The notes under the pieces: model-generated
The model's input: the letters and a program-made list of their open reading frames with translations, nothing else
Told to the model about the DNA's origin: nothing
Database searches by the model: none
Made by a program: the position numbers and the translations under genes
Part shown: positions 1 to 64,000 of the stretch, one piece after another
Numbering within the stretch: position 1 is the stretch's first letter
How the letters are laid out: every line of letters begins with the position of its first letter
DNA from: Candidatus Marinacidobacterales bacterium
GTDB lineage: Bacteria > Acidobacteriota > Vicinamibacteria > Marinacidobacterales > SMYC01
DNA: 64,000 bases
Reading direction: 5' to 3'
NCBI GenBank assembly: GCA_965224085.1
Contig: CBDCYI010000005.1
Coordinates: forward strand, 736,001 to 800,000

Positions 1-8
1 GCCCGCGT

Positions 9-323
9 ATGGAAATCGAACCGAGCGATCACGACTTTGGCGGCGTCAAACCGAATCAAGAGCTGCTGCACGTATTCACCGTGTCGAACGTAGGTACCGA
101 GCCTCTCGAGATCCGTCGCATCTCCACATCCTGCGGCTGCACCGCCGCGATCGCGAAAACCCGTGTTTTGGACCCCGGTGAATCCACGACGCTCGAAGTG
201 GCGCTCGAGACGCGGAAGTACAAGGGCGTCATCGAAAAGAGCGTTTCCGTGGCGTCGAACGACCCTGCCCGCGTGCACACGGTACGCGTGAAAGCCTTCG
301 TGGAAGTGCCCGAGGTGCACTAG
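9..323 (+). CDS. DUF1573-domain (Ig-like) protein, probably 5'-truncated by the window edge
   Basis: HDFG...F.V.N.G..PL.I....SCGCT...L.PGES..L.V pattern typical of DUF1573; the frame is open back to the window start. Confidence 0.8.
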   Translation: MEIEPSDHDFGGVKPNQELLHVFTVSNVGTEPLEIRRISTSCGCTAAIAKTRVLDPGESTTLEVALETRKYKGVIEKSVSVASNDPARVHTVRVKAFVEVPEVH

Positions 324-365
324 CCTGCCCGGACACGGGGGAGCGATTCTGACGGGTTGCAGCTA

Positions 366-403
366 GATCAATACTCAGAAAAGCGTAACGCAAAGCCGCA
401 AAG
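366..403. repeat. dispersed intergenic repeat, copy 1 (GATCAATA-N3-AGAAAAGCGTRACGCAAAGMCGCAAAG)
   Basis: 34/38 identity to 10067-10104 by manual alignment. Confidence 0.75.
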
Positions 404-516
404 GAAAGACAAGAAAAGGAACGAAGATGAGAGGAAACGCTCTTGTCGCTAAATTTTGCCGCGGCCTGGCCTATCAGGGGGGTAGCTGGAAGCCGGTAGC
501 AACTCGGATTGCGGGA

Positions 517-1443
517 CTAGCGGGACGTTCGGGCGAGTAGTGGCTGGGCGACTTTGGCGGCGATCGGTGTTGGCGTCGGCTCCGTGACGAGCTCCCAGTT
601 TTCCGGCGTTCCGAGGATGGCCTGGACAAGCCTCGTGTGCAGCTCGTGGCCGGCGCGCATCGCGACGACATGGGCGTGGAGCGGTCTTCCGAGCAATACG
701 AGATCGCCGAGCAAATCGAGAACCTTGTGGCGTACGAACTCGTCCGGGAAACGCAAGGGGTTGTTCAAAACACCGGTTTCACCGAGAACGACGGCGTTAT
801 CGAGCGAGCCGCCTAGGGCGAGGCCGCTCTGCCGCATGAGCTCGACGTCTTTCAGGAATCCGAAGGTCCGCGCGGGAGCAATTTCTTCGACGAAGCTGGT
901 CTCATCGATCTCCGCCGAATATTCCTGGTGCCGGAGAAGAGGGTGCGCGAAGTTGATGGTGTAGCTGAGCTTCAATCTATCCGAAGGATAGGCCGTGACG
1001 GACCGTCCTCCATCCGTCACGGAGATAGGGCTTGTTAGCTTGATGACGGAACGGGCCGTCGTGAGCTTGCGAATGCCCGCCTCATGAATGAGGTAAATAA
1101 ACGCTGCTGCGCTTCCGTCCATGATAGGCACTTCGGCGCCATCGAGCTCTACGATCACGTTGTCGACGCCGAGCGAGCGAAACGCGGCTAGCAGGTGCTC
1201 GACGGTCTCGATGCGCACGTTATCCCGCGCCAGGCACGTGGCGTGATTGATGTGGGAAAGATGTTCCACCGTGGCAGGGATGTCCCTATCGGACCCGGCA
1301 GCTATGGCAGGTAAATCCACGCGTCGAAAAACGATACCATGATCGGCGGGTGCGGGCTTGAGCGTCAGTTCGACTCTTCGGCCAGAATGAAGGCCAATCC
1401 CGACGCAGCTGGTGACTTCTTTGAGGGTTGTTTGCTTCTGCAT
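517..1443 (-). CDS. lpxC: UDP-3-O-acyl-N-acetylglucosamine deacetylase
   Basis: QTTL...GIGLHSG, TVEHLLAA, EVPIMDGSA, IAPARTFGF and FPDEFVRHKVLDLLGDL motifs; start placed at MQKQ (1443). Confidence 0.97.
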   Translation of the reverse strand: MQKQTTLKEVTSCVGIGLHSGRRVELTLKPAPADHGIVFRRVDLPAIAAGSDRDIPATVEHLSHINHATCLARDNVRIETVEHLLAAFRSLGVDNVIVELDGAEVPIMDGSAAAFIYLIHEAGIRKLTTARSVIKLTSPISVTDGGRSVTAYPSDRLKLSYTINFAHPLLRHQEYSAEIDETSFVEEIAPARTFGFLKDVELMRQSGLALGGSLDNAVVLGETGVLNNPLRFPDEFVRHKVLDLLGDLVLLGRPLHAHVVAMRAGHELHTRLVQAILGTPENWELVTEPTPTPIAAKVAQPLLARTSR

Positions 1444-1470
1444 GCGTCTGACGTTCCGGGGCCTGATTAA

Positions 1471-1486
1471 AGCAACTATCATGCCA
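1471..1486 (-). promoter_or_regulatory. sigma54 (-24/-12) promoter upstream of lpxC
   Basis: Minus strand reads TGGCATGATAGTTGCT with exact GG-N10-GC spacing, 27 nt upstream of the lpxC ATG. Confidence 0.7.
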
Positions 1487-1683
1487 GGCGATGAGCCGGC
1501 CGTGCACGCTCAAATAGTGGCTGGGGCGCAGTTTAGAAGCCTATCGCATCTTCGCGTTGAGAGGGTGTATCGCGTGAGACACACCTCATCGCTGCCGGGT
1601 GTATCTTTTACGCACTTTTCGGGAGCTCCCGACGTTTCTGATAGGATAGGGCTTCCCCCAAATTTGGAGGCCGATTTTCGGAC

Positions 1684-1956
1684 ATGCGACTTGTGGGCAA
1701 GACGGCCTTGATAACGGGTGCGGCTTCCGGGTATCGGCCGCGCGGCGGCCCTGTTGTTTGCGGCAAAGGGCGCGAAGCTTGCGTTGAACGACGTGCACGG
1801 CCCGTCGGCTTGGCAGCTCGATCGCGACGTCTATTCCGAGCATATCTTCCCAGCGACGAAGCGAGCTATATTACAGGGCAGGTACTGTTCTTCGATAGCG
1901 GCGTGAGTGTGGGCCTCCTGAAGATTGTGACGGGTCGGAGGAACACGGGCCTATGA
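1684..1956 (+). pseudogene. SDR family oxidoreductase remnant (frameshift plus large internal deletion)
   Basis: MRLVGKTALITGAASG, frameshift, IGRAAALLFAAKGAKLALNDV, joined almost directly to the SDR C-terminus SDEASYITGQVLFFDSG; NNAG and YxxxK core missing. Confidence 0.85.
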
Positions 1957-2516
1957 TCGCTGAACAGACGCCGTCGGAATCGGAGCAAGGCGATCGCATG
2001 GATTTTGGTAGTTACCTTCAGCAAAGTATCCAAATCCTACAGCTTGATACCGACGCCATTCGGGACGTCTCTAAAGACGAAGATGCGCTCCTCCCAGCGC
2101 TGATTTTCTTTGCCGTGTCGGGACTTGCGATCGGTGCAGGCCGCCATAGTTTCGAAACTCTCATCTTCGGACCGATCCTTGCAGCGCTACTTTCTTTCGT
2201 CTTCGTCGGTCTTCTGAATATCCTCTCGCGACTCTTCGGTGGCTCGGCGAGTTTTCTCGATCTCTATCGTCCGCTCGGGCTGGCTGCACCGGTCCAGTGG
2301 GTGCAAGCCGTTCCTATCATCGGACCTTTTCTAGGATTCTTTGCGCTCGTCTACCTGGCGGTGATTGCCGGGCTGACGCTCGAATGTGTCGGCGCCCTCT
2401 CACGCCCAAGAGCCGCAGCCGTCATAGCACTTCTCGCCGGCATCAGCTTGTTTCTCTTTCTCGTGTTCTTTGCAATGGTCGGCTCGCTCCTGCTCTTCCG
2501 TGCGCTCTTCTCCTGA
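1953..2516 (+). CDS. Yip1-like multi-pass membrane protein
   Basis: About five hydrophobic segments; LFGG.ASF and ..IP.IG patterns. Confidence 0.65.
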   Translation: MIAEQTPSESEQGDRMDFGSYLQQSIQILQLDTDAIRDVSKDEDALLPALIFFAVSGLAIGAGRHSFETLIFGPILAALLSFVFVGLLNILSRLFGGSASFLDLYRPLGLAAPVQWVQAVPIIGPFLGFFALVYLAVIAGLTLECVGALSRPRAAAVIALLAGISLFLFLVFFAMVGSLLLFRALFS

Positions 2517-2598
2517 CGACAGAGCTCGAAAGAGAACTACTTGCGTCTTCGCCTTCTTTTCTCTACCTTAGTGTTGGAAATAGGAGGCAACGGGCCCG

Positions 2599-5144
<2,546 letters not shown>

Positions 5145-5145
<1 letters not shown>

Positions 5146-7055
5146 TGGCGTCTTACACCGCGAAGGACATCACCGTTCTTCAAGGCCTCGAGCCGGTGCG
5201 GAAGCGCCCCGGCATGTACATTGGGGGCGTTTCATCGCACGGCCTTCACCATCTCATCTGGGAGGTGCTCGACAATAGCGTCGACGAAGCGATGAACGGC
5301 TATGCGAGCGCGATTCAGCTCACGCTCCACGCTGACGGCTCCTCGGTCACAGTCTCGGATGACGGACGCGGCATTCCCGTCGACAAACACCCGCGCGCGA
5401 AAAAGTCGGCGCTCGAGATCATCCTCACGACGCTGCATGCGGGCGGCAAGTTCGAAGGTCAGAACTACAAGACGGCGGGAGGGCTCCACGGTGTCGGTGC
5501 CTCCGTCGTGAACGCGCTCTCATCGCATCTCGTCGCGACCGTGAAGCGGAACGGAAGCGTCTACGAGATGAAGTTCAAGGCGGGAAAGCCCATTACCAAG
5601 CTCCGAAAAAATGGCGCGGGGCGCGGCACGGGGACGAAGATCACTTTTCATCCCGACCCGAAGATCTTTCCGAAGACTCGCTTCAACCCGAACACCATCC
5701 GCGAGCGGCTCGAGACGACGAGCTATCTGCACAAAGGCCTCCGCATCACGTTCATCGACGAGGTCAACAAGACAAAGACGGTGTTCGAGCATTCGGAGGG
5801 GATCAGCGCCTATCTTGCCCGCATCCTCTCTGACCGACGAGCGAAGCCGGTGCACGAGGCGCCTTTTGTGCTCGAGCGTGCGCAGAATGGGGAAGGCACG
5901 CGGATCGAGCTCGTAGGTCAATGGACGGAGTCGACCGACGAGCTCGTTAGAAGTCACGTCAATGGCATCCCGACTGCCTCAGGAGGCTCACACGAAAACG
6001 GCCTCCGCTCCGGCCTTGGAAAGGCGATCCGCAACTACATCGAAACGCACAAGCTCGCGCCGAAAGGCGTCACGCTTTCTTCGGAAGACATACGAGAAGG
6101 TCTCGTCGCGGTGCTGAGCATCTTCGTGACCGATCCGCAGTTCCAGGGCCAGACGAAAGACCGCCTCAACAATCCCGAAGTCCAGCAATATATCGACGGA
6201 GCGGTGCGGCCCGGGCTCGAGCACTGGCTCAACCACAATCGCTCGGCGGCCGAAGCCATCGTCGCGCGCATCATCCTCGCCGGTCGAGCGCGTGAAGCCT
6301 CCCGCGCGGCTTCGGCGGCGGTGACCCGCAAGAGTGCAACGACCGCGCGGCTGATGCTTCCGGGAAAGCTCAGCGACTGCACCGCGACCCGCTCGGCGGA
6401 TACGGAGCTGTTCATTGTCGAGGGCGACTCGGCTGGCGGCTCCGCCAAACAAGGACGGGATCGCGCGCGACAAGCCGTGCTGCCGCTTCGCGGCAAAGTC
6501 TTGAACACCGAGCAAGCATCGCTCGCGAAAGTCCTCGAGAACAAAGAGCTCGCCGATCTCGTTCAAGCGCTCGGGTGCGATCTTGGCAAGAGCTTCGATT
6601 TGTCGAAGCTTCGCTATCAGCGCGTGATTCTGCTGGCCGATGCGGACGCGGACGGCCATCACATCACAACCCTTCTGTTGACCTTCATCTATCGGCACAT
6701 GCCGGAGCTCATCCGCGCCGGGCGCATCTACATCGCGCAGCCGCCCTTGTACCGAATCGATATCGGCAAAGAGACGTTTTGGGCGGCCGACGAAGCGGCG
6801 CGGGCACGCATCATGGAAAGACACGGCAAGGGCAAGAAAGCCGACATCACGCGCTTCAAAGGCCTCGGTGAGATGATGCCTAAAGTGTTGTGGGAGACCA
6901 CGCTCAACCCCAAGACGCGCCGCCTTCAACGCGTCCGCATCGAGGACGCGCTCCGAACGGACCGCATCATCTCAGCTCTGATGGGGAAAGATCCATCGGC
7001 GCGCTTCAACTTCATCATGGAGCGCGCCGTTACGGCCGAGCAGCTCGACGTGTAG
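5145..7055 (+). CDS. parE: type IIA DNA topoisomerase subunit B (topoisomerase IV-like)
   Basis: VRKRPGMYIG, EVLDNSVDE, DDGRGIP, GLHGVG, VEGDSAGGS, PLRGK, DADADG, RFKGLGEM; coupled to subunit A by TGATG. Confidence 0.85.
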
Positions 7056-7064
7056 GATCGGCCC

Positions 7065-8303
7065 GTGAAGCATGTGAAGAGAGTTGCTCTCGGGGCCGTT
7101 CTTCTCCTCGTGCTGCTCGTTGTTGTCGTGTGGTCGGTCGACGTCGACGCCACCGCTATGGGGCGAAGCGCGCTCAGGGCGGCTAGCGCCTCCACCGGGA
7201 CACGGTTCAAGGGCTCCCAGTTCCACTTCGATCTGTTCCGAGGCCTTCGGATAGAGGGTATTGATGCCGGCGCGTCTTTTCCGAGCGTGCGGTACGAGCT
7301 TGCGATACCGGAAACGCGGTTCGAACATCGCTTCACGCCGCTTCTGCGTCGCCAGGTCGCCATCGAACGCGTGGTCGTGAAAAAACCGCGTGTTGAGTTC
7401 GTCTACGGCCTTCCCATCGAGAACGAAGCTCCCCCCTCGCCCGTGCGCAGCGACCCTCCGTCGCAGAGGTCCGGCGCTGAAGGCCCCTCGCCCCCGCGGT
7501 CGCCCAATCTATCCCCCAATCTATCCCATAATCTATCGATGACACCGTCGGAGATCGTGATCCAAGACGGAACGATCTACTTGAGGGATGCGAGGCGGCG
7601 AGGCAACGGCATTACGGTGGGCGGACTCGACCTCGCACTGAGCGGTCCGGAAGTCGCGACCGGCGCCCTGACGCTGCTGCACGCGATCACCGGTTCGGGT
7701 GTGCTCGCCGCGCGCGCGCTGCGTTTCGGTGATATGCAGGCGCGAGACGCGTCCGCAGCGCTCTCGATGGCAGGAGGGCGTATCGACTTGGAGGGCGAAG
7801 TGCTCCTGGAAATAGGCGTCGTGCGCGGTAGCGTGCATCTCGATTTCAATTCCTTGCCCTTCCGCCACCGGATCTCGGTCCAGGGCCGGCTCGCCGGCGT
7901 CCCGGGCGTCGTGAGCTTGGACTTGGCGGGGTTTGGGCTCGATCCGAAAAACATCTCGGGCGACGGACACCTCGCGATCCCGGACGGCCGTTTCGATGAC
8001 GCGCCGCTCTGGGAAGCGCTCGGTCTCGTCGGACAGGACCATCACCCCGACGAAGTCTCGATCAAGATCGGGGATGGAAAGATTCTTCTTGACGGCAGCT
8101 GGCTAAAAGGGTCGATCGATTTCGGGGGTGCGCTCGAGCTTCAAGTGCAAGGCGAGTCCGTCTCGGGAACGTGGGAGAGGCCGGTGGGCCATCTCAGTCC
8201 CGATGGGTCTTCTCGAAGCGAAGCGCCGCGATCTGCTCCGAGAGAAGGCCGAACAGAAACAGCCCCGCCGAGCCCGCCAATAGAAGCACCGACGTATTGG
8301 TGA
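7065..8303 (+). CDS. AsmA-like membrane-anchored protein (3' end uncertain)
   Basis: N-terminal TM anchor, beta-rich body with AsmA-like segments (I.RVVV..P.V, I.DGTIYL.D); the last 110 nt overlap the convergent GT2 gene. Confidence 0.55.
   Translation: MKHVKRVALGAVLLLVLLVVVVWSVDVDATAMGRSALRAASASTGTRFKGSQFHFDLFRGLRIEGIDAGASFPSVRYELAIPETRFEHRFTPLLRRQVAIERVVVKKPRVEFVYGLPIENEAPPSPVRSDPPSQRSGAEGPSPPRSPNLSPNLSHNLSMTPSEIVIQDGTIYLRDARRRGNGITVGGLDLALSGPEVATGALTLLHAITGSGVLAARALRFGDMQARDASAALSMAGGRIDLEGEVLLEIGVVRGSVHLDFNSLPFRHRISVQGRLAGVPGVVSLDLAGFGLDPKNISGDGHLAIPDGRFDDAPLWEALGLVGQDHHPDEVSIKIGDGKILLDGSWLKGSIDFGGALELQVQGESVSGTWERPVGHLSPDGSSRSEAPRSAPREGRTETAPPSPPIEAPTYW
7500..7538 (+). repeat. 12-bp tandem repeat (about 3 units) encoding SPNL-SPNL-SHNL
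   Basis: cccaatctatcc/cccaatctatcc/cataatctatcg visible in the sequence. Confidence 0.7.
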
Positions 8304-9066
8304 CGTGCATCTCGTCGATGATTGTGTAGACCATGTAGCCCGCGCCGACGATGAAGAACGTGAGCGCTACGGGGAAAAAGATCCTGAGCGGGCTGAAGAG
8401 TGTGATCATCCTCAGAATGAGCATGACGAAACGCCAGCCTTCACGGGAGGGACGCATCTTGCTCTTTTCCTTGCCCCCGCGTTTCTTGCCTTCGATGGGG
8501 ACGAAACACACGCTGTAGCCGGCTTTAATGAAAGCGAGCGTGCTCGTGGCCGGATAGCTGAAGCCGTTCGGGAACAAGTGGATGAACTCGCGGATTCGAT
8601 CGCGCCGCGCCGCGCGGAACCCGGAGGTCAAATCCCAAATCTTGAAGCCCGAGAGCATCGTGGCGAAGCGGTTGAGCGCGGCGTTTCCGAGGCCTCTCGA
8701 TAGCGTCGCCTGGTCGCTGAAGGATCGAACTCCGACCGCGAGGTCGTATTCCGGAAGCTTCGCCATCAGTTTTACGATCTCTTTCGGCGGGTGCTGTCCG
8801 TCCGCGTCCATGAGCAGGACGAAATCGCCTTCGGCGGCGCGCAGAGCACTCTTGACAGCCGCGCCGTTGCCCTTGTTGTAGGGGTGGCAGACGACTTTGG
8901 CACCCGTCCCTTTGGCTCGGGCTGCGGTCCCGTCGGACGAGCCGTCATCGACAACAACGATCTCTTTCCAGTTGCCGAGGCTTTGGACCTCGGCGATGAC
9001 GCTGGCGATGCCGCTTTCTTCTTCGAAGGCGGGTATGAGAACACTCGTCCGCTCGACGATCTTCAT
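8194..9066 (-). CDS. glycosyltransferase family 2 (DPM/DPG-synthase-like, two C-terminal TM)
   Basis: SVLIPAFEEE, VVDDGSSDGT, NKGNGAA, MDADGQH, DLTSGFRA. Confidence 0.92.
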   Translation of the reverse strand: MKIVERTSVLIPAFEEESGIASVIAEVQSLGNWKEIVVVDDGSSDGTAARAKGTGAKVVCHPYNKGNGAAVKSALRAAEGDFVLLMDADGQHPPKEIVKLMAKLPEYDLAVGVRSFSDQATLSRGLGNAALNRFATMLSGFKIWDLTSGFRAARRDRIREFIHLFPNGFSYPATSTLAFIKAGYSVCFVPIEGKKRGGKEKSKMRPSREGWRFVMLILRMITLFSPLRIFFPVALTFFIVGAGYMVYTIIDEMHVTNTSVLLLAGSAGLFLFGLLSEQIAALRFEKTHRD

Positions 9067-10052
9067 CGATGGGTTTCCTGATGCTCTCGTTCCCTCTTCT
9101 TGGCCTCTGCGGCCATCCGGTCGTCGAGCACGCGCTGGCGATAGAGCACTTCTTCGAGGAGCCGCCTCGACGACACGTTGATATCCGCTACGAGACCGAT
9201 GAGGAAGAACATGAAACCGAGGATCAGAAGAACGCCGGCGAGCACGACGGACTGGACGTGCCCTTGTCCCTCACCGAGGATTTCTCGAAAGTAAAGATAG
9301 CGAAGCCCGAGAGCGGCGCCGGGGACGATTAATGCCGCGCCGGCATAGCTGAAGAACTTGAGCGGCTCGAACATCGCGTAGATGCGGACAATGGTCGAGG
9401 CCGATCGCTTCACGTAGTCCCAGTTCGAGCGAATGAGACGGCTAGGCCGGGTTCGCCGTGCTTCGATGGGGACGTGGGCGATAGCGAGCCTCTTTTTCCC
9501 CGCCTGGATGATCGTCTCGAGCGTATAAGTGTAGTCGGAGACGAGGTTCAAACGCTGCGCCGTCTGTCGCGTAAAAGCGCGGAAGCCGCTCGTCGTGTCG
9601 GGCACATCGGTCCCCGAGACTTGCCGCACGACCCAGCTTCCTAGCGTCTGAAGCTTCTTCTTCGTGAACGAAAAATGTTCGACGCTCGCCACTTGCCGAT
9701 CGCCCACTACCATGTCGGCTTCACCACGAAGTATCGGTCCAACAAGCTCCGCAATGGCGGAACCAGGATATTGGTTGTCCCCGTCGGTATTAACGACGAT
9801 GTCCGCCCCGAGCCCGAGCGCCGCATCGATCCCGGTCTTGAACGTCGCCGCAAGACCCCGACTCCGAGTAGATCGCACCACGTGATCAACACCGTGCTGA
9901 CGCGCAACCTCAGCCGACCCGTCCGTCGACCCATCATCGAGCAGCAATATCTCAATCTCGTCGACACCGTCGATATGCCGCGGAATCTCCGCAAGCGTCT
10001 CCGGAAGCGTACCCGCTTCATTGAGGCAAGGAATCTGAACAATAAGCTTCAT
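9063..10052 (-). CDS. glycosyltransferase family 2 (DPM/DPG-synthase-like, two C-terminal TM)
   Basis: IVQIPCLNEA, DDGSTDGS, NTDGDNQY, PDTTSGFRAF. Confidence 0.92.
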   Translation of the reverse strand: MKLIVQIPCLNEAGTLPETLAEIPRHIDGVDEIEILLLDDGSTDGSAEVARQHGVDHVVRSTRSRGLAATFKTGIDAALGLGADIVVNTDGDNQYPGSAIAELVGPILRGEADMVVGDRQVASVEHFSFTKKKLQTLGSWVVRQVSGTDVPDTTSGFRAFTRQTAQRLNLVSDYTYTLETIIQAGKKRLAIAHVPIEARRTRPSRLIRSNWDYVKRSASTIVRIYAMFEPLKFFSYAGAALIVPGAALGLRYLYFREILGEGQGHVQSVVLAGVLLILGFMFFLIGLVADINVSSRRLLEEVLYRQRVLDDRMAAEAKKREREHQETHR

Positions 10053-10066
10053 ACTCTAGGCCGGAG

Positions 10067-10104
10067 GATCAATAATAAGAAAAGCGTGACGCAAAGACGC
10101 AAAG
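10067..10104. repeat. dispersed intergenic repeat, copy 2
   Basis: 34/38 identity to 366-403, followed by further CGCAAAG-like units. Confidence 0.75.
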
Positions 10105-10164
10105 TCCAAAGGCGCAAAGGAAAAAAACGCAAGGACACTCTCTTGGCTTCTCTGCTTTGAGCTC

Positions 10165-11223
10165 TCAAACGTTGAACCGAAAGTAAACCACATCTGCCTC
10201 CGCGATGGGGTATTCTTTTCCTTCGAGGCGCAAGACGCCTTTGTCGCGACAGGCGTTCCAAGAGCCTTCGCGGACGAGAATATCGTAGTGCACCACTTCG
10301 GCTCGAATGTAACCGCGCTCCATATCGCTGTGGATCGTGCCTGCCGCTTTGACCGCTTTGGTATCGCGCGGAATGATCCACGCCCGTGATTCGGTGTCTC
10401 CCGCGGTGTAGAACGTGATGACGTCGAGCAGATCGAAAGCAGCGCGAACGACGCGCTCAGCCATCCCATCGGAGAGGCCGAGATCGTCGCGAAACGTCTT
10501 GGCGTCGACGGGCGGAAGCTCCGCGATCTCGCTCTCGATGCGCGCCGAGACGTAAGTTAGCGCGAAACCGGGGGCCTCTCGCCACGCTGTCAAACCGAGC
10601 TTCTCGGTGAGAGCGGAACCGCTGGCTTCGTCCTCGCCGACATTGACGACCGCGAGTAGGGGCTTCGCTGTCAAGAGCGCGTAGCCCCGGAGCCGGTCGC
10701 GATCCTCGACGGAGAGTGCTGCGCGAAGCGGCCGGCCGTCGGAGAGCGCCTTCACGGCCTGCTCGAGCGCTTTGAGCTCGTGCGCGTCCGTCGGGCGCCC
10801 GTTCTTGTCGTCTGCTTTCATCCGCTCGTAACGTTTCTCCACGACAGCGAGGTCGGCGAGGGTGAGCTCGAGCTCCATGAGTTCGAGGTCGCGCGCGGCG
10901 TCGACGCGGTTTTCGGGGTGGGGCACAGAGGGCTCTTCGAAAGCGCGCACGACGTGGACGAGCACGTCGACGTTGCGCAAGCTGCTCACGTCGAGCTTGT
11001 CCGAGCGACCTTTGACGAGGCTCGGAAGGAGAACGAACTCGATGGTCGCCGCCGTCGTCTTCTTCGACTCATGGAGCCGCGTGAGCTCTTCGAGCCTTGG
11101 GTCGGGGATGCGGAGGATGCCCATTTGCTCCGCGCGCGACGTGGCCGCACCCGTGACTTGGGTCAGGAGCGCAAAGAGCGTGCGCTTTCCTACTCCATCG
11201 AAGCCGACGATGCCTGCTTTCAT
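10165..11223 (-). CDS. ychF: YchF-family (Obg-like) ATPase
   Basis: GIVG...GK.TLF..LT, PDPRL, LVHVVRAF, LLTAKP, AAGTIHSDMERGYIRAEV, EGKEY, C-terminal FRFNV. Confidence 0.9.
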   Translation of the reverse strand: MKAGIVGFDGVGKRTLFALLTQVTGAATSRAEQMGILRIPDPRLEELTRLHESKKTTAATIEFVLLPSLVKGRSDKLDVSSLRNVDVLVHVVRAFEEPSVPHPENRVDAARDLELMELELTLADLAVVEKRYERMKADDKNGRPTDAHELKALEQAVKALSDGRPLRAALSVEDRDRLRGYALLTAKPLLAVVNVGEDEASGSALTEKLGLTAWREAPGFALTYVSARIESEIAELPPVDAKTFRDDLGLSDGMAERVVRAAFDLLDVITFYTAGDTESRAWIIPRDTKAVKAAGTIHSDMERGYIRAEVVHYDILVREGSWNACRDKGVLRLEGKEYPIAEADVVYFRFNV

Positions 11224-11337
11224 GGAACTTCGCGCATCTTACTACAACACGATTAGAGTCCGTGTGACGGCCAAATGAGGGGAAAACACTACGCTAGATA
11301 TGGGGCGTCGGTGGACCTGAAGCCCCTTAAATGCTTC

Positions 11338-11367
11338 TTGACATTACGCTAGTGGCTATTTTAGGAT
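11338..11367 (+). promoter_or_regulatory. sigma70-type promoter of the dcw operon
   Basis: TTGACA (11338-11343), 18 nt, TAGGAT (11362-11367). Confidence 0.6.
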
Positions 11368-11395
11368 CTGAGTGGATCAAGGTGGAACAAAGTGG
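11352..11395 (+). promoter_or_regulatory. MraZ-binding repeats
   Basis: GTGG at 11352, 11372, 11382 and 11392, all in 10-bp phase, upstream of mraZ. Confidence 0.75.
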
Positions 11396-11454
11396 TCTGA
11401 AACCTGAAAATCTGGCCTGTCGTCGGTGGAAGTTTCGACTAGGGCCGGGGAGAG

Positions 11455-11904
11455 GTGTTTACATTGCTCCGGGGTAATCATCCTGCTCGGGTCGATGAAA
11501 AGGGTCGTCTCAAAATTCCGACGAGCTTCTTGCAGCTCATCGAGACGAATTTTGGATTGGATGTTTTCATCACCAGTTTGGGCGGGGACAACGTTCGGGT
11601 TTACCCCATTGAGTCCTGGGCCGAGTTCGAGAGAAAGCTCGGCGGGATGCCCGATTTCCACCCCACAAAACAGAAGCTTTTGAAACGCGTGCATTTCTTT
11701 GGACAGGCTACCACACTTGACAAGCAAGGCCGGCTCGTCATTCCCGCGCAACTGCGAGAATCCGCCCAGATGAAGGGAAGTGTCGACGTGTTGGGAATGC
11801 AGGACCATTTGGAGGTTTGGAATCACGACTATCTGGCGGATCAGATTCACGGTGAGCCGTTCGGTGAGGACGATCAACGTGCCATGGCGGAGTTCGACAT
11901 CTGA
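11455..11904 (+). CDS. mraZ: division/cell wall cluster transcriptional repressor MraZ
   Basis: Two DxKGR/DKQGR repeats, HLEVWN; first gene of the dcw cluster. Confidence 0.95.
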   Translation: MFTLLRGNHPARVDEKGRLKIPTSFLQLIETNFGLDVFITSLGGDNVRVYPIESWAEFERKLGGMPDFHPTKQKLLKRVHFFGQATTLDKQGRLVIPAQLRESAQMKGSVDVLGMQDHLEVWNHDYLADQIHGEPFGEDDQRAMAEFDI

Positions 11905-11925
11905 CGTGGAACAGAGAGAGAAGGT

Positions 11926-12870
11926 TTGGCCGTGGGGAAGCTGGCAGTAGGGGCGTGGTACGCATCCGAGAGCGAATCTGTGATGGAACGAGACGTCTCG
12001 ACACATAGGCCCGTTCTGCTCGGAGAGGTCATCCGTTTTCTCAATCCACGATCCGGCGGCATCTATGTCGATGCGACGCTCGGTGGTGGTGGGCATAGCG
12101 AGGCCATCTTGCGCGCAAGTGCTCCCAACGGACGGCTCCTGGCCTTCGATCGCGATCGGGAAGCGATCTCCCGCAGCTCGAATAAGCTCGCGGACGAGGC
12201 CGAACGTTTGCGGTTCATCTCGGGCTCCTTCGCGGAGCTGGGGGCGCATCTGGATGAAGACGGGACCAAGGAAGTCGATGGCATCGTTGCTGACTTGGGG
12301 CTTTCGAGCGACCAGCTCGGCGATCCAGATCGAGGATTTTCCTTCGCGCTCGAAGGCGCGCTCGACATGCGCTTCGATAACCGTTCAGGACCTACGGCCG
12401 CGGATCTCGTCAACCAGCTCGCCGACGGTCAGCTCGCGGACCTCCTCTACGAATATGGCGAAGAGCGCCACTCGCGAGCCATCGCGCGGCGCATCGTGCA
12501 AAGGCGGCCCATCCACACGACGAAACAGCTCCGCGCCGCCGTCGTCTCGGTTCTCGGTCCCAGGCGCCGGGGGATCGATCCTGCGACGCGCACGTTTCAA
12601 GCGCTTCGTATCGCCGTCAATCAGGAGCTGGCTGCACTCGATGTCTTCTTGGAGCAAGCGCCCACCCGCTTGCGGCCTGACGGACGCGTAGTCGTGATCT
12701 CGTATCATTCGCTCGAGGACCGCGCTGTGAAACATTCGTTCCGTTCGTGGGCCGTCGATATCCGCTATGACGTGCTCACGAGAAAGCCTGTCGTCCCGGA
12801 CGCCGCCGCGATAGCGGACAATCCCCGCGCGAGGAGCGCCAAGCTCCGTGCGCTCATGAGGGTCTCATGA
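11926..12870 (+). CDS. rsmH: 16S rRNA m4C1402 methyltransferase (start may be 11983)
   Basis: HRPVLL, DATLGGGGHS, DLGLSS.Q, RGFSF, LDMR, ATRTFQALRIAVN, SYHSLEDR, NPRARSAKLR. Confidence 0.97.
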   Translation: MAVGKLAVGAWYASESESVMERDVSTHRPVLLGEVIRFLNPRSGGIYVDATLGGGGHSEAILRASAPNGRLLAFDRDREAISRSSNKLADEAERLRFISGSFAELGAHLDEDGTKEVDGIVADLGLSSDQLGDPDRGFSFALEGALDMRFDNRSGPTAADLVNQLADGQLADLLYEYGEERHSRAIARRIVQRRPIHTTKQLRAAVVSVLGPRRRGIDPATRTFQALRIAVNQELAALDVFLEQAPTRLRPDGRVVVISYHSLEDRAVKHSFRSWAVDIRYDVLTRKPVVPDAAAIADNPRARSAKLRALMRVS

Positions 12871-13253
12871 GTCGGGGCGAATTTCGCATGAGCAAGGAAG
12901 TGCGAAACGAGCAGCTCGTGCGTCAGCTCGATCACAAGCGCCATCGCGAGTTCTTCATGGTCGCGCTCACTGGGCTGGCTCTGACGGCCGCCATCATCGC
13001 TTACGCATGGCCTCACTTCGAGATGATCCGGCTCGGCTATCGCATGGAGGAGCTCAGACAGACACGCGAGGACTTGCTCGAGGAAAGACGCCATCTCGAG
13101 CTGCAGCGTGCGACGGAGATGGCGCCGGCGCGGATCGAGGCGATTGCTCGGGAGCAACTCGGTATGGTCTATCCCAATCGGGAGCACACGGCGATATTGG
13201 AGCCCATAGACGGCAGCAAATTCCTCGAGGCGCTGCCGAGGCCGTCCGAGTAA
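12867..13253 (+). CDS. ftsL: cell division protein FtsL
   Basis: TM plus coiled coil plus P.RIE.IAREQLGM..P; lies between rsmH and ftsI. Confidence 0.88.
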   Translation: MSRGEFRMSKEVRNEQLVRQLDHKRHREFFMVALTGLALTAAIIAYAWPHFEMIRLGYRMEELRQTREDLLEERRHLELQRATEMAPARIEAIAREQLGMVYPNREHTAILEPIDGSKFLEALPRPSE

Positions 13254-13260
13254 AGAGACC

Positions 13261-15417
13261 ATGAGCGACAACCGCCAGACGCCGTTCCAAATGAGGCTCT
13301 TGTTCTTGGGCCTTGTGACGTGCATGTGCGTCTTTTTGGTAGGCGGGCGTTTGTTCTACCTCATGGTGACGATGCGCGAGACGCTTCAAGAGCGCGCCGC
13401 GCTTCAACACCAGCATACGCTGAAAGTGGAGGCGCGCCGCGGCACGATTCGCGATCGCCACGGGCGTCAGCTCGCAACGAGCGTCGAAGTGGAATCGGTC
13501 TACGCGGTCCCGAAAGCTTTCAGCGGTGCGCTCGTCACCGACGCTTCGCTAAAGCTCTCGACCTGTTTTTCCCTTCCTGCGTCGAGAATCTCGGCGCGCC
13601 TTGTGGGTGACAGGAGCTTCGTGTGGCTCGAGCGTAAGGCGAAGCCACGTGTGGTTCGCTGCGTGCGCGAGCTCAACGTCGCTGGTATCGGCTTTCTCAA
13701 CGAGAGCCGGCGCTACTATCCGAAGCGCAGTCTCGCCTCGCACATTCTCGGATATGTCGGCCTCGACAATGCAGGGATGAGCGGGGTCGAGTATGGGCTC
13801 GAAGACGAAATCCGGGGTGAGCCTGGACGCCGCATCATCTGGATGGATGCGCTCAACCGGCGCGCGGCTAGCCGCGTTGATACCAAGCCGCGGCCGGGCC
13901 GCGCGGCCTTTCTCACCATCGACGAGAACCTACAACACATCGCGGAGTCGGAGCTCGAGCAAGCCATCCGCGAGAGCAACTCGAAGAGCGGTATCGCGAT
14001 CATGATGCGCCCGGAGACGGGTGAGCTTCTCGCTATCGCGTCGTTTCCGAGCTTCAACCCCAATCGTTACGGCGACTACCCCGAAGGACATTGGCGAAAC
14101 CGTGCGGTCACGGATGTCTATGAGCCCGGCTCGACGTTCAAATTCGTCGCCGCGGCGGCCGCGCTTCAAGAAGGCGTCACGACCGAGGACGAACGCATCG
14201 ATTGCGGCCGCGGGATGATTCGCGTGGGCGGCAGCGTCATCACGGACGCGCACTTTTTCGATGTCTTGACGTTTAGGGAAGTCGTCGAACAATCCTCGAA
14301 TGTGGGGATGATCCGGATCGGCCAACGTCTCGGCAAAGAGCGGTTCGAGAAGTACATCCGCGCCTTTGGTTTCGGAGAAACGACCGGCATCGAGCTTCCC
14401 GCAGAAAGCCGGGGTATCCTTCGCCCGTCGAAAGTTTGGGGGCCGCTGACGCTAGCGTCGATCTCTTTCGGCCAAGAGATCGGAGTGACGCCGCTCCAGA
14501 TGGTCACGGCGACCAACGTAATCGCAGCCGGCGGCTACTTGATGCGTCCGCGTCTCTTGCTTGGGCAGAGAGGCGCGGATGGCAGTCTCGAAGCGCGAGT
14601 TTCTCCCGAGCCAGTTCGTCGGGTCATCGACACCGAGACGGCGCGCCGATTGACCGACGTGCTCGTTGGCGTAGTGGAACGCGGCACGGGACAACGTGCC
14701 AACCTCCCCGGCTACCGCGTGGCGGGCAAAACGGGGACGGCTCAAAAGGCCGTCCGAGGTGGCTATTCCAAGACCGACTACATCGCGTCTTTCGTTGGTT
14801 TCGCTCCGGCGGATCGGCCCGCTTTGACGACGCTCGTCATCCTCGATTCGCCCGAAGGGAATCACTCGGGCTCGAGGGCCGCGGGAGTTTTCGCGCGGAT
14901 CATGCGGCGCGCGCTCCGATATCTCGCGGTGCCACTCAGTGACGAGGCGCCCATCCGCATCGCCAAAGTTTGGCCACAAATGCGGCCTATGCTGGGAGGG
15001 ACCGACTCCGGCGCACCGGGCGCGCCCCCGCCGAGGCGCGCGGGAAGGAAGGCGAGAAGTTTTGGCCAGCGGGCCTGGACGCCCAAAGAGATACCGAGCG
15101 ACGTCGTGGTGGGCGCTCCAGATGTCATTGGGCTTCCGGCGCGAGACGCTCTCGTCAGATTCGTGGCGCACGGCATTGTGCCGGAGATCCTCGGCGAGGG
15201 TCGGGTGCTCGAGCAGATCCCGCGGGCCGGCTTCCCCGTCGCGCCTGGGACAAAGGCGCGACTCGTTCTTGATCCGGTTCCGCTTGAGCCTGGTGTGTTT
15301 GAGCTTCAGCGGCAGGACGCGGTCACGGTGGAGACTTTTTTCTACGAAGGACATCGAATAGCAAACGGAAGCGCGCGGAGAGACGGTCCGGTACGACGGA
15401 ATGAAACCGCTGATTGA
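13261..15417 (+). CDS. ftsI: penicillin-binding protein 3 with C-terminal PASTA-like domain
   Basis: RG.I.DR.G, YEPGSTFK (SxxK), SSNVG (SxN), GKTGTAQ (KTG), PDVIGL PASTA-like segment. Confidence 0.95.
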   Translation: MSDNRQTPFQMRLLFLGLVTCMCVFLVGGRLFYLMVTMRETLQERAALQHQHTLKVEARRGTIRDRHGRQLATSVEVESVYAVPKAFSGALVTDASLKLSTCFSLPASRISARLVGDRSFVWLERKAKPRVVRCVRELNVAGIGFLNESRRYYPKRSLASHILGYVGLDNAGMSGVEYGLEDEIRGEPGRRIIWMDALNRRAASRVDTKPRPGRAAFLTIDENLQHIAESELEQAIRESNSKSGIAIMMRPETGELLAIASFPSFNPNRYGDYPEGHWRNRAVTDVYEPGSTFKFVAAAAALQEGVTTEDERIDCGRGMIRVGGSVITDAHFFDVLTFREVVEQSSNVGMIRIGQRLGKERFEKYIRAFGFGETTGIELPAESRGILRPSKVWGPLTLASISFGQEIGVTPLQMVTATNVIAAGGYLMRPRLLLGQRGADGSLEARVSPEPVRRVIDTETARRLTDVLVGVVERGTGQRANLPGYRVAGKTGTAQKAVRGGYSKTDYIASFVGFAPADRPALTTLVILDSPEGNHSGSRAAGVFARIMRRALRYLAVPLSDEAPIRIAKVWPQMRPMLGGTDSGAPGAPPPRRAGRKARSFGQRAWTPKEIPSDVVVGAPDVIGLPARDALVRFVAHGIVPEILGEGRVLEQIPRAGFPVAPGTKARLVLDPVPLEPGVFELQRQDAVTVETFFYEGHRIANGSARRDGPVRRNETAD

Positions 15418-16936
15418 TATCGAAACGACTTCAGGGAGTTTTCCCGTGGGCAAGAGGCGGCAGGAGAAAAAGGTCGAGCTCGCGGAGCTTCTGCGCCTCA
15501 TTCCTCTTCAGACCGTGAAAGGTCCCAGGGAGCTCGTGGTCAAAGGCGTTACAGCGGACTCGCGCGGTGTTCTAGAAGGCTTCGTCTTCGTCGCGATTCG
15601 GGGTGAGACGACGGACGGGCACCTCTTTCTCGACGACGCGATCGGGCGCGGCGCCGTGGCGGTAGTGAGCGAGCAGAAGCCCGAGCGAGACGACGTCACC
15701 TGGATCCAGACACCGGACGCTCGGCAGGCGGCCGGTGTTCTCGCCGCCAAGACGGCCGGCAACCCATCGTCCAGCATGAACCTCGTGGGCATTACGGGAA
15801 CCAACGGAAAAACGACAATCGCCTATCTCGTGGATGGGATCCTCTCGCGCCTATCGCCCCCCTCGGCAATGAGGGGGACGGTCGTCGCGAAAATCGGTGT
15901 ACGTAGTCGGCCGACGCGTCATACGACGCCCGAAGCTCCCGTGATTCAGGCGTTCCTCGAGGAGGCGGCTCGGGAGCGTTGTGAACATGGGGCTCTCGAA
16001 GTTTCGTCTCATGGGCTCGCGCTCTCGCGTCTCGAAGGCACGGAGTTTCAAGTCGCGGTCTTCACGAACCTGTCGCGCGATCACCTTGATTTCCACCGCG
16101 ACATGGAAGACTACTTCCAGGCCAAGCGCCGGCTCTTCAATCGCTATCTGCGCCCTGGTGGGACCGCGGTGATTTGTATCGACGACGCCTATGGCGAGCG
16201 TTTGGCGGCGGAGCTTCCGATGGAAGTTGTGACTTACGGGCGTTCGGAAACGGCCGATCTCTCGATCCGAGACATCGAAGCGTCGCTTGCAGGCATTCAT
16301 GTGCGCTTTCAAGAAGGCGACACAGCGCACGCCATCGAAAGTCCTCTTCTCGGGCGCTATAACGGGTTGAACCTCGTGGCTGCGTTCGCGGCGTTGCGCT
16401 CTCTCGGCTTCGAGACCGCACGCGTGCTCGAGACGTTGAACGAGGTGAGCGGAGCCCCCGGGCGATTCGAGAGGGTCGCTGTTCAAAAACCCTTCGATGT
16501 CGTTGTCGACTACGCCCATACCGATGACGCTCTGCGCAAGCTTCTCGAAGCGGCACGCCCTTTGACCGACGCGAAGCTCACAATCGTTTTTGGTTGCGGT
16601 GGCGAGAGGGATCGCACAAAACGTCCTTTGATGGGCGACGTGGCCGCCCGGCTCGCCGATCGAGTCGTTTTGACGTCGGACAACCCGCGCGGCGAAGACC
16701 CGCTCGCCATCATCAACGAAATTCAACTCGGCACCAAGGGTGCCGATATCGAAGTGGAGCCCGATCGTCGCCGCGCCATCGAGTTGGCGATGACAGGGGC
16801 TCGTTCCGGCGACTTGGTCGTGATCGCGGGTAAGGGGCACGAGCCTTATCAGATCGTCAAAGACGAGGCGTTGTCTTTCGATGATCGCGAGGTGGCTCGA
16901 CAAATTGCGAGTGGTGTCGAGGATTTCGAATCGTGA
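15401..16936 (+). CDS. murE: UDP-MurNAc-tripeptide synthetase (meso-DAP type)
   Basis: GITGTNGKTT, EVSSH, TNLSRDHLDFH, DYAHT.D, FGCGGERD..KR, SDNPR, GKGHE. Confidence 0.97.
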   Translation: MKPLIDIETTSGSFPVGKRRQEKKVELAELLRLIPLQTVKGPRELVVKGVTADSRGVLEGFVFVAIRGETTDGHLFLDDAIGRGAVAVVSEQKPERDDVTWIQTPDARQAAGVLAAKTAGNPSSSMNLVGITGTNGKTTIAYLVDGILSRLSPPSAMRGTVVAKIGVRSRPTRHTTPEAPVIQAFLEEAARERCEHGALEVSSHGLALSRLEGTEFQVAVFTNLSRDHLDFHRDMEDYFQAKRRLFNRYLRPGGTAVICIDDAYGERLAAELPMEVVTYGRSETADLSIRDIEASLAGIHVRFQEGDTAHAIESPLLGRYNGLNLVAAFAALRSLGFETARVLETLNEVSGAPGRFERVAVQKPFDVVVDYAHTDDALRKLLEAARPLTDAKLTIVFGCGGERDRTKRPLMGDVAARLADRVVLTSDNPRGEDPLAIINEIQLGTKGADIEVEPDRRRAIELAMTGARSGDLVVIAGKGHEPYQIVKDEALSFDDREVARQIASGVEDFES

Positions 16937-18333
16937 AACTTTCGGCGAAAGAGGTGGCGCGCTTGACCCGAGGTGAGCTCCTCTCGGGGGCGGGCGACGC
17001 AGATATTTCCGGTGTCTCCATCGACAGCCGGACGGTTTCGCCGGGCGAGCTGTTCATCGCGATCCGCGGTCCCCATCATGACGGTCACCGATTCGTCGCG
17101 AGCGCGCTCGAACGCGGCGCGAGCGGCGTCGTCGTCTCCGAGCCAGTGGCGTGGGGTGACGCGCCGGGTGACATGTTGTGCGCGTTTTGTGTCCGCGTCG
17201 CTGATACGTCGAAAGCGCTCCAAGAGCTTGCTCATGGCGTGCGTAAAAGCTCCGGCGTGCGGATCGTGGCCATTACCGGGAGCATGGGGAAGACGACGAC
17301 GAAAGATGCGGCCGCCACGGCCATCGGGGCCGCGCACAGCGTTCTCAAGTCCGAGGGGAACTTGAACAATCTCTTCGGGCTTCCGCTCTCTTTGCTGAAG
17401 CTACAAGACGAGGACGTCGCGGTGCTCGAGATGGGGATGTCGGAGCCCGGCGAGATCGCGAGGCTCACCGAGATCGCCGAGCCCGACGTGGGGGTGCTCA
17501 CGAATGTGGACGCCGTCCATCTCGAGTTCTTCTCGTCAACCGCAGCGATTGCCGAAGCCAAAGGCGAGCTTCTGGTCGGCCTTGCCGAGGATGCGGTGGC
17601 CGTCGTCAATGCCGACGATCCCCTCGTGCTCGAGCAGGCCCGGAAGTTCGCCGGGGTGAAGCTTTCCTTCGCCATCGACGCCTCCGCCGATCTCGAAGCG
17701 AGCGAGATTCGAACGACCGCCGCTGGGCTTCGCTTCCTCGCTCGTGAAGGTGAGCGTGTCGTCGAAGTCGCGTCGCCGCTCCATGGACGACACAACATCT
17801 ACAACTTGCTCGCCGGGCTCGCGGCGGCGCGTGCTCTCGACGTTCCTCTCGATCGTGCCGCGTCCGCGCTTCACACGCTCGCACCTGCGCGGCATCGCGG
17901 CGAGCGCCTGTCGCTCCCGGGCGGCGTGCTCGTCATCGACGAAACCTACAATTCGAGCCCACGGGCGCTCGCCTGTGCCATCGCGGCACTGGCCGAGGAG
18001 GCTGGGGGGCGCCTTGTCGCGGTTGTCGGCGACATGCTGGAGCTCGGACCGCAGGCGGAAGCTTTTCATCGCGAGATCGGTCGTGACGTCGCCGCGCGGA
18101 GGCTCGGCCTCGTTGTGGGTGTGGGCCCCCTCGGCCGCACCATCGTGGACGCGGCGCGTGAGGCTGGGATGGCCGACGCGAATCTCTTGGTTTATGCGGA
18201 CGCCGCGGCGGCCGGCCGCGAGCTCGCGGCTCATCTGCGCGAGAATGACGTCGTCTTGTTCAAGGCCTCGCGCGGAATGGGTCTCGAAAACGCCATCGAG
18301 AGTGTTCAGAAAAAGATGGAGGAGACGCGCTGA
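16933..18333 (+). CDS. murF: UDP-MurNAc-pentapeptide synthetase
   Basis: [47 protein letters not shown]. Confidence 0.97.
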
Positions 18334-19418
18334 TGCTCTACCATCTCCTTTATCCCCTTCACACGGAGTACTCGTTCTTCAACGTTTTTCGATACGTTAC
18401 GTTCCGCACGGCGTCGGCGACGTTGACGGCGCTCGCGATCTCTTTTTTGCTCGGGCCGTGGCTCATTGCGCGACTCCGGCAGTTCCAGATCGGCCAGCAC
18501 ATTCGCCAAGAAGGCCCCGAGGCGCATCGTTCCAAGGCGGGGACCCCTACTATGGGCGGCGCGCTCATTCTCACCGCTATCGTTGTGCCGACGCTTCTGT
18601 GGGCGAACTTGACCAACGTGTTCGTTTGGATCGCGCTCGGAACGACGATCGCCTTCGGGCTCATCGGCTTCTCGGACGACTATCTCAAGATCGTGCGCAA
18701 GCAGTCCAAAGGATTGTCGGCGCGCGCCAAGCTTCTGCTGCAGACTGGTTGTGCCTTCGTGATCGGGTTCGCGCTCTTCGACATGTCGCGTCAAGGGGAC
18801 TACAGCACGGCGCTTCTCTTTCCCTTCTTCAAAGAGGTGCGTCCCGATCTGTCGTGGCTGTTCGTTCCCTTCGCGATACTCGTCATCGTCGGCGCCTCGA
18901 ACGCAGTGAATCTGACCGACGGGCTCGACGGGCTCGCCATCGGGACCGTGCTCATCGCCGCGGCCGCCTTTACCGTTCTGACTTATGTCACCGGGCACGC
19001 GCAGTTTTCTGCTTATCTCGATCTGATCCAGATCCCGCGCATCTGGGAGCTCACCATCTTCGGCGGCGCGATGGTCGGCGCGAGCCTCGGCTTCTTGTGG
19101 TTCAACTGCTATCCCGCTCAGATGTTCATGGGCGATGTTGGCTCGCTAGCACTCGGAAGCGCGATCGGAACGGTCGCGCTTCTCATCAAGCAAGAGCTTC
19201 TGCTCGTGCTCGTGGGCGGGGTTTTCGTGCTCGAAGCGCTCTCGGTGATGATCCAAGTCGCCTCGTTCAAGCTCACCGGCAAGCGTGTGTTTCGCATGGC
19301 GCCTCTTCATCACCACTTCGAGCTCGCAGGCTGGAGCGAGCCCAAGATCATCATCCGGTTCTGGATTCTCGCGATGATGTTCGCTCTCGCGAGCTTGACG
19401 ACGTTGAAACTGAGGTGA
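18333..19418 (+). CDS. mraY: phospho-MurNAc-pentapeptide transferase
   Basis: [43 protein letters not shown]. Confidence 0.98.
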
Positions 19419-19439
19419 GGAGGAACGGGTTGACCTCTC

Positions 19440-20810
19440 ATGAGCGAAGACTACCGAAATCGACGGGTCCTGGTCATCGGGCTCGGCCGGAGTGGTCTCG
19501 CCGCCTGCGCCTTTTTGAGCTCGAAAGGCTCCACGATCGTGGCCAACGATCGACGTCGTCGCGGGGAGCTCGATTCCGATGTAGTTGCGCTCGAGAAGAT
19601 CGGCGTGAAGCTCGTTCTCGGCGCGCATCCTCCCGAGCTCGCAACGGATGTCGACCTGGTCGTTCTCAGCCCGGGAGTTCCGTTGGATTTAGCGGTCCTC
19701 GTCGAAGCGCGGCGGCAATCGATCCCGATATGGGGAGAGCTCGAGCTCGGGTTTCGGGAGGTGTCAGGATCGGTCGTCGCGGTCACGGGCACGAAAGGAA
19801 AATCCACGACCGCAACCTTGTTGCATGCGATGCTTTCGGCTTCAGGACGAGACGTGAGGCTCGCGGGGAATATCGGTGCTCCTCTCACCGCCGAGCTCGA
19901 GACGGCCACCGATGCGACTGTCTTCGTCATCGAAGTCTCGAGCTTTCAGCTTGCGACGATCAGAAGCTTTCGACCGGACGTCGCCGTGCTGCTCGACATA
20001 AGCCCCGACCATCTCGATTGGCATCCGAGCTTTCTAGATTACGTGAAGGCGAAGGCGCGCATTTTCGAGAACCAGCGCGAAGACGACTGGGCCGTCGTCT
20101 TCGGAGGAAATCCGTTGACGGTTGATATGGCGCGAAGAGCGAAGTCCAAGAAGTTGTATTTCGACCTTGATTGTCTCGGTGAAGTCTATCCGCACGTGCA
20201 CAAAGAAGGGCCTTGGATCGTCCGACACGAGAACGGTGAGACGAGAGCTCTCGCTTCGCTAGAAGAGTTCACGGTGCCAGGTGCGCATAACCGCTCGAAC
20301 GCGATGGCCGCCTCGGCGGCAGCGTCGCTGCTCGGGGTCTCGGGCGACGCTCTCGAAGACGCTCTCGAACATTTCGAGGGACTCCCGCATGCGCTCGAGA
20401 AGGTCGGCGAGCTGGGCGGTGTCAGCTTTTACAACGACTCCAAAGCGACCAACATCGAGGCGGTGCGAGCCGCGCTCGAAAGCTTCGATCGGCCGATCGC
20501 GCTGATTCTCGGTGGACGCTTCAAAGGTGGAGATTTTCGCGATCTGCGCGACCTAGTTTCGCGACGCGTCAAGCTCGCCTTCGCCATCGGAGAGAGTCGG
20601 GAGCTCGTGAGAGACGCGCTCGATGAGGTGACCACGGTGCAACTCTGCCAGGACTTGGAATCGGCGGTGCGCGACGCCCACCGCCAAACCGAGGAGGGAG
20701 ACGTCGTGCTGCTCTCACCCGCGAGCTCGAGCTTCGATATGTTTGTCGATTACCGGGAGCGCGGAGAGCGATTCCGCGAGATCGTAAGGGGACTGGTCGC
20801 GGAATCGTGA
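19440..20810 (+). CDS. murD: UDP-MurNAc-L-Ala--D-Glu ligase
   Basis: GLGRSG, SPGVP, VTGTKGKSTT, GNIG, EVSSFQL, DHLDWH, NDSKATN, LLSPA.SSFD. Confidence 0.97.
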   Translation: MSEDYRNRRVLVIGLGRSGLAACAFLSSKGSTIVANDRRRRGELDSDVVALEKIGVKLVLGAHPPELATDVDLVVLSPGVPLDLAVLVEARRQSIPIWGELELGFREVSGSVVAVTGTKGKSTTATLLHAMLSASGRDVRLAGNIGAPLTAELETATDATVFVIEVSSFQLATIRSFRPDVAVLLDISPDHLDWHPSFLDYVKAKARIFENQREDDWAVVFGGNPLTVDMARRAKSKKLYFDLDCLGEVYPHVHKEGPWIVRHENGETRALASLEEFTVPGAHNRSNAMAASAAASLLGVSGDALEDALEHFEGLPHALEKVGELGGVSFYNDSKATNIEAVRAALESFDRPIALILGGRFKGGDFRDLRDLVSRRVKLAFAIGESRELVRDALDEVTTVQLCQDLESAVRDAHRQTEEGDVVLLSPASSSFDMFVDYRERGERFREIVRGLVAES

Positions 20811-20865
20811 TGGCGCTCGTTGACGCTAACTGCTGCCGGCTACCGGCTACCTGGCGAGGTTTCCC

Positions 20866-21957
20866 TTGGCTGTAAAGCTTTCGCCGGATCGGACGCTTTT
20901 TGTGGCGACCGTTTGTCTTGTTTCGTTTGGGCTTGTCATGCTTTACAGCGCGTCGGCGGTTGTGGCGCATGATGCGCATCGGAGTTCGCATTTTTTTCTC
21001 GTCAAGCAGTCGGCGTGGGCTTTCGTTGGACTTGTTTTGATGCTCGCGCTGACGCGATTCGACTATCGGAGGCTCAAACATCCGATCGTCATCTACGGTT
21101 TGCTCGCGATAACGGTGGCGCTTCTCGTCGGGGTGCTGTTTGCGCCGCCCCTCAAGAATGCCCATCGCTGGATTCGCGTCGGGCTCCTGTCGTTCCAGCC
21201 GTCGGAGTTCGCGAAGCTCACGCTCGTTGTTGCTCTCGCCTATCAACTCGACCGCCGCTACGAGCGTTTGTCCGAGCTCGCCTCCGGCTGGCTGCCCTCA
21301 CTCATGACCATGGGCTTTCTCGCTTTTCTTGTCTTGATCGAGCCCGATTACAGCACCTCGTTCTGTCTCGTCTTCATCGGAGCGTGTCTTTTCTACGCGG
21401 CCGGGGTTCCTATTCGACAGCTCGCCTGGCTCGCGGTCGGATCGGCGCCCGTGCTTCTCTGGCTCGTGGTGAGCGAGGATTATCGGCGCGAGCGGCTTCT
21501 GATTTTCCTCGACCCGTTTCGCGATCCGCTCGGGAAGGGCTTTCAGATCATCCAATCACTCATTGCGGTGGGCTCTGGCGGGCTTTTCGGAACGGGCTTC
21601 ATGAGAAGCCAGCAGAAGCTCTTCTATCTCCCGGAGCCTCATTCGGATTTTATCTTCGCCGTGATTGGTGAGGAACTCGGCCTCATCGGCGCGCTCGGCG
21701 TCGTCGGCGCGTTTTGCGTGCTTCTCTGGCGTGGTCTCGTCATCGCGGGCCGTGCGACGGATCGATTCGGCTCGCTCGTCGCGACCGGCCTCACGATGCT
21801 TCTAGTCGGGCAAGCGCTCATCAACATGGGCGTGACGCTCGGCATGCTCCCGACGACCGGGCTTCCTCTTCCGTTCATTTCCTCCGGCGGCACTTCACTC
21901 GTGACGAGCATGATCGCCGTCGGGCTTCTCTTGTCGGTGTCTCAGCATGCGCGATGA
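20866..21957 (+). CDS. ftsW: peptidoglycan polymerase FtsW (SEDS family)
   Basis: GLVMLYSAS, RWI....FQPSEFAK, LPEPHSDFIF, GLPLPFISSGGTS. Confidence 0.96.
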   Translation: MAVKLSPDRTLFVATVCLVSFGLVMLYSASAVVAHDAHRSSHFFLVKQSAWAFVGLVLMLALTRFDYRRLKHPIVIYGLLAITVALLVGVLFAPPLKNAHRWIRVGLLSFQPSEFAKLTLVVALAYQLDRRYERLSELASGWLPSLMTMGFLAFLVLIEPDYSTSFCLVFIGACLFYAAGVPIRQLAWLAVGSAPVLLWLVVSEDYRRERLLIFLDPFRDPLGKGFQIIQSLIAVGSGGLFGTGFMRSQQKLFYLPEPHSDFIFAVIGEELGLIGALGVVGAFCVLLWRGLVIAGRATDRFGSLVATGLTMLLVGQALINMGVTLGMLPTTGLPLPFISSGGTSLVTSMIAVGLLLSVSQHAR

Positions 21958-23041
21958 GCATTTGGTCGTCGCGGCAGGAGGCACCGGTGGCCATCTCTAT
22001 CCGGCCCTCGCGGTCGCGGAGCGCTTTCGCGACTTGCTCGAAGGCGCCCGCGTCACGTTCATCGGCACCGAACGAGGGCTCGAATCGCGGATCGTACCGA
22101 AGGCGGGATTTCCGCTCGAATATGTGCGCGCACAGCCGCTCCGTGGCGGCTCTCTTTTGAAAAAGATGAAGGGAGTCCTCGCCGTTTTACCGGGAATGAT
22201 CGACGCGAGACGGATCTTGAAGAAGCTGCGGCCGAGCGTCGTCATGGGCCTCGGCGCTTATGTCTCGGGAACCGTGCTCTTCACGGCGGCGCTTCGCGGG
22301 ATTCCTACGTTAATCCTTGAGCCGAATGCCGAGCCCGGGCTCGCGAATAAGTGGCTCGGCCCGTTCATCGACGAAGCGGCGCTCGCGTGGGAGCAAACGT
22401 CCCGCTACTTCGGCGCGAAGGCTGTCGTCACCGGAAACCCCGTGCGGCAAGCGATCGTCGACGTCCCGCCGCTCACCGAACAAGCACAAGGGCCGGTTAT
22501 GCGCGTGCTTCTTTTTGGCGGTAGCCAAGGCTCGTCGATATTGAATCGCGCCATGACCGACAGCTTGCCGCTTCTCGCGGACGTTTCCGAGCGGCTGCAA
22601 ATTCTTCACCAGACGGGATCGAGCGATTTCGAGCGCGTGCAAAGAGCCTATGACGAGAGTTCGGTGAATGGACGTGTGATTCCCTATATCGACGCGATGG
22701 ACGAAGCTTATGCCGGGAGTAATCTCGTTGTCTCCCGCGCGGGCGCGACGACTTGCGCTGAGCTCGCGGCCTCTGGTCGTCCCGCGTTGCTCGTGCCGCT
22801 GCCTCTCGCCGGCGACCATCAAGAGGCGAATGCGAACTTGCTCGAGCATGCCGGCGCTGCGCACAGCATCCGGCAAAGCGAGCTCACGCCGGAGAGGCTG
22901 GCGCAAGAGCTCGTGAGCCTTCTGGGTGCTCCGGAAAAGCGCCTCGTGATGGCGGCCGCGGCGCGGGCGCTAGCGAGGCCGGACGCCGGCAAGAAAGTCG
23001 CCGAGCGGCTTGTCGCTCTTTCCGAAGGAGCGGCGTCGTGA
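21947..23041 (+). CDS. murG: lipid I N-acetylglucosaminyltransferase
   Basis: [42 protein letters not shown]. Confidence 0.97.
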
Positions 23042-24423
23042 GCGCTCTTTTCTCGAAAAAGACGCGGGTTCACTTCGTGGGCATCGGTGGGATCGGCATG
23101 AGCGGTATTGCCGAAGTGCTTCTGAACCTCGGCTATACCGTGAGCGGTAGTGATCTGAAGACCACGACGTTGACCGAGCGGCTCGCGAAGCTCGGAGCGA
23201 AAGTGGATGCCGGTCACCGTGTCGAGCACGTGCAAGATGTTGACGTCGTCGTCGTTTCCTCTGCGGTGCGTGACGACAACCCTGAAGTAGTGGAAGCGAA
23301 CAGGCGGCAAGTACCGCTCATTCCTCGGGCGGAAATGCTTGCGGAGCTCATGCGGCTCAAATACGGTATCGCGGTCGCGGGCTCGCACGGGAAGACGACG
23401 ACCACGTCGATGATTGCCGTACTTCTCGACGACGCGGGCCTCGACCCGACGATGGTCATCGGCGGGCGCATCGCGGCGCTCGGCGGGAACGCGAAACTCG
23501 GGGGCTCCGATCTCATGGTGGTCGAGGCGGACGAATCGGACCGGAGCTTCCTGCAATTGTCTCCCGTTCTTGCCATCGTCACCGGGATCGACTACGAGCA
23601 CATGGAAGCCTATCGGGACATGGACGATCTCGAGACCGCTTTTGTCGACTTCGTGAACAAAGTGCCTTTTTACGGCACGTCCATTCTCTGCCTCGACGAA
23701 GAGCGGGTACAGGACATCTTGCCAAGAATCCGCCGCCGTCACGTGACCTATGGATTTTCTTCTCAGGCCGATATCTCGGCACAAGACGTGCGACTCGAAG
23801 GCGCGGGCTCGCGTTTCGAGCTGAGGCTCTCCGGCGAGTCCGTCGGTGAAGTGCGCCTTCTGATTCCGGGACGCGTGAGTGTCCTGAACAGTCTGGCCGC
23901 GATCGGCGTCGGTCTCGAGCTCGGCCTCGAGCTCGACCAAATCCGCTCCGGTCTCGAGTCTTTTTCGGGCGTGGACCGTCGTTTTCAAGTGAAGGTTGAC
24001 GCGGCGGGGATTATCGTCGTCGATGATTACGGGCATCATCCCACGGAGATTCGCGCGACGCTCGCGACGGCAAAGGACGCCTTCGCGCGGCGCACCGTCG
24101 TCATCTTTCAGCCTCACCGCTATTCGCGTGTCGAGGCTCTCTTCGAGGAGTTTTGCCGAGCTTTTCATCAGGCGGACTTACTCGTCGTCACGGATATCTA
24201 TCCGGCGGGGGAGGAGCCTCGGCCGGGCGTGAGCGGTGAGCAGCTTGCGGAAGGAATCAAGAAGCACGGGCACCGGCACGTGCGCTTCGTTTCCGAGATC
24301 GACGATGTGCCGGAGGCGCTCCGCGACACGCTCGAGGAGGGCGATCTCGTCTTGACGCTCGGAGCGGGAAGTGTGACGACGGTCTCGGACAAGCTTGCGG
24401 AGGTTGTGCGTGAGCGGCCCTGA
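23038..24423 (+). CDS. murC: UDP-MurNAc--L-alanine ligase
   Basis: [41 protein letters not shown]. Confidence 0.98.
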
Positions 24424-25354
24424 TATATCTGACACGCCTGTCACGCCTGACAGAATTTCCGCGATCACGCGGGAACTCGAAAAACGGGAGATCCCTTTCT
24501 TCCGTGAAGAAAAGCTGGCGCGCTATACCACCATCCGGATCGGCGGGCCCGCTGAGCTATTCGTTCGTCCCCGCACGGTGGAGGAGTTGAGCGCGGTCAT
24601 CGACTTAGCGCAGTCGGAGGCCGTGCCCGTACGTGTTCTCGGCGCGGGTAGCAACGTGCTCGTGAGTGACGAAGGGGTCCGCGGCATCGTGCTGCACACG
24701 CGAGCGCTCGACGAGGTTCGCTTCGAGGAAGGTGGCGTGGTGCAAGCCGGGGCCGGCGTGCATTTTCCGACGCTTGTGCGCAAAGCCACCGCCAAAGGCT
24801 TGCGTGGGCTCGAAGCTGGGGTGGGCATACCAGGCTCGCTCGGCGGTGTCTTGACGATGAATGCCGGGGCCTATCAATTCTCGATTGGGCCCCTCGTCGA
24901 AGAGGTTGACGTTATCGCTGTTTCACCCAGTCGGGGACTTTTGACGCTCGCCGGGGACGCGATCGATTTTCGCTACCGCGCATCGTCCTTCGGCCGAGAC
25001 TTGATCGTCGCGCGTTCGCGGCTCGTGCTGGCCGAGGACGATCCGCGGGCCGTCCGCACCGACATGGATCAGCACATGCGCTTCCGCAAGGAGACGCAGC
25101 CCGTCGGTGTCAAGAGCTCTGGATGCATTTTCAAGAACCCGGAAGGCGGCTCGGCGGGAAAGCTCCTCGACGAGCTCGGGCTCAAAGGATTCCGCCTCGG
25201 GAAAGCGCGCATCTCGGACGTGCATGCGAACTTCATCGTGCATGACGGCGTGGCCCAAGCGTCGGAGATTCTCGATCTTATCGATGTCGTAAGAACACGT
25301 GTCCGAAAAGAGATGTCGATCGAGCTTGAGCGGGAGATCATGACGTGGAACTGA
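24410..25354 (+). CDS. murB: UDP-N-acetylenolpyruvoylglucosamine reductase
   Basis: [41 protein letters not shown]; GTG start 6 nt after GGAGG. Confidence 0.95.
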
Positions 25355-26220
25355 AAAAGACGTCGACCCCGCGCGAGCGCTTTCTCCGCGGCAAGATGCA
25401 ACGTGTCCGGCCGGGTCGGCGGGTCGGCGGCGTGCTCCGTTGGTTCGGTTTGCTCGCGGCGCTTACCGGGCTCGCCGCCGTTTTCGTCTGGACGGTGGCG
25501 ACCGCGGGACAGGCACCGGAGCTCGCAGTGGCCCGTGTGCTCGTGGAAGGCAACGAGCAGCTTTCGGATGGCGAGATCCTGGAGCTGCTCGAGTTCTCCG
25601 AAGGTGCCAATATTCTGACGCTCGATCTCGAAGTCGTACGAGAGAGACTTCTACGTTCTGCTTGGGTGCGCGATGTCGAGCTCGAGCGGGTATTGCCGCG
25701 CACGCTGACGCTAAGGATCGCGGAGCGCTCACCGGTCGCGATCGCGGTCTTGGGCGAGCTCTATTTGTTGGCTGCGGACGGCACGATGCTCGACGAATTA
25801 GCACCGCATTACGACATCGAGAAGTTCGTGCTGATACGCGGTCTGCGGGATGAGGATGGTGTCGTCCCCGCACGTGCCGCGCTCGCAGGACGAATAGCTG
25901 CGGCGCTAATGGCGCGGGAATCGCTTGCGGCTCTGGTTTCGGAGCTCGACGTCTCCGAGGGCGACGGCTCGGTGACCGTTCGACTTCGGGAGCCGGCGAT
26001 CACGTTCCTCGTGCACAGCGCGACGATGGTCGTGCGCCTCGAGAAGCTTGTCCCGCTCTTGGACGGGTTACAGAAGCGCTACAGGGCGCTCGATGTCGTC
26101 GATTTGAGATTCGATGGCAGGATCTATTTGCGGCTGAGAGACGTCGCAGGAGCCAAAACATTCAAAGGACGCGAGATCTATACCGCGGCCACATTCGTCC
26201 CCGGAGGTGCGTCATTCTGA
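25345..26220 (+). CDS. ftsQ: cell division protein FtsQ/DivIB
   Basis: TM, POTRA (V.GN..LS, WV....R.LP.TL...I.ER.P), terminal DLRF; upstream of ftsA. Confidence 0.92.
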   Translation: MELKKTSTPRERFLRGKMQRVRPGRRVGGVLRWFGLLAALTGLAAVFVWTVATAGQAPELAVARVLVEGNEQLSDGEILELLEFSEGANILTLDLEVVRERLLRSAWVRDVELERVLPRTLTLRIAERSPVAIAVLGELYLLAADGTMLDELAPHYDIEKFVLIRGLRDEDGVVPARAALAGRIAAALMARESLAALVSELDVSEGDGSVTVRLREPAITFLVHSATMVVRLEKLVPLLDGLQKRYRALDVVDLRFDGRIYLRLRDVAGAKTFKGREIYTAATFVPGGASF

Positions 26221-27461
26221 GCAAAAGAGACAAATACATCGTAGGCCTTGACATCGGCACGACGAAGGTCACGGCTATCGTCGCCGAATTTGCGGAAGCA
26301 GGGCGCATCGATATCATCGGTATCGGCTCCACCGGGTCCAAGGGACTGCGCAAAGGAATGGTGATAAACCTCGAGCAGACTGTGGATTCCATCAAGCGGG
26401 TGGTGGACGAGGCCGAGCTCATGGCCGGTGTCGAGATCGAGCACGCGCATGTGGGCCTGGCGGGCAGTCACATCAAAGGATTCAACAGCCGAGCGGTGGT
26501 CGCGATAACGAACGAGAATCGAGAGATCACCCGGGAAGACGTCTTTCGTGCCATCGACGCTGCGAAAGCGATTTCTCTTCCTAACGATCGCGAAATCGTT
26601 CACGTGCTCCCACAGGAATTCGTGGTCGACGGCCATGACGGTATCAATGATCCAACGGGGATGACGGGATCGCGTCTCGAGGCGAACGTCCACATCATCA
26701 CGTCCGGGGCGACGGCGACTCAGAATATCGTGACTTGCGTTAACCGCGCCGGGATGGAGGTCACGGAGACCGTCCTCGAGCAGCTCGCGGCTGCGGAAGC
26801 GGTACTGACGCCGGACGAGAAGGAGCTGGGGGTGGCGCTCGTCGACATTGGCGGCGGCACGACGGATCTCGCGATCTTCGACAAAGGCACGATTTGGCAC
26901 ACATCGGTTCTCCCGACGGGCGGCGACCACTTCACAAACGATGTCGCCGTGGGTCTGAGGACGCCCATCGCCGAGGCCGAGAAGATCAAGAGGAAATACG
27001 GGTGCTGTCTCTCCACGATGGTCTCGGACGAGGACACGATCGAAGTGCCGAGCGTCGGCGGGCGCAAAGCCCGCATTCTCGGGCGGCAGCTTCTCTCCGA
27101 CATCCTGCAGCCGCGGGCGGAGGAAGTTTGCCACCTCGTCTACGAAGAAATCCGACGTGCGGGATATGAGCGTGTCTTGAACTCGGGCATCGTTTTCACG
27201 GGAGGGAGCGCGGCCCTCGAGGGTCTCGCCGAAGTCGCCGATCGTATTTTCGACATGCCGATCCGCTGCGGCACGCCGAGCGGTGTTGGAGGCCTCGTCG
27301 ATGTCGTGGCCAATCCGTCCTACGCCACCGCGGTAGGGCTTGTCCTCTACGCGCACCATATCCGGAGCAACAAGCTGATCCCGTCGAGCACTTCGGGTCC
27401 GTGGTGGAAATTTTGGGAACGGTTTCGCCGTCTGGTGAATGTTTCCATTTCAGGAGGTTGA
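26217..27461 (+). CDS. ftsA: cell division protein FtsA (non-canonical CTG start inferred)
   Basis: In-frame SKRDKYIVGLDIGTTKV lies upstream of the ORF-track start; DIGGGTTD, AEKIK, FTGGSA, YATAVGL. Confidence 0.95.
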   Translation: MSKRDKYIVGLDIGTTKVTAIVAEFAEAGRIDIIGIGSTGSKGLRKGMVINLEQTVDSIKRVVDEAELMAGVEIEHAHVGLAGSHIKGFNSRAVVAITNENREITREDVFRAIDAAKAISLPNDREIVHVLPQEFVVDGHDGINDPTGMTGSRLEANVHIITSGATATQNIVTCVNRAGMEVTETVLEQLAAAEAVLTPDEKELGVALVDIGGGTTDLAIFDKGTIWHTSVLPTGGDHFTNDVAVGLRTPIAEAEKIKRKYGCCLSTMVSDEDTIEVPSVGGRKARILGRQLLSDILQPRAEEVCHLVYEEIRRAGYERVLNSGIVFTGGSAALEGLAEVADRIFDMPIRCGTPSGVGGLVDVVANPSYATAVGLVLYAHHIRSNKLIPSSTSGPWWKFWERFRRLVNVSISGG

Positions 27462-27491
27462 AGCAGTGACAGAGCAAGGGAGGGTACAGGG

Positions 27492-28679
27492 ATGATTCGT
27501 TTCGAAGACGACAACCCCGCTTCGAGGGTGTCTTTCGATGACGGCACCGAGACCAAAGCCCGCATCAAAGTCATCGGGGTCGGAGGCGGCGGGAGCAACG
27601 CCGTGAATCGAATGATCGCATCCAGAATTGCGGGCGTCGAGTTTCTGGCGGCGAACACCGATCAGCAATCGCTTTCGGCGAGCCATGCGCCCGACAAGAT
27701 CACGCTCGGTGCGAAGCTCACCAAAGGACTCGGCTGCGGTGCGGATCCGGAGATCGGCCAGCAGGCCGCGCTCGAGGATACCGAGAAAATTCTCGAATCC
27801 ATTGAGGGCGCGGATATGGTGTTCATCACCGCGGGACTCGGCGGCGGAACGGGCACGGGGGGGGCTCCGATCGTGGCCTCTCTCGCAACCGAGCTCGGGG
27901 CGCTCACGGTGGCCGTTGTCACCAAGCCCTTCACCTTCGAGGGGCGCCGCCGGCAGCAGCAAGCGGAAGAAGGTGCGCGTGAGCTACGGGATCAGGTCGA
28001 TACGCTCATTTCGATCCCGAACGATCGTTTGCTGCAGACGGTCGAGCGCACAACATCGCTCTCGGAAGCGTTCAGCACCGCGGACGATGTGCTACGTCAA
28101 GCTGTTCAAGGTATTTCCGATCTGATCACGGTGCCGGGTCTCATCAATCTGGACTTCGCCGATGTGCGCACCATCATGCGCGGTATGGGCGATGCCGTGA
28201 TGGGGACGGGTATCGCGGAAGGCGAGAAGCGTGCGGAAGATGCCGCCAAGATGGCCATCAGCAGCCCGCTCCTCGAGGACGCTTCGGTCGACGGAGCGAA
28301 GGGCGTCATCATCAACATCACCGGAGGCGAAGATATGGGCCTTCTCGAAGTGAACGATGCATCTTCGATTATCTACGAAGCGGCTGACGTCGAGGCGAAC
28401 ATCATCTTCGGTGCTGTCGTCGATCCAAAGATGACGGGCAAGATGAAGGTAACCGTCATCGCGACAGGCTTCAACCGTTTCGAAGGTAGCGGTCGGCGCC
28501 AGACGGTGACGCCGGTCGATATCCAAAACTACAAGCCGCCGAAGGAAATGGCCGCGGGAAGCGAGGAGTTCTATCGGAAAGGCGAGGACAACCTCGCTGC
28601 CGACCTCGATTTCGACACCGTCGAGACGGAGAATGGAGAAGACCTCGACGTCCCGACTTTTCTGAGAAGGAAAACTTAA
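27492..28679 (+). CDS. ftsZ: cell division protein FtsZ
   Basis: [19 protein letters not shown] tubulin motif, INLDFAD, C-terminal LDVPTFLR. Confidence 0.99.
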
Positions 28680-28707
28680 TCACCCATCAGCTATCGGCTT
28701 TCAGTTG

Positions 28708-28755
28708 CGGTCGGTCGGGATCCACCCTCCCCCCCTCTCGACCGACCGTCTCTTT
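28708..28755 (+). terminator. intrinsic terminator after ftsZ
   Basis: CGGTCGGTCGGGA...TCTCGACCGACCG 13-bp stem followed by TCTCTTT. Confidence 0.7.
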
Positions 28756-28788
28756 CGGCAGAGCGTTCTCCTCCTCGAAATCTTTTAG

Positions 28789-29468
28789 ATGAATGACCAA
28801 CCGCGAGCGGGCGAGCGAAGATGGAGGCGCTTCGTCGAGCGCGTCCAAGGCGGCGAGAGCCTGCCTTTTTCAGAACATTGGAGAACGTTCAAAGGCGCTT
28901 ATCGTGATTGGCCAGCTGACGATGGGCCGCCTCCCGCATGGTGGCCGAGTGCGGCGACCCTGGAACGTTCGAACCTATCGTCTTTTGCGGCCGAGATGGG
29001 TCTCGACGATTACGAAGCGCTCCATCGCTATACCCTCGAACATCGAGGGGAGTTTTGGGAGCGGGTCGTCGCCCGGCTCGGAATTCTCTTTGAGAAAAAC
29101 GCGGACATGGTCCTCGACCTTTCGGACGACCCCGAGCATCCTCGTTGGTTTGCGGGCGCGACGCTCGAGATCACGCGGAGTTGCTTCCAAGCTCCGGGAG
29201 AGATTTCCGCGATCGTCTACGGGCGTGAGGAGGACGGAGCCGTCGAGCGTTTCAGCTACCAGGAGCTCGAAGATCGTGTGAACCAGTTTGCCCACGGACT
29301 CGCCGAGCGCGGGCTCGAGCCCGGCGACAGCGTGGCCCTCTACATGCCGATGACACCGGAATGCGTGGTTGCCTATCTCGGCACGGTCAGGTCGGGCTGC
29401 CGCGTCGTTTCGATCGCGGATAGTTTCTCGTCCGAGGAGCTCGCGAGCCGAATGGATATCGCCGCTGC
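28789..29468 (+). pseudogene. acetyl/acyl-CoA synthetase-like gene truncated by IS insertion
   Basis: ACS N-terminal features (FW..V...LGI.F, P.WF.GA, SY.EL...VNQFA.GL...GL..GD.VALYMPM..E, SIADSFS); homology ends at the IS end, before the AMP-binding motif. Confidence 0.85.
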
Positions 29469-30559
29469 CCTGCCTTGGTGCACAACTCCGATAGAGGCCG
29501 ATAGCTCGCTTGGCCCCGACTCCCATCATCCGATCATCTCGCTATCAGGCATCCCGAGCGCCGTCATGGTGTTGAGAATCTTGCACCCGATCCTTGCCTC
29601 GACTCTCTGTGCCGCCAACCCTCTCGCTCGCATCGCTGAGCCCACGATAGCCTTGTAGCGATGGAACGTTGTCTCGACTTTGCTCCGTTTGCTGTAGCCC
29701 GATTCTGTGTGCCACTTTCGTTTGCCGAGCCGAGCTTGTGCTGCAATGTTGCGATTGCGCTGTCGGCTGCTCGCCGGCCCCGATGCGAGCAGGGCGCCCT
29801 TGCGCGGCGGTATCAGCACCCTCGGCGAGCGATGAGCGCTGTGATTCTCGATTGCCTCATAGACGCCGCTGGCGTCGTATGCGGTGTCAGCTCTGGCCGA
29901 TGAGATGGGACTGTCGCTCTGTCTGACAAGCGATGCAACCCGCGATGAATCGCGGGCTCTTTTGCTCGTCAGCTCGCCGGCGACGACTTCGCCACTCTGC
30001 TCGTCGACACACAGATGGAGCTTGCGATAGTCCCTGCTATTTGGTGCTCTGCGCAGCTGGCCGGCGTGGACAGCGAGACCGCTGCTGTCGATCAAGATGT
30101 GCAACGGCGTCTTCTGCTTGTCTTGGTAGAAGGGGACCTTACCCAGCTTCGCCTTGCGCCTCGAGATCGTGGTGTGATCGGGCACATCATTGTCTAGCTT
30201 CATCAGAGCGAACAACGACCGCAGCAATCCCTCGCTCTGTCTAGATGACAGATGAAACACCATGCCCAGGGTGACAGCCGTCTCGATGGCGTGGTTCGAG
30301 TACTTGCGTTGACGGCCCGGTTTCCTCCTCCTCGGCCGGGGCGCGTCCCAGTTCACAAGCTTGCCGGCGGTGAGCGAGATCCAGACGGTCAGGCTCCCAC
30401 GGTTGCGTAGACCCGCCTCATATTCACGCCAATTCCTCACGCGATAGGCCTTCTTCACATACTTCCGCTGAGTGCGTTTGAAAATGCTCATGGGGAACCT
30501 CGAATCCGTGAGTAAAGGACAATTGTGGACCGAGATCGCGAGTTGTGCACCAAGGCAGG
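29469..30559 (-). mobile_element. IS5-family (IS903-like) insertion sequence
   Basis: Perfect 20-bp terminal inverted repeats CCTGCCTTGGTGCACAACTC (29469-29488) and GAGTTGTGCACCAAGGCAGG (30540-30559) enclosing a transposase; no flanking direct repeat. Confidence 0.92.
29526..30491 (-). CDS. IS5-family transposase
   Basis: YRVRNW.EY...L..RGSLTVW, PDHTTISRR, IDSSGL, RKLHL, ADTAYD, GY..RS.VET...RYK, LN.M..LGMP. Confidence 0.93.
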   Translation of the reverse strand: MSIFKRTQRKYVKKAYRVRNWREYEAGLRNRGSLTVWISLTAGKLVNWDAPRPRRRKPGRQRKYSNHAIETAVTLGMVFHLSSRQSEGLLRSLFALMKLDNDVPDHTTISRRKAKLGKVPFYQDKQKTPLHILIDSSGLAVHAGQLRRAPNSRDYRKLHLCVDEQSGEVVAGELTSKRARDSSRVASLVRQSDSPISSARADTAYDASGVYEAIENHSAHRSPRVLIPPRKGALLASGPASSRQRNRNIAAQARLGKRKWHTESGYSKRSKVETTFHRYKAIVGSAMRARGLAAQRVEARIGCKILNTMTALGMPDSEMIG

Positions 30560-30585
30560 CAGCCGATAGCAAACCCGAATACGAG

Positions 30586-32055
30586 CTACCGTATCATCGC
30601 CCTCCTGGACTCCCCCGAGTAGTTGATGAAGACCGTCTTGAGCTCGGTAAAGAAGTGCAACCCTTCTTCCGACATCTCGCGGTCTCCGACGCCCGTCGAT
30701 TTCACGCCTCCGAAAGGAAGCTGCGCTTCCCCGCCAATCGTCGGCTCGTTGATGTGGACCATACCCGTCTCGACCTCGTCGATGAACTTCATGACGTGGT
30801 TTATGTCTCGGGTGAAGATGGAAGTCGTGAGACCGAACTCGACCGAGTTCGCCACCTGCAGGGCTTGTTCGAGGTTGTTCGCGCTCGCCACGGAGAGCAC
30901 CGGCCCGAAGACCTCTTCCTGAAAGATTCGCATCTCGGGTTTCACGTTGTCGAAAATCGTTGGCTCGACAAAATAACCGTCCCCGAGCCCTGCCGGCTTG
31001 CCGCCGCCGGTCACGAGCGTGGCGCCTTCGCTCTTTGCAATCTCGATATATTCGAGATTGGTACTGAACTGACCTTCGTCGACAGCCGGCCCCATATCGA
31101 CACTTTCATCGAGCCCGGAACCGACTCTGATGTCTTTTGCGAAGGCCGCAAGCCGCTCGACGAGCTCCGCTTTCACGGACTGGGCGGCGATGACGCGAGA
31201 GGTCGCGGTGCAACGCTGACCCGTCGAGCCAAAAGCACCGTCACGAATCGCAACGGCCGCCTTTTCCAGATCGGCATCCGCCATGACGATGACGGCGTTC
31301 TTTCCGCCCATCTCGCACGTGACTTTGGCACCGCGCGACGCCGCTTTGACATGAAGAGCGCTGCCGATCTCGTTTGAGCCGGTGAACGAGATGATGGGGA
31401 TGTGCGGTGAACTCACCATGACCTCACCGACTTCGGAGCCCGAGCCGATCACGAGGTTGAAGACACCGGCTGGCAAGCCTGCTTCCTCGTAGATCGCGGC
31501 AAGTACCGCCGCGGTTGCCGGCGTAAGCGATGCGGGCTTGAAGACGACGGCGTTTCCTGCGACGAGCGCGGGCGCGGACTTCCAGACCGGGATCGCCCAG
31601 GGAAAGTTCCATGGGGAGATGAGCCCTACGACGCCGACAGGCTGCCGGATGGTATAGGTGAAGGTGTCCCTCACTTCCGAGGGGAGCGTCTTGCCGCCCA
31701 TGCGAAACCCGGCACCCGCGTAATATTCGATGAGCGAGATACCTTTCATGACTTCGCCCCGCGCTTCGCGGAAGATCTTCCCTTCTTCGCGCGTCATCAG
31801 ACGGGCAATCTCGTCGACTCGTTGGCGCGCGATATCCGCCGCGCGCCAGAGAACGCGGCCCCGCTCCGGAGCCGGCGTCTTCTTCCACCCAGCGAAAGCC
31901 CGCCGCGCAGCGTCGATGGCACGCTCTGTATCGGCGGCCGTCGCCATGGGAAACTCACCGATCACGTCCTGGGTATTCGCGGGGTTGATGTTCTTGACGA
32001 GGCGTTCCGATTTGGATTGAAACCACTCGCCGTTGATGTAGGAACCACTATGCAT
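30586..32055 (-). CDS. aldehyde dehydrogenase (alpha-ketoglutaric semialdehyde dehydrogenase-like)
   Basis: PWNFP, FTGS, EMGGKN, GQRCTA (catalytic Cys), EEVFGPV, PFGGVK. Confidence 0.93.
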   Translation of the reverse strand: MHSGSYINGEWFQSKSERLVKNINPANTQDVIGEFPMATAADTERAIDAARRAFAGWKKTPAPERGRVLWRAADIARQRVDEIARLMTREEGKIFREARGEVMKGISLIEYYAGAGFRMGGKTLPSEVRDTFTYTIRQPVGVVGLISPWNFPWAIPVWKSAPALVAGNAVVFKPASLTPATAAVLAAIYEEAGLPAGVFNLVIGSGSEVGEVMVSSPHIPIISFTGSNEIGSALHVKAASRGAKVTCEMGGKNAVIVMADADLEKAAVAIRDGAFGSTGQRCTATSRVIAAQSVKAELVERLAAFAKDIRVGSGLDESVDMGPAVDEGQFSTNLEYIEIAKSEGATLVTGGGKPAGLGDGYFVEPTIFDNVKPEMRIFQEEVFGPVLSVASANNLEQALQVANSVEFGLTTSIFTRDINHVMKFIDEVETGMVHINEPTIGGEAQLPFGGVKSTGVGDREMSEEGLHFFTELKTVFINYSGESRRAMIR

Positions 32056-32167
32056 GCGAACCTCCGAAACCGCATAGCGTACTACAGTCTGCTATTCGCT
32101 GTTGCTGCGGCGAGCTACGTCTTCCGGCGTGTTGCAACGGCGGCGGTGGCACGCTTATTCTCTGCTC

Positions 32168-33565
32168 ATGAAGATAGACACCGTCATCAAGGGTGGGACG
32201 ATCGTCACCGCCGAGGACACCTATCAGGCCGATATCGGCATCGCCGACGGAAGGATTGCCGCGATCGGGCTCGCGATCGAGGGGGAAGCCGCGATCGATG
32301 CCTCGGGAAAGTACATCATGCCCGGCGGGCTCGACGTGCACACGCATCTCGACATGCCGTTCGGAGGGACGACGACGGCGGACGATTGGGAGAGCGGCAC
32401 GGTCGCGGCGGCCTGTGGCGGCACGACCACCATCATCGACTTCGCTATCCAGGATTTTGGGGAGACGCTCCACGCGGGCGTCGACGCTTGGCACCAGCGG
32501 GCGAACGGCCGCGCGGCGATCGACTACGCGTTTCACACCATCGTGCGCGAGCTCCACGACTCCCATTTGAAAGAAATGGACGAGCTCGTCGGCGAGGGCA
32601 TCACGAGCTTCAAGCTCTTCATGGCCTATCCCGGCGTCTTCATGGTCGACGACGCCACAATCTTCAAGGCCATGCTGCGCACGCGCGATAATGGCGGGCT
32701 CATCTGCATGCACGCCGAGAACGGCGGTGTCATCGACACGCTCGTGGAGCGCGCGCTCCGCGAAGGGCATACCGAGCCGAAGTGGCACGCGTTGACGCGA
32801 CCGATGAGCGCCGAAGCCGAAGCCACGCGTCGCGCCATCGCACTGGCCGAGATGGCCGACGTACCCGTATACATCGTGCACTTGTCCGCGGGTGACGCGA
32901 TGGAGGAGGTCCGCCGTGCGCGCGAGCGCGGCCTTCCGGTTTTCGCCGAGACCTGCCCTCAATATTTGTTTTTGTCCTACGAAGACTACGAAAAGCCGGG
33001 CTTCGAAGGCGCGAAATACGTGATGTCCCCTCCCCTTCGTCCGAAGGGGAACGAAGAGCGCCTCTGGAACGGCCTTCAGACCGGCGCGCTCCAAGCGGTC
33101 TCGACCGACCATTGCAGCTTTTGCATGAAAGAGAAGAAGCTCGGCGAAGCCGACTTCAGTAAGATTCCAAACGGTGCTCCCGGGATCGAGAACCGTTTGA
33201 TGCTGCTCTATGACGGCGGCGTCCACGGAGGGCGTATTAGCGCCAATCGTTTCGTCGAGCTCGTCTCCACCCGCCCCGCGAAGATCTTTGGCCTCTACCC
33301 GCGCAAAGGCTCCATCGCCGTGGGCGCGGACGCGGACTTACTGTTGTGGGATCCGAAGCGTAAATGGACGATTAGCGCCGAGACCCATCGCATGAAAGTG
33401 GATTACAGCGCCTACGAAGGCCGCGAAGTCACAGGCATTCCCGACAAAGTGCTTTTGCGCGGCAAAGTGATCGTGGATGACCAGAAACACGTCGGGAGCA
33501 TAAAAGAAGGCGCGTTCGTGAAACGCGAACCAGGCTCAGCGCGTACGCCCGAGGGCACAAGTTGA
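32168..33565 (+). CDS. hydA: dihydropyrimidinase / D-hydantoinase
   Basis: PGGLDVHTH, GGTTTIIDF, SFKLFMAY, HAENG, ETCPQYL, STDHC, IPNGAPGIE. Confidence 0.95.
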   Translation: MKIDTVIKGGTIVTAEDTYQADIGIADGRIAAIGLAIEGEAAIDASGKYIMPGGLDVHTHLDMPFGGTTTADDWESGTVAAACGGTTTIIDFAIQDFGETLHAGVDAWHQRANGRAAIDYAFHTIVRELHDSHLKEMDELVGEGITSFKLFMAYPGVFMVDDATIFKAMLRTRDNGGLICMHAENGGVIDTLVERALREGHTEPKWHALTRPMSAEAEATRRAIALAEMADVPVYIVHLSAGDAMEEVRRARERGLPVFAETCPQYLFLSYEDYEKPGFEGAKYVMSPPLRPKGNEERLWNGLQTGALQAVSTDHCSFCMKEKKLGEADFSKIPNGAPGIENRLMLLYDGGVHGGRISANRFVELVSTRPAKIFGLYPRKGSIAVGADADLLLWDPKRKWTISAETHRMKVDYSAYEGREVTGIPDKVLLRGKVIVDDQKHVGSIKEGAFVKREPGSARTPEGTS

Positions 33566-33574
33566 GTCGACATT

Positions 33575-33609
33575 AGGCTGACACATTCTATTGGATCCAT
33601 GTGTCGCCT
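33575..33609. terminator. hairpin between convergent hydA and cyclodeaminase genes
   Basis: AGGC(T)GACACA...TGTGTCGCCT; no clear U-tract. Confidence 0.4.
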
Positions 33610-33657
33610 GAAGACACCCTACAACTGTGTCCCCGCCAGTTCTCACTAATCCATCTT

Positions 33658-34611
33658 TCACATCTCGAGTACTTTGCCTACGCCTTTGGCGCTTCCCCTC
33701 TCGTAGACGTGTTTCGCCACGGCTACGTCCTCGATCGCCAGTCCCTGGGACTCGAAGAGAGTCATGTCGTCCGGGCTTCGACGTGCTGTGACGTTGCCTC
33801 CGACGACGTCCGCGATTTCGTGCACCGCTTCCCAGGACAGCTTCCCCGTCTCTACGACCGCCGCCACATCGCCGCATTCGATTTTCGCCTGCTCGATGGA
33901 ATCCGCCGCGATGAAGCTCATACGGGTCACGGCCTCTTCGTCGATCTCGATCCGACGAAGCGCGTTCGATCCGATGGCGTTCACATGCTGCCCCGGCTTC
34001 AACCACGCGCCGCGCAAGACCGGCTCGCGCGCATTCGTCGCTGTCACTACAATATCAGCGTCTCGCGGGACCTCCTCCGGTGTTTCGACCGGACGCACCG
34101 GGATTCCGAGCTCCTCGGTCATCTCGTTGCAGAACTGTTCCCGGCGCGCCGCATCACGCCCGTAGGCGACCATCGACACGATCGGCCTCACTTCAGCGAT
34201 CGCTTGCAGCTGTGAGCGCGCCTGCCACCCCGTACCATAGATACCGACGCGCGTCGCATCTTCACGAGCCATATACTTTGTCGCCACACCGCTCGCCGCG
34301 CCGGTGCGAATCTGACCCAACCGATCCGCTTGCATCATCGCCACGAGCTCACCGCTCCTTGCGTCGAACTGCACGAAATAGAACCGCGCGCCATCCGGGC
34401 CGGTCGTATAAGCCTTGAGCCCGACATAGCCGAGCTCACCGCTCCCCGCGGGCAGCACGTGCATCAGGAGCTTGTCGACGCGGACACGCTGCCGCGGCAA
34501 GTTGACGGCTTTGTCCTCCGCGAGCAAGCGAAGCGCGCGCTCAACACACGCGACAGCGTCGTCCATCGGAAGAAGCTCCCCTACGTCCTTCTCTGTATAA
34601 AAACGGGTCAT
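33658..34611 (-). CDS. ornithine cyclodeaminase / mu-crystallin family protein
   Basis: RTGAASGVATKY, G.GWQARSQ, ADIVVTAT, GQHVNAIGS, FESQGLAIED. Confidence 0.92.
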   Translation of the reverse strand: MTRFYTEKDVGELLPMDDAVACVERALRLLAEDKAVNLPRQRVRVDKLLMHVLPAGSGELGYVGLKAYTTGPDGARFYFVQFDARSGELVAMMQADRLGQIRTGAASGVATKYMAREDATRVGIYGTGWQARSQLQAIAEVRPIVSMVAYGRDAARREQFCNEMTEELGIPVRPVETPEEVPRDADIVVTATNAREPVLRGAWLKPGQHVNAIGSNALRRIEIDEEAVTRMSFIAADSIEQAKIECGDVAAVVETGKLSWEAVHEIADVVGGNVTARRSPDDMTLFESQGLAIEDVAVAKHVYERGSAKGVGKVLEM

Positions 34612-34636
34612 ATCGTTTTGACACCTCCGGGAGCGA

Positions 34637-35179
34637 ATGATAGATCAACGCGGACCGATGAGCTCAACTTTCGATAAAACGCTCGAGTTCCGTTATTGCC
34701 CCAAATGCGGTGCCGAGCTCGTAGTCAAGCGTCTCAAAGACCACGAGCCCGAGCGAATGGTCTGTCAAGCGTGCGATTTCGTCTTCTTTCAGGATCCCAA
34801 GCTCGCGGCCGGGACGGTGTTCGAGAGTGATGGCGGGCTCGTTCTCTTGCGGCGCGCCATCGAGCCGGCCTATGGAAAGTGGGTGTTTCCGGGAGGTTTC
34901 GTGGACCGGGGTGAGCGTGTTCTCGATGCCGCGATACGCGAGACGCGCGAAGAAGCGAATGTCGATGTCGCCATTCGTGAGCTCATCGACGTCTACTCTT
35001 ATGCCGGCTCACCGATCGTTATCATCGTCTATGCTGCCGAGATTTGCGGAGGGGAGCTCCGCGCCGCAGACGAAACGCTCGAAGTGAAGATTTTCGAGCC
35101 GTCCGCCATCCCGTGGGATGAGCTCGCCTTTCCGAGCACGCGTGAGGCTGTCTCTGCCTACATAGAAAGGTTTCTCTAG
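34637..35179 (+). CDS. NUDIX hydrolase with N-terminal Zn ribbon (start may be 34658)
   Basis: YCPKCG...CQAC; Nudix box GGFVDRGE....AAIRETREE. Confidence 0.92.
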   Translation: MIDQRGPMSSTFDKTLEFRYCPKCGAELVVKRLKDHEPERMVCQACDFVFFQDPKLAAGTVFESDGGLVLLRRAIEPAYGKWVFPGGFVDRGERVLDAAIRETREEANVDVAIRELIDVYSYAGSPIVIIVYAAEICGGELRAADETLEVKIFEPSAIPWDELAFPSTREAVSAYIERFL

Positions 35180-35182
35180 AAC

Positions 35183-35959
35183 ATGCATCGATTTGCCGAT
35201 AAAGTCGTTCTTGTCACCGGAGCGAGCCGCGGGATCGGCCGCGCGACCGCCGAGGCTTATCTCGAAGAAGGCGCCAAAGTCGCTCTTTTGGCCCGCACAC
35301 TGCCCGAACTCGAATCTCTCGCCGACGCGTGGAATCAAAGTCGACGGCGCGCCCTCGCACTCGAGTGTGACGTCACATCGCGGGAGTCGGTCGAGCGCGC
35401 GCTGCACGAGCTCGAGACGAGTTGGGGTACGCTCGACATCGTCGTCAATAACGCGGGCATCTCCGGAAGAACCCCCATCGACGAAGACGCCTACGAGCTC
35501 TGGCAGAAGATCCTGGACGTGAACCTTACCGGGAGCTACTTCGTGAGCCGCGCTGCCCTCGCGCTCATGACCTCCGGGGGCGGCCGTATCATCAACATGT
35601 CTTCCGTGCTGGGACGTTTCGGCGTTGCCGGATACGCCGCATATTGCACATCCAAGCATGGCATCTTGGGCTTCACGCGTGCCCTTGCGCTCGAGCTCGC
35701 GCCGCGTGGCATCACGGTGAACGCGATCTGCCCGGGATGGGTCGAGACCGACATGGCGGACAAGGGGATTCGCGAGACGGCGGAGGCGCTCGGCATCACT
35801 CCCGATGAGTTTCGCGATCAGGCGATCGCCGGGGTCCCGTTGAAGCGCTTTCTCGATCCCAAAGAAATCGCCACGCTGACCCTTTACTTGAGCTCGGATG
35901 AAGCGTCCGCCATCACCGGGCAGACCTACAATATGTGCGGCGGACAAATCATGAACTGA
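35183..35959 (+). CDS. short-chain dehydrogenase/reductase (3-hydroxybutyrate dehydrogenase-like)
   Basis: TGASRGIG, NNAG, YCTSK (YxxxK), VNAICPGWVET. Confidence 0.93.
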   Translation: MHRFADKVVLVTGASRGIGRATAEAYLEEGAKVALLARTLPELESLADAWNQSRRRALALECDVTSRESVERALHELETSWGTLDIVVNNAGISGRTPIDEDAYELWQKILDVNLTGSYFVSRAALALMTSGGGRIINMSSVLGRFGVAGYAAYCTSKHGILGFTRALALELAPRGITVNAICPGWVETDMADKGIRETAEALGITPDEFRDQAIAGVPLKRFLDPKEIATLTLYLSSDEASAITGQTYNMCGGQIMN

Positions 35960-35961
35960 TC

Positions 35962-36390
35962 ATGGCCGAGCGACGCGTTTCAGTTTTCTTCTACGGCTCC
36001 TTCATCAATCTCGACGTGCTGAAGCAAGCCGATCTCGAGCCCGAAGGGTTTCGCGTGGCTCGGCTTCACGCTTGGGACATCCATATCGGGCCGCTCGCAA
36101 CGCTCATGCCCAAGGATAATGGCGTCGTCTTCGGTATTGTCGTCGAGTGCACCCACGCTGAGCTCGACCGGCTCGACGCCCAGGACTGGGTCGGCGCCTA
36201 TTTGCCCGAAGCAGTGCTCGTAGAAGTCGACGGTACGTTCCTTCCCGCCCTCACCTACGTGAAGTGGGACTTCGGTGAGGGCGGGGAGACCGCCCCGCCG
36301 ACGCAGGAATACGTCGAGCGGATCGCCGGCCCCGGAGAAACGATCGGCTTTCCAGAGTGGTACATCGAGCACATCCGGAGCTTCATCTGA
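35962..36390 (+). CDS. gamma-glutamylcyclotransferase-like protein
   Basis: VFFYGS motif, V.G.V, EL.RLD, P...Y, P.WY. Confidence 0.75.
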   Translation: MAERRVSVFFYGSFINLDVLKQADLEPEGFRVARLHAWDIHIGPLATLMPKDNGVVFGIVVECTHAELDRLDAQDWVGAYLPEAVLVEVDGTFLPALTYVKWDFGEGGETAPPTQEYVERIAGPGETIGFPEWYIEHIRSFI

Positions 36391-36404
36391 TACGATCGGT
36401 AGTT

Positions 36405-36623
36405 ATGGCAGACCCGATCAAGATCTACGGCAAAGCTGGATGACCCTACACCGCCGCGGCCCGTGAGGCCTACGCGACCCGGGACATCGAATATTTCGAC
36501 GTCAAGGCAAACCCCGCACACATGGAAGAGATGCTCTCCGTCAGCGGCGGCGAGCGCGCTGTTCCCATCATCGTGGACGGCGACAACGTGACCGTCGGAT
36601 ATGGCGGCACGTGAGCGGTTTGA
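36405..36623 (+). CDS. glutaredoxin-like (UXX-star-type) selenoprotein with two in-frame UGA (Sec13, Sec70)
   Basis: Manual translation MADPIKIYGKAG-U-PYTAAAREAYATRDIEYFDVKANPAHMEEMLSVSGGERAVPIIVDGDNVTVGYGGT-U-AV*; thioredoxin-fold motifs lie on both sides of the first UGA; fills the gap between the GGCT and racemase genes. Confidence 0.88.
36455..36476 (+). promoter_or_regulatory. SECIS-like hairpin for UGA at 36441
   Basis: CGC-GGCC-[CGTGA]-GGCC-tac-GCG; apical loop starts 18 nt after the UGA with G-U at loop positions 2-3. Confidence 0.6.
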
Positions 36624-37447
36624 CGCCCGGCAGTCCGCCGAGCCCGAGCCAAGAGCGAGAGACGCCGCATCCCGAGTGGAAGCACACTATCGGCATCATC
36701 GGAGGCCTCGGTCCCCACGCGCATATCGAGTTCGAGACATTGCTCTTGAGCTCTACCGAAAAAGCGCTCGGGGGTGCGGCGCTCGATCAAGACTACCCGT
36801 CGTGGGTGCTGTCTTCGATGCCCACTACGCCGGACCGCACAGCTGCACTTTTGAAAGGCAAGGCGTCGCCCGTCGACGCGCTCGTCCGAAGCGCAGAGCG
36901 CCTCACCGACGCCGACTTTGCCGTCATCCCGTGCAACACCGCCCATGCCTTTCTCAGCGGTATCCGCGCGCGGGTCGCCATCCCCATCCTGGACATGATC
37001 CAAGCAACTGCGGAGCGGGCACTCTCGCATGTCGGCAAGACGGGCTCGATTGGCGTTCTCGCCGCGTCGGGGACGCTTCAGTCGGGGCTCTATACGAGCT
37101 GGATCCGAAGGCTCGCGCCTGACGCGAACGTAATCACGCCGCTCGAGATCATGGGCGGCGAGAAGCTACAAGAAGAGCTCGTGATGGAGCCTATCTTCGG
37201 CGAGCGCGGGATCAAGTCGGGTGCGTTTCGTGACCCCGATCGTAAAGAAGAGCTCGCCGAGCCGCTTCGCGAAGCGGCGCGCACGCTCGCACGCGCGGGC
37301 GCCGAAATTGTCCTCACGGCCTGCACCGAGATACCGCTCGCGCTCGGCCGCGACCGCGTCGACGCGATCCCGCTCCTCGATCCAATGGCGGTGGCCGCCG
37401 AGGAGTCCGTCGCGGTAGCACTCGGCCGCCGTCCCTTACCTTCGTAA
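36611..37447 (+). CDS. aspartate/glutamate racemase family protein
   Basis: IGIIGGLGP, PDRT, IPCNTAH and LTACTEIP (both catalytic Cys). Confidence 0.92.
   Translation: MSGLTPGSPPSPSQERETPHPEWKHTIGIIGGLGPHAHIEFETLLLSSTEKALGGAALDQDYPSWVLSSMPTTPDRTAALLKGKASPVDALVRSAERLTDADFAVIPCNTAHAFLSGIRARVAIPILDMIQATAERALSHVGKTGSIGVLAASGTLQSGLYTSWIRRLAPDANVITPLEIMGGEKLQEELVMEPIFGERGIKSGAFRDPDRKEELAEPLREAARTLARAGAEIVLTACTEIPLALGRDRVDAIPLLDPMAVAAEESVAVALGRRPLPS
36617..36650 (+). promoter_or_regulatory. SECIS-like hairpin for UGA at 36612
   Basis: CGGC-[AGTCC]-GCCG with lower stem GGTTT/GAGCC; loop starts 17 nt after the UGA with G-U at loop positions 2-3. Confidence 0.55.
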
Positions 37448-37476
37448 GCTCGCGCCGCACCCGTTATACTTTTTCG

Positions 37477-39036
37477 ATGAGAATATTGACAGCTGCCGAA
37501 ATGCGCAGGGCGGATCGCCGAACGATCCAGGACATCGGCGTCCCGGGCCGCGTGCTCATGGAGAACGCGGGGCGCAGCGTCGCGGGTGCTTTGGAAGATC
37601 ACCTCCCCGAGCTCGCCGACCAACGGATATTCATTGTCTGCGGCAAGGGCAACAATGGCGGTGACGGGCTCGTGCTGCTACGGACTTTGTTCGGGCTAGG
37701 TTACGACGCGCGTGCGGTCGTGTTGTCGCCTTTCGAAGATCTCAGCACCGATGCGCTCGACAACTTGCAATCCGCGGTCAAGCTCAACCTTCCCGTCAAT
37801 GCCGCGAGCGACGAAGCCGCATGGCAGACCGCATTCCTCGAGATGTCGGATGCTGATGTCATCGTGGACGCTATCCTCGGGACCGGGCTTGCAAAAGGCG
37901 CGCACGGACTGCCCCTTCGCGCGATCGAAGATCTCTCCGGGCTCGACGCGTTCAAAGTCGCGGTGGACATCCCGTCGGGGCTATCGTCGGATTCTGGGAG
38001 TCTCCCCGGCGCGGTGCTCGAGGCGGATCTCACCATAGCACTCGCAGCCCCCAAGGTGTGTCATTTCGTTTCGCCAGCGTGCGAGCGTTGCGGCACGATC
38101 GAAGTCGTCGAGATCGGCATCCCGCCCGTCTTCCTGGAAAGGAGCGCACCGCGCCTCGAGACCATCGAGACTATCGAATCAGGGGACGTCGAGCCTTTGT
38201 GGCCCGCACGGCATGCTTCAGCGCATAAAGGAAGCTTCGGCCATCTGTTGATCATCGCCGGCTCATTCGGGAAGACCGGTGCCGCGGTCATGGCGGCTGA
38301 AGCCGCGCTCCGTGCGGGCGCCGGGCTAGTCACTGTAGCCTCCGCAAAGAGCGCTGTCCCTATGATGGCGTCCCAACTGCCCGAAGCAATGTGGGAGCCT
38401 CTCGAGGAGACCGCGACGGGAGCGATCGCCTTCGGCGCGCTCGAGCGACTAGTGGAGCTCGGGGGCGGGCGTTCTGCCATCGCGATAGGTCCCGGGCTCG
38501 GCCTTCAAGACGATACCGTCCGCGTCGTGCAAGAGCTGCTGCAAAAGCTCGCGTCGCCGCTCGTGGTCGACGCCGACGGGCTCAACGCGCTGAGAGGCGC
38601 CGTCGACGAGCTGTCTCCGCGTGCCGATCTCGCCTTGACACCGCATCCCGGCGAGGCGTCCCGGCTGCTCGGTGTGGAAACGGCGGACATCCAGCAGGAT
38701 CGCCTCCGCTACGTGCGCGAGCTCGCCGCCCGCACCCAATCGGCCGTTCTGCTCAAAGGTTTTCGGACGCTCGTGTCGAACGCTGACGGCCATGTGAAGG
38801 TGAACTTGACCGGCAACCCTGGACTCGCATCCGCAGGCTCTGGCGATGTGCTAACAGGTATCGTCGGTGGGCTCCTCGGGCAAGGCGTTCCCGCCTTCGA
38901 GGCGCTCACGCTAGCCGCGCACGTGCACGGGCTCGCGGGCGACCTTGCGAAAAAAGACGTCGGCGAGACCGCCCTCGTCGCTAGGGACGTGCTGCGGATG
39001 CTCCCCGCCGCCATGCGAAAGCTGGGGGCGGATTGA
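37477..39036 (+). CDS. nnr: bifunctional NAD(P)H-hydrate epimerase/dehydratase
   Basis: LMENAG, GKGNNGGDG, VDAILGTG, VDIPSG, HKG.FG, GPGLG, DADGLN, TPHPGE, GSGDVL. Confidence 0.96.
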   Translation: MRILTAAEMRRADRRTIQDIGVPGRVLMENAGRSVAGALEDHLPELADQRIFIVCGKGNNGGDGLVLLRTLFGLGYDARAVVLSPFEDLSTDALDNLQSAVKLNLPVNAASDEAAWQTAFLEMSDADVIVDAILGTGLAKGAHGLPLRAIEDLSGLDAFKVAVDIPSGLSSDSGSLPGAVLEADLTIALAAPKVCHFVSPACERCGTIEVVEIGIPPVFLERSAPRLETIETIESGDVEPLWPARHASAHKGSFGHLLIIAGSFGKTGAAVMAAEAALRAGAGLVTVASAKSAVPMMASQLPEAMWEPLEETATGAIAFGALERLVELGGGRSAIAIGPGLGLQDDTVRVVQELLQKLASPLVVDADGLNALRGAVDELSPRADLALTPHPGEASRLLGVETADIQQDRLRYVRELAARTQSAVLLKGFRTLVSNADGHVKVNLTGNPGLASAGSGDVLTGIVGGLLGQGVPAFEALTLAAHVHGLAGDLAKKDVGETALVARDVLRMLPAAMRKLGAD

Positions 39037-39473
39037 CGAGAGAAACCGTCCACAACACGAAGACCCCCGACGAAACCCTAGGCGTTGCACAGGCCCTCGC
39101 CAAGCAGCAACCCGATTGTCCGGCTTACTACCTCGAAGGCGAGCTCGGCGCGGGCAAGACCCTCTTTACCAAAGGTCTCGCAGCCGCCTACGGCATCGAC
39201 GCCGCGCTCGTCGTGAGCCCGACCTTCGCCCTCGTCAACCGATACAGTGGCAGCTCGCGCGATCTCTACCACCTCGATCTCTATCGCATCGAAAAGGAGC
39301 GCGAGCTCGACGAGCTCGGGATCGAGGAAATGGAGGAAGAGGGCGCCTTGGTAGTGGTAGAGTGGGCAGAAAAGCTGGGACGCTGGCGACGAGAAGACGC
39401 GACCATCGTGCACTTCAACGTCCTGAGCGAGACCGAAAGACGACTCCGTATCGAGGCTCGGCCGCAGGCCTGA
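39033..39473 (+). CDS. tsaE: tRNA threonylcarbamoyladenosine biosynthesis ATPase
   Basis: GELGAGKT, SPTF, HLDLYR, VEW; follows nnr. Confidence 0.95.
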   Translation: MTRETVHNTKTPDETLGVAQALAKQQPDCPAYYLEGELGAGKTLFTKGLAAAYGIDAALVVSPTFALVNRYSGSSRDLYHLDLYRIEKERELDELGIEEMEEEGALVVVEWAEKLGRWRREDATIVHFNVLSETERRLRIEARPQA

Positions 39474-39480
39474 ATCAGAG

Positions 39481-40169
39481 ATGACGAAGGCGCTCAAAGG
39501 CATCATCGCCGCCATTCCTACGCTGTTCGACGCGTCGGAAGAGCTCGCGCTTGACGCCCTCGTCCCCGACATCGAGAAGTGGAACGAGACTCGTTTAGCT
39601 GGCTACACGGTGCTCGGAACGACCGGCGAGTTCGTTGCCCTCGACACGGATGAAAAAAAACGCCTCTTGGAGCGTGCGCGTGACGTCATCCCCGCGCACA
39701 GAGTGATGCTCGCGGGGACGGGCGAAGAGTCGACCCGAGCAACAGCAAGTCTTTCCCGCTGGGCCGGCGAGATCGGCTGCGACTACGCGATCGTGGTGAC
39801 ACCTCACTATCATCGCGGGGCATTCTCGTCCTCACCGGAGCGGCCCACGTGCTCTACGCGGCTTTCACTGTTGGTGCGGAGGGCGCTATCCTGGCGGATG
39901 CATGCTCGGCCTATGATGTTTGCGTGGATATCGAAGAAGCTTTCCAAGCGGGGAAGCTCGAACGGGCTCGAGAGCTCCAGGGGCGCCTCGCAATCTTCTC
40001 TCGGGTTTTGATTGGAAAGTATGGGATCCCGGGCGTGAAGGCGCTTCTCGAAAAACAGGGATTTTACGGAGGCCCGTGTCGGATGCCTTTGACGGCGCTC
40101 CCGAGCGAAGCGGCGGAGGAGCTCGTCGTCGCTTTTGCCAACGTTTCCGGTGAAAAGACTGTCTCATGA
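39481..40169 (+). pseudogene. DapA-like aldolase with internal deletion and frameshift
   Basis: N-half (IPT.F, LGTTGE, AGTG, VTPHY) joined out of frame near 39825 to C-half (VLTG..., GA.GAILA, GIPGVKA, G.P.R.PL); LYN and catalytic Lys (GIKDS) segment absent. Confidence 0.85.
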
Positions 40170-41575
40170 AGAGAAGCATCGTCGTTTTGTGCCTTCTCGT
40201 GTTTGCTACCTGCGGCGATTCCGGCAAGTCCGGACTCGAGCCCGTCCATCGCAATGCCGGCATCAACGTTGTCTTGATCACGGTGGATACACTCCGCGCC
40301 GATCATTTGAGCGCCTACGGCTATCCAAGGAACACGAGCCCCAGAATCGACGAGCTCGCTTCGAAAGGCGTTCTCTTCGAAACGGCCTTCACCTATTGGC
40401 CGAAAACGCGCGGGAGCTTTGCTGCGCTCTTCACCGGCCTCTACGCGTCCCAGCACGGGCTCACGGTCAGAAACCGCGACCTGCCCGATTTCAATAAAAC
40501 CCTCGCCGAGACGTTCCGAGAAGCGGGCTACCGCACCGGCGCGGCCCTTGACAACGGTAACCTGGACCAGGCTCTCGGCTTTGCTCAAGGCTTCGACACC
40601 TACGAGCAGACGTGGCTCACCAGCGAAACGGAGCTCGAGCGGACCGAAGCCATTACCGAGTTCGGGCTCGACTACCTATCCGCGACCGGCGACGAGCGCC
40701 CGTTCTTCATGTGGCTCCACTATGTCAACCCGCATACACCTTACGACCCTCCTCAGGAGCTTCTTTCGCAATTTCGCGGGGACGGCGTTATCCCCCGTGG
40801 ACCTGAGCTCGAGAAAGTCACCGGCTATCACGGCGGGGTCAACCGGCACCTGGCCGTCGAGGGTGAGACCCATTGGGGTGACTACGTGGATCGTTATGAC
40901 GCGGAGATTCTCGCCGTCGACGCACATATCGGTCGCGTGCTCGACGGGCTCGCCGCGAGCCAGCATGCGGGAGAGACGCTCGTCCTCTTCACCTCCGATC
41001 ACGGAGAGAGCCTCGGCGAGCACGACTACTTTTTCGACCACGGTTTCAATCTCTTCAACCCGTCGCTCCGGATCCCGCTCATCGCATCGTTTCCCGGATT
41101 TCTTCCCGCGGGCGAGCGCATTCATGGGACGGTCTCGACCCTCGATGTCTATCCAACGATTCTGGATCTAGCGCAAGTATCGTTCCCCGCAGGACTCCGG
41201 GGAAAATCCGTTTTGCCGCTCGTACGCGGTACGAGAAACCGGCTCCACCCTCAGATATTTTTCCAGAACGACCAACATCTCATGGCGATCACGAACGGTC
41301 GGTTGAAGCTCGTCCGATATCCCGAGACGGAAGGTAGGGGCGCACGATTCCGGCTCCTCGACATGTATCGCGATCCCGCCGAGGTCGAAAATCGCTATGA
41401 GGGATCGGCGGCCCGCATCGCTCCTTTCGAGGCACAGCTCTCGAGCTTCCGGACGCAAACCGTCGCCTGGCAGCAAGCCACCGAGACGAAGCGCACCGGC
41501 CCTTCGACCGGAGACGAGGAGCTTTCCGAACAAACGCGCCGAAGCCTCGAATCCCTCGGCTATATCGAAAAGTAG
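40166..41575 (+). CDS. sulfatase-like / alkaline phosphatase superfamily lipoprotein
   Basis: Lipobox-like VFATC, ITVDTLRADH, TP-like SPRID, PHTPY, TSDHGE, LRIPLI, C-terminal LESLGY; Thr at the nucleophile position. Confidence 0.88.
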   Translation: MKRSIVVLCLLVFATCGDSGKSGLEPVHRNAGINVVLITVDTLRADHLSAYGYPRNTSPRIDELASKGVLFETAFTYWPKTRGSFAALFTGLYASQHGLTVRNRDLPDFNKTLAETFREAGYRTGAALDNGNLDQALGFAQGFDTYEQTWLTSETELERTEAITEFGLDYLSATGDERPFFMWLHYVNPHTPYDPPQELLSQFRGDGVIPRGPELEKVTGYHGGVNRHLAVEGETHWGDYVDRYDAEILAVDAHIGRVLDGLAASQHAGETLVLFTSDHGESLGEHDYFFDHGFNLFNPSLRIPLIASFPGFLPAGERIHGTVSTLDVYPTILDLAQVSFPAGLRGKSVLPLVRGTRNRLHPQIFFQNDQHLMAITNGRLKLVRYPETEGRGARFRLLDMYRDPAEVENRYEGSAARIAPFEAQLSSFRTQTVAWQQATETKRTGPSTGDEELSEQTRRSLESLGYIEK

Positions 41576-41582
41576 CTTCCGG

Positions 41583-42254
41583 CTACGCCTGCTCTTTGAT
41601 CTCCGTGATGATCCACCGAGATATCGGCGTAATGTTGCGCTCCTTGTCCGCGAGCTCGTAACGTTTCAGCATGAACACGTAGCCCTTCTCCGCCGAGCCG
41701 TCATTCACTTTGAGATGGAGCTCTTTGCCTTTCACGTTCCCATCGAATTTCTCGCTGACGGAAGTGTTCAAGGAAAGCCCCGCCGCGGATTTCAGGTCGT
41801 CCATAATCGCAGTTATCTCTTTCTCTTCTTCCTCGAGCTTCGACTGCGCTTCCATGCGCTTTTCCCACTCTGTCTGAAACTCCCCGAGCTCGCCCTCGAA
41901 CATGGAGTCGGTATCCTCGGCTTTTTTCTTCTTGTACTCATCGAACAACTCGCGATGGTCGCCGGCATAGTTCGCATTGGTGCCATTCTCAATTTTGATC
42001 TCGCTGCGTTTTTTCATCAACTGCTCATGGAGCCCGGGAAGCTCGAACGGCGCGACCGATTCCGGCCCCATCTCGACGAGCTCCCAAGTCTCAACCCCTC
42101 CTTCGAACGCCGCCAGCGAGACGCTCGCCAAAACGGCCGCGTCGCCTCCTTTTACCGCCTCGAAGAAGTTGCTCAAGACCTGTTGCTCCTGGCCAGAGCA
42201 GGACACAACAACGACAATGGCAACCGCGACCGACATCTTTCTCAAGCTTCGCAC
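41583..42254 (-). CDS. hypothetical lipoprotein with central coiled coil
   Basis: Signal peptide with lipobox VVVSC; E/K-rich helical middle; codon usage consistent with coding. Confidence 0.7.
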   Translation of the reverse strand: MRSLRKMSVAVAIVVVVSCSGQEQQVLSNFFEAVKGGDAAVLASVSLAAFEGGVETWELVEMGPESVAPFELPGLHEQLMKKRSEIKIENGTNANYAGDHRELFDEYKKKKAEDTDSMFEGELGEFQTEWEKRMEAQSKLEEEEKEITAIMDDLKSAAGLSLNTSVSEKFDGNVKGKELHLKVNDGSAEKGYVFMLKRYELADKERNITPISRWIITEIKEQA

Positions 42255-42528
42255 AAATCCCTCCTCTTGAATCGGGCCGCCAGCCCATAGGGCGCCTCGA
42301 GACGAGGGTCCGTTTTTTCGACTGCCGCGCTAAAGGGGCCAACGTCCCACGGTCGTGTGTGGGGTGGGATTGCCCAGGGGCAGGTGACCACCGTGAGCGC
42401 ATCGTAGATCCGTTCGCTCCCGGACGCAAGCACTTGGTAGTCTGTCTCAGTAAAGCGTTTGGTCTTCGCCGCGCACGCGGATCAACTCTTTGTAATGTTC
42501 CAGAATGAATGATGAATGATGGCGACGA

Positions 42529-42723
42529 GTGAGCTCTTCGCTCGAAGGCACGATGGTTCCACTCGTCACCCCTTTTGACGACTTGGACTGGATGGCGCGC
42601 ACGAACAATCCGACCGGCATCATCAAAGCGGGTCTACGGGCCCAAGAGCTCCCGTGGGCCTCCCGCGCGCGCCTGGCCGCGACTTGGAAAGCGACGAGCT
42701 CGCGAGCTTCGACGAAGCGCTAG
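42529..42723 (+). pseudogene. second DapA-like remnant (N- and C-terminal motifs fused)
   Basis: LEGTMVPLVTPFD (DapA beta1) followed directly by NPTGIIKAGL (DapA C-terminal NP..IKA). Confidence 0.5.
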
Positions 42724-42728
42724 AGCAG

Positions 42729-43943
42729 TTACTCGCCTACGGGCTTTGAGCTCACGAGCTCCTTCGCCTTTCGGATTACCACAGCGGGGGTAATCCTCTT
42801 TAGACATTGGCTGTCCCCATCGCAGGGCGACGCGCGATGGTTGTAGGCCATAACGCACGGCGAACAAGAGAGGTTCAAGTAGAAGTGATGCACTTTTTTT
42901 TGGAGGCTTCCATAGAGCACCGGCGTTTCCGGGCCATAGAGAATGATGCTCGGGATGGGTGCCATCGCCGCGAAATGTCCCGGCCCACCATCGTTCGTGA
43001 CGAGCAAATCCGCCACATGGAAGAGCACCATGAGCTCGCGCACCGTCTTGGTGTATCCGGTCACGTCGAGACAATCGGCTTCGCCAATCGCCTCCTGGAG
43101 CTTCGTGGCCAAAGGCTTGTCGGCCACGAGGCCGATCACGCCGACGACGAATCCCTCGTTAGCCATTGCCGAAGCCAGCTCGACATAGGACTCGATGGGC
43201 CAGGCGCGGATGGGCAGAAGGCCCCCGCCAGGATAGAGGAGCACGAGGCGCCGGCCTCCCGCCGCGGGAAAGCTGTCTTCGAAATGTCGCCGCGCCGTCT
43301 CGAGCTCCCCCTCCACCAGCTTCATCCGCGGCAGCGTGAGGTCGGCGTCCACGATGGGGCGCTTCACCGTGGGCACCCCGCTTCCTTCGATGGCCTCCGC
43401 AAGCGTCAAGAACTGCTGTGCGGTGTGCTGATAAGGGTTGTAGAGAACCGGGCGATTGATGAAGCTTCCCCGGTAGAGTCCTTCTTGCGTGTGCCGCTCG
43501 AAGCCGACACGCACACGCGCTCCACTCGCGATCGAGTAGATCGAGCTGACGCGGGAGAAGAGCTCGCAGTCGACAACCGTATCGATGCCGATGAAACGCA
43601 GCATCTTGATGGCTGCGAAGCTGTCTTGCCGGAGCGCCTTCAGCGAGCTATTTCGCACCGTGAGGATATGACCTTCTGGAATTATTTCGAGAAGCTCGAG
43701 CACTTCCTTGTTCTGTTGAAAGACGAGCGCATAGAGCGCGGCCTCGGGGTACTTCTCTCGAAGCCGCAAGAGCATCGGGCGTGCGAGAAAAAGACTCCCC
43801 ATCTCGGAGAGCAGGATCACGAGGATCTTCTTGGGTCGCGGCGCGTCCGCGGCGCGATCGCGTGCCCGCGGCAATAGCGACAGCAACCGGCAAATCGGCA
43901 CGCCGAGATAGCGGTCGACGCGCCGCTGAGATTCGATGTTCAC
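42729..43943 (-). CDS. glycosyltransferase family 9 (LPS heptosyltransferase-like)
   Basis: KKILVI.LSEMGS, RAWP, DVTGYT, LLVTNDGGPGHFA, LYGPE, CSPC...C..CL..I; GTG start overlaps the upstream stop. Confidence 0.9.
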   Translation of the reverse strand: MNIESQRRVDRYLGVPICRLLSLLPRARDRAADAPRPKKILVILLSEMGSLFLARPMLLRLREKYPEAALYALVFQQNKEVLELLEIIPEGHILTVRNSSLKALRQDSFAAIKMLRFIGIDTVVDCELFSRVSSIYSIASGARVRVGFERHTQEGLYRGSFINRPVLYNPYQHTAQQFLTLAEAIEGSGVPTVKRPIVDADLTLPRMKLVEGELETARRHFEDSFPAAGGRRLVLLYPGGGLLPIRAWPIESYVELASAMANEGFVVGVIGLVADKPLATKLQEAIGEADCLDVTGYTKTVRELMVLFHVADLLVTNDGGPGHFAAMAPIPSIILYGPETPVLYGSLQKKVHHFYLNLSCSPCVMAYNHRASPCDGDSQCLKRITPAVVIRKAKELVSSKPVGE

Positions 43944-45595
43944 ATTCGGCCCCGGCGAAAACGGCGCACCACGAGCTCTTGGCGGACGAGGAGGTGGAGC
44001 TCGCGCTCGAACGCGATGCGCCACATCTCGGATAGCGAATGCCGTGACGTCAGATCGAGACGGCGCGCGAGAACCCGGAACGGTCCCGTGGCCGTCTCGC
44101 CGACAGCTCGACGCACGACGACCATCCGACCCGATGCGAGGAGGTGCTTTAGGCGAGCGCTGTCCGACGGGTCGTAGCTTTCGACGCGCATTCCCGGAAG
44201 GAGAAAACGGTGTTGCTGGTGCCTACGAACGAAATCCTCGGGGACATAAACGCGTCTGCCCGCGAGGCGCGCGACGCGGGCCGGTTCGAACCGGCCCGCG
44301 GGCCCCTCGAAGGGCGCGGTCGCCGTCGTGAGAGACAGGAAGCTCAGAAACACTAGGGCATGGAAAAGTTGGGGCGCTCGACGCACCGAGAACGTGGCGA
44401 AGAGCCAGCCGCCGAGCGCTAACACGGGCACGGCGAGCTGCCACGGAGCATAGCTTCCGGCCGGCAGAAAGTCGCTCCGTGCGGCCCACATGAGGGAGAT
44501 AAGCACGACGAGCATCGCGATTCCGGGGAGATGGAACAGACGGAACCAGCGAGGGTCGATCGACGGCCACCGCATCGCGAGCAAAATCGAAAGCGCCGGG
44601 ATGGTTGGGATCAGATAGTTTTCCTGGCGCTGGCTCGGGACGGAAAACACGATGAGAAAAGACAGCACGAGAATCCACAAACCCTTCTCGTCCACCGTGG
44701 CGCTCTTGCGTTCGCGCACGCTCCGGACCACGAGATAGATGAGAGGGACGGCGAAAAGGCCCGCATTGCCGATGTGTCCGAGCCAGAGACGGTAGATCGG
44801 ATAAGGCTAGGCAAAAAGCTTCTGAAAATAGCCTTCGCCGCCGAGCTTCCGGAGATTCTCTTCGAGGACGAAGTGCTGCAAGATCGCACCGGGCTCGGGA
44901 TCGAAGAGGGGCCATACCGCAAAGCAGCCCAGCGCCACGATCACCGCCACCGCAATCCGCAGCGCGTCTCGAACGAGAAAATCACCTCGCTCCATGAAGG
45001 TAAACCAGGTTAGGGCGAGTCCCACCGGTGCTACCAGCGCAAAGGATTTGAACAAGCACGCGATTCCAAGAGACACACCGATGCCCACCCAGAGCGCGAG
45101 CCGATCCCGGTATCGACGCCCGAGAAGCAGGATCGCGAAGGACAGAAACACGAACAAGGATTCCAGTTGGTTTGTCAGAAAAGGCCGGCCGTATTGAAAG
45201 CTCGAATAGAACCCGAGAAAGGTCAAGCCACCAAGTACGCCCCGCATGCGGTCTTTCGTCAGCCGCTCGGTCACGAAAAAGACGAGCGCCGCCAAGAGAA
45301 ACGTGCACAGGGCGATGGGCAGCCTCAATCGAAAGAGCGTGAAGTGACGACCCCAATGGGTCGAGGCGATCCCAATCCAATATAGAAGCGGCGGCTTCGT
45401 GTTCTCGAGCCCGGGCGCGGTCTTTAGCGGAAGCCAGGCGCCGCTCGCGCCCGTCAGACGCGTGATTTCAATATACGGCGCTTCGTCCCCGATATGCGGG
45501 ATGTAGAGACCGTCGAGCGCGTACAGATAGGCGACGACGGCGAGGACAAACACCCCCAGCCACCAGAAGCGCGCGGGTTTCCAGGTGGCGCTCAC
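43940..45595 (-). pseudogene. ArnT/GT39-like polytopic glycosyltransferase with one in-frame TAG at 44807-44809
   Basis: GDE..Y, KPPL.YW, RLP, KS motifs; the ORFs 44807-45595 and 43940-44731 share one frame (KLFA*PYPIYRLWLG). Confidence 0.75.
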
Positions 45596-46203
45596 TCCAC
45601 GCGCAGCGCCTCGATAGGATCGACGCGGGTGGCGCGCCGCGCCGGCAGGTAGCTCGCGACGAAGGCGGCGAGCCCGAGAACGACGGCCACCGAGACGAAT
45701 ACGGCCGGGTCGAGCGTGCCCACCCCATATAGCTGCCCTGATAAGAACCGGGTGAGCCCGAGCGCTGCGATGAGCCCGAACGCCATCCCGAGGCCGACAA
45801 GGGTCATGCTGTTGCGCACGACGAGACGCACGAGGTCGACTCCGGAGGCGCCGAGCTCCATGCGGAGCCCCATCTCCGTCGTGCGCTGAGACATCGAATA
45901 AGCAATAACGCCAACCACTTCGGCCTTACCGTGTGGATTGTCTATGATCTTGCCGATAGGATCTTTCCAATCGAGAAAGGTCGGCGGAGACACGAATTCA
46001 GTGCCGCCTTCCGGTTTTCGCTCCCAGGCCGCGACGAGCTCCTCCGAATCGTTGTACGGAAGGGCATCGAGCAAAACACCTTTGACGAGGCTAAAAATAG
46101 CCGTGTTCGCGCCAATGCCGAGCGCCAGCGTAAGAAGCGCCACGACCGAGAACACCGGTTGGCGAACGAGTGTGCGGAACGCGTATTTCAAATCGTGCAT
46201 CAT
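45592..46203 (-). pseudogene. ADOP/MacB-type ABC permease collapsed by in-frame deletions
   Basis: N-terminus DLKYAFRTL...LALGIGANTAIFS, a short middle fragment DPIGK...EVVGV, and C-terminus SQRT.E.GLRM.LGA...PARRATRVDPIEALR.E, all within 203 aa. Confidence 0.82.
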
Positions 46204-46287
46204 GAGCGCGCAAAGAATATCACCGAGGCCTTTCGGTCGCGAGTCGGCTCGTGACTTCTAAGGCCAAGGCCACTAGAATCCACGCGT

Positions 46288-48225
46288 ATGAATCTTCGAC
46301 ACGGTCTCCTTACTGCTATCGTCGTGCTCTCGTGCTCCACGCTCATGGCTCAACATGGAGCTCAAAATGGAGAGTGGCCTTATTACGGAGGCGATCTTGG
46401 CAGCACGCGCTACGCCCCGCTCGACCAGATCAACCGGGACAACGTCTCCGAGCTCGAGATCGCCTGGCGCTGGAACGGTAACAATCTCGGTCCTGGCCCC
46501 GACATCAACTTCCGAGCGACGCCGATCATGATGAACGGGGTGATGTATACCACCGCCGGCACGCGCCGCGCCGCAGTGGCGATCGACCCCGAGACCGGCG
46601 AAACGCTCTGGATCTATCGTTTCGAGGAAGGCGAGCGCGCGAAGAGCGCGCCGCGCAAGACATCGGGCCGCGGCTTGTCCTATTGGACGGACGGCGAGGA
46701 CGAGCGCATCTTCTTCCTCACGCCAGCGCACTACTTGGTAGCACTCAACGCCAAGACGGGACGGCCCTACCCGGATTACGGGCGGGATGGGATCGTCGAC
46801 CTCAGAGAAGGCTTGGACCAGAACGTCGACCTCATGAACGATCCCGTCGGCTCGAGCACGCCCGGGATCGTCACCGGAGATGTCATCGTCATCGGCAACG
46901 CTTTTCCGGCGGGCGGCGTGCCACCGACCAAAGAAATGCCCGTGGGCCACATCCGAGGTTATGACGTGCGGACCGGCGAGCGGAAGTGGATTTTCCACAC
47001 CGTACCGCGACCTGGCGAGGAGGGGCACGACACTTGGGAAGGCGATTCTTGGAAATATACGGGGAACGTTTCCGTGTGGACGTCCATGTCCGCGGACCCG
47101 GAGCTCGGCTACGTGTATCTTCCGACCGAAGCGCCGACTGGGGACTATTACGGCGGTCATCGACACGGCGATAATCTTTTTTCTCAGAGCCTCGTGTGTC
47201 TGGACGCGAGAACGGGAAAGCGCGTCTGGCATTATCAATTGGTCCATCACGGCATCTGGGACTACGACCTTCCGGCCGCTCCCGTGCTCGCCGACATCAC
47301 CGTCGACGGCAAGAAGGTGAAAGCCGTCGCCCAAGTCACGAAACAGGCATTCACGTTCGTTTTCAATCGAGAGTCGGGTGAGCCCGTTTGGCCGATCGAG
47401 GAACGTCCGGTCCTGCAGACTAAAATCCCTGAAGAGAAAACGGCACCGACCCAACCCTTCCCGACGAAACCCGCGCCGTTCGATCGCCAAGGTGTGAGCG
47501 AGGACGATCTCATCGACTTCACTCCGGAGCTCGAGAAACAAGCCCTGGAGATTGGCGCGACCTACACGCTCGGCCCGCTTTTCACGCCGCCGACCGTTGT
47601 GACCGAGACCAACAAAGGAACGCTCAATCTGCCGGGCTCTCAAGGCGGCGCGAACTGGCAGGGCGCGGCCTTCGACCCGGAGACGGGCTATCTCTACGTC
47701 TCGTCCTCAACCGACCCGACACCGATCGGTCTCGTGCATTCCCCGAACTTGTCCAACATGGACTACGTCCGCGGACGACGGTTGCGCCTACCCGAAGGGG
47801 GTGGCCCACAGGGACTCCCTCTCATCAAGCCCCCTTGGGGCCGTATCACAGCCATCGATTTGAACACGGGTGAGCACGTGTGGATGATGGCGAACGGCGA
47901 AGTCCCGGACTATGTCCGCGAGCACCCAGCGCTCGAAGGTGTTGCGCTTCCACGCACCGGGCGGCCGGAGCGCGTAGGCTTGCTCGTCACGAAAACGCTC
48001 TTGTTCGCCGGTGAAGGCAGCGGTCTTTTCGGCATGTTTGGCGGTGGCGGCCCGCTTCTTCGAGCACACGATAAGGCCACCGGCGAGATCGTTTCGGAAT
48101 TCGAGCTACCGGCGCACCAGACCGGTGTGCCAATGACCTATATGCACGAAGGCGTGCAATACATCGTCGTCGCCGTAGGAAAGCGCGAGCACTCTGCGGA
48201 GCTCGTAGCGCTCCGGCTACCTTAG
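46288..48225 (+). CDS. PQQ-dependent (quinoprotein glucose-type) dehydrogenase
   Basis: Signal peptide, EW.YYGGD...RY.PL.QI, W.FHTVP, WHYQLVHHGIWDYD, PPWG...AIDL.TG, PMTY...G.QY. Confidence 0.92.
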   Translation: MNLRHGLLTAIVVLSCSTLMAQHGAQNGEWPYYGGDLGSTRYAPLDQINRDNVSELEIAWRWNGNNLGPGPDINFRATPIMMNGVMYTTAGTRRAAVAIDPETGETLWIYRFEEGERAKSAPRKTSGRGLSYWTDGEDERIFFLTPAHYLVALNAKTGRPYPDYGRDGIVDLREGLDQNVDLMNDPVGSSTPGIVTGDVIVIGNAFPAGGVPPTKEMPVGHIRGYDVRTGERKWIFHTVPRPGEEGHDTWEGDSWKYTGNVSVWTSMSADPELGYVYLPTEAPTGDYYGGHRHGDNLFSQSLVCLDARTGKRVWHYQLVHHGIWDYDLPAAPVLADITVDGKKVKAVAQVTKQAFTFVFNRESGEPVWPIEERPVLQTKIPEEKTAPTQPFPTKPAPFDRQGVSEDDLIDFTPELEKQALEIGATYTLGPLFTPPTVVTETNKGTLNLPGSQGGANWQGAAFDPETGYLYVSSSTDPTPIGLVHSPNLSNMDYVRGRRLRLPEGGGPQGLPLIKPPWGRITAIDLNTGEHVWMMANGEVPDYVREHPALEGVALPRTGRPERVGLLVTKTLLFAGEGSGLFGMFGGGGPLLRAHDKATGEIVSEFELPAHQTGVPMTYMHEGVQYIVVAVGKREHSAELVALRLP

Positions 48226-49016
48226 AGTGCTCGTCGGTAGCGGGCGAGAAGAGATCGGTATTCCGAGGCCTTGAAGACGGGATAGCGCAAACGCGCGAAT
48301 TGGGCGAGCTCCTCGGCGGTAGGAAACGTAAAGTAGTTCCCCGCACCGGCCTCCTGTTCTCGCGTCTCGAGCGTTTCTCCCGCCGCGAGCTTCGCGATCG
48401 CTTTTTCGACGAGTCGCGCGCCGGGCGCGTAGAGACTCAAGACGTGGCCGAACAGAGAACCATTCGCGTCGACGGCGACGCGAGCTTCATCGACGATGGG
48501 ACCGTTATCAATGGTCGCGTCCGAGATGACATGGAGCGTGCAGCCTATTTCGTCGTCGCCAGCGAGAAGAGCTTGAAACGTCGCGAGAATACCGCGATAG
48601 CTCGGCAACAAACCAGAATGCAGATTGAGTACGCCGAGCCTCGGGACGGCGACGAACGCGTCCTTGAAAATACGTCCATAGCGGATCGAGACGACGAGGT
48701 CGGGGGCGAGGACTCCGAGCCGCTCGATGAAGGGAGGCTCATTCGGCTGATGAACGGTCTCGAGACGACTCGCGAAGCGACGGCCGAGCTCCGCGAAGCT
48801 CAGAAGCTCGCCGGGCTCGTCGACGCCGGGATACACGTGCTCGTTGGGGATGTCCTGCTCGATGAGGCGCAGAAGATCGAGCGTCTCGTGCCCCGGCGCG
48901 CGACCGACCTTATCGGAAAAGAAGAGCGAGACCTCGTGATCTCGAAGCACGTCCTTCAAGTGGTTTAACGCAACGTTCGCGTGGATGTCACGATTGAGGA
49001 AAAAGGCGATCTTCAT
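48222..49016 (-). CDS. formyltransferase (Fmt N-domain family)
   Basis: LNLHSGLLP.YRG, GCTLH, ID.GPI motifs. Confidence 0.85.
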   Translation of the reverse strand: MKIAFFLNRDIHANVALNHLKDVLRDHEVSLFFSDKVGRAPGHETLDLLRLIEQDIPNEHVYPGVDEPGELLSFAELGRRFASRLETVHQPNEPPFIERLGVLAPDLVVSIRYGRIFKDAFVAVPRLGVLNLHSGLLPSYRGILATFQALLAGDDEIGCTLHVISDATIDNGPIVDEARVAVDANGSLFGHVLSLYAPGARLVEKAIAKLAAGETLETREQEAGAGNYFTFPTAEELAQFARLRYPVFKASEYRSLLARYRRAL

Positions 49017-49186
49017 GGCCCGGCGGGCCAAGCATACCGCGCCTAGCGGATCCCGCGCGCCGAGTTGCTCTACTCTCACCTCTCATTGGGCGCCGGTTTG
49101 CTCCTGTTGACCCGAATCTGAGACTATCCTCCCGGCCAGCATGGTCGTACTGTTTTTTGATGATCAACCGCTAAATGGAGGAAGTT

Positions 49187-49402
49187 ATGACTGACAGCGT
49201 TTACAAAGTCGTCGAATTGGTGGGCTCGAGCGATGTTTCCTGGGAGGAAGCCGCCAAGAACGCCGTGGAGACTGCCGGCAAGAGTCTGAAAAACTTGAGA
49301 ATCGCAGAAATCAACAAGCTGGACATGGCCATCGAAGACGGGAAGGTTACCTCGTACCGTGCACGGGTGAGTCTGTCTTTCAAGTACGATCATGGCAAAT
49401 AA
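49187..49402 (+). CDS. dodecin family protein
   Basis: SVYKVVELVGSS..SWEEA..NAV..A.KSL.NLR...YR....SFKY; GGAGG upstream. Confidence 0.92.
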   Translation: MTDSVYKVVELVGSSDVSWEEAAKNAVETAGKSLKNLRIAEINKLDMAIEDGKVTSYRARVSLSFKYDHGK

Positions 49403-50234
49403 GCGGACAGACAGGAAGAAACCGCCGGAAGACGCGAAACTCTCGGACGCAACAAGCGAGAAGCTCAAGAAAAAAACGTACAACAAGGCTCTGGCCAACT
49501 TTCAGGTGGAGCTCGTCAAGCTCCAGAAGTGGATCCAAGACAAGGGACTCCGCGTCGTCGTTATTTTCGAAGGACGCGACGCCGCCGGCAAGGGCGGTGC
49601 CATCAAGCGCATCACCCAAAGCCTCAACCCACGTATCTGTCGCGTGGTAGCCCTAGCTACGCCGACAGAGCGGGAGAAAACCCAGTGGTACTTCCAGCGC
49701 TACGTTTCTCATCTCCCGGCCGCTGGCGAGATGGTGCTCTTCGATCGGAGCTGGTACAACCGCGCCGGCGTGGAGCAGGTGATGGGATTCTGCAGCGAGG
49801 AGGAGTACCGGGAGTTTTTGCGCTCGTGTCCGGAGTTCGAGCGCATGCTGGTTCGCTCCGGGATCAAGTTGATCAAGTATTGGTTCTCAGTGAGCGACGA
49901 AGAGCAGGAGTCTCGATTTAGACAGCGCATCAACGATCCCATTCGCCAGTGGAAGATCAGTGCGATGGATCTCAAGTCGCGGGCAAAGTGGGTCGAGTAT
50001 TCCAGGGCCAAAGACAAAATGTTCGACCACACCGATATCAAACAGGCCCCTTGGTTCGTGGTGCGAGCGGACGACAAGAAGCGGGCGCGACTCAACGTCA
50101 TCGCACATCTGCTGAGTCAGATTCCCTATGACGAGCTCGAGGACCCCGAAATCAAACTTCCCCCGAGGCAAAAGAACGTCGGTTACGTACGGCCCCCGTT
50201 GTCGGACCAAACGTTTGTGCCGGAAGTGTTCTAG
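49392..50234 (+). CDS. ppk2: polyphosphate kinase 2
   Basis: FEGRDAAGKGG, QWYFQRY, FDRSWYNRAGVE, DDKKRARLN. Confidence 0.97.
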   Translation: MANKRTDRKKPPEDAKLSDATSEKLKKKTYNKALANFQVELVKLQKWIQDKGLRVVVIFEGRDAAGKGGAIKRITQSLNPRICRVVALATPTEREKTQWYFQRYVSHLPAAGEMVLFDRSWYNRAGVEQVMGFCSEEEYREFLRSCPEFERMLVRSGIKLIKYWFSVSDEEQESRFRQRINDPIRQWKISAMDLKSRAKWVEYSRAKDKMFDHTDIKQAPWFVVRADDKKRARLNVIAHLLSQIPYDELEDPEIKLPPRQKNVGYVRPPLSDQTFVPEVF

Positions 50235-50306
50235 ATCGTTAGAAATTCACCTGTACGAAGAGCTCGACATCCTCGCGGAGCGTTGCGAGCGCGAGACGCG
50301 TCATTA

Positions 50307-51920
50307 TCAGGCTTGGATTTGAACGAGCTCCGGCTCTTCGACGCCTTTGCACACCCGGCATGTCTTGGACTCGAGGATGTCCTCCCACATCGTCTCGCGC
50401 AGCCGGCGCCATTTAGGCCCGGTCCAAATCTCCTCGATGGATTGTTCGTGGACGTTTCCCATCGCTAGCGTGCCTTCGTAATCCGTGCAGCACACGGTCA
50501 CGGTTCCATCCCAGAGAATGACGAACTGCTCGTTCGGCGCCGGGCAATAACCGTCGACCTTTTGCTTCACCGCCTCACCTTGAATGATGTTGCCCCATGT
50601 GTGAAGCTCCTTCCAGAGAATATCGACGCCGGGAAGGATTTCGTAACGGCCCGTATCGGCGTCGTGCTCGAGAAAGCGAAAGCCACCATCGACGAAGTTG
50701 AGGTCGTGCTTTTTGGGCTCGAGCCCGTATTTGCGCTCGATGGAGCGCGCGAAGGAGATCCAGTCGAGCATGACCCGATCCGCCTGGCTGTTCGCCCCGA
50801 CGATCTGGATGCCGGCAGAGCCGAGCGTATTCATGATGTCGATCTCGAGCTTCGTCGAAGCACCTGTCGCGATCTTGCGCTCGACGGCCATTCTCACCTT
50901 CTCGAGATAGATATCGAAGGTGAGCTTCTTGTTCTTGACCTTGCGCGTCTCGAATGACTCCGCGTCGGGCGTCTGGTAGCTGAGGATGTAATTCGTGAGC
51001 CCCGCGCCATACAGGCCGTCGACGAGCTCGGGCGTCAGGAGGCTGCAATTGGTATTGAGCTCGATGGGAAGGCCTTTCTCCTGTTCGGCGTAGCGCACGA
51101 TGTCCACGAGCCGCGGATGGATCGAGGGCTCGCCCATTTGATGGAGCTTGATGGGATAGAGCGGGCCGAGGCGGTTTTTCTCGCGCGCGACCTGGTCGAA
51201 AATCTTGCACGCGTCCTCGAAATCCATCAGGCCGCGCTTGCGCTCCATGATCTCGTCCGGGCAGAACGTGCAGTGGAAGTTGCAGAGGTTCGTGATCTCG
51301 ACGAAGAGCCACCAAATGGGATAGACGCGCTCGGGAGATTTTCGAATCGACGGGAGAGGTGCACGCGCGGTGAAGCCCGTCATGTCTCCGGGGAGCTCGC
51401 TTTGGACTTTGGTCGAGACAGCCACGCGGCCGATGTGGAAATCCTGGCGGATCTCCATCCGGAAGCTTGCTCCAACGTTCTGCGAGCGAGCCCCGCCATC
51501 GACACCGAAGTCGAAGTCCTCAATAAGAAATCGCGCGCGCTTCCACGTCGGCTTTGCGGTCGTAACGCCGTCCCAGCGCTGCTCGGCTTCCTTGTAGAGC
51601 CCGCCATAGGGTGCGTCCTTGTCGGTCGAGACATATTGCAGCCGGAAGGTAGCGAACTCGTTGCCGAAATAGTCGACCTCGATGACGGCGCGCGGCGCGA
51701 GCTTTCGTTTGAGCGCATCGCTCAAGCGAAAGTAGAGATATTGCGACCACGCTTCCGGCGTGACGGCAGATCGACCCGCTTTGTCGACGATGTCATAGCG
51801 GCCGTCGCCCTCGTTCACGAGCTCGATGGCGCCGTCCGCACTCGCGACTCTCGGGAGCACGAACTCGGCAACCTGCGCGCTCGCCGGACGCCCGAGAACA
51901 CGATCGATCAAGGTCGCCAT
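50307..51920 (-). CDS. radical SAM protein with SPASM/twitch domain and extra N-terminal beta domain
   Basis: CNFHCTFC (CxxxCxxC), GEP, NTN; C-terminal CPAP...WDG.V..CC.D...GN...I.EIW...C..C. Confidence 0.9.
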   Translation of the reverse strand: MATLIDRVLGRPASAQVAEFVLPRVASADGAIELVNEGDGRYDIVDKAGRSAVTPEAWSQYLYFRLSDALKRKLAPRAVIEVDYFGNEFATFRLQYVSTDKDAPYGGLYKEAEQRWDGVTTAKPTWKRARFLIEDFDFGVDGGARSQNVGASFRMEIRQDFHIGRVAVSTKVQSELPGDMTGFTARAPLPSIRKSPERVYPIWWLFVEITNLCNFHCTFCPDEIMERKRGLMDFEDACKIFDQVAREKNRLGPLYPIKLHQMGEPSIHPRLVDIVRYAEQEKGLPIELNTNCSLLTPELVDGLYGAGLTNYILSYQTPDAESFETRKVKNKKLTFDIYLEKVRMAVERKIATGASTKLEIDIMNTLGSAGIQIVGANSQADRVMLDWISFARSIERKYGLEPKKHDLNFVDGGFRFLEHDADTGRYEILPGVDILWKELHTWGNIIQGEAVKQKVDGYCPAPNEQFVILWDGTVTVCCTDYEGTLAMGNVHEQSIEEIWTGPKWRRLRETMWEDILESKTCRVCKGVEEPELVQIQA

Positions 51921-52915
51921 TGATTCGTCCTTCTCTCCAGGCTAAAAAAGCTCCCGACGATCTCATCGATCCAGGGCTCGATGGCATAGTACACCCGATT
52001 GCGCGCGTTGAACTTGTAAATGAAGCTTTTTCGGTCGTTCACGAAATAAACCGTGCGCTCGAGATGACTGGCGAGCTGAGTCTCGACGGCGTAGAGGGTC
52101 GAGATCGCGCCCACCTCTTCCATGACTTCGTGCTTCAGGAGCCGATAGGTATCGCCGAGTAGCTCGGCGCGCTCGACATAGAAACTCTCGACGGTGACTT
52201 CGGGCGCGACTCGATTCACGGTGACCTCGAGCGTCGCGTGTACCGTCATACCATCTTTTTCGACCGCGAGCGGCGTGCTGCGAAAGCCGACGAAGAGCGA
52301 CTCGCCGGCTTTGGCGGCCGCGTGGGTGCGCGCCCAGCTACGGGGATGTTTGATCACGAACTCGCCGTCCGGCGCCTCGTAGGCGTCGAAATACTTTCCC
52401 TGCTCGAGCGAGAACTCGCCGTACATGCGGTTGACGGCATCGCCATACGCTTCGAGGGTGCGCGTCTCGCCCGTGACATAGAGGCCGTAGAGCCGGCCAT
52501 CCACATCGGTAAGCATCAGCTTCGAAGCTTCGTCGCCGTCCATGGAGAGAAACGACCAGAACTTCCCATCCGAGCCGTGTAACGAGTAGTTCTCTTCGCG
52601 CTCGATCTCGAGCTCGCGGCGAAATCGCGCCGCCACGTCGTCCACGGCGCCGTCGGGCATCGGCCCCGCCAAAATCTGCGCGCGAATACCCGGCCGATCG
52701 GGAACGTCGATGGAGCGCCCGGTGAAGGTCTGCATGTGAAAGCCGGCCTGCATGACGGCCTCGTCCGCCGTCCAACCTTGCGGCAGAGGGAATGAAACTT
52801 GCTGGGTCGAGCTATAGACCGTGATGGGCGCAGGCGACGTTCGCAGCTCGCAGCCAATGATGATGATGCCGAAAGCGACACAAATGCCCAAGGGCCACTT
52901 ACCGAATCGTTGCAT
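51908..52915 (-). CDS. hypothetical lipoprotein with two PsbP/DcrB-like repeats
   Basis: Lipobox IIIGC; two SF..P.GW / F.I..P..W starts, each ending in ...F. Confidence 0.65.
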   Translation of the reverse strand: MQRFGKWPLGICVAFGIIIIGCELRTSPAPITVYSSTQQVSFPLPQGWTADEAVMQAGFHMQTFTGRSIDVPDRPGIRAQILAGPMPDGAVDDVAARFRRELEIEREENYSLHGSDGKFWSFLSMDGDEASKLMLTDVDGRLYGLYVTGETRTLEAYGDAVNRMYGEFSLEQGKYFDAYEAPDGEFVIKHPRSWARTHAAAKAGESLFVGFRSTPLAVEKDGMTVHATLEVTVNRVAPEVTVESFYVERAELLGDTYRLLKHEVMEEVGAISTLYAVETQLASHLERTVYFVNDRKSFIYKFNARNRVYYAIEPWIDEIVGSFFSLERRTNQWRP

Positions 52916-52923
52916 GCCAATAA

Positions 52924-54384
52924 CTAGTCGAGCTGATAGTTCGGAGCTTCTTTGGTGATAATGACATCGTGCACGTGGCTTTCACGATGACCCGCCGCGG
53001 TAATGCGCACGAAGCGCGCTTTTTTCTGCAAGTCCTCGATGCTACCCGCGCCGCAATAACCCATCCCGGAGCGGAGTCCCCCCACGAGTTGGTCGACGAC
53101 ACCATGCAGGGCACCTTTGTACGGCACCCGTCCCTCGATGCCTTCGGGTACGAGCTTCGAAGCTTCCACTTCCTGCTGGAAGTAGCGATCCTTGGTCGCG
53201 TCGCTCATGGCACCGAGCGATCCCATGCCCCGATAGGTCTTGAAGGTCCGGCCCTGGTAGAGAATCGTCTCGCCCGGGCTCTCGGCGGTGCCGGCAAAGA
53301 GGCTTCCGATCATGACGCTCTGCGCTCCTGCCGCAATCGCCTTGACGACGTCGCCGCTAAACTTAATCCCGCCATCGGCAATGAGAGGCGTGCCATGCTT
53401 CGCCGCGACCTCGGCGCAATCGAATATGGCCGTGATTTGCGGCATGCCCGCTCCTGAGACGATCCGCGTCGTGCAAATCGAGCCGGGTCCCATGCCGATT
53501 TTGACCGCGTCGACGCCGGCTCGGATCAAGTCTTCGGCCGCTTCGCCGGTCCCTACATTGCCGGCGATGATGCCGACGTCTCTGACCATGCCGCGAAGCC
53601 TCTCTACCGTTTCGAGAACCCCGCGGCTGTGGCCATGCGCCGTGTCCACGACGATGACGTCCACTTTGGAATCGATGAGGCGCTTCGCGCGCTCGATAGA
53701 ATCGTCACCCGTTCCTATGGCCGCGCCCACGAGCAGCCGTCCCAAGTCATCCTTGGCGGAGTTCGGGTACTTCATCGCCTTCTGGATGTCTTTGACGGTG
53801 ATGAGCCCTTTCAGCTGGTAGTCGTCATCCACGACGAGAAGCTTTTCTACCCTATGTTGGTGAAGCAGTGCCCGCGCCTCATCGAGGGTCGTACCGACAG
53901 GAACAGTGATGAGGTTTTCCTTCGTCATGACCTCCGAAATCGGAAGGTCGTGCCGCGACTCGAAGCGGAGGTCGCGGTTCGTGAGAATCCCGAGAAGCCG
54001 TCCCTCCTCAGTGATGGGAACGCCCGAGATGCGATATTTCGACATCACCGCCAAGGCGTCTTTGATGGGTCGGTCCGCCGTCATTGTGATCGGGTCCACG
54101 ATCATTCCGCTCTCGGAGCGTTTGACCTTGTCGACCTCGTCCGCTTGGACCTCCGCGGTGAGGTTACGGTGGATGACGCCGAGCCCGCCGAGCTGTGCTA
54201 CGGCGATGGCGAGCCCTGATTCGGTCACCGTGTCCATGCTCGCGCTCAAGATCGGGATCTTGAGGCGGATTTTCGCGGTGAGCTGGCTGGAGACGTCGAC
54301 CTGGGATGGAAGAACTTCGGACTTTTGCGGAATGAGAAGAACGTCTTCGAAAGTCAGGGCTTCTGGGAAATTCGGCGCGCTCAC
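52924..54384 (-). CDS. guaB: IMP dehydrogenase
   Basis: [19 protein letters not shown] pair, [36 protein letters not shown]. Confidence 0.98.
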
Positions 54385-54420
54385 AATTTCCTTTTCATGT
54401 AATAGCAGTGGTTCGAAAAA

Positions 54421-57192
<2,772 letters not shown>

Positions 57193-57349
57193 AATTGAGT
57201 TTACGACCTAGTAAAATATCCCAGTCTAGCAGAGGGGTTTACGGCGGGCAAACCTTGCTGAGATCCAATCAAGGTTCGACACCTACTTCTTTCAAGAGCT
57301 CGCTCACGGGCAAACTCCCCCGTGAAAAAACACGTGACCGCGGCCGTAA

Positions 57350-58288
57350 CTAGGGCCCCGTGGCGGTGGCGATAGGTCGGTTTCTCGGGTCGAAGGAGCG
57401 GTAGTATTCAAGGATGTAGTCGAGTGGATGAACCGTCGTGTCATCGACCCAAACTTCGTAGTGGAGATGCGGGGCGCGACTGCGGCCGGTGTTCCCCACA
57501 TAGCCCACGACGTCGCCGCGTTTGACGCGGGCGCCGGCGCGGACGTTGAACTTGGACAAGTGCGCGTAGCGGGTCATCATCCCGAATTTGTGATCGATGA
57601 CCACGATGTTCCCATAGGTGCCCCGGCGCGCCGCATAGAGGATGATGCCATCCGCTGTGGCAACGACTGGCCGTCCCGTGGACGTCGAGATATCGATGCC
57701 GTAATGCATGGCGCGCTCGCGCGTGAACGGGTCATTGCGTTGGCCGTAGGTGGACGAAAAGTAGCCCCGAACGGGCCAAATCGACGGTGTCGAGGCGAGC
57801 ATCAGCGTGTTCTGCTGGTAGAAGCGCTCGAGGACACGACCGCGCTCCTCGAGGTGGGAGAGGTCGCCGCGCATGCGATCGAGCTCGTCCTTCACCTGCG
57901 CATAGGCGCTGGTTTTAGTCGAGAGATCTAAGTCCAAAGAGCCGCCGACGCCCGCATCCGTGAGCTGGGGCGTCTCATCGAGCCCGGCCATGACCGATAG
58001 CTTCATGACGAAGTCTTGCAGCGAGGCCACCTGCTCGTTCAGGTGCTCTACGGAGACTTCGTAATCGATGTTCTGCCGTTTGAGCTCGGTATTCGCCAAT
58101 CTGAGCTCACGAAGATCCGTAAGGCCTTGGTAGAAAGCAACATAGTGCGCCACCAGCACGCCGGTCGCGATCAGAGCCAAGCCAGCGAGAGCGGCAAACG
58201 CCTTCACTATCCCAGAAGAAAAGCGCCATTTGCGAAACTGCTCCCCCGTGTGCGGCACGAGCATCACCGTATATAACTGTTTCATCAT
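57350..58288 (-). CDS. M23 family peptidase (TM, coiled coil, LytM domain)
   Basis: PSIWPV, HYGID (HxxxD), YAHLS, GNTGRS.APHLHYE (HxH); upstream of secA. Confidence 0.93.
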   Translation of the reverse strand: MMKQLYTVMLVPHTGEQFRKWRFSSGIVKAFAALAGLALIATGVLVAHYVAFYQGLTDLRELRLANTELKRQNIDYEVSVEHLNEQVASLQDFVMKLSVMAGLDETPQLTDAGVGGSLDLDLSTKTSAYAQVKDELDRMRGDLSHLEERGRVLERFYQQNTLMLASTPSIWPVRGYFSSTYGQRNDPFTRERAMHYGIDISTSTGRPVVATADGIILYAARRGTYGNIVVIDHKFGMMTRYAHLSKFNVRAGARVKRGDVVGYVGNTGRSRAPHLHYEVWVDDTTVHPLDYILEYYRSFDPRNRPIATATGP

Positions 58289-58389
58289 AACGGACTCGGT
58301 TGGATAAGACCGTGCAAGGTATTTTCTTATGAAAGTGACTTCCATCTCGAGATAGCGATGAAAGATCACCTTAGCCAGAAAGCGGCAAG

Positions 58390-58418
58390 AAACTACTACG
58401 GGATGATACTGGTGTCAA
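58390..58418 (-). promoter_or_regulatory. sigma70-type promoter of the M23 gene
   Basis: Minus strand TTGACA, 17 nt, TAGTTT. Confidence 0.55.
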
Positions 58419-58470
58419 GTATAACAGGGGTGTAGGGGTTTTTAAACCGTTGGGGCGCAGCGGGTTGGAC

Positions 58471-59832
58471 TCAGCGAATGTAGCCGAGAGCCCGAAGTTC
58501 GCGTAGAACTTCTTCATCCACAGGACTTTCGCGAGTCCCCCCCTCTCGCGAGCCGGTATCGTGGGAAGCGATGAAAGTTACAGGGCGAAAAGCCAACAGT
58601 TTCCGGTCGAGAGCTTCCGTAAGCACGCGGCCGTCCATATCACGCCCCTGGGGAAGCCCCATCAGATACAGCGCCGTCGGCGCCACGTCGAAAAGCGACG
58701 GCATCTCGAGACGCACGCCGGCTCGTACGGGCCCTCCCCAGAGAAATATCACGCCGGGAGTCTCCCGGACCCCCCCGCGGCCGTCGTCGTAGTGGTTGAA
58801 GCCGTAGTTGCGAAATTGAAAGCCGTGATCGGACAGCACGATGAGCACCGTGTCCGATTCCATGCGCTCCATCAACCGACCCAAACGCGCATCCTCGTGT
58901 ACGTAGACGGGCTCGAGCACCCGCGCATAGGCTTCATCCATCGTGCTCGAGATAGCCTGGGTCACGGGCTTGCCTTCTCCGCGAAGCTCGTCCCACACGC
59001 GCTGCGCGACGCGCCGCTCGATGAATCGCCACATGAAATGCGTGTAGACGTCAGCCGTCCGGAAGAGTGCGGCGACGAGATCCGCTTGCCCGCGTGTCTC
59101 TAGCAGGTGAGTCAAGCTCCGCTCCGTGATCATGTCGTCGTTGAAGACACCGGCGGCCGTCTGGAAACGCGCTCGAAAATTGGTCGAGGGCATGAAGGCG
59201 CTATCCGCGAGCTCCCGAGAGAAGACCGGCATCCCCGCCGCCGCGAGCTCCGCATGGGCTGCCTCCCGCCCGGGAAGCCCCAGTGCTTCAAGCTCGACCG
59301 CGAGCTCCTCCGGGTAAGTCACTTCCGCGATGTCTTCGTGGAGCGAGCGCGGAAAATGATTGGAGACGATCTCGCCTATCACTTCTTCCGCAGGCCACGT
59401 CGCCCACCAATTGAGGATCTGCACTGATTGGTTCGCGGTTGTCGCGATGTTCCAAAACGCTTCGGTGCCACGCGACTGGCCAGAGGCCAGCACTTTGCGC
59501 TGTCCGTCTTCGGAGAGCAGCTGCCAATCCACAATGCCGTGCTTTTCCATCCGTTTACCGGTCGCGACCGAAGTCCAGAGTACGACCGACTTCGTCGGCT
59601 TGAACGTCTGGCACGCAGAGAAAGCACCTTCGTCGATGAGCTTCTGAAAGTTCGGGAGCTTGCCTTGCGAGAGAAAATAGTCGAGGAACTCGGGGTCCAT
59701 CCCGTCGAAACCAAAGATCGCGACCTTGTAAGAGGACGCGTCCGCGGAATCGGTAGCATCAGGCGTCCTTCCACCCAGGAGAACGACGAGTGTCACAACG
59801 ATCGCGGTTCCCAAAATCCACAAGCGCATCAC
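58471..59832 (-). CDS. alkaline phosphatase superfamily (nucleotide pyrophosphatase/phosphodiesterase-like) protein
   Basis: FGFDG, G.LPNF, S...WTSVATG, NWWATWPA, SDHGF, DVAPT.L, C-terminal LRALGY. Confidence 0.88.
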   Translation of the reverse strand: MMRLWILGTAIVVTLVVLLGGRTPDATDSADASSYKVAIFGFDGMDPEFLDYFLSQGKLPNFQKLIDEGAFSACQTFKPTKSVVLWTSVATGKRMEKHGIVDWQLLSEDGQRKVLASGQSRGTEAFWNIATTANQSVQILNWWATWPAEEVIGEIVSNHFPRSLHEDIAEVTYPEELAVELEALGLPGREAAHAELAAAGMPVFSRELADSAFMPSTNFRARFQTAAGVFNDDMITERSLTHLLETRGQADLVAALFRTADVYTHFMWRFIERRVAQRVWDELRGEGKPVTQAISSTMDEAYARVLEPVYVHEDARLGRLMERMESDTVLIVLSDHGFQFRNYGFNHYDDGRGGVRETPGVIFLWGGPVRAGVRLEMPSLFDVAPTALYLMGLPQGRDMDGRVLTEALDRKLLAFRPVTFIASHDTGSREGGTRESPVDEEVLRELRALGYIR

Positions 59833-59839
59833 GGTCTTT

Positions 59840-60214
59840 TCACTCTAGCTCACGAAGGTCCATCGTCGGAACATCTTCGAGATCCCACGTCACGCTCTTC
59901 CCAGCCCGTGCTTGCTCCGACTTCTCGAGACAACGCAACGCTGTCGTGACGAGCGCCGCGACGTCGAGACTTCGGCTCTCAGGCGCGAAAGGCTCGAGCC
60001 GCGCGATGCCGCGCGACAAAAGATGGACGGCGCCGGGATGGTTCCCGGCCGCAACATGGTAGAACCCGACCGAGATCTCGATGAGCGCTTTGAGAAATGA
60101 ACGGTCATCCCCCCGGGCGTCGTTCCAAGCTTCTTCGAGCAAGTCGTGGCATTCGAAATACAGCTTGTCGTTGAACAAGCCCGCCGCCTCGCGCATTACT
60201 CGCTGGTCAACCAC
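59840..60214 (-). CDS. DUF309 domain protein
   Basis: LFN...YFECHDLLEEAW, LKALI...V..YH...GN..GA. Confidence 0.88.
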   Translation of the reverse strand: MVDQRVMREAAGLFNDKLYFECHDLLEEAWNDARGDDRSFLKALIEISVGFYHVAAGNHPGAVHLLSRGIARLEPFAPESRSLDVAALVTTALRCLEKSEQARAGKSVTWDLEDVPTMDLRELE

Positions 60215-60637
60215 CCTGGGCCGCTGTCTCCGCTCCCACGATACATCACGGCTTCAGGTTGATGTTTTGTAGCATGAGCTGCGGTTCTAGGAAACAAGCT
60301 GCGGCTGTGGGAGGCTGAGTTGCGATTCTAACGCATGGGCGACCTGTCAGTCATCATTATTGATCCGGACGGGCTGCACAGGCCATGCTCGAAAGCGACG
60401 GACGACGAGAGCGTGGTCGACACGCGAGAGGACGTCTTTCGGTGACGAGTTTTACGGGAATGACACCTTTCCCTGCCCTTGCCGTTGATGCTGTTCGGGT
60501 CGTGTCTGGCTTGTTCTTCCGCAGTGATCGGCAGACTCTTTTTGAAGCGAATCAGGTATCAAAACTCACAATTTTGAGAGTTCTCGCAATCTCCTTGAGA
60601 AAAACAGTTCCTGAGTTTGCCAGGAGGAAGACGAGCA

Positions 60638-61237
60638 TCAGGTCTGCTCGAAAATGAGGATGGGGCAGACATAAAAACACGTTTGAGTATGAGATAGAGT
60701 TCTAACCAAACACTGAAAAAAGTTATGGGAAACCGGGCAGCTGCTCTGAAGAAAACGATATCTTGCGAGAAAAAGAAATTGGTTGCTCAAATAGGACCAA
60801 GAAATGAACCACCCCAGCAGAATAAGTTCTGAGTCACCGAAAAGACTGCCAAACCCGGAGTGTCTCACTGCATAAATCGACATTCCAACGAGGGCTAAAG
60901 AACGGCCAATGGAATCGCAAAACTGGTCAAGGTAGCCACCCGGTCCATCGAATGTTCCCCTGAGTTTGGCAAGCTTGCCGTCAATCCCGTCAAGAAGAAT
61001 CCCAAATTCAAATAAAAGGACCCCGATTACCCCGATACCCAGTGGAGAGAGGGGCTCAAAAACAAAAATAAGAGCTCCGCTCAGGAAAGAAATAAGACCC
61101 AATAGCGTTACGAATTTTGAAGTAAGCCAGGTCTTGAAAAACAGAGGAGCCAAGAAAGTGGATAGGGGATCGTTCAGATAGATATCAACCAAGTTAGTTA
61201 TGACTGAATCTTCATATTTTTGCTTGCTGATTTGCAT
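60638..61237 (-). CDS. CDP-alcohol phosphatidyltransferase family protein, low GC, 3' end possibly degenerate
   Basis: LDGIDGKLAK...G.GGYLD..CD signature (DxxDGxxAR..G..LDxxxD); AT-rich relative to the flanks. Confidence 0.75.
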   Translation of the reverse strand: MQISKQKYEDSVITNLVDIYLNDPLSTFLAPLFFKTWLTSKFVTLLGLISFLSGALIFVFEPLSPLGIGVIGVLLFEFGILLDGIDGKLAKLRGTFDGPGGYLDQFCDSIGRSLALVGMSIYAVRHSGFGSLFGDSELILLGWFISWSYLSNQFLFLARYRFLQSSCPVSHNFFQCLVRTLSHTQTCFYVCPILIFEQT

Positions 61238-61629
61238 TTCGTCAGTGCTTCAAACCGATCGGACCCGTACAGAGGGGTTTTTCGCCGCTGTTGAAAATAG
61301 GTCAACAGCCCCCGAATGAAAGAGCTGATTTACCTCACGGTGGTTTCTCCGCAATCAAAACGATCTCCTCGCCGACGCGTCTCGAGAGCGGGCGTAGAAG
61401 TTGCTCGACGAGTCCGAAGGCCAAGCCCTGGAGCTTCAGTGCCGGCGTAAGGTACGTTGCGAATAGCATTTGGAAATCGTCCACGTGCCCAGCGATATGG
61501 CCGCGGCCGGTCAAGTCGTTCAGCCGGAGCAGTTCGGGACGGCTGTCACGCCCCGCTAGCCGCGAAAACCTCGCTCGTAGAAGTGCCTCAAGGGAGTTGA
61601 ACCCGCGCCAGGCAGAGACTTCGCCTGGC

Positions 61630-61649
61630 GTAATAACATCGGTTATACT
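61630..61649 (+). promoter_or_regulatory. TA operator palindrome overlapping a -10 box
   Basis: ATAAC-atcg-GTTAT (61633-61646) overlapping TATACT (61644-61649), 16 nt upstream of the antitoxin ATG. Confidence 0.6.
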
Positions 61650-61665
61650 CAGGTGTGGAGGTTCT

Positions 61666-61890
61666 ATGGCTTCCGTGAAAGTTGTCGCAGTGGGAAATTC
61701 GACCGGGATTATCTTGCCGAAGGAAATCGTGCAACGCCTGCGCGTCGAGAAGGGCGATATGCTGTATTTGGTGGAGACGCCCGACGGGATCGAGCTGACG
61801 CCCTACGATCGCGAGTTCGCCGAGCAGATGGAGGCGGCGGAGAACATCATGCGCGAGGATCGTGACGTGCTGAAGAAGCTCGCCGAGTAG
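61666..61890 (+). CDS. AbrB/MazE-family antitoxin
   Basis: KV..VGNS.GIILPKE....L....GD.L.L; GGAGG upstream; precedes a Doc toxin. Confidence 0.92.
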   Translation: MASVKVVAVGNSTGIILPKEIVQRLRVEKGDMLYLVETPDGIELTPYDREFAEQMEAAENIMREDRDVLKKLAE

Positions 61891-61893
61891 CAC

Positions 61894-62283
61894 TTGCCCG
61901 ACGAGCCGGTCTGGATTCGAGACGATGTCGTCCGCGCCATCCACAGGCGGCAGCTCGCCGAGCACGGCGGGAGCGAGGGTGTTCGCGACGCCGGTTTACT
62001 CGACTCCGCGCTGGCACGACCGAAGAACCTGTTCGCCTATGCGGACGCCGCACCCGAGCTGGCGGCGCTCGCCGCGGCCTATGCGATCGGGATCATCAAA
62101 AACCATCCTTTCGTCGATGGCAACAAGCGGACCGCGTTCGTCGTGTCGCGCACGTTCCTCGTCTTGAACGGAGTGGACATCGATGCGACGAAGGAAGAGA
62201 AATACCGGACTTTCATGAAGGCGGCTGCGGGGATGCTCACCCAGGACGAACTCGCGGACTGGTTTCGCGTGCACTCGGTCTGA
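61894..62283 (+). CDS. doc: Doc (Fic-family) toxin
   Basis: H...L..HGG..GVRD.GLL.SAL.RP.N and HPFVDGNKRT. Confidence 0.93.
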   Translation: MPDEPVWIRDDVVRAIHRRQLAEHGGSEGVRDAGLLDSALARPKNLFAYADAAPELAALAAAYAIGIIKNHPFVDGNKRTAFVVSRTFLVLNGVDIDATKEEKYRTFMKAAAGMLTQDELADWFRVHSV

Positions 62284-62451
62284 GTACGTTCCGAGACCGT
62301 CTACCTAGGTATCGGCTCCACCCTATAGACAGGGACCCGGTGGCGGATGCGGGTGTAGTGCTCGGACCGCCCCCCGGCGGCCGGGAATTAATTAATTACG
62401 TAGTAAAAGACGTAACCGTAGCCGTACGTGCCGGCGTAGACGTTTGGTCCA

Positions 62452-63879
62452 TCATCCATTGCCGTTTTCTCCGCTCGCACGATAGACCACAGCTTCCTGA
62501 AGATGCGGCGGCTCGATCGTCTCGGTTTCGGCGAGATCGGCGATCGTTCGTGAGACTTTCAGAATCCGGTGGAAAGCGCGCGCTGACAGACCGAGACGAT
62601 CGACGGCTCGTTTCAGAATAGCCACGCCGCTCGGCTCGAGCGCGCAGTAGCGTGCGATCTGGCGGGGCGTCATGGCGGCATTCAGCTTCGCCCGACCTCG
62701 GCGAAAGCGCCGCTCCTGCGCGCGGCGCGCCCTCACGACCCGGCGCCTCACGTCGTGAGAGCTTTCCCCCGTCCCCCGTCGCAAAAGGTCGTCCGATGAG
62801 AGCGTGCGTACGGGAACGCGAAGGTCGACGCGATCGAGCAGCGGCCCCGAAATGCGAGCTTGGTATCGACGCACCATGCCCGGCGTGCACTGGCATGGCC
62901 GCGCCTCCGCGTCCCGATAGCCGCAGGGACAAGGATTCATCGCGGCGACGAGCGTGAACCGGGCCGGCAGCGAAGCGACCCGTTCGACGCGTCGGATACG
63001 AACGCGTCCGTCCTCGAGCGGCTGGCGCAACGACTCGAGGGCAGAGCGTGAGAATTCAGGGAGCTCGTCGAGAAACAAGACGCCGCGATGCGCCAAGCTC
63101 GCTTCGCCCGGCGTGAGCCTGCTCCCGCCTCCCACCATCGCCGCGGTAGAGAGCGTGTGGTGAGGTGAGCGGAGGGCGGCGCTTCGACGAGCGCGCCGTC
63201 GTCGAGAAGGCCGGCGACCGAGTGGATCTTCGTGACTTCGAGCGCTTCCGCGGGCAAGAGCGGCGGAAGAATCGACGGCATTCGCATCGCTAGAAGACTC
63301 TTGCCCGCTCCCGGCGGGCCGGACAACAAGAGGTTGTGGCCGCCCGCCGCAGCGACCTCGAGGGCGCGCTTCGCATGACGCTGCCCTTTGACGTCGGACA
63401 GATCGAGTGCTACGGACGGGCGCTGACGGCTGCGCGTCGCTGTTCTCGGATGAAGCTTTTCGGCTGACAGAAACTCCACGGCCTCTCGCAAGCTCGAAGC
63501 GGAGTACACCTCCGCAGCCTTTACGAGGCAAGCTTCGGCCAAGTTGTCTTCGGGCACGACGATGCGGGACACGCCTTCCTGCACCGCCTGCGAGACGATC
63601 GGCAGAACCCCGCGAACGCGTCGCAAGTCGCCGTTTAAGGCGAGCTCACCGAGAAAAGCGTGTCGCCGAGCCGCCCCGGCGGACCGTAATAGCAGCCTCG
63701 CACTTCCAGAACCCGCTATTCGCGAGTGCCGAGCGCACGCGTACTTGCGCCTCGCGCACGGCCGCATCGGGGAGCCCAACCATACGAAACGCGGTAAGCC
63801 CCGAGCCGAGATCGACCTCGACCCGGATCACGAGCCCGTCGACACCGGTGACGGCGCCGGAATACGTCTTAGCCAACAT
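62452..63879 (-). pseudogene. comM: YifB/ComM Mg-chelatase-like ATPase, disrupted
   Basis: VEVD...VGLPD..V.E...RVR.A..NSG, then GELAL.G..., DVKGQ..AKRALEVAAAGGHN, GPPGAGKS, then R.PHH, AHRGVLFLDELPEF, AAMNPCPCG, ISGPLLDR; spread over three frames, with the NLAPAD..K.G..FDL segment missing. Confidence 0.9.
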
Positions 63880-64000
63880 GATGACTATGGACGAGTTCCG
63901 GTCGGTGAATCCTCTGTCTCGCTTCCGCATTTTGTGAAACTCACGCGTTTAGGTTAAGTTCGGGACGGAGACCGAGACACGCACAAGCACAGCAGCGACC

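Follow-up and report, generated by a model that had tools for sequence, protein, structure and literature searches.

Positions 36405–36623 on the forward strand of the window (i.e., of the whole 64,000-nucleotide stretch of DNA that was analysed) very probably constitute a real, translated gene for a predicted selenoprotein, an ordinary member of family 1 of the UXX-star selenoproteins (NF041114); the kind of protein is already known, and the family is catalogued. ATG 36405 opens the frame, which meets an in-frame TGA at 36441–36443 (residue 13, U13 in UPYT) and a second one at 36612–36614 (residue 70), followed by GCG GTT (Ala, Val) and the closing TGA at 36621–36623. When TGA is read as selenocysteine (Sec, U), the product is a protein of 72 residues, running from MADPIKIYGKAG-U-PYT through GYGGT-U-AV. 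All coordinates of the original prediction agree with the sequence and its translation. The features are as follows:

36405..36623, forward strand: putative coding sequence of a glutaredoxin-fold protein of 72 residues with two Sec (UXX-star selenoprotein family 1), final TGA included; assigned from the sequence, NF041114, PF00462, pN/pS and the predicted fold
36441..36443, forward strand: UGA1, predicted Sec13, at the N-terminal active-site position (U-P-Y-T), where E. coli Grx3 has the first Cys of its CPYC motif in the alignment
36452..36476, forward strand: candidate SECIS 1, stem CGC/GCG plus GGCC/GGCC, loop CGUGA at 36462–36466, 18 nt past UGA1
36612..36614, forward strand: UGA2, predicted Sec70, third residue from the C terminus (U-A-V-stop), assigned from codon conservation
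36621..36623, forward strand: true stop TGA, two codons 3' of Sec70, with the same spacing in all parsed loci, a spacing that the parsing pattern (U/C/S-x-[V/I]-stop) itself demands
36617..36650, forward strand: candidate SECIS 2, mostly 3' of the stop, core hairpin at 36625–36643, loop AGUCC at 36632–36636, 17 nt past UGA2

Family membership and annotation

The window protein scores 109.5 bits against NF041114 ("UXX-star selenoprotein family 1"; E 7.1e-32), aligned over residues 5–72 on profile positions 1–70 of 70, the cut-off of this curated equivalog model being 72 bits. Pfam Glutaredoxin (PF00462), a domain-level model, is the only glutaredoxin model passed (32.6 bits, cut-off 22.9). The original prediction of a hidden 72-residue glutaredoxin-like protein with two Sec residues is supported in its core, and the UXX-star family that it had named does exist as an HMM, whose cut-off the protein passes. 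Every NCBIfam cut-off for Grx3, NrdH, YruB and mycoredoxin lies above the window protein's score; GRX_bact gives 34.1 (cut-off 90), NrdH TIGR02194 18.4 (85.75) and PRK10329 12.4 (131). The scores against NF041211 (59.1, cut-off 100) and NF047338 (50.3, cut-off 97) are likewise too low, as is that against HUGP/GUXX-star NF045501 (58.5 bits, cut-off 325), on which the window protein occupies profile positions 166–236. The tail has the UXX-star form, Sec plus exactly two residues plus stop, and TGA 36441 lies in G-U-P-Y-T, in keeping with the U/C-P-x-T active site. The protein does not qualify as a class I dithiol glutaredoxin: its motif is UPYT, it ends five residues past G67, and in its model the strand at 61–64 is followed by no helix such as would carry the acidic glutathione-binding residue.

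Family members come from soil and sediment bacteria, and the named records mostly bear the label Acidobacteriota, with Deltaproteobacteria, Anaeromyxobacter, Planctomycetes and more among the other labels. The UXX-star families are apparently treated by Haft and Tolstoy (2025). A 2026 review lists the present family as "Distant Grx-like protein 1", with motif UxxT and 2 Sec, and cites a RefSeq example (PMC13188914). In the main text of the paper by Zhang and Gladyshev (2008), the term "distant Grx" occurs 0 times and the sole entry of this sort is "Grx-like, UxxC".

For annotation, the locus is a case of a real 72-codon gene dropped by stop-codon-naive gene finders. Ordinary gene callers found nothing at the locus beyond a 42-residue fragment, and a word-indexed search of a 5.8-billion-protein collection returned 1 candidate, a 42-residue fragment. 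The expectation that standard pipelines would annotate nothing here is half right: that collection contains a lone fragment, but NCBI has a curated equivalog model and the review cites a RefSeq example.

Predicted fold and the C-terminal tail

AlphaFold predicts a glutaredoxin fold for the full-length protein (pLDDT 86.9), a minimal beta-alpha-beta-alpha-beta-beta version without the usual last helix and without the second active-site Cys. The best Foldseek matches in the PDB are 3ic4, 1h75 and 3grx (TM 0.73–0.76), and a profile search gives a PDB sequence match with E 6e-7. UGA1 aligns with the first Cys of the E. coli Grx3 CPYC motif, as had been proposed. Seven residues (K10, V53, P54, G67, G68, U70 and V72) are invariant in 49/49 family members and relatives; among them are the cis-Pro motif V53-P54 and the glycine pair G67-G68, earlier pointed out as glutaredoxin hallmarks and likewise kept in comparison with Grx3.

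In the full-length model, DSSP marks a strand or bridge at residues 52–53 and 70–71. When residues 70–72 are removed, the mark at 52–53 is lost and all else stays the same, which suggests that the tail pairs with the residues right before the cis-Pro. Cys stood in for Sec when the models were built, and the nearness of Sec13 and Sec70 is read from the bridge pattern. The Val before the cis-Pro is the residue whose backbone, in class I glutaredoxins, forms a hydrogen bond to the cysteine of glutathione when the latter is bound (PMC11724882).

Both UGA codons are very probably decoded as selenocysteine by the SelA/SelB/SelD/tRNA-Sec system of the genome. The observations on the tail suggest a mechanism in which Sec13 would be the attacking selenolate, and Sec70, carried on the short tail T-U-A-V-COOH, would serve as the partner that resolves and relays. 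This tail would lie against A52-V53-P54, in the same groove that takes up the cysteine of glutathione in glutaredoxins, so placed that a selenenylselenide could form within the molecule between the two Se atoms; where a relative has Cys at site 1, a selenenylsulfide would take its place. An external reductase or thiol would then re-reduce the Sec13–Sec70 bond. The modelled tail position fits such a selenenylselenide and makes it plausible. On this mechanism the protein would be a self-contained small oxidoreductase that probably works independently of glutathione; no gshB was found in the genome, which is 95% complete, so that one may have been missed. We consider the identity of the gene combined with this redox mechanism to be the best overall explanation, with a confidence somewhat above even; the division of labour between an attacking Sec13 and a resolving or relaying Sec70, taken by itself, has in our view a chance approaching one half.

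A more tentative extension, which we hold to be possible with the balance leaning against it, is that the tail T-U-(A/G)-V-COOH acts as a built-in, tethered stand-in for glutathione. Sec70 would then occupy the glutathione-cysteine site, paired with the backbone of Val-Pro, glycine would have its counterpart in the small residue 71, and the free carboxylate would be held by the invariant Lys10. If true, this would explain why the stop comes exactly two residues past Sec and why the last helix has been lost, as well as why Cys hardly ever takes the place of the C-terminal Sec and often that of the active-site Sec. The protein would amount to a "glutaredoxin with its own cofactor", based on a diselenide, in bacteria that maybe do not make glutathione. 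Near-constant C-terminal Sec, a covarying hairpin past the stop and modelled tail docking together yield concrete hypotheses for a widespread two-Sec protein.

Two other roles for the Sec pair have to be weighed against this mechanism, and the genomic neighbourhood bears on both. In the window, the gene has NUDIX, SDR and GGACT-like genes upstream and racemase, YjeF/Nnr and TsaE genes downstream, and in other lineages the neighbours are a CehA/McbA hydrolase, an MFS transporter and a metallo-beta-lactamase. The upstream NUDIX-SDR arrangement recurs in 16/49 loci, within the order only, and the CehA/McbA hydrolase lies upstream in 12 other loci; no redox-partner neighbour conserved across lineages was found among the 49 loci.

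The C-terminal Sec might, first, act mainly between molecules: a flexible tail, swinging as the Gly-Cys-Sec-Gly tail of animal thioredoxin reductase does, would bring electrons or a bound group to or from another enzyme or a further copy of the protein, without resolving Sec13. Sec is indeed stricter at site 2 (49/49 and 77/79 TGA) than at site 1 (40/49), as would suit a residue that does the work itself, and the HUGP/GUXX-star fusion (NF045501) carries the module at the C terminus of another selenoprotein domain. Since, however, the models with and without the tail put the tail on the protein's own cis-Pro segment, and no partner gene is conserved alongside across lineages, we regard this as unlikely, if worth keeping in mind. 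Second, both selenolates might be ligands (of Hg, As, Cu, Zn, a cluster or Se/S species) in a carrier, chaperone or sensor. Paired selenolates would bind soft metals very strongly, metal-bound glutaredoxins are among the PDB fold matches (with titles naming cisplatin, cadmium and "Metal Binding of Glutaredoxins"), and for UXX-star proteins the review suggests metal binding or unknown substrates (PMC13188914). The conserved neighbours include no gene for metal resistance or transport, however, and the occurrence of Cys at site 1 in 9/49, with the other glutathione-groove residues invariant, fits catalysis equally well; we give a ligand role a rather low probability. The intramolecular Sec13–Sec70 mechanism remains our preferred reading.

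Reading of the two UGA codons

The genome encodes the selenium machinery that the original prediction had asked for: selA (550.1 bits), selB (364.9 bits), selD (279.6 bits) and a tRNA-Sec (74 bits, anticodon TCA) are all present, together with a second canonical selenoprotein, the formate dehydrogenase FdhA (1338.8 bits), which has one in-frame TGA. Across 41 related genomes, the two-TGA layout is seen in 25/26 matches above the cut-off, and of the 26 related genomes with the gene, 25 have selA; the one that lacks it, G027, is 83% complete. Within the window itself, ARAGORN found no tRNA and a scan of the whole window at Rfam gathering thresholds gave 0 matches.

Codon usage was compared in two sets of loci: a first set of 49 family members and relatives (L045, outside the parsing pattern, was dropped), and a second set of 79 further loci, taken from 80 chosen by their site-1 Cys pattern (L161 was dropped in the same way). 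At site 1 the first set has TGA in 40, TGC in 5 and TGT in 4 loci, while all 80 loci of the second search have Cys there, having been selected for it. The stretch between both TGAs has pN/pS = 0.19–0.38 in 10/10 same-length comparisons, pointing to purifying selection; conservation 3' of UGA1, on which the prediction depended, is therefore present, as it is in the invariant residues. In Sec forms, codons 7–9 past UGA1 are near-fixed (GCC 38/40, CGT 38/40, GAG 35/40), and in Cys forms the same codons vary (CGT 2/9, GAG 1/9). The 40 versus 9 split between Sec and Cys, the purifying selection and the Sec-form-specific GCC-CGU-GAG together argue for UGA1 being read as Sec.

At site 2, TGA is found in 49/49 loci of the first set and in 77/79 of the further loci, the two others having TGC (L157) and TCA; TAA or TAG occurs in 0 of the 128 loci. 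The final stop two codons on switches freely: it is TGA in 39, TAG in 8 and TAA in 2 loci of the first set (10/49 non-TGA), and TGA in 40, TAG in 27 and TAA in 12 of the second (39/79 non-TGA). Because site 2 is near-constant as TGA and never TAA or TAG while the following stop is free to change, UGA2 is, on codon evidence, predicted to be read as Sec. Val72 is kept via four synonymous codons (GTC, GTT, GTG, GTA) and residue 71 is encoded by 11 codons; beyond the final stop the sequence has no conservation across relatives. Cys homologues were sought at both UGA positions by six-frame searches of genomes, the word-indexed protein search being of no use for this purpose: they occur at site 1 in 9/49 and are rare at site 2, with 1/79 in the family plus four sister-family proteins, which end G-C-x-x(-x-x)-stop, so that the Sec/Cys evidence for site 2 within the family is thin.

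In the proposed scheme each UGA would be served by its own hairpin, with a loop starting 17–18 nt downstream, the second hairpin lying behind the stop. Hairpins were scored with a rule requiring a 5-bp stem, and a 4-bp variant was also scored. SECIS 1 in the window passes at the 4-bp stem only and its fold (−13.8 kcal/mol, z −0.21) is no better than that of shuffles; across Sec forms, a hairpin after UGA1 is found in 5/40 by the 5-bp rule and in 16/40 at 4 bp. What speaks for this candidate element is that GCC-CGU-GAG hardly varies in Sec forms and is unconstrained in Cys forms. The SECIS 2 core (36625–36643) consists of GC, CGGC/GCCG and GC pairings with one C-A mismatch, the window copy having a 4-bp contiguous stem, and folds with −16.3 kcal/mol (z −2.13; 6/200 shuffles equal it). 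Past UGA2, the hairpin rule is satisfied by 37/49 relatives and 49/77 Sec loci of the second set, as compared with 159/4900 shuffles (3.2%) and 27/662 ordinary TGA ends of the genome (4.1%). The hairpin is found in 0/2 non-Sec forms of the family, 0/4 Cys forms and 3/3 Sec forms of the sister family. A covariance model gives covariation in 6/6 pairs, with 96.3% of cells paired and 0/500 shuffles as high, for an alignment that was fitted to the model and comprises the 43 best matches of 100 loci, one of them a reverse-strand hit. SECIS 2 also shares sequence with the apparent beginning of the gene that follows.

It should be noted that MAFFT plus RNAalifold predicted 0 pairs for the 49 post-UGA2 segments because the hairpins are out of register in a plain alignment; the per-sequence hairpin scan and the covariance model were used as replacements. 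Folding energy was dropped as a criterion, given that 202/980 shuffles attain the observed post-UGA2 value and given the z of SECIS 1.

As to transcription, the share of the sampled words contained in any one RNA run was at most 0.09. Contigs from RNA-type libraries, from relatives 90–95% alike, extend through UGA2 and past the stop as far as the gene downstream (X18 36468–36655; X17 36529–36798; X19 36552–36798; X15 36490–36753), and none of these four spans UGA1; as DNA carry-over is possible, they give no more than a faint indication that the locus is transcribed.

It is very improbable that only UGA1 encodes Sec and that UGA2 (36612) is the stop of a 69-residue single-Sec glutaredoxin, with GCG-GTT-TGA and the hairpin serving as RNA-level signals (a terminator) or as the start of the racemase gene. 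The only in-frame start codons of the racemase gene are GTG 36611 and TTG 36620, and the former overlaps TGA 36612 in a classic GTGA arrangement, which would suit such a stop, as would the single site-2 Cys among 79 loci, with the thin Sec/Cys proof that it affords. A real stop would, however, drift among TGA, TAG and TAA, as site 2 never does in the 128 loci, and the next two codons would hardly vary mostly at their third positions, with Val kept, or be followed by a stop at an identical distance whichever gene comes next. Moreover, a T-run follows the hairpin in only 4/49 loci, so that it is not an intrinsic terminator, and the hairpin is missing in Cys and Ser forms. To our knowledge, Sec insertion is never complete, and some termination at UGA2 is likely regardless. 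That there is no gene at all, only the decayed remains of a glutaredoxin gene or a frame that is open by chance and broken by stops, would agree with the lone 42-residue fragment from the gene callers but is next to inconceivable in view of a layout that different families and phyla share and in which the two TGAs keep their places, the low pN/pS and the full-length HMM match.

Relation to known systems

By its full-length HMM match, UPYT motif, penultimate-but-one Sec and predicted glutaredoxin fold, the window protein belongs to UXX-star selenoprotein family 1, from which it shows no difference of substance; it has Sec at site 1, as do 40/49 relatives. With UXX-star families 2 and 3 and HUGP/GUXX-star it has in common a small glutaredoxin-like module with Sec or Cys near the C terminus. 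Sister-family relatives end G-C-x-x-stop or G-U-T-V-[H/Y]-stop, the Sec forms with a hairpin past the UGA; unlike the window protein, they have a GWxGRG tail context, and some have CPYC.

The closest structural and sequence matches in the PDB are E. coli Grx3 (3grx/1fov), NrdH-redoxin (1h75) and A. fulgidus Grx-1 (3ic4). The Lys before the Grx3 motif, V-P and G-G are kept in the window protein, in which Sec13 takes the place of the first Cys of CPYC; the likeness to NrdH-redoxin is at the level of the fold only. In contrast to all three, the window protein lacks the second motif Cys and the helix past GG. The clostridial glutaredoxin that is a selenoprotein (UxxC; cited in PMC13188914 from Kim et al., 2011) likewise has a glutaredoxin fold and an N-terminal active-site Sec, but it has one Sec, a resolving Cys within the motif and a full-length fold, and it uses glutathione. 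The motif of the window protein ends in Thr instead, and its second redox residue would be the C-terminal Sec.

A further parallel lies outside the glutaredoxins. Animal thioredoxin reductase has a flexible C-terminal Gly-Cys-Sec-Gly tail, in which Sec stands 1–2 residues before the free end and bonds to a partner close by, as a selenenylsulfide or selenenylselenide; when the enzyme is expressed in engineered bacteria, a SECIS hairpin is placed behind the stop codon. This is an analogy only, with no kinship, the window protein having no flavoprotein domain, and the proposed partner of the tail Sec is here 57 residues off in the sequence, in a glutaredoxin active site.

A two-UGA gene of the UXX-star family

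When TGA is read as selenocysteine (Sec, U), the frame at window positions 36405–36623 gives a 72-residue product with the N-terminus MADPIKIYGKAG-U-PYT and the C-terminus GYGGT-U-AV, in exact agreement with the coordinates and frame of the original prediction. At this locus, the table-11 ORF list contains a 42-codon GTG fragment (36463–36591) and overlapping spurious frames, nothing else. The observation of a hidden two-Sec glutaredoxin-like protein is confirmed, and its interpretation is supported at its core by the analyses below.

Features of the selenoprotein gene (window positions)
36405, + strand: ATG start, read from the sequence
36441–36443, + strand: first TGA (UGA1, site 1, Sec13), in U-PYT, read from the sequence; the frame is then open to the second TGA
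36462–36466, + strand: loop CGUGA of the candidate hairpin SECIS 1, 18 nt after UGA1, with stems CGC/GCG and GGCC/GGCC
36612–36614, + strand: second TGA (UGA2, site 2, Sec70), read from the sequence, with GCG GTT next
36617–36650, + strand: candidate hairpin SECIS 2, from folding, with loop AGUCC (36632–36636) 17 nt after UGA2
36621–36623, + strand: third TGA, the final stop, directly after GCG GTT

The product scores 109.5 bits against NCBIfam NF041114.2 ("UXX-star selenoprotein family 1," an equivalog model with a curated cut-off of 72) over profile positions 1–70 of 70, so that the family name given in the original prediction exists as a model whose cut-off is passed. The product also passes the parent subfamily NF041212 (92.9 bits versus 66) and the Pfam Glutaredoxin domain (32.6 bits versus 22.9), and it lies below the NCBIfam cut-offs for UXX-star families 2 and 3, the HUGP fusion, Grx3, NrdH, YruB, and mycoredoxin. 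Judged by these profiles, the gene is a plain member of UXX-star family 1. An AlphaFold model (mean pLDDT 86.9) has glutaredoxin topology (E5–9, H14–22, E28–32, H37–47, E55–58, E61–64), and its Foldseek matches are glutaredoxins and NrdH (3ic4, 1h75, 3grx; TM 0.73–0.76).

A UXX-star gene above the cut-off is found in 26 genomes (41 related genomes searched); by family, leaving out the window's genome, the counts are 18/18 in f1, 8/8 in f2, and 0/14 in f3. Of 301 sampled genomes in the phylum, 48 have the gene above the cut-off; among these rows, 39 contain two TGAs inside the match and 9 contain one. A pattern scan of named genomes, which used a Cys pattern and can detect only forms with Cys at site 1, adds 80 loci, with record titles that are mostly Acidobacteriota or Vicinamibacterales and otherwise include Deltaproteobacteria, Anaeromyxobacter, Polyangium, Thermodesulfobacteriota, Syntrophus, Pelotomaculum, Brocadiia, and Planctomycetales. 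Judging solely by these titles, the window's genome is probably that of an acidobacterium. For the comparisons below, 49/50 loci were parsed in a first set (L045 dropped for pattern misfit) and 79/80 in a second (L161 dropped); the two sets overlap in species and are not independent. The unpublished genomes G027, G089, and G192 add rows to the counts and to alignments A2–A4, with no claim hanging on them alone, and G064 (also unpublished) contributes solely to the table of the 301-genome sample. Two genomes from the same family as the window's have apparently damaged copies, which may be pseudogenes or assembly errors: in one (L086, G013:C2:3024175-3024366) the second TGA is changed to TGG and the frame continues into unrelated sequence, and in the other (L087, G006:C20:130659-130863) the match is broken into two half-length pieces.

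Evidence for selenocysteine at the two UGA codons

The four components that the original prediction proposed to look for are all found in the window's genome, namely selA (550.1 bits), selB (364.9 bits), selD (279.6 bits), and tRNA-Sec (74 bits; called by ARAGORN as tRNA-SeC, anticodon TCA), together with a full-length formate dehydrogenase alpha subunit with one in-frame TGA (1338.8 bits); by these matches, the genome is able to make selenoproteins. Among related genomes, selA is present in 40/41 (the window's own included) and in 25/26 of those with a UXX-star gene above the cut-off, the exception being G027 (83% complete). The selD match (L010, G000:C5:1545162-1546073 (-)) sits in a 774-codon open frame, far longer than the 311-position model, which suggests fusion to another domain. 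The FdhA model also matches a second, molybdopterin-oxidoreductase-like sequence (L169, G000:C4:1100993-1101556 (+)), which has one in-frame TGA and may be another selenoprotein of this genome.

At site 1, the 49 relatives of the first set have TGA (40), TGC (5), or TGT (4); Cys counterparts of the kind sought are present in 9/49, and on codon usage the site is a classical Sec/Cys pair. The conservation expected downstream of UGA1 is also seen: pN/pS of the stretch between both TGAs, measured against the window copy, is 0.19–0.38 in 10/10 same-length relatives, indicating purifying selection on this region, and 17 columns are invariant (G9, K10, U/C13, P14, T16, A19, Y30, V33, M43, G49, V53, P54, G65, G67, G68, U70, V72). 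Codons 7–9 after UGA1, which form the top of the SECIS 1 candidate in the window, are almost constant among the Sec forms (GCC 38/40, CGT 38/40, GAG 35/40) and vary at the equivalent positions in the nine Cys forms (CGT 2, CGC 2, AGG 2, CTC, AGA, CGA; GAG once). This is suggestive of an RNA-level constraint, the Cys forms being confined to few lineages and the contrast falling short of statistical proof. By folding energy, SECIS 1 does not stand out from shuffles (z -0.21).

Were site 2 a stop, its codon should vary in the same way as that of the final stop. All 49 loci of the first set have TGA at site 2; the second set has TGA in 77, TGC in 1 (L157), and TCA in 1 (L145), and TAA or TAG occurs in none of the 49 + 79 loci. 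The final stop, two codons further on, is in contrast mixed: TGA 39, TAG 8, TAA 2 (first set) and TGA 40, TAG 27, TAA 12 (second set). The two intervening codons look like coding sequence: Val72 is encoded by GTC (24), GTT (14), GTG (9), or GTA (2) in the first set, and residue 71 is mostly Gly or Ala, using 11 codons. Beyond the final stop, lineages share no sequence similarity. The Cys homologues sought for UGA2 exist in L157, within the family, and in four proteins of the sister family (UXX-star relatives outside family 1) that end GRG-C-x-x(-x-x)-stop. The sole non-TGA loci, L145 (Ser) and L157 (Cys), carry Cys at site 1 and longer inserts ahead of the final strand, and neither has a SECIS-like hairpin. 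A sister group (L079, L080, L085) keeps CPYC and has the tail GWEGRG-U-T-V-[H/Y]-stop, i.e., Sec plus three residues rather than two, to which the name "UXX-star" is no literal fit; in all three, a strong hairpin follows the UGA.

A hairpin rule (at least 5 contiguous pairs closing a GU-containing 3–6-nt loop, the loop starting 15–21 nt after the UGA) selects 37/49 relatives after UGA2, compared with 159/4900 shuffles (3.2%) and 27/662 TGA ends of long ORFs in the same genome (4.1%), and 49/77 of the second set. By site-2 residue, it selects 0/2 Cys/Ser family members, 0/4 Cys sister forms, and 3/3 Sec sister forms. The loops are mostly GGUC, GUC, GUU, or AGUUC (GU in 41/49) and start 16 or 17 nt after UGA2 in 26/49. 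An intrinsic-terminator reading of these hairpins was rejected (T-run afterwards in 4/49 only). The window copy folds at -16.3 kcal/mol (z -2.13); its stem runs for only 4 contiguous bp, beyond which a C-A mismatch is followed by two further pairs. Ten hairpins were used to build a covariance model, which was searched against 100 loci; in the 43 best matches (one reverse-strand), 96.3% of cells are paired versus 75.0% when shuffled (22–56% in slid controls), both-sided changes occur in 6/6 pairs, and the covariation score is 0.465 versus 0.092, with 0/500 shuffles as high, the alignment being fitted to the model and biased in favor of structure. In bacterial SECIS elements, a GU-containing apical loop lies some 16–37 nt after the UGA, and the near-equal loop distances at the two UGAs (18 and 17 nt) fit this geometry. 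A rival reading takes UGA2, which a GTG at 36611 overlaps in a GTGA arrangement, as the true stop; the codon, Cys-counterpart, hairpin, and covariation evidence contradicts it.

Possible mechanism and gene neighborhood

Sec13 occupies the attacking position of the glutaredoxin motif. By DSSP, the full-length structure model has two marks of two residues each (strand or bridge), at 52–53 and 70–71; when the prediction is repeated without residues 70–72 in every alignment row, the 52–53 mark is gone and other elements are unchanged. These marks, from models built with Cys for Sec, are most simply explained by pairing of U70-A71 with A52-V53, the residue pair directly preceding cis-Pro54. It is this Val whose backbone, in class I glutaredoxins, hydrogen-bonds the cysteine of bound glutathione (PMC11724882, Discussion), so the model would put Sec70 at the place of the glutathione sulfur, next to Sec13. 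For this reason, we favor as the oxidized state an intramolecular Sec13-Sec70 selenenylselenide (a selenenylsulfide in the 9/49 relatives with Cys13), with the tail as a built-in resolving and relay group, a mechanism to which we give roughly an even chance at best. The classical glutathione synthetase model has no match in the window's genome, which is 95% complete, so that absence is not proven; the result is in keeping with this mechanism. The boldest reading allowed, and a rather doubtful one, makes the tail a tethered glutathione surrogate that acts by way of a diselenide.

As a rival explanation, an intermolecular relay by the C-terminal Sec would fit with Sec being kept far more strictly at site 2 than at site 1. 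The Sec pair might instead be a metal or metalloid ligand, a role suggested for UXX-star proteins in a 2026 review (PMC13188914), but the gene neighbors lend it no support.

Genes around the selenoprotein gene in the window
Upstream: amidohydrolase, ornithine cyclodeaminase, NUDIX, SDR, GGACT-like
Downstream: Asp/Glu-type racemase, YjeF/Nnr, TsaE, DHDPS-like

In other lineages, the neighbors are a CehA/McbA hydrolase, an MFS transporter, or a metallo-beta-lactamase. In the window, 14 nt separate the selenoprotein start from the end of a gamma-glutamyl-cyclotransferase-like (GGACT/AIG2) gene, which is preceded by the NUDIX and SDR genes (window 35935–36390 (+) and 34637–35959 (+)); the NUDIX-SDR pair is upstream in 16/49 loci, all of the window's own order. 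A tie to gamma-glutamyl or thiol metabolism is possible. For the racemase (36611–37447 (+)), the nearest NCBIfam is cysteate racemase CuyB (155.7 bits versus a cut-off of 190). It has no ATG before the conserved PEWKHTIGIIGG block, and its sole in-frame starts, GTG 36611 and TTG 36620, overlap Sec70, the selenoprotein stop, and SECIS 2; in close relatives an ATG lies just before the block. Window positions 36549–36583 (35 nt around ERAVPIIVDGD) match high-depth contigs in three metatranscriptome runs. In these contigs the flanks on either side of the match are unrelated, and it probably reflects a chance or domain-level resemblance to some abundant transcript rather than the selenoprotein gene.

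Relation to known families

Near-absolute retention of the C-terminal Sec, a covarying hairpin behind the stop codon, and modeled docking of the tail on the glutathione-cysteine site were not found stated in the parts of the literature covered here; each may be in Haft and Tolstoy (2025). The 2026 review (PMC13188914) covers UXX-star, lists family 1 as "Distant Grx-like protein 1" (motif UxxT, 2 Sec), credits Zhang and Gladyshev (2008), and cites Haft and Tolstoy (2025) for family 2 and the HUGP fusion; the main text of Zhang and Gladyshev (2008) has "Grx-like, UxxC" only and no "distant Grx." UXX-star family 1 is already known and curated, and the window gene adds a member. Compared with glutaredoxins, the protein is without the usual second motif Cys, having an invariant Thr16 there, and without the helix typically found after the G-G motif. 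Its best solved relative, in a profile search with 49 family members, is E. coli Grx3, in which the first Cys of CPYC aligns with Sec13.
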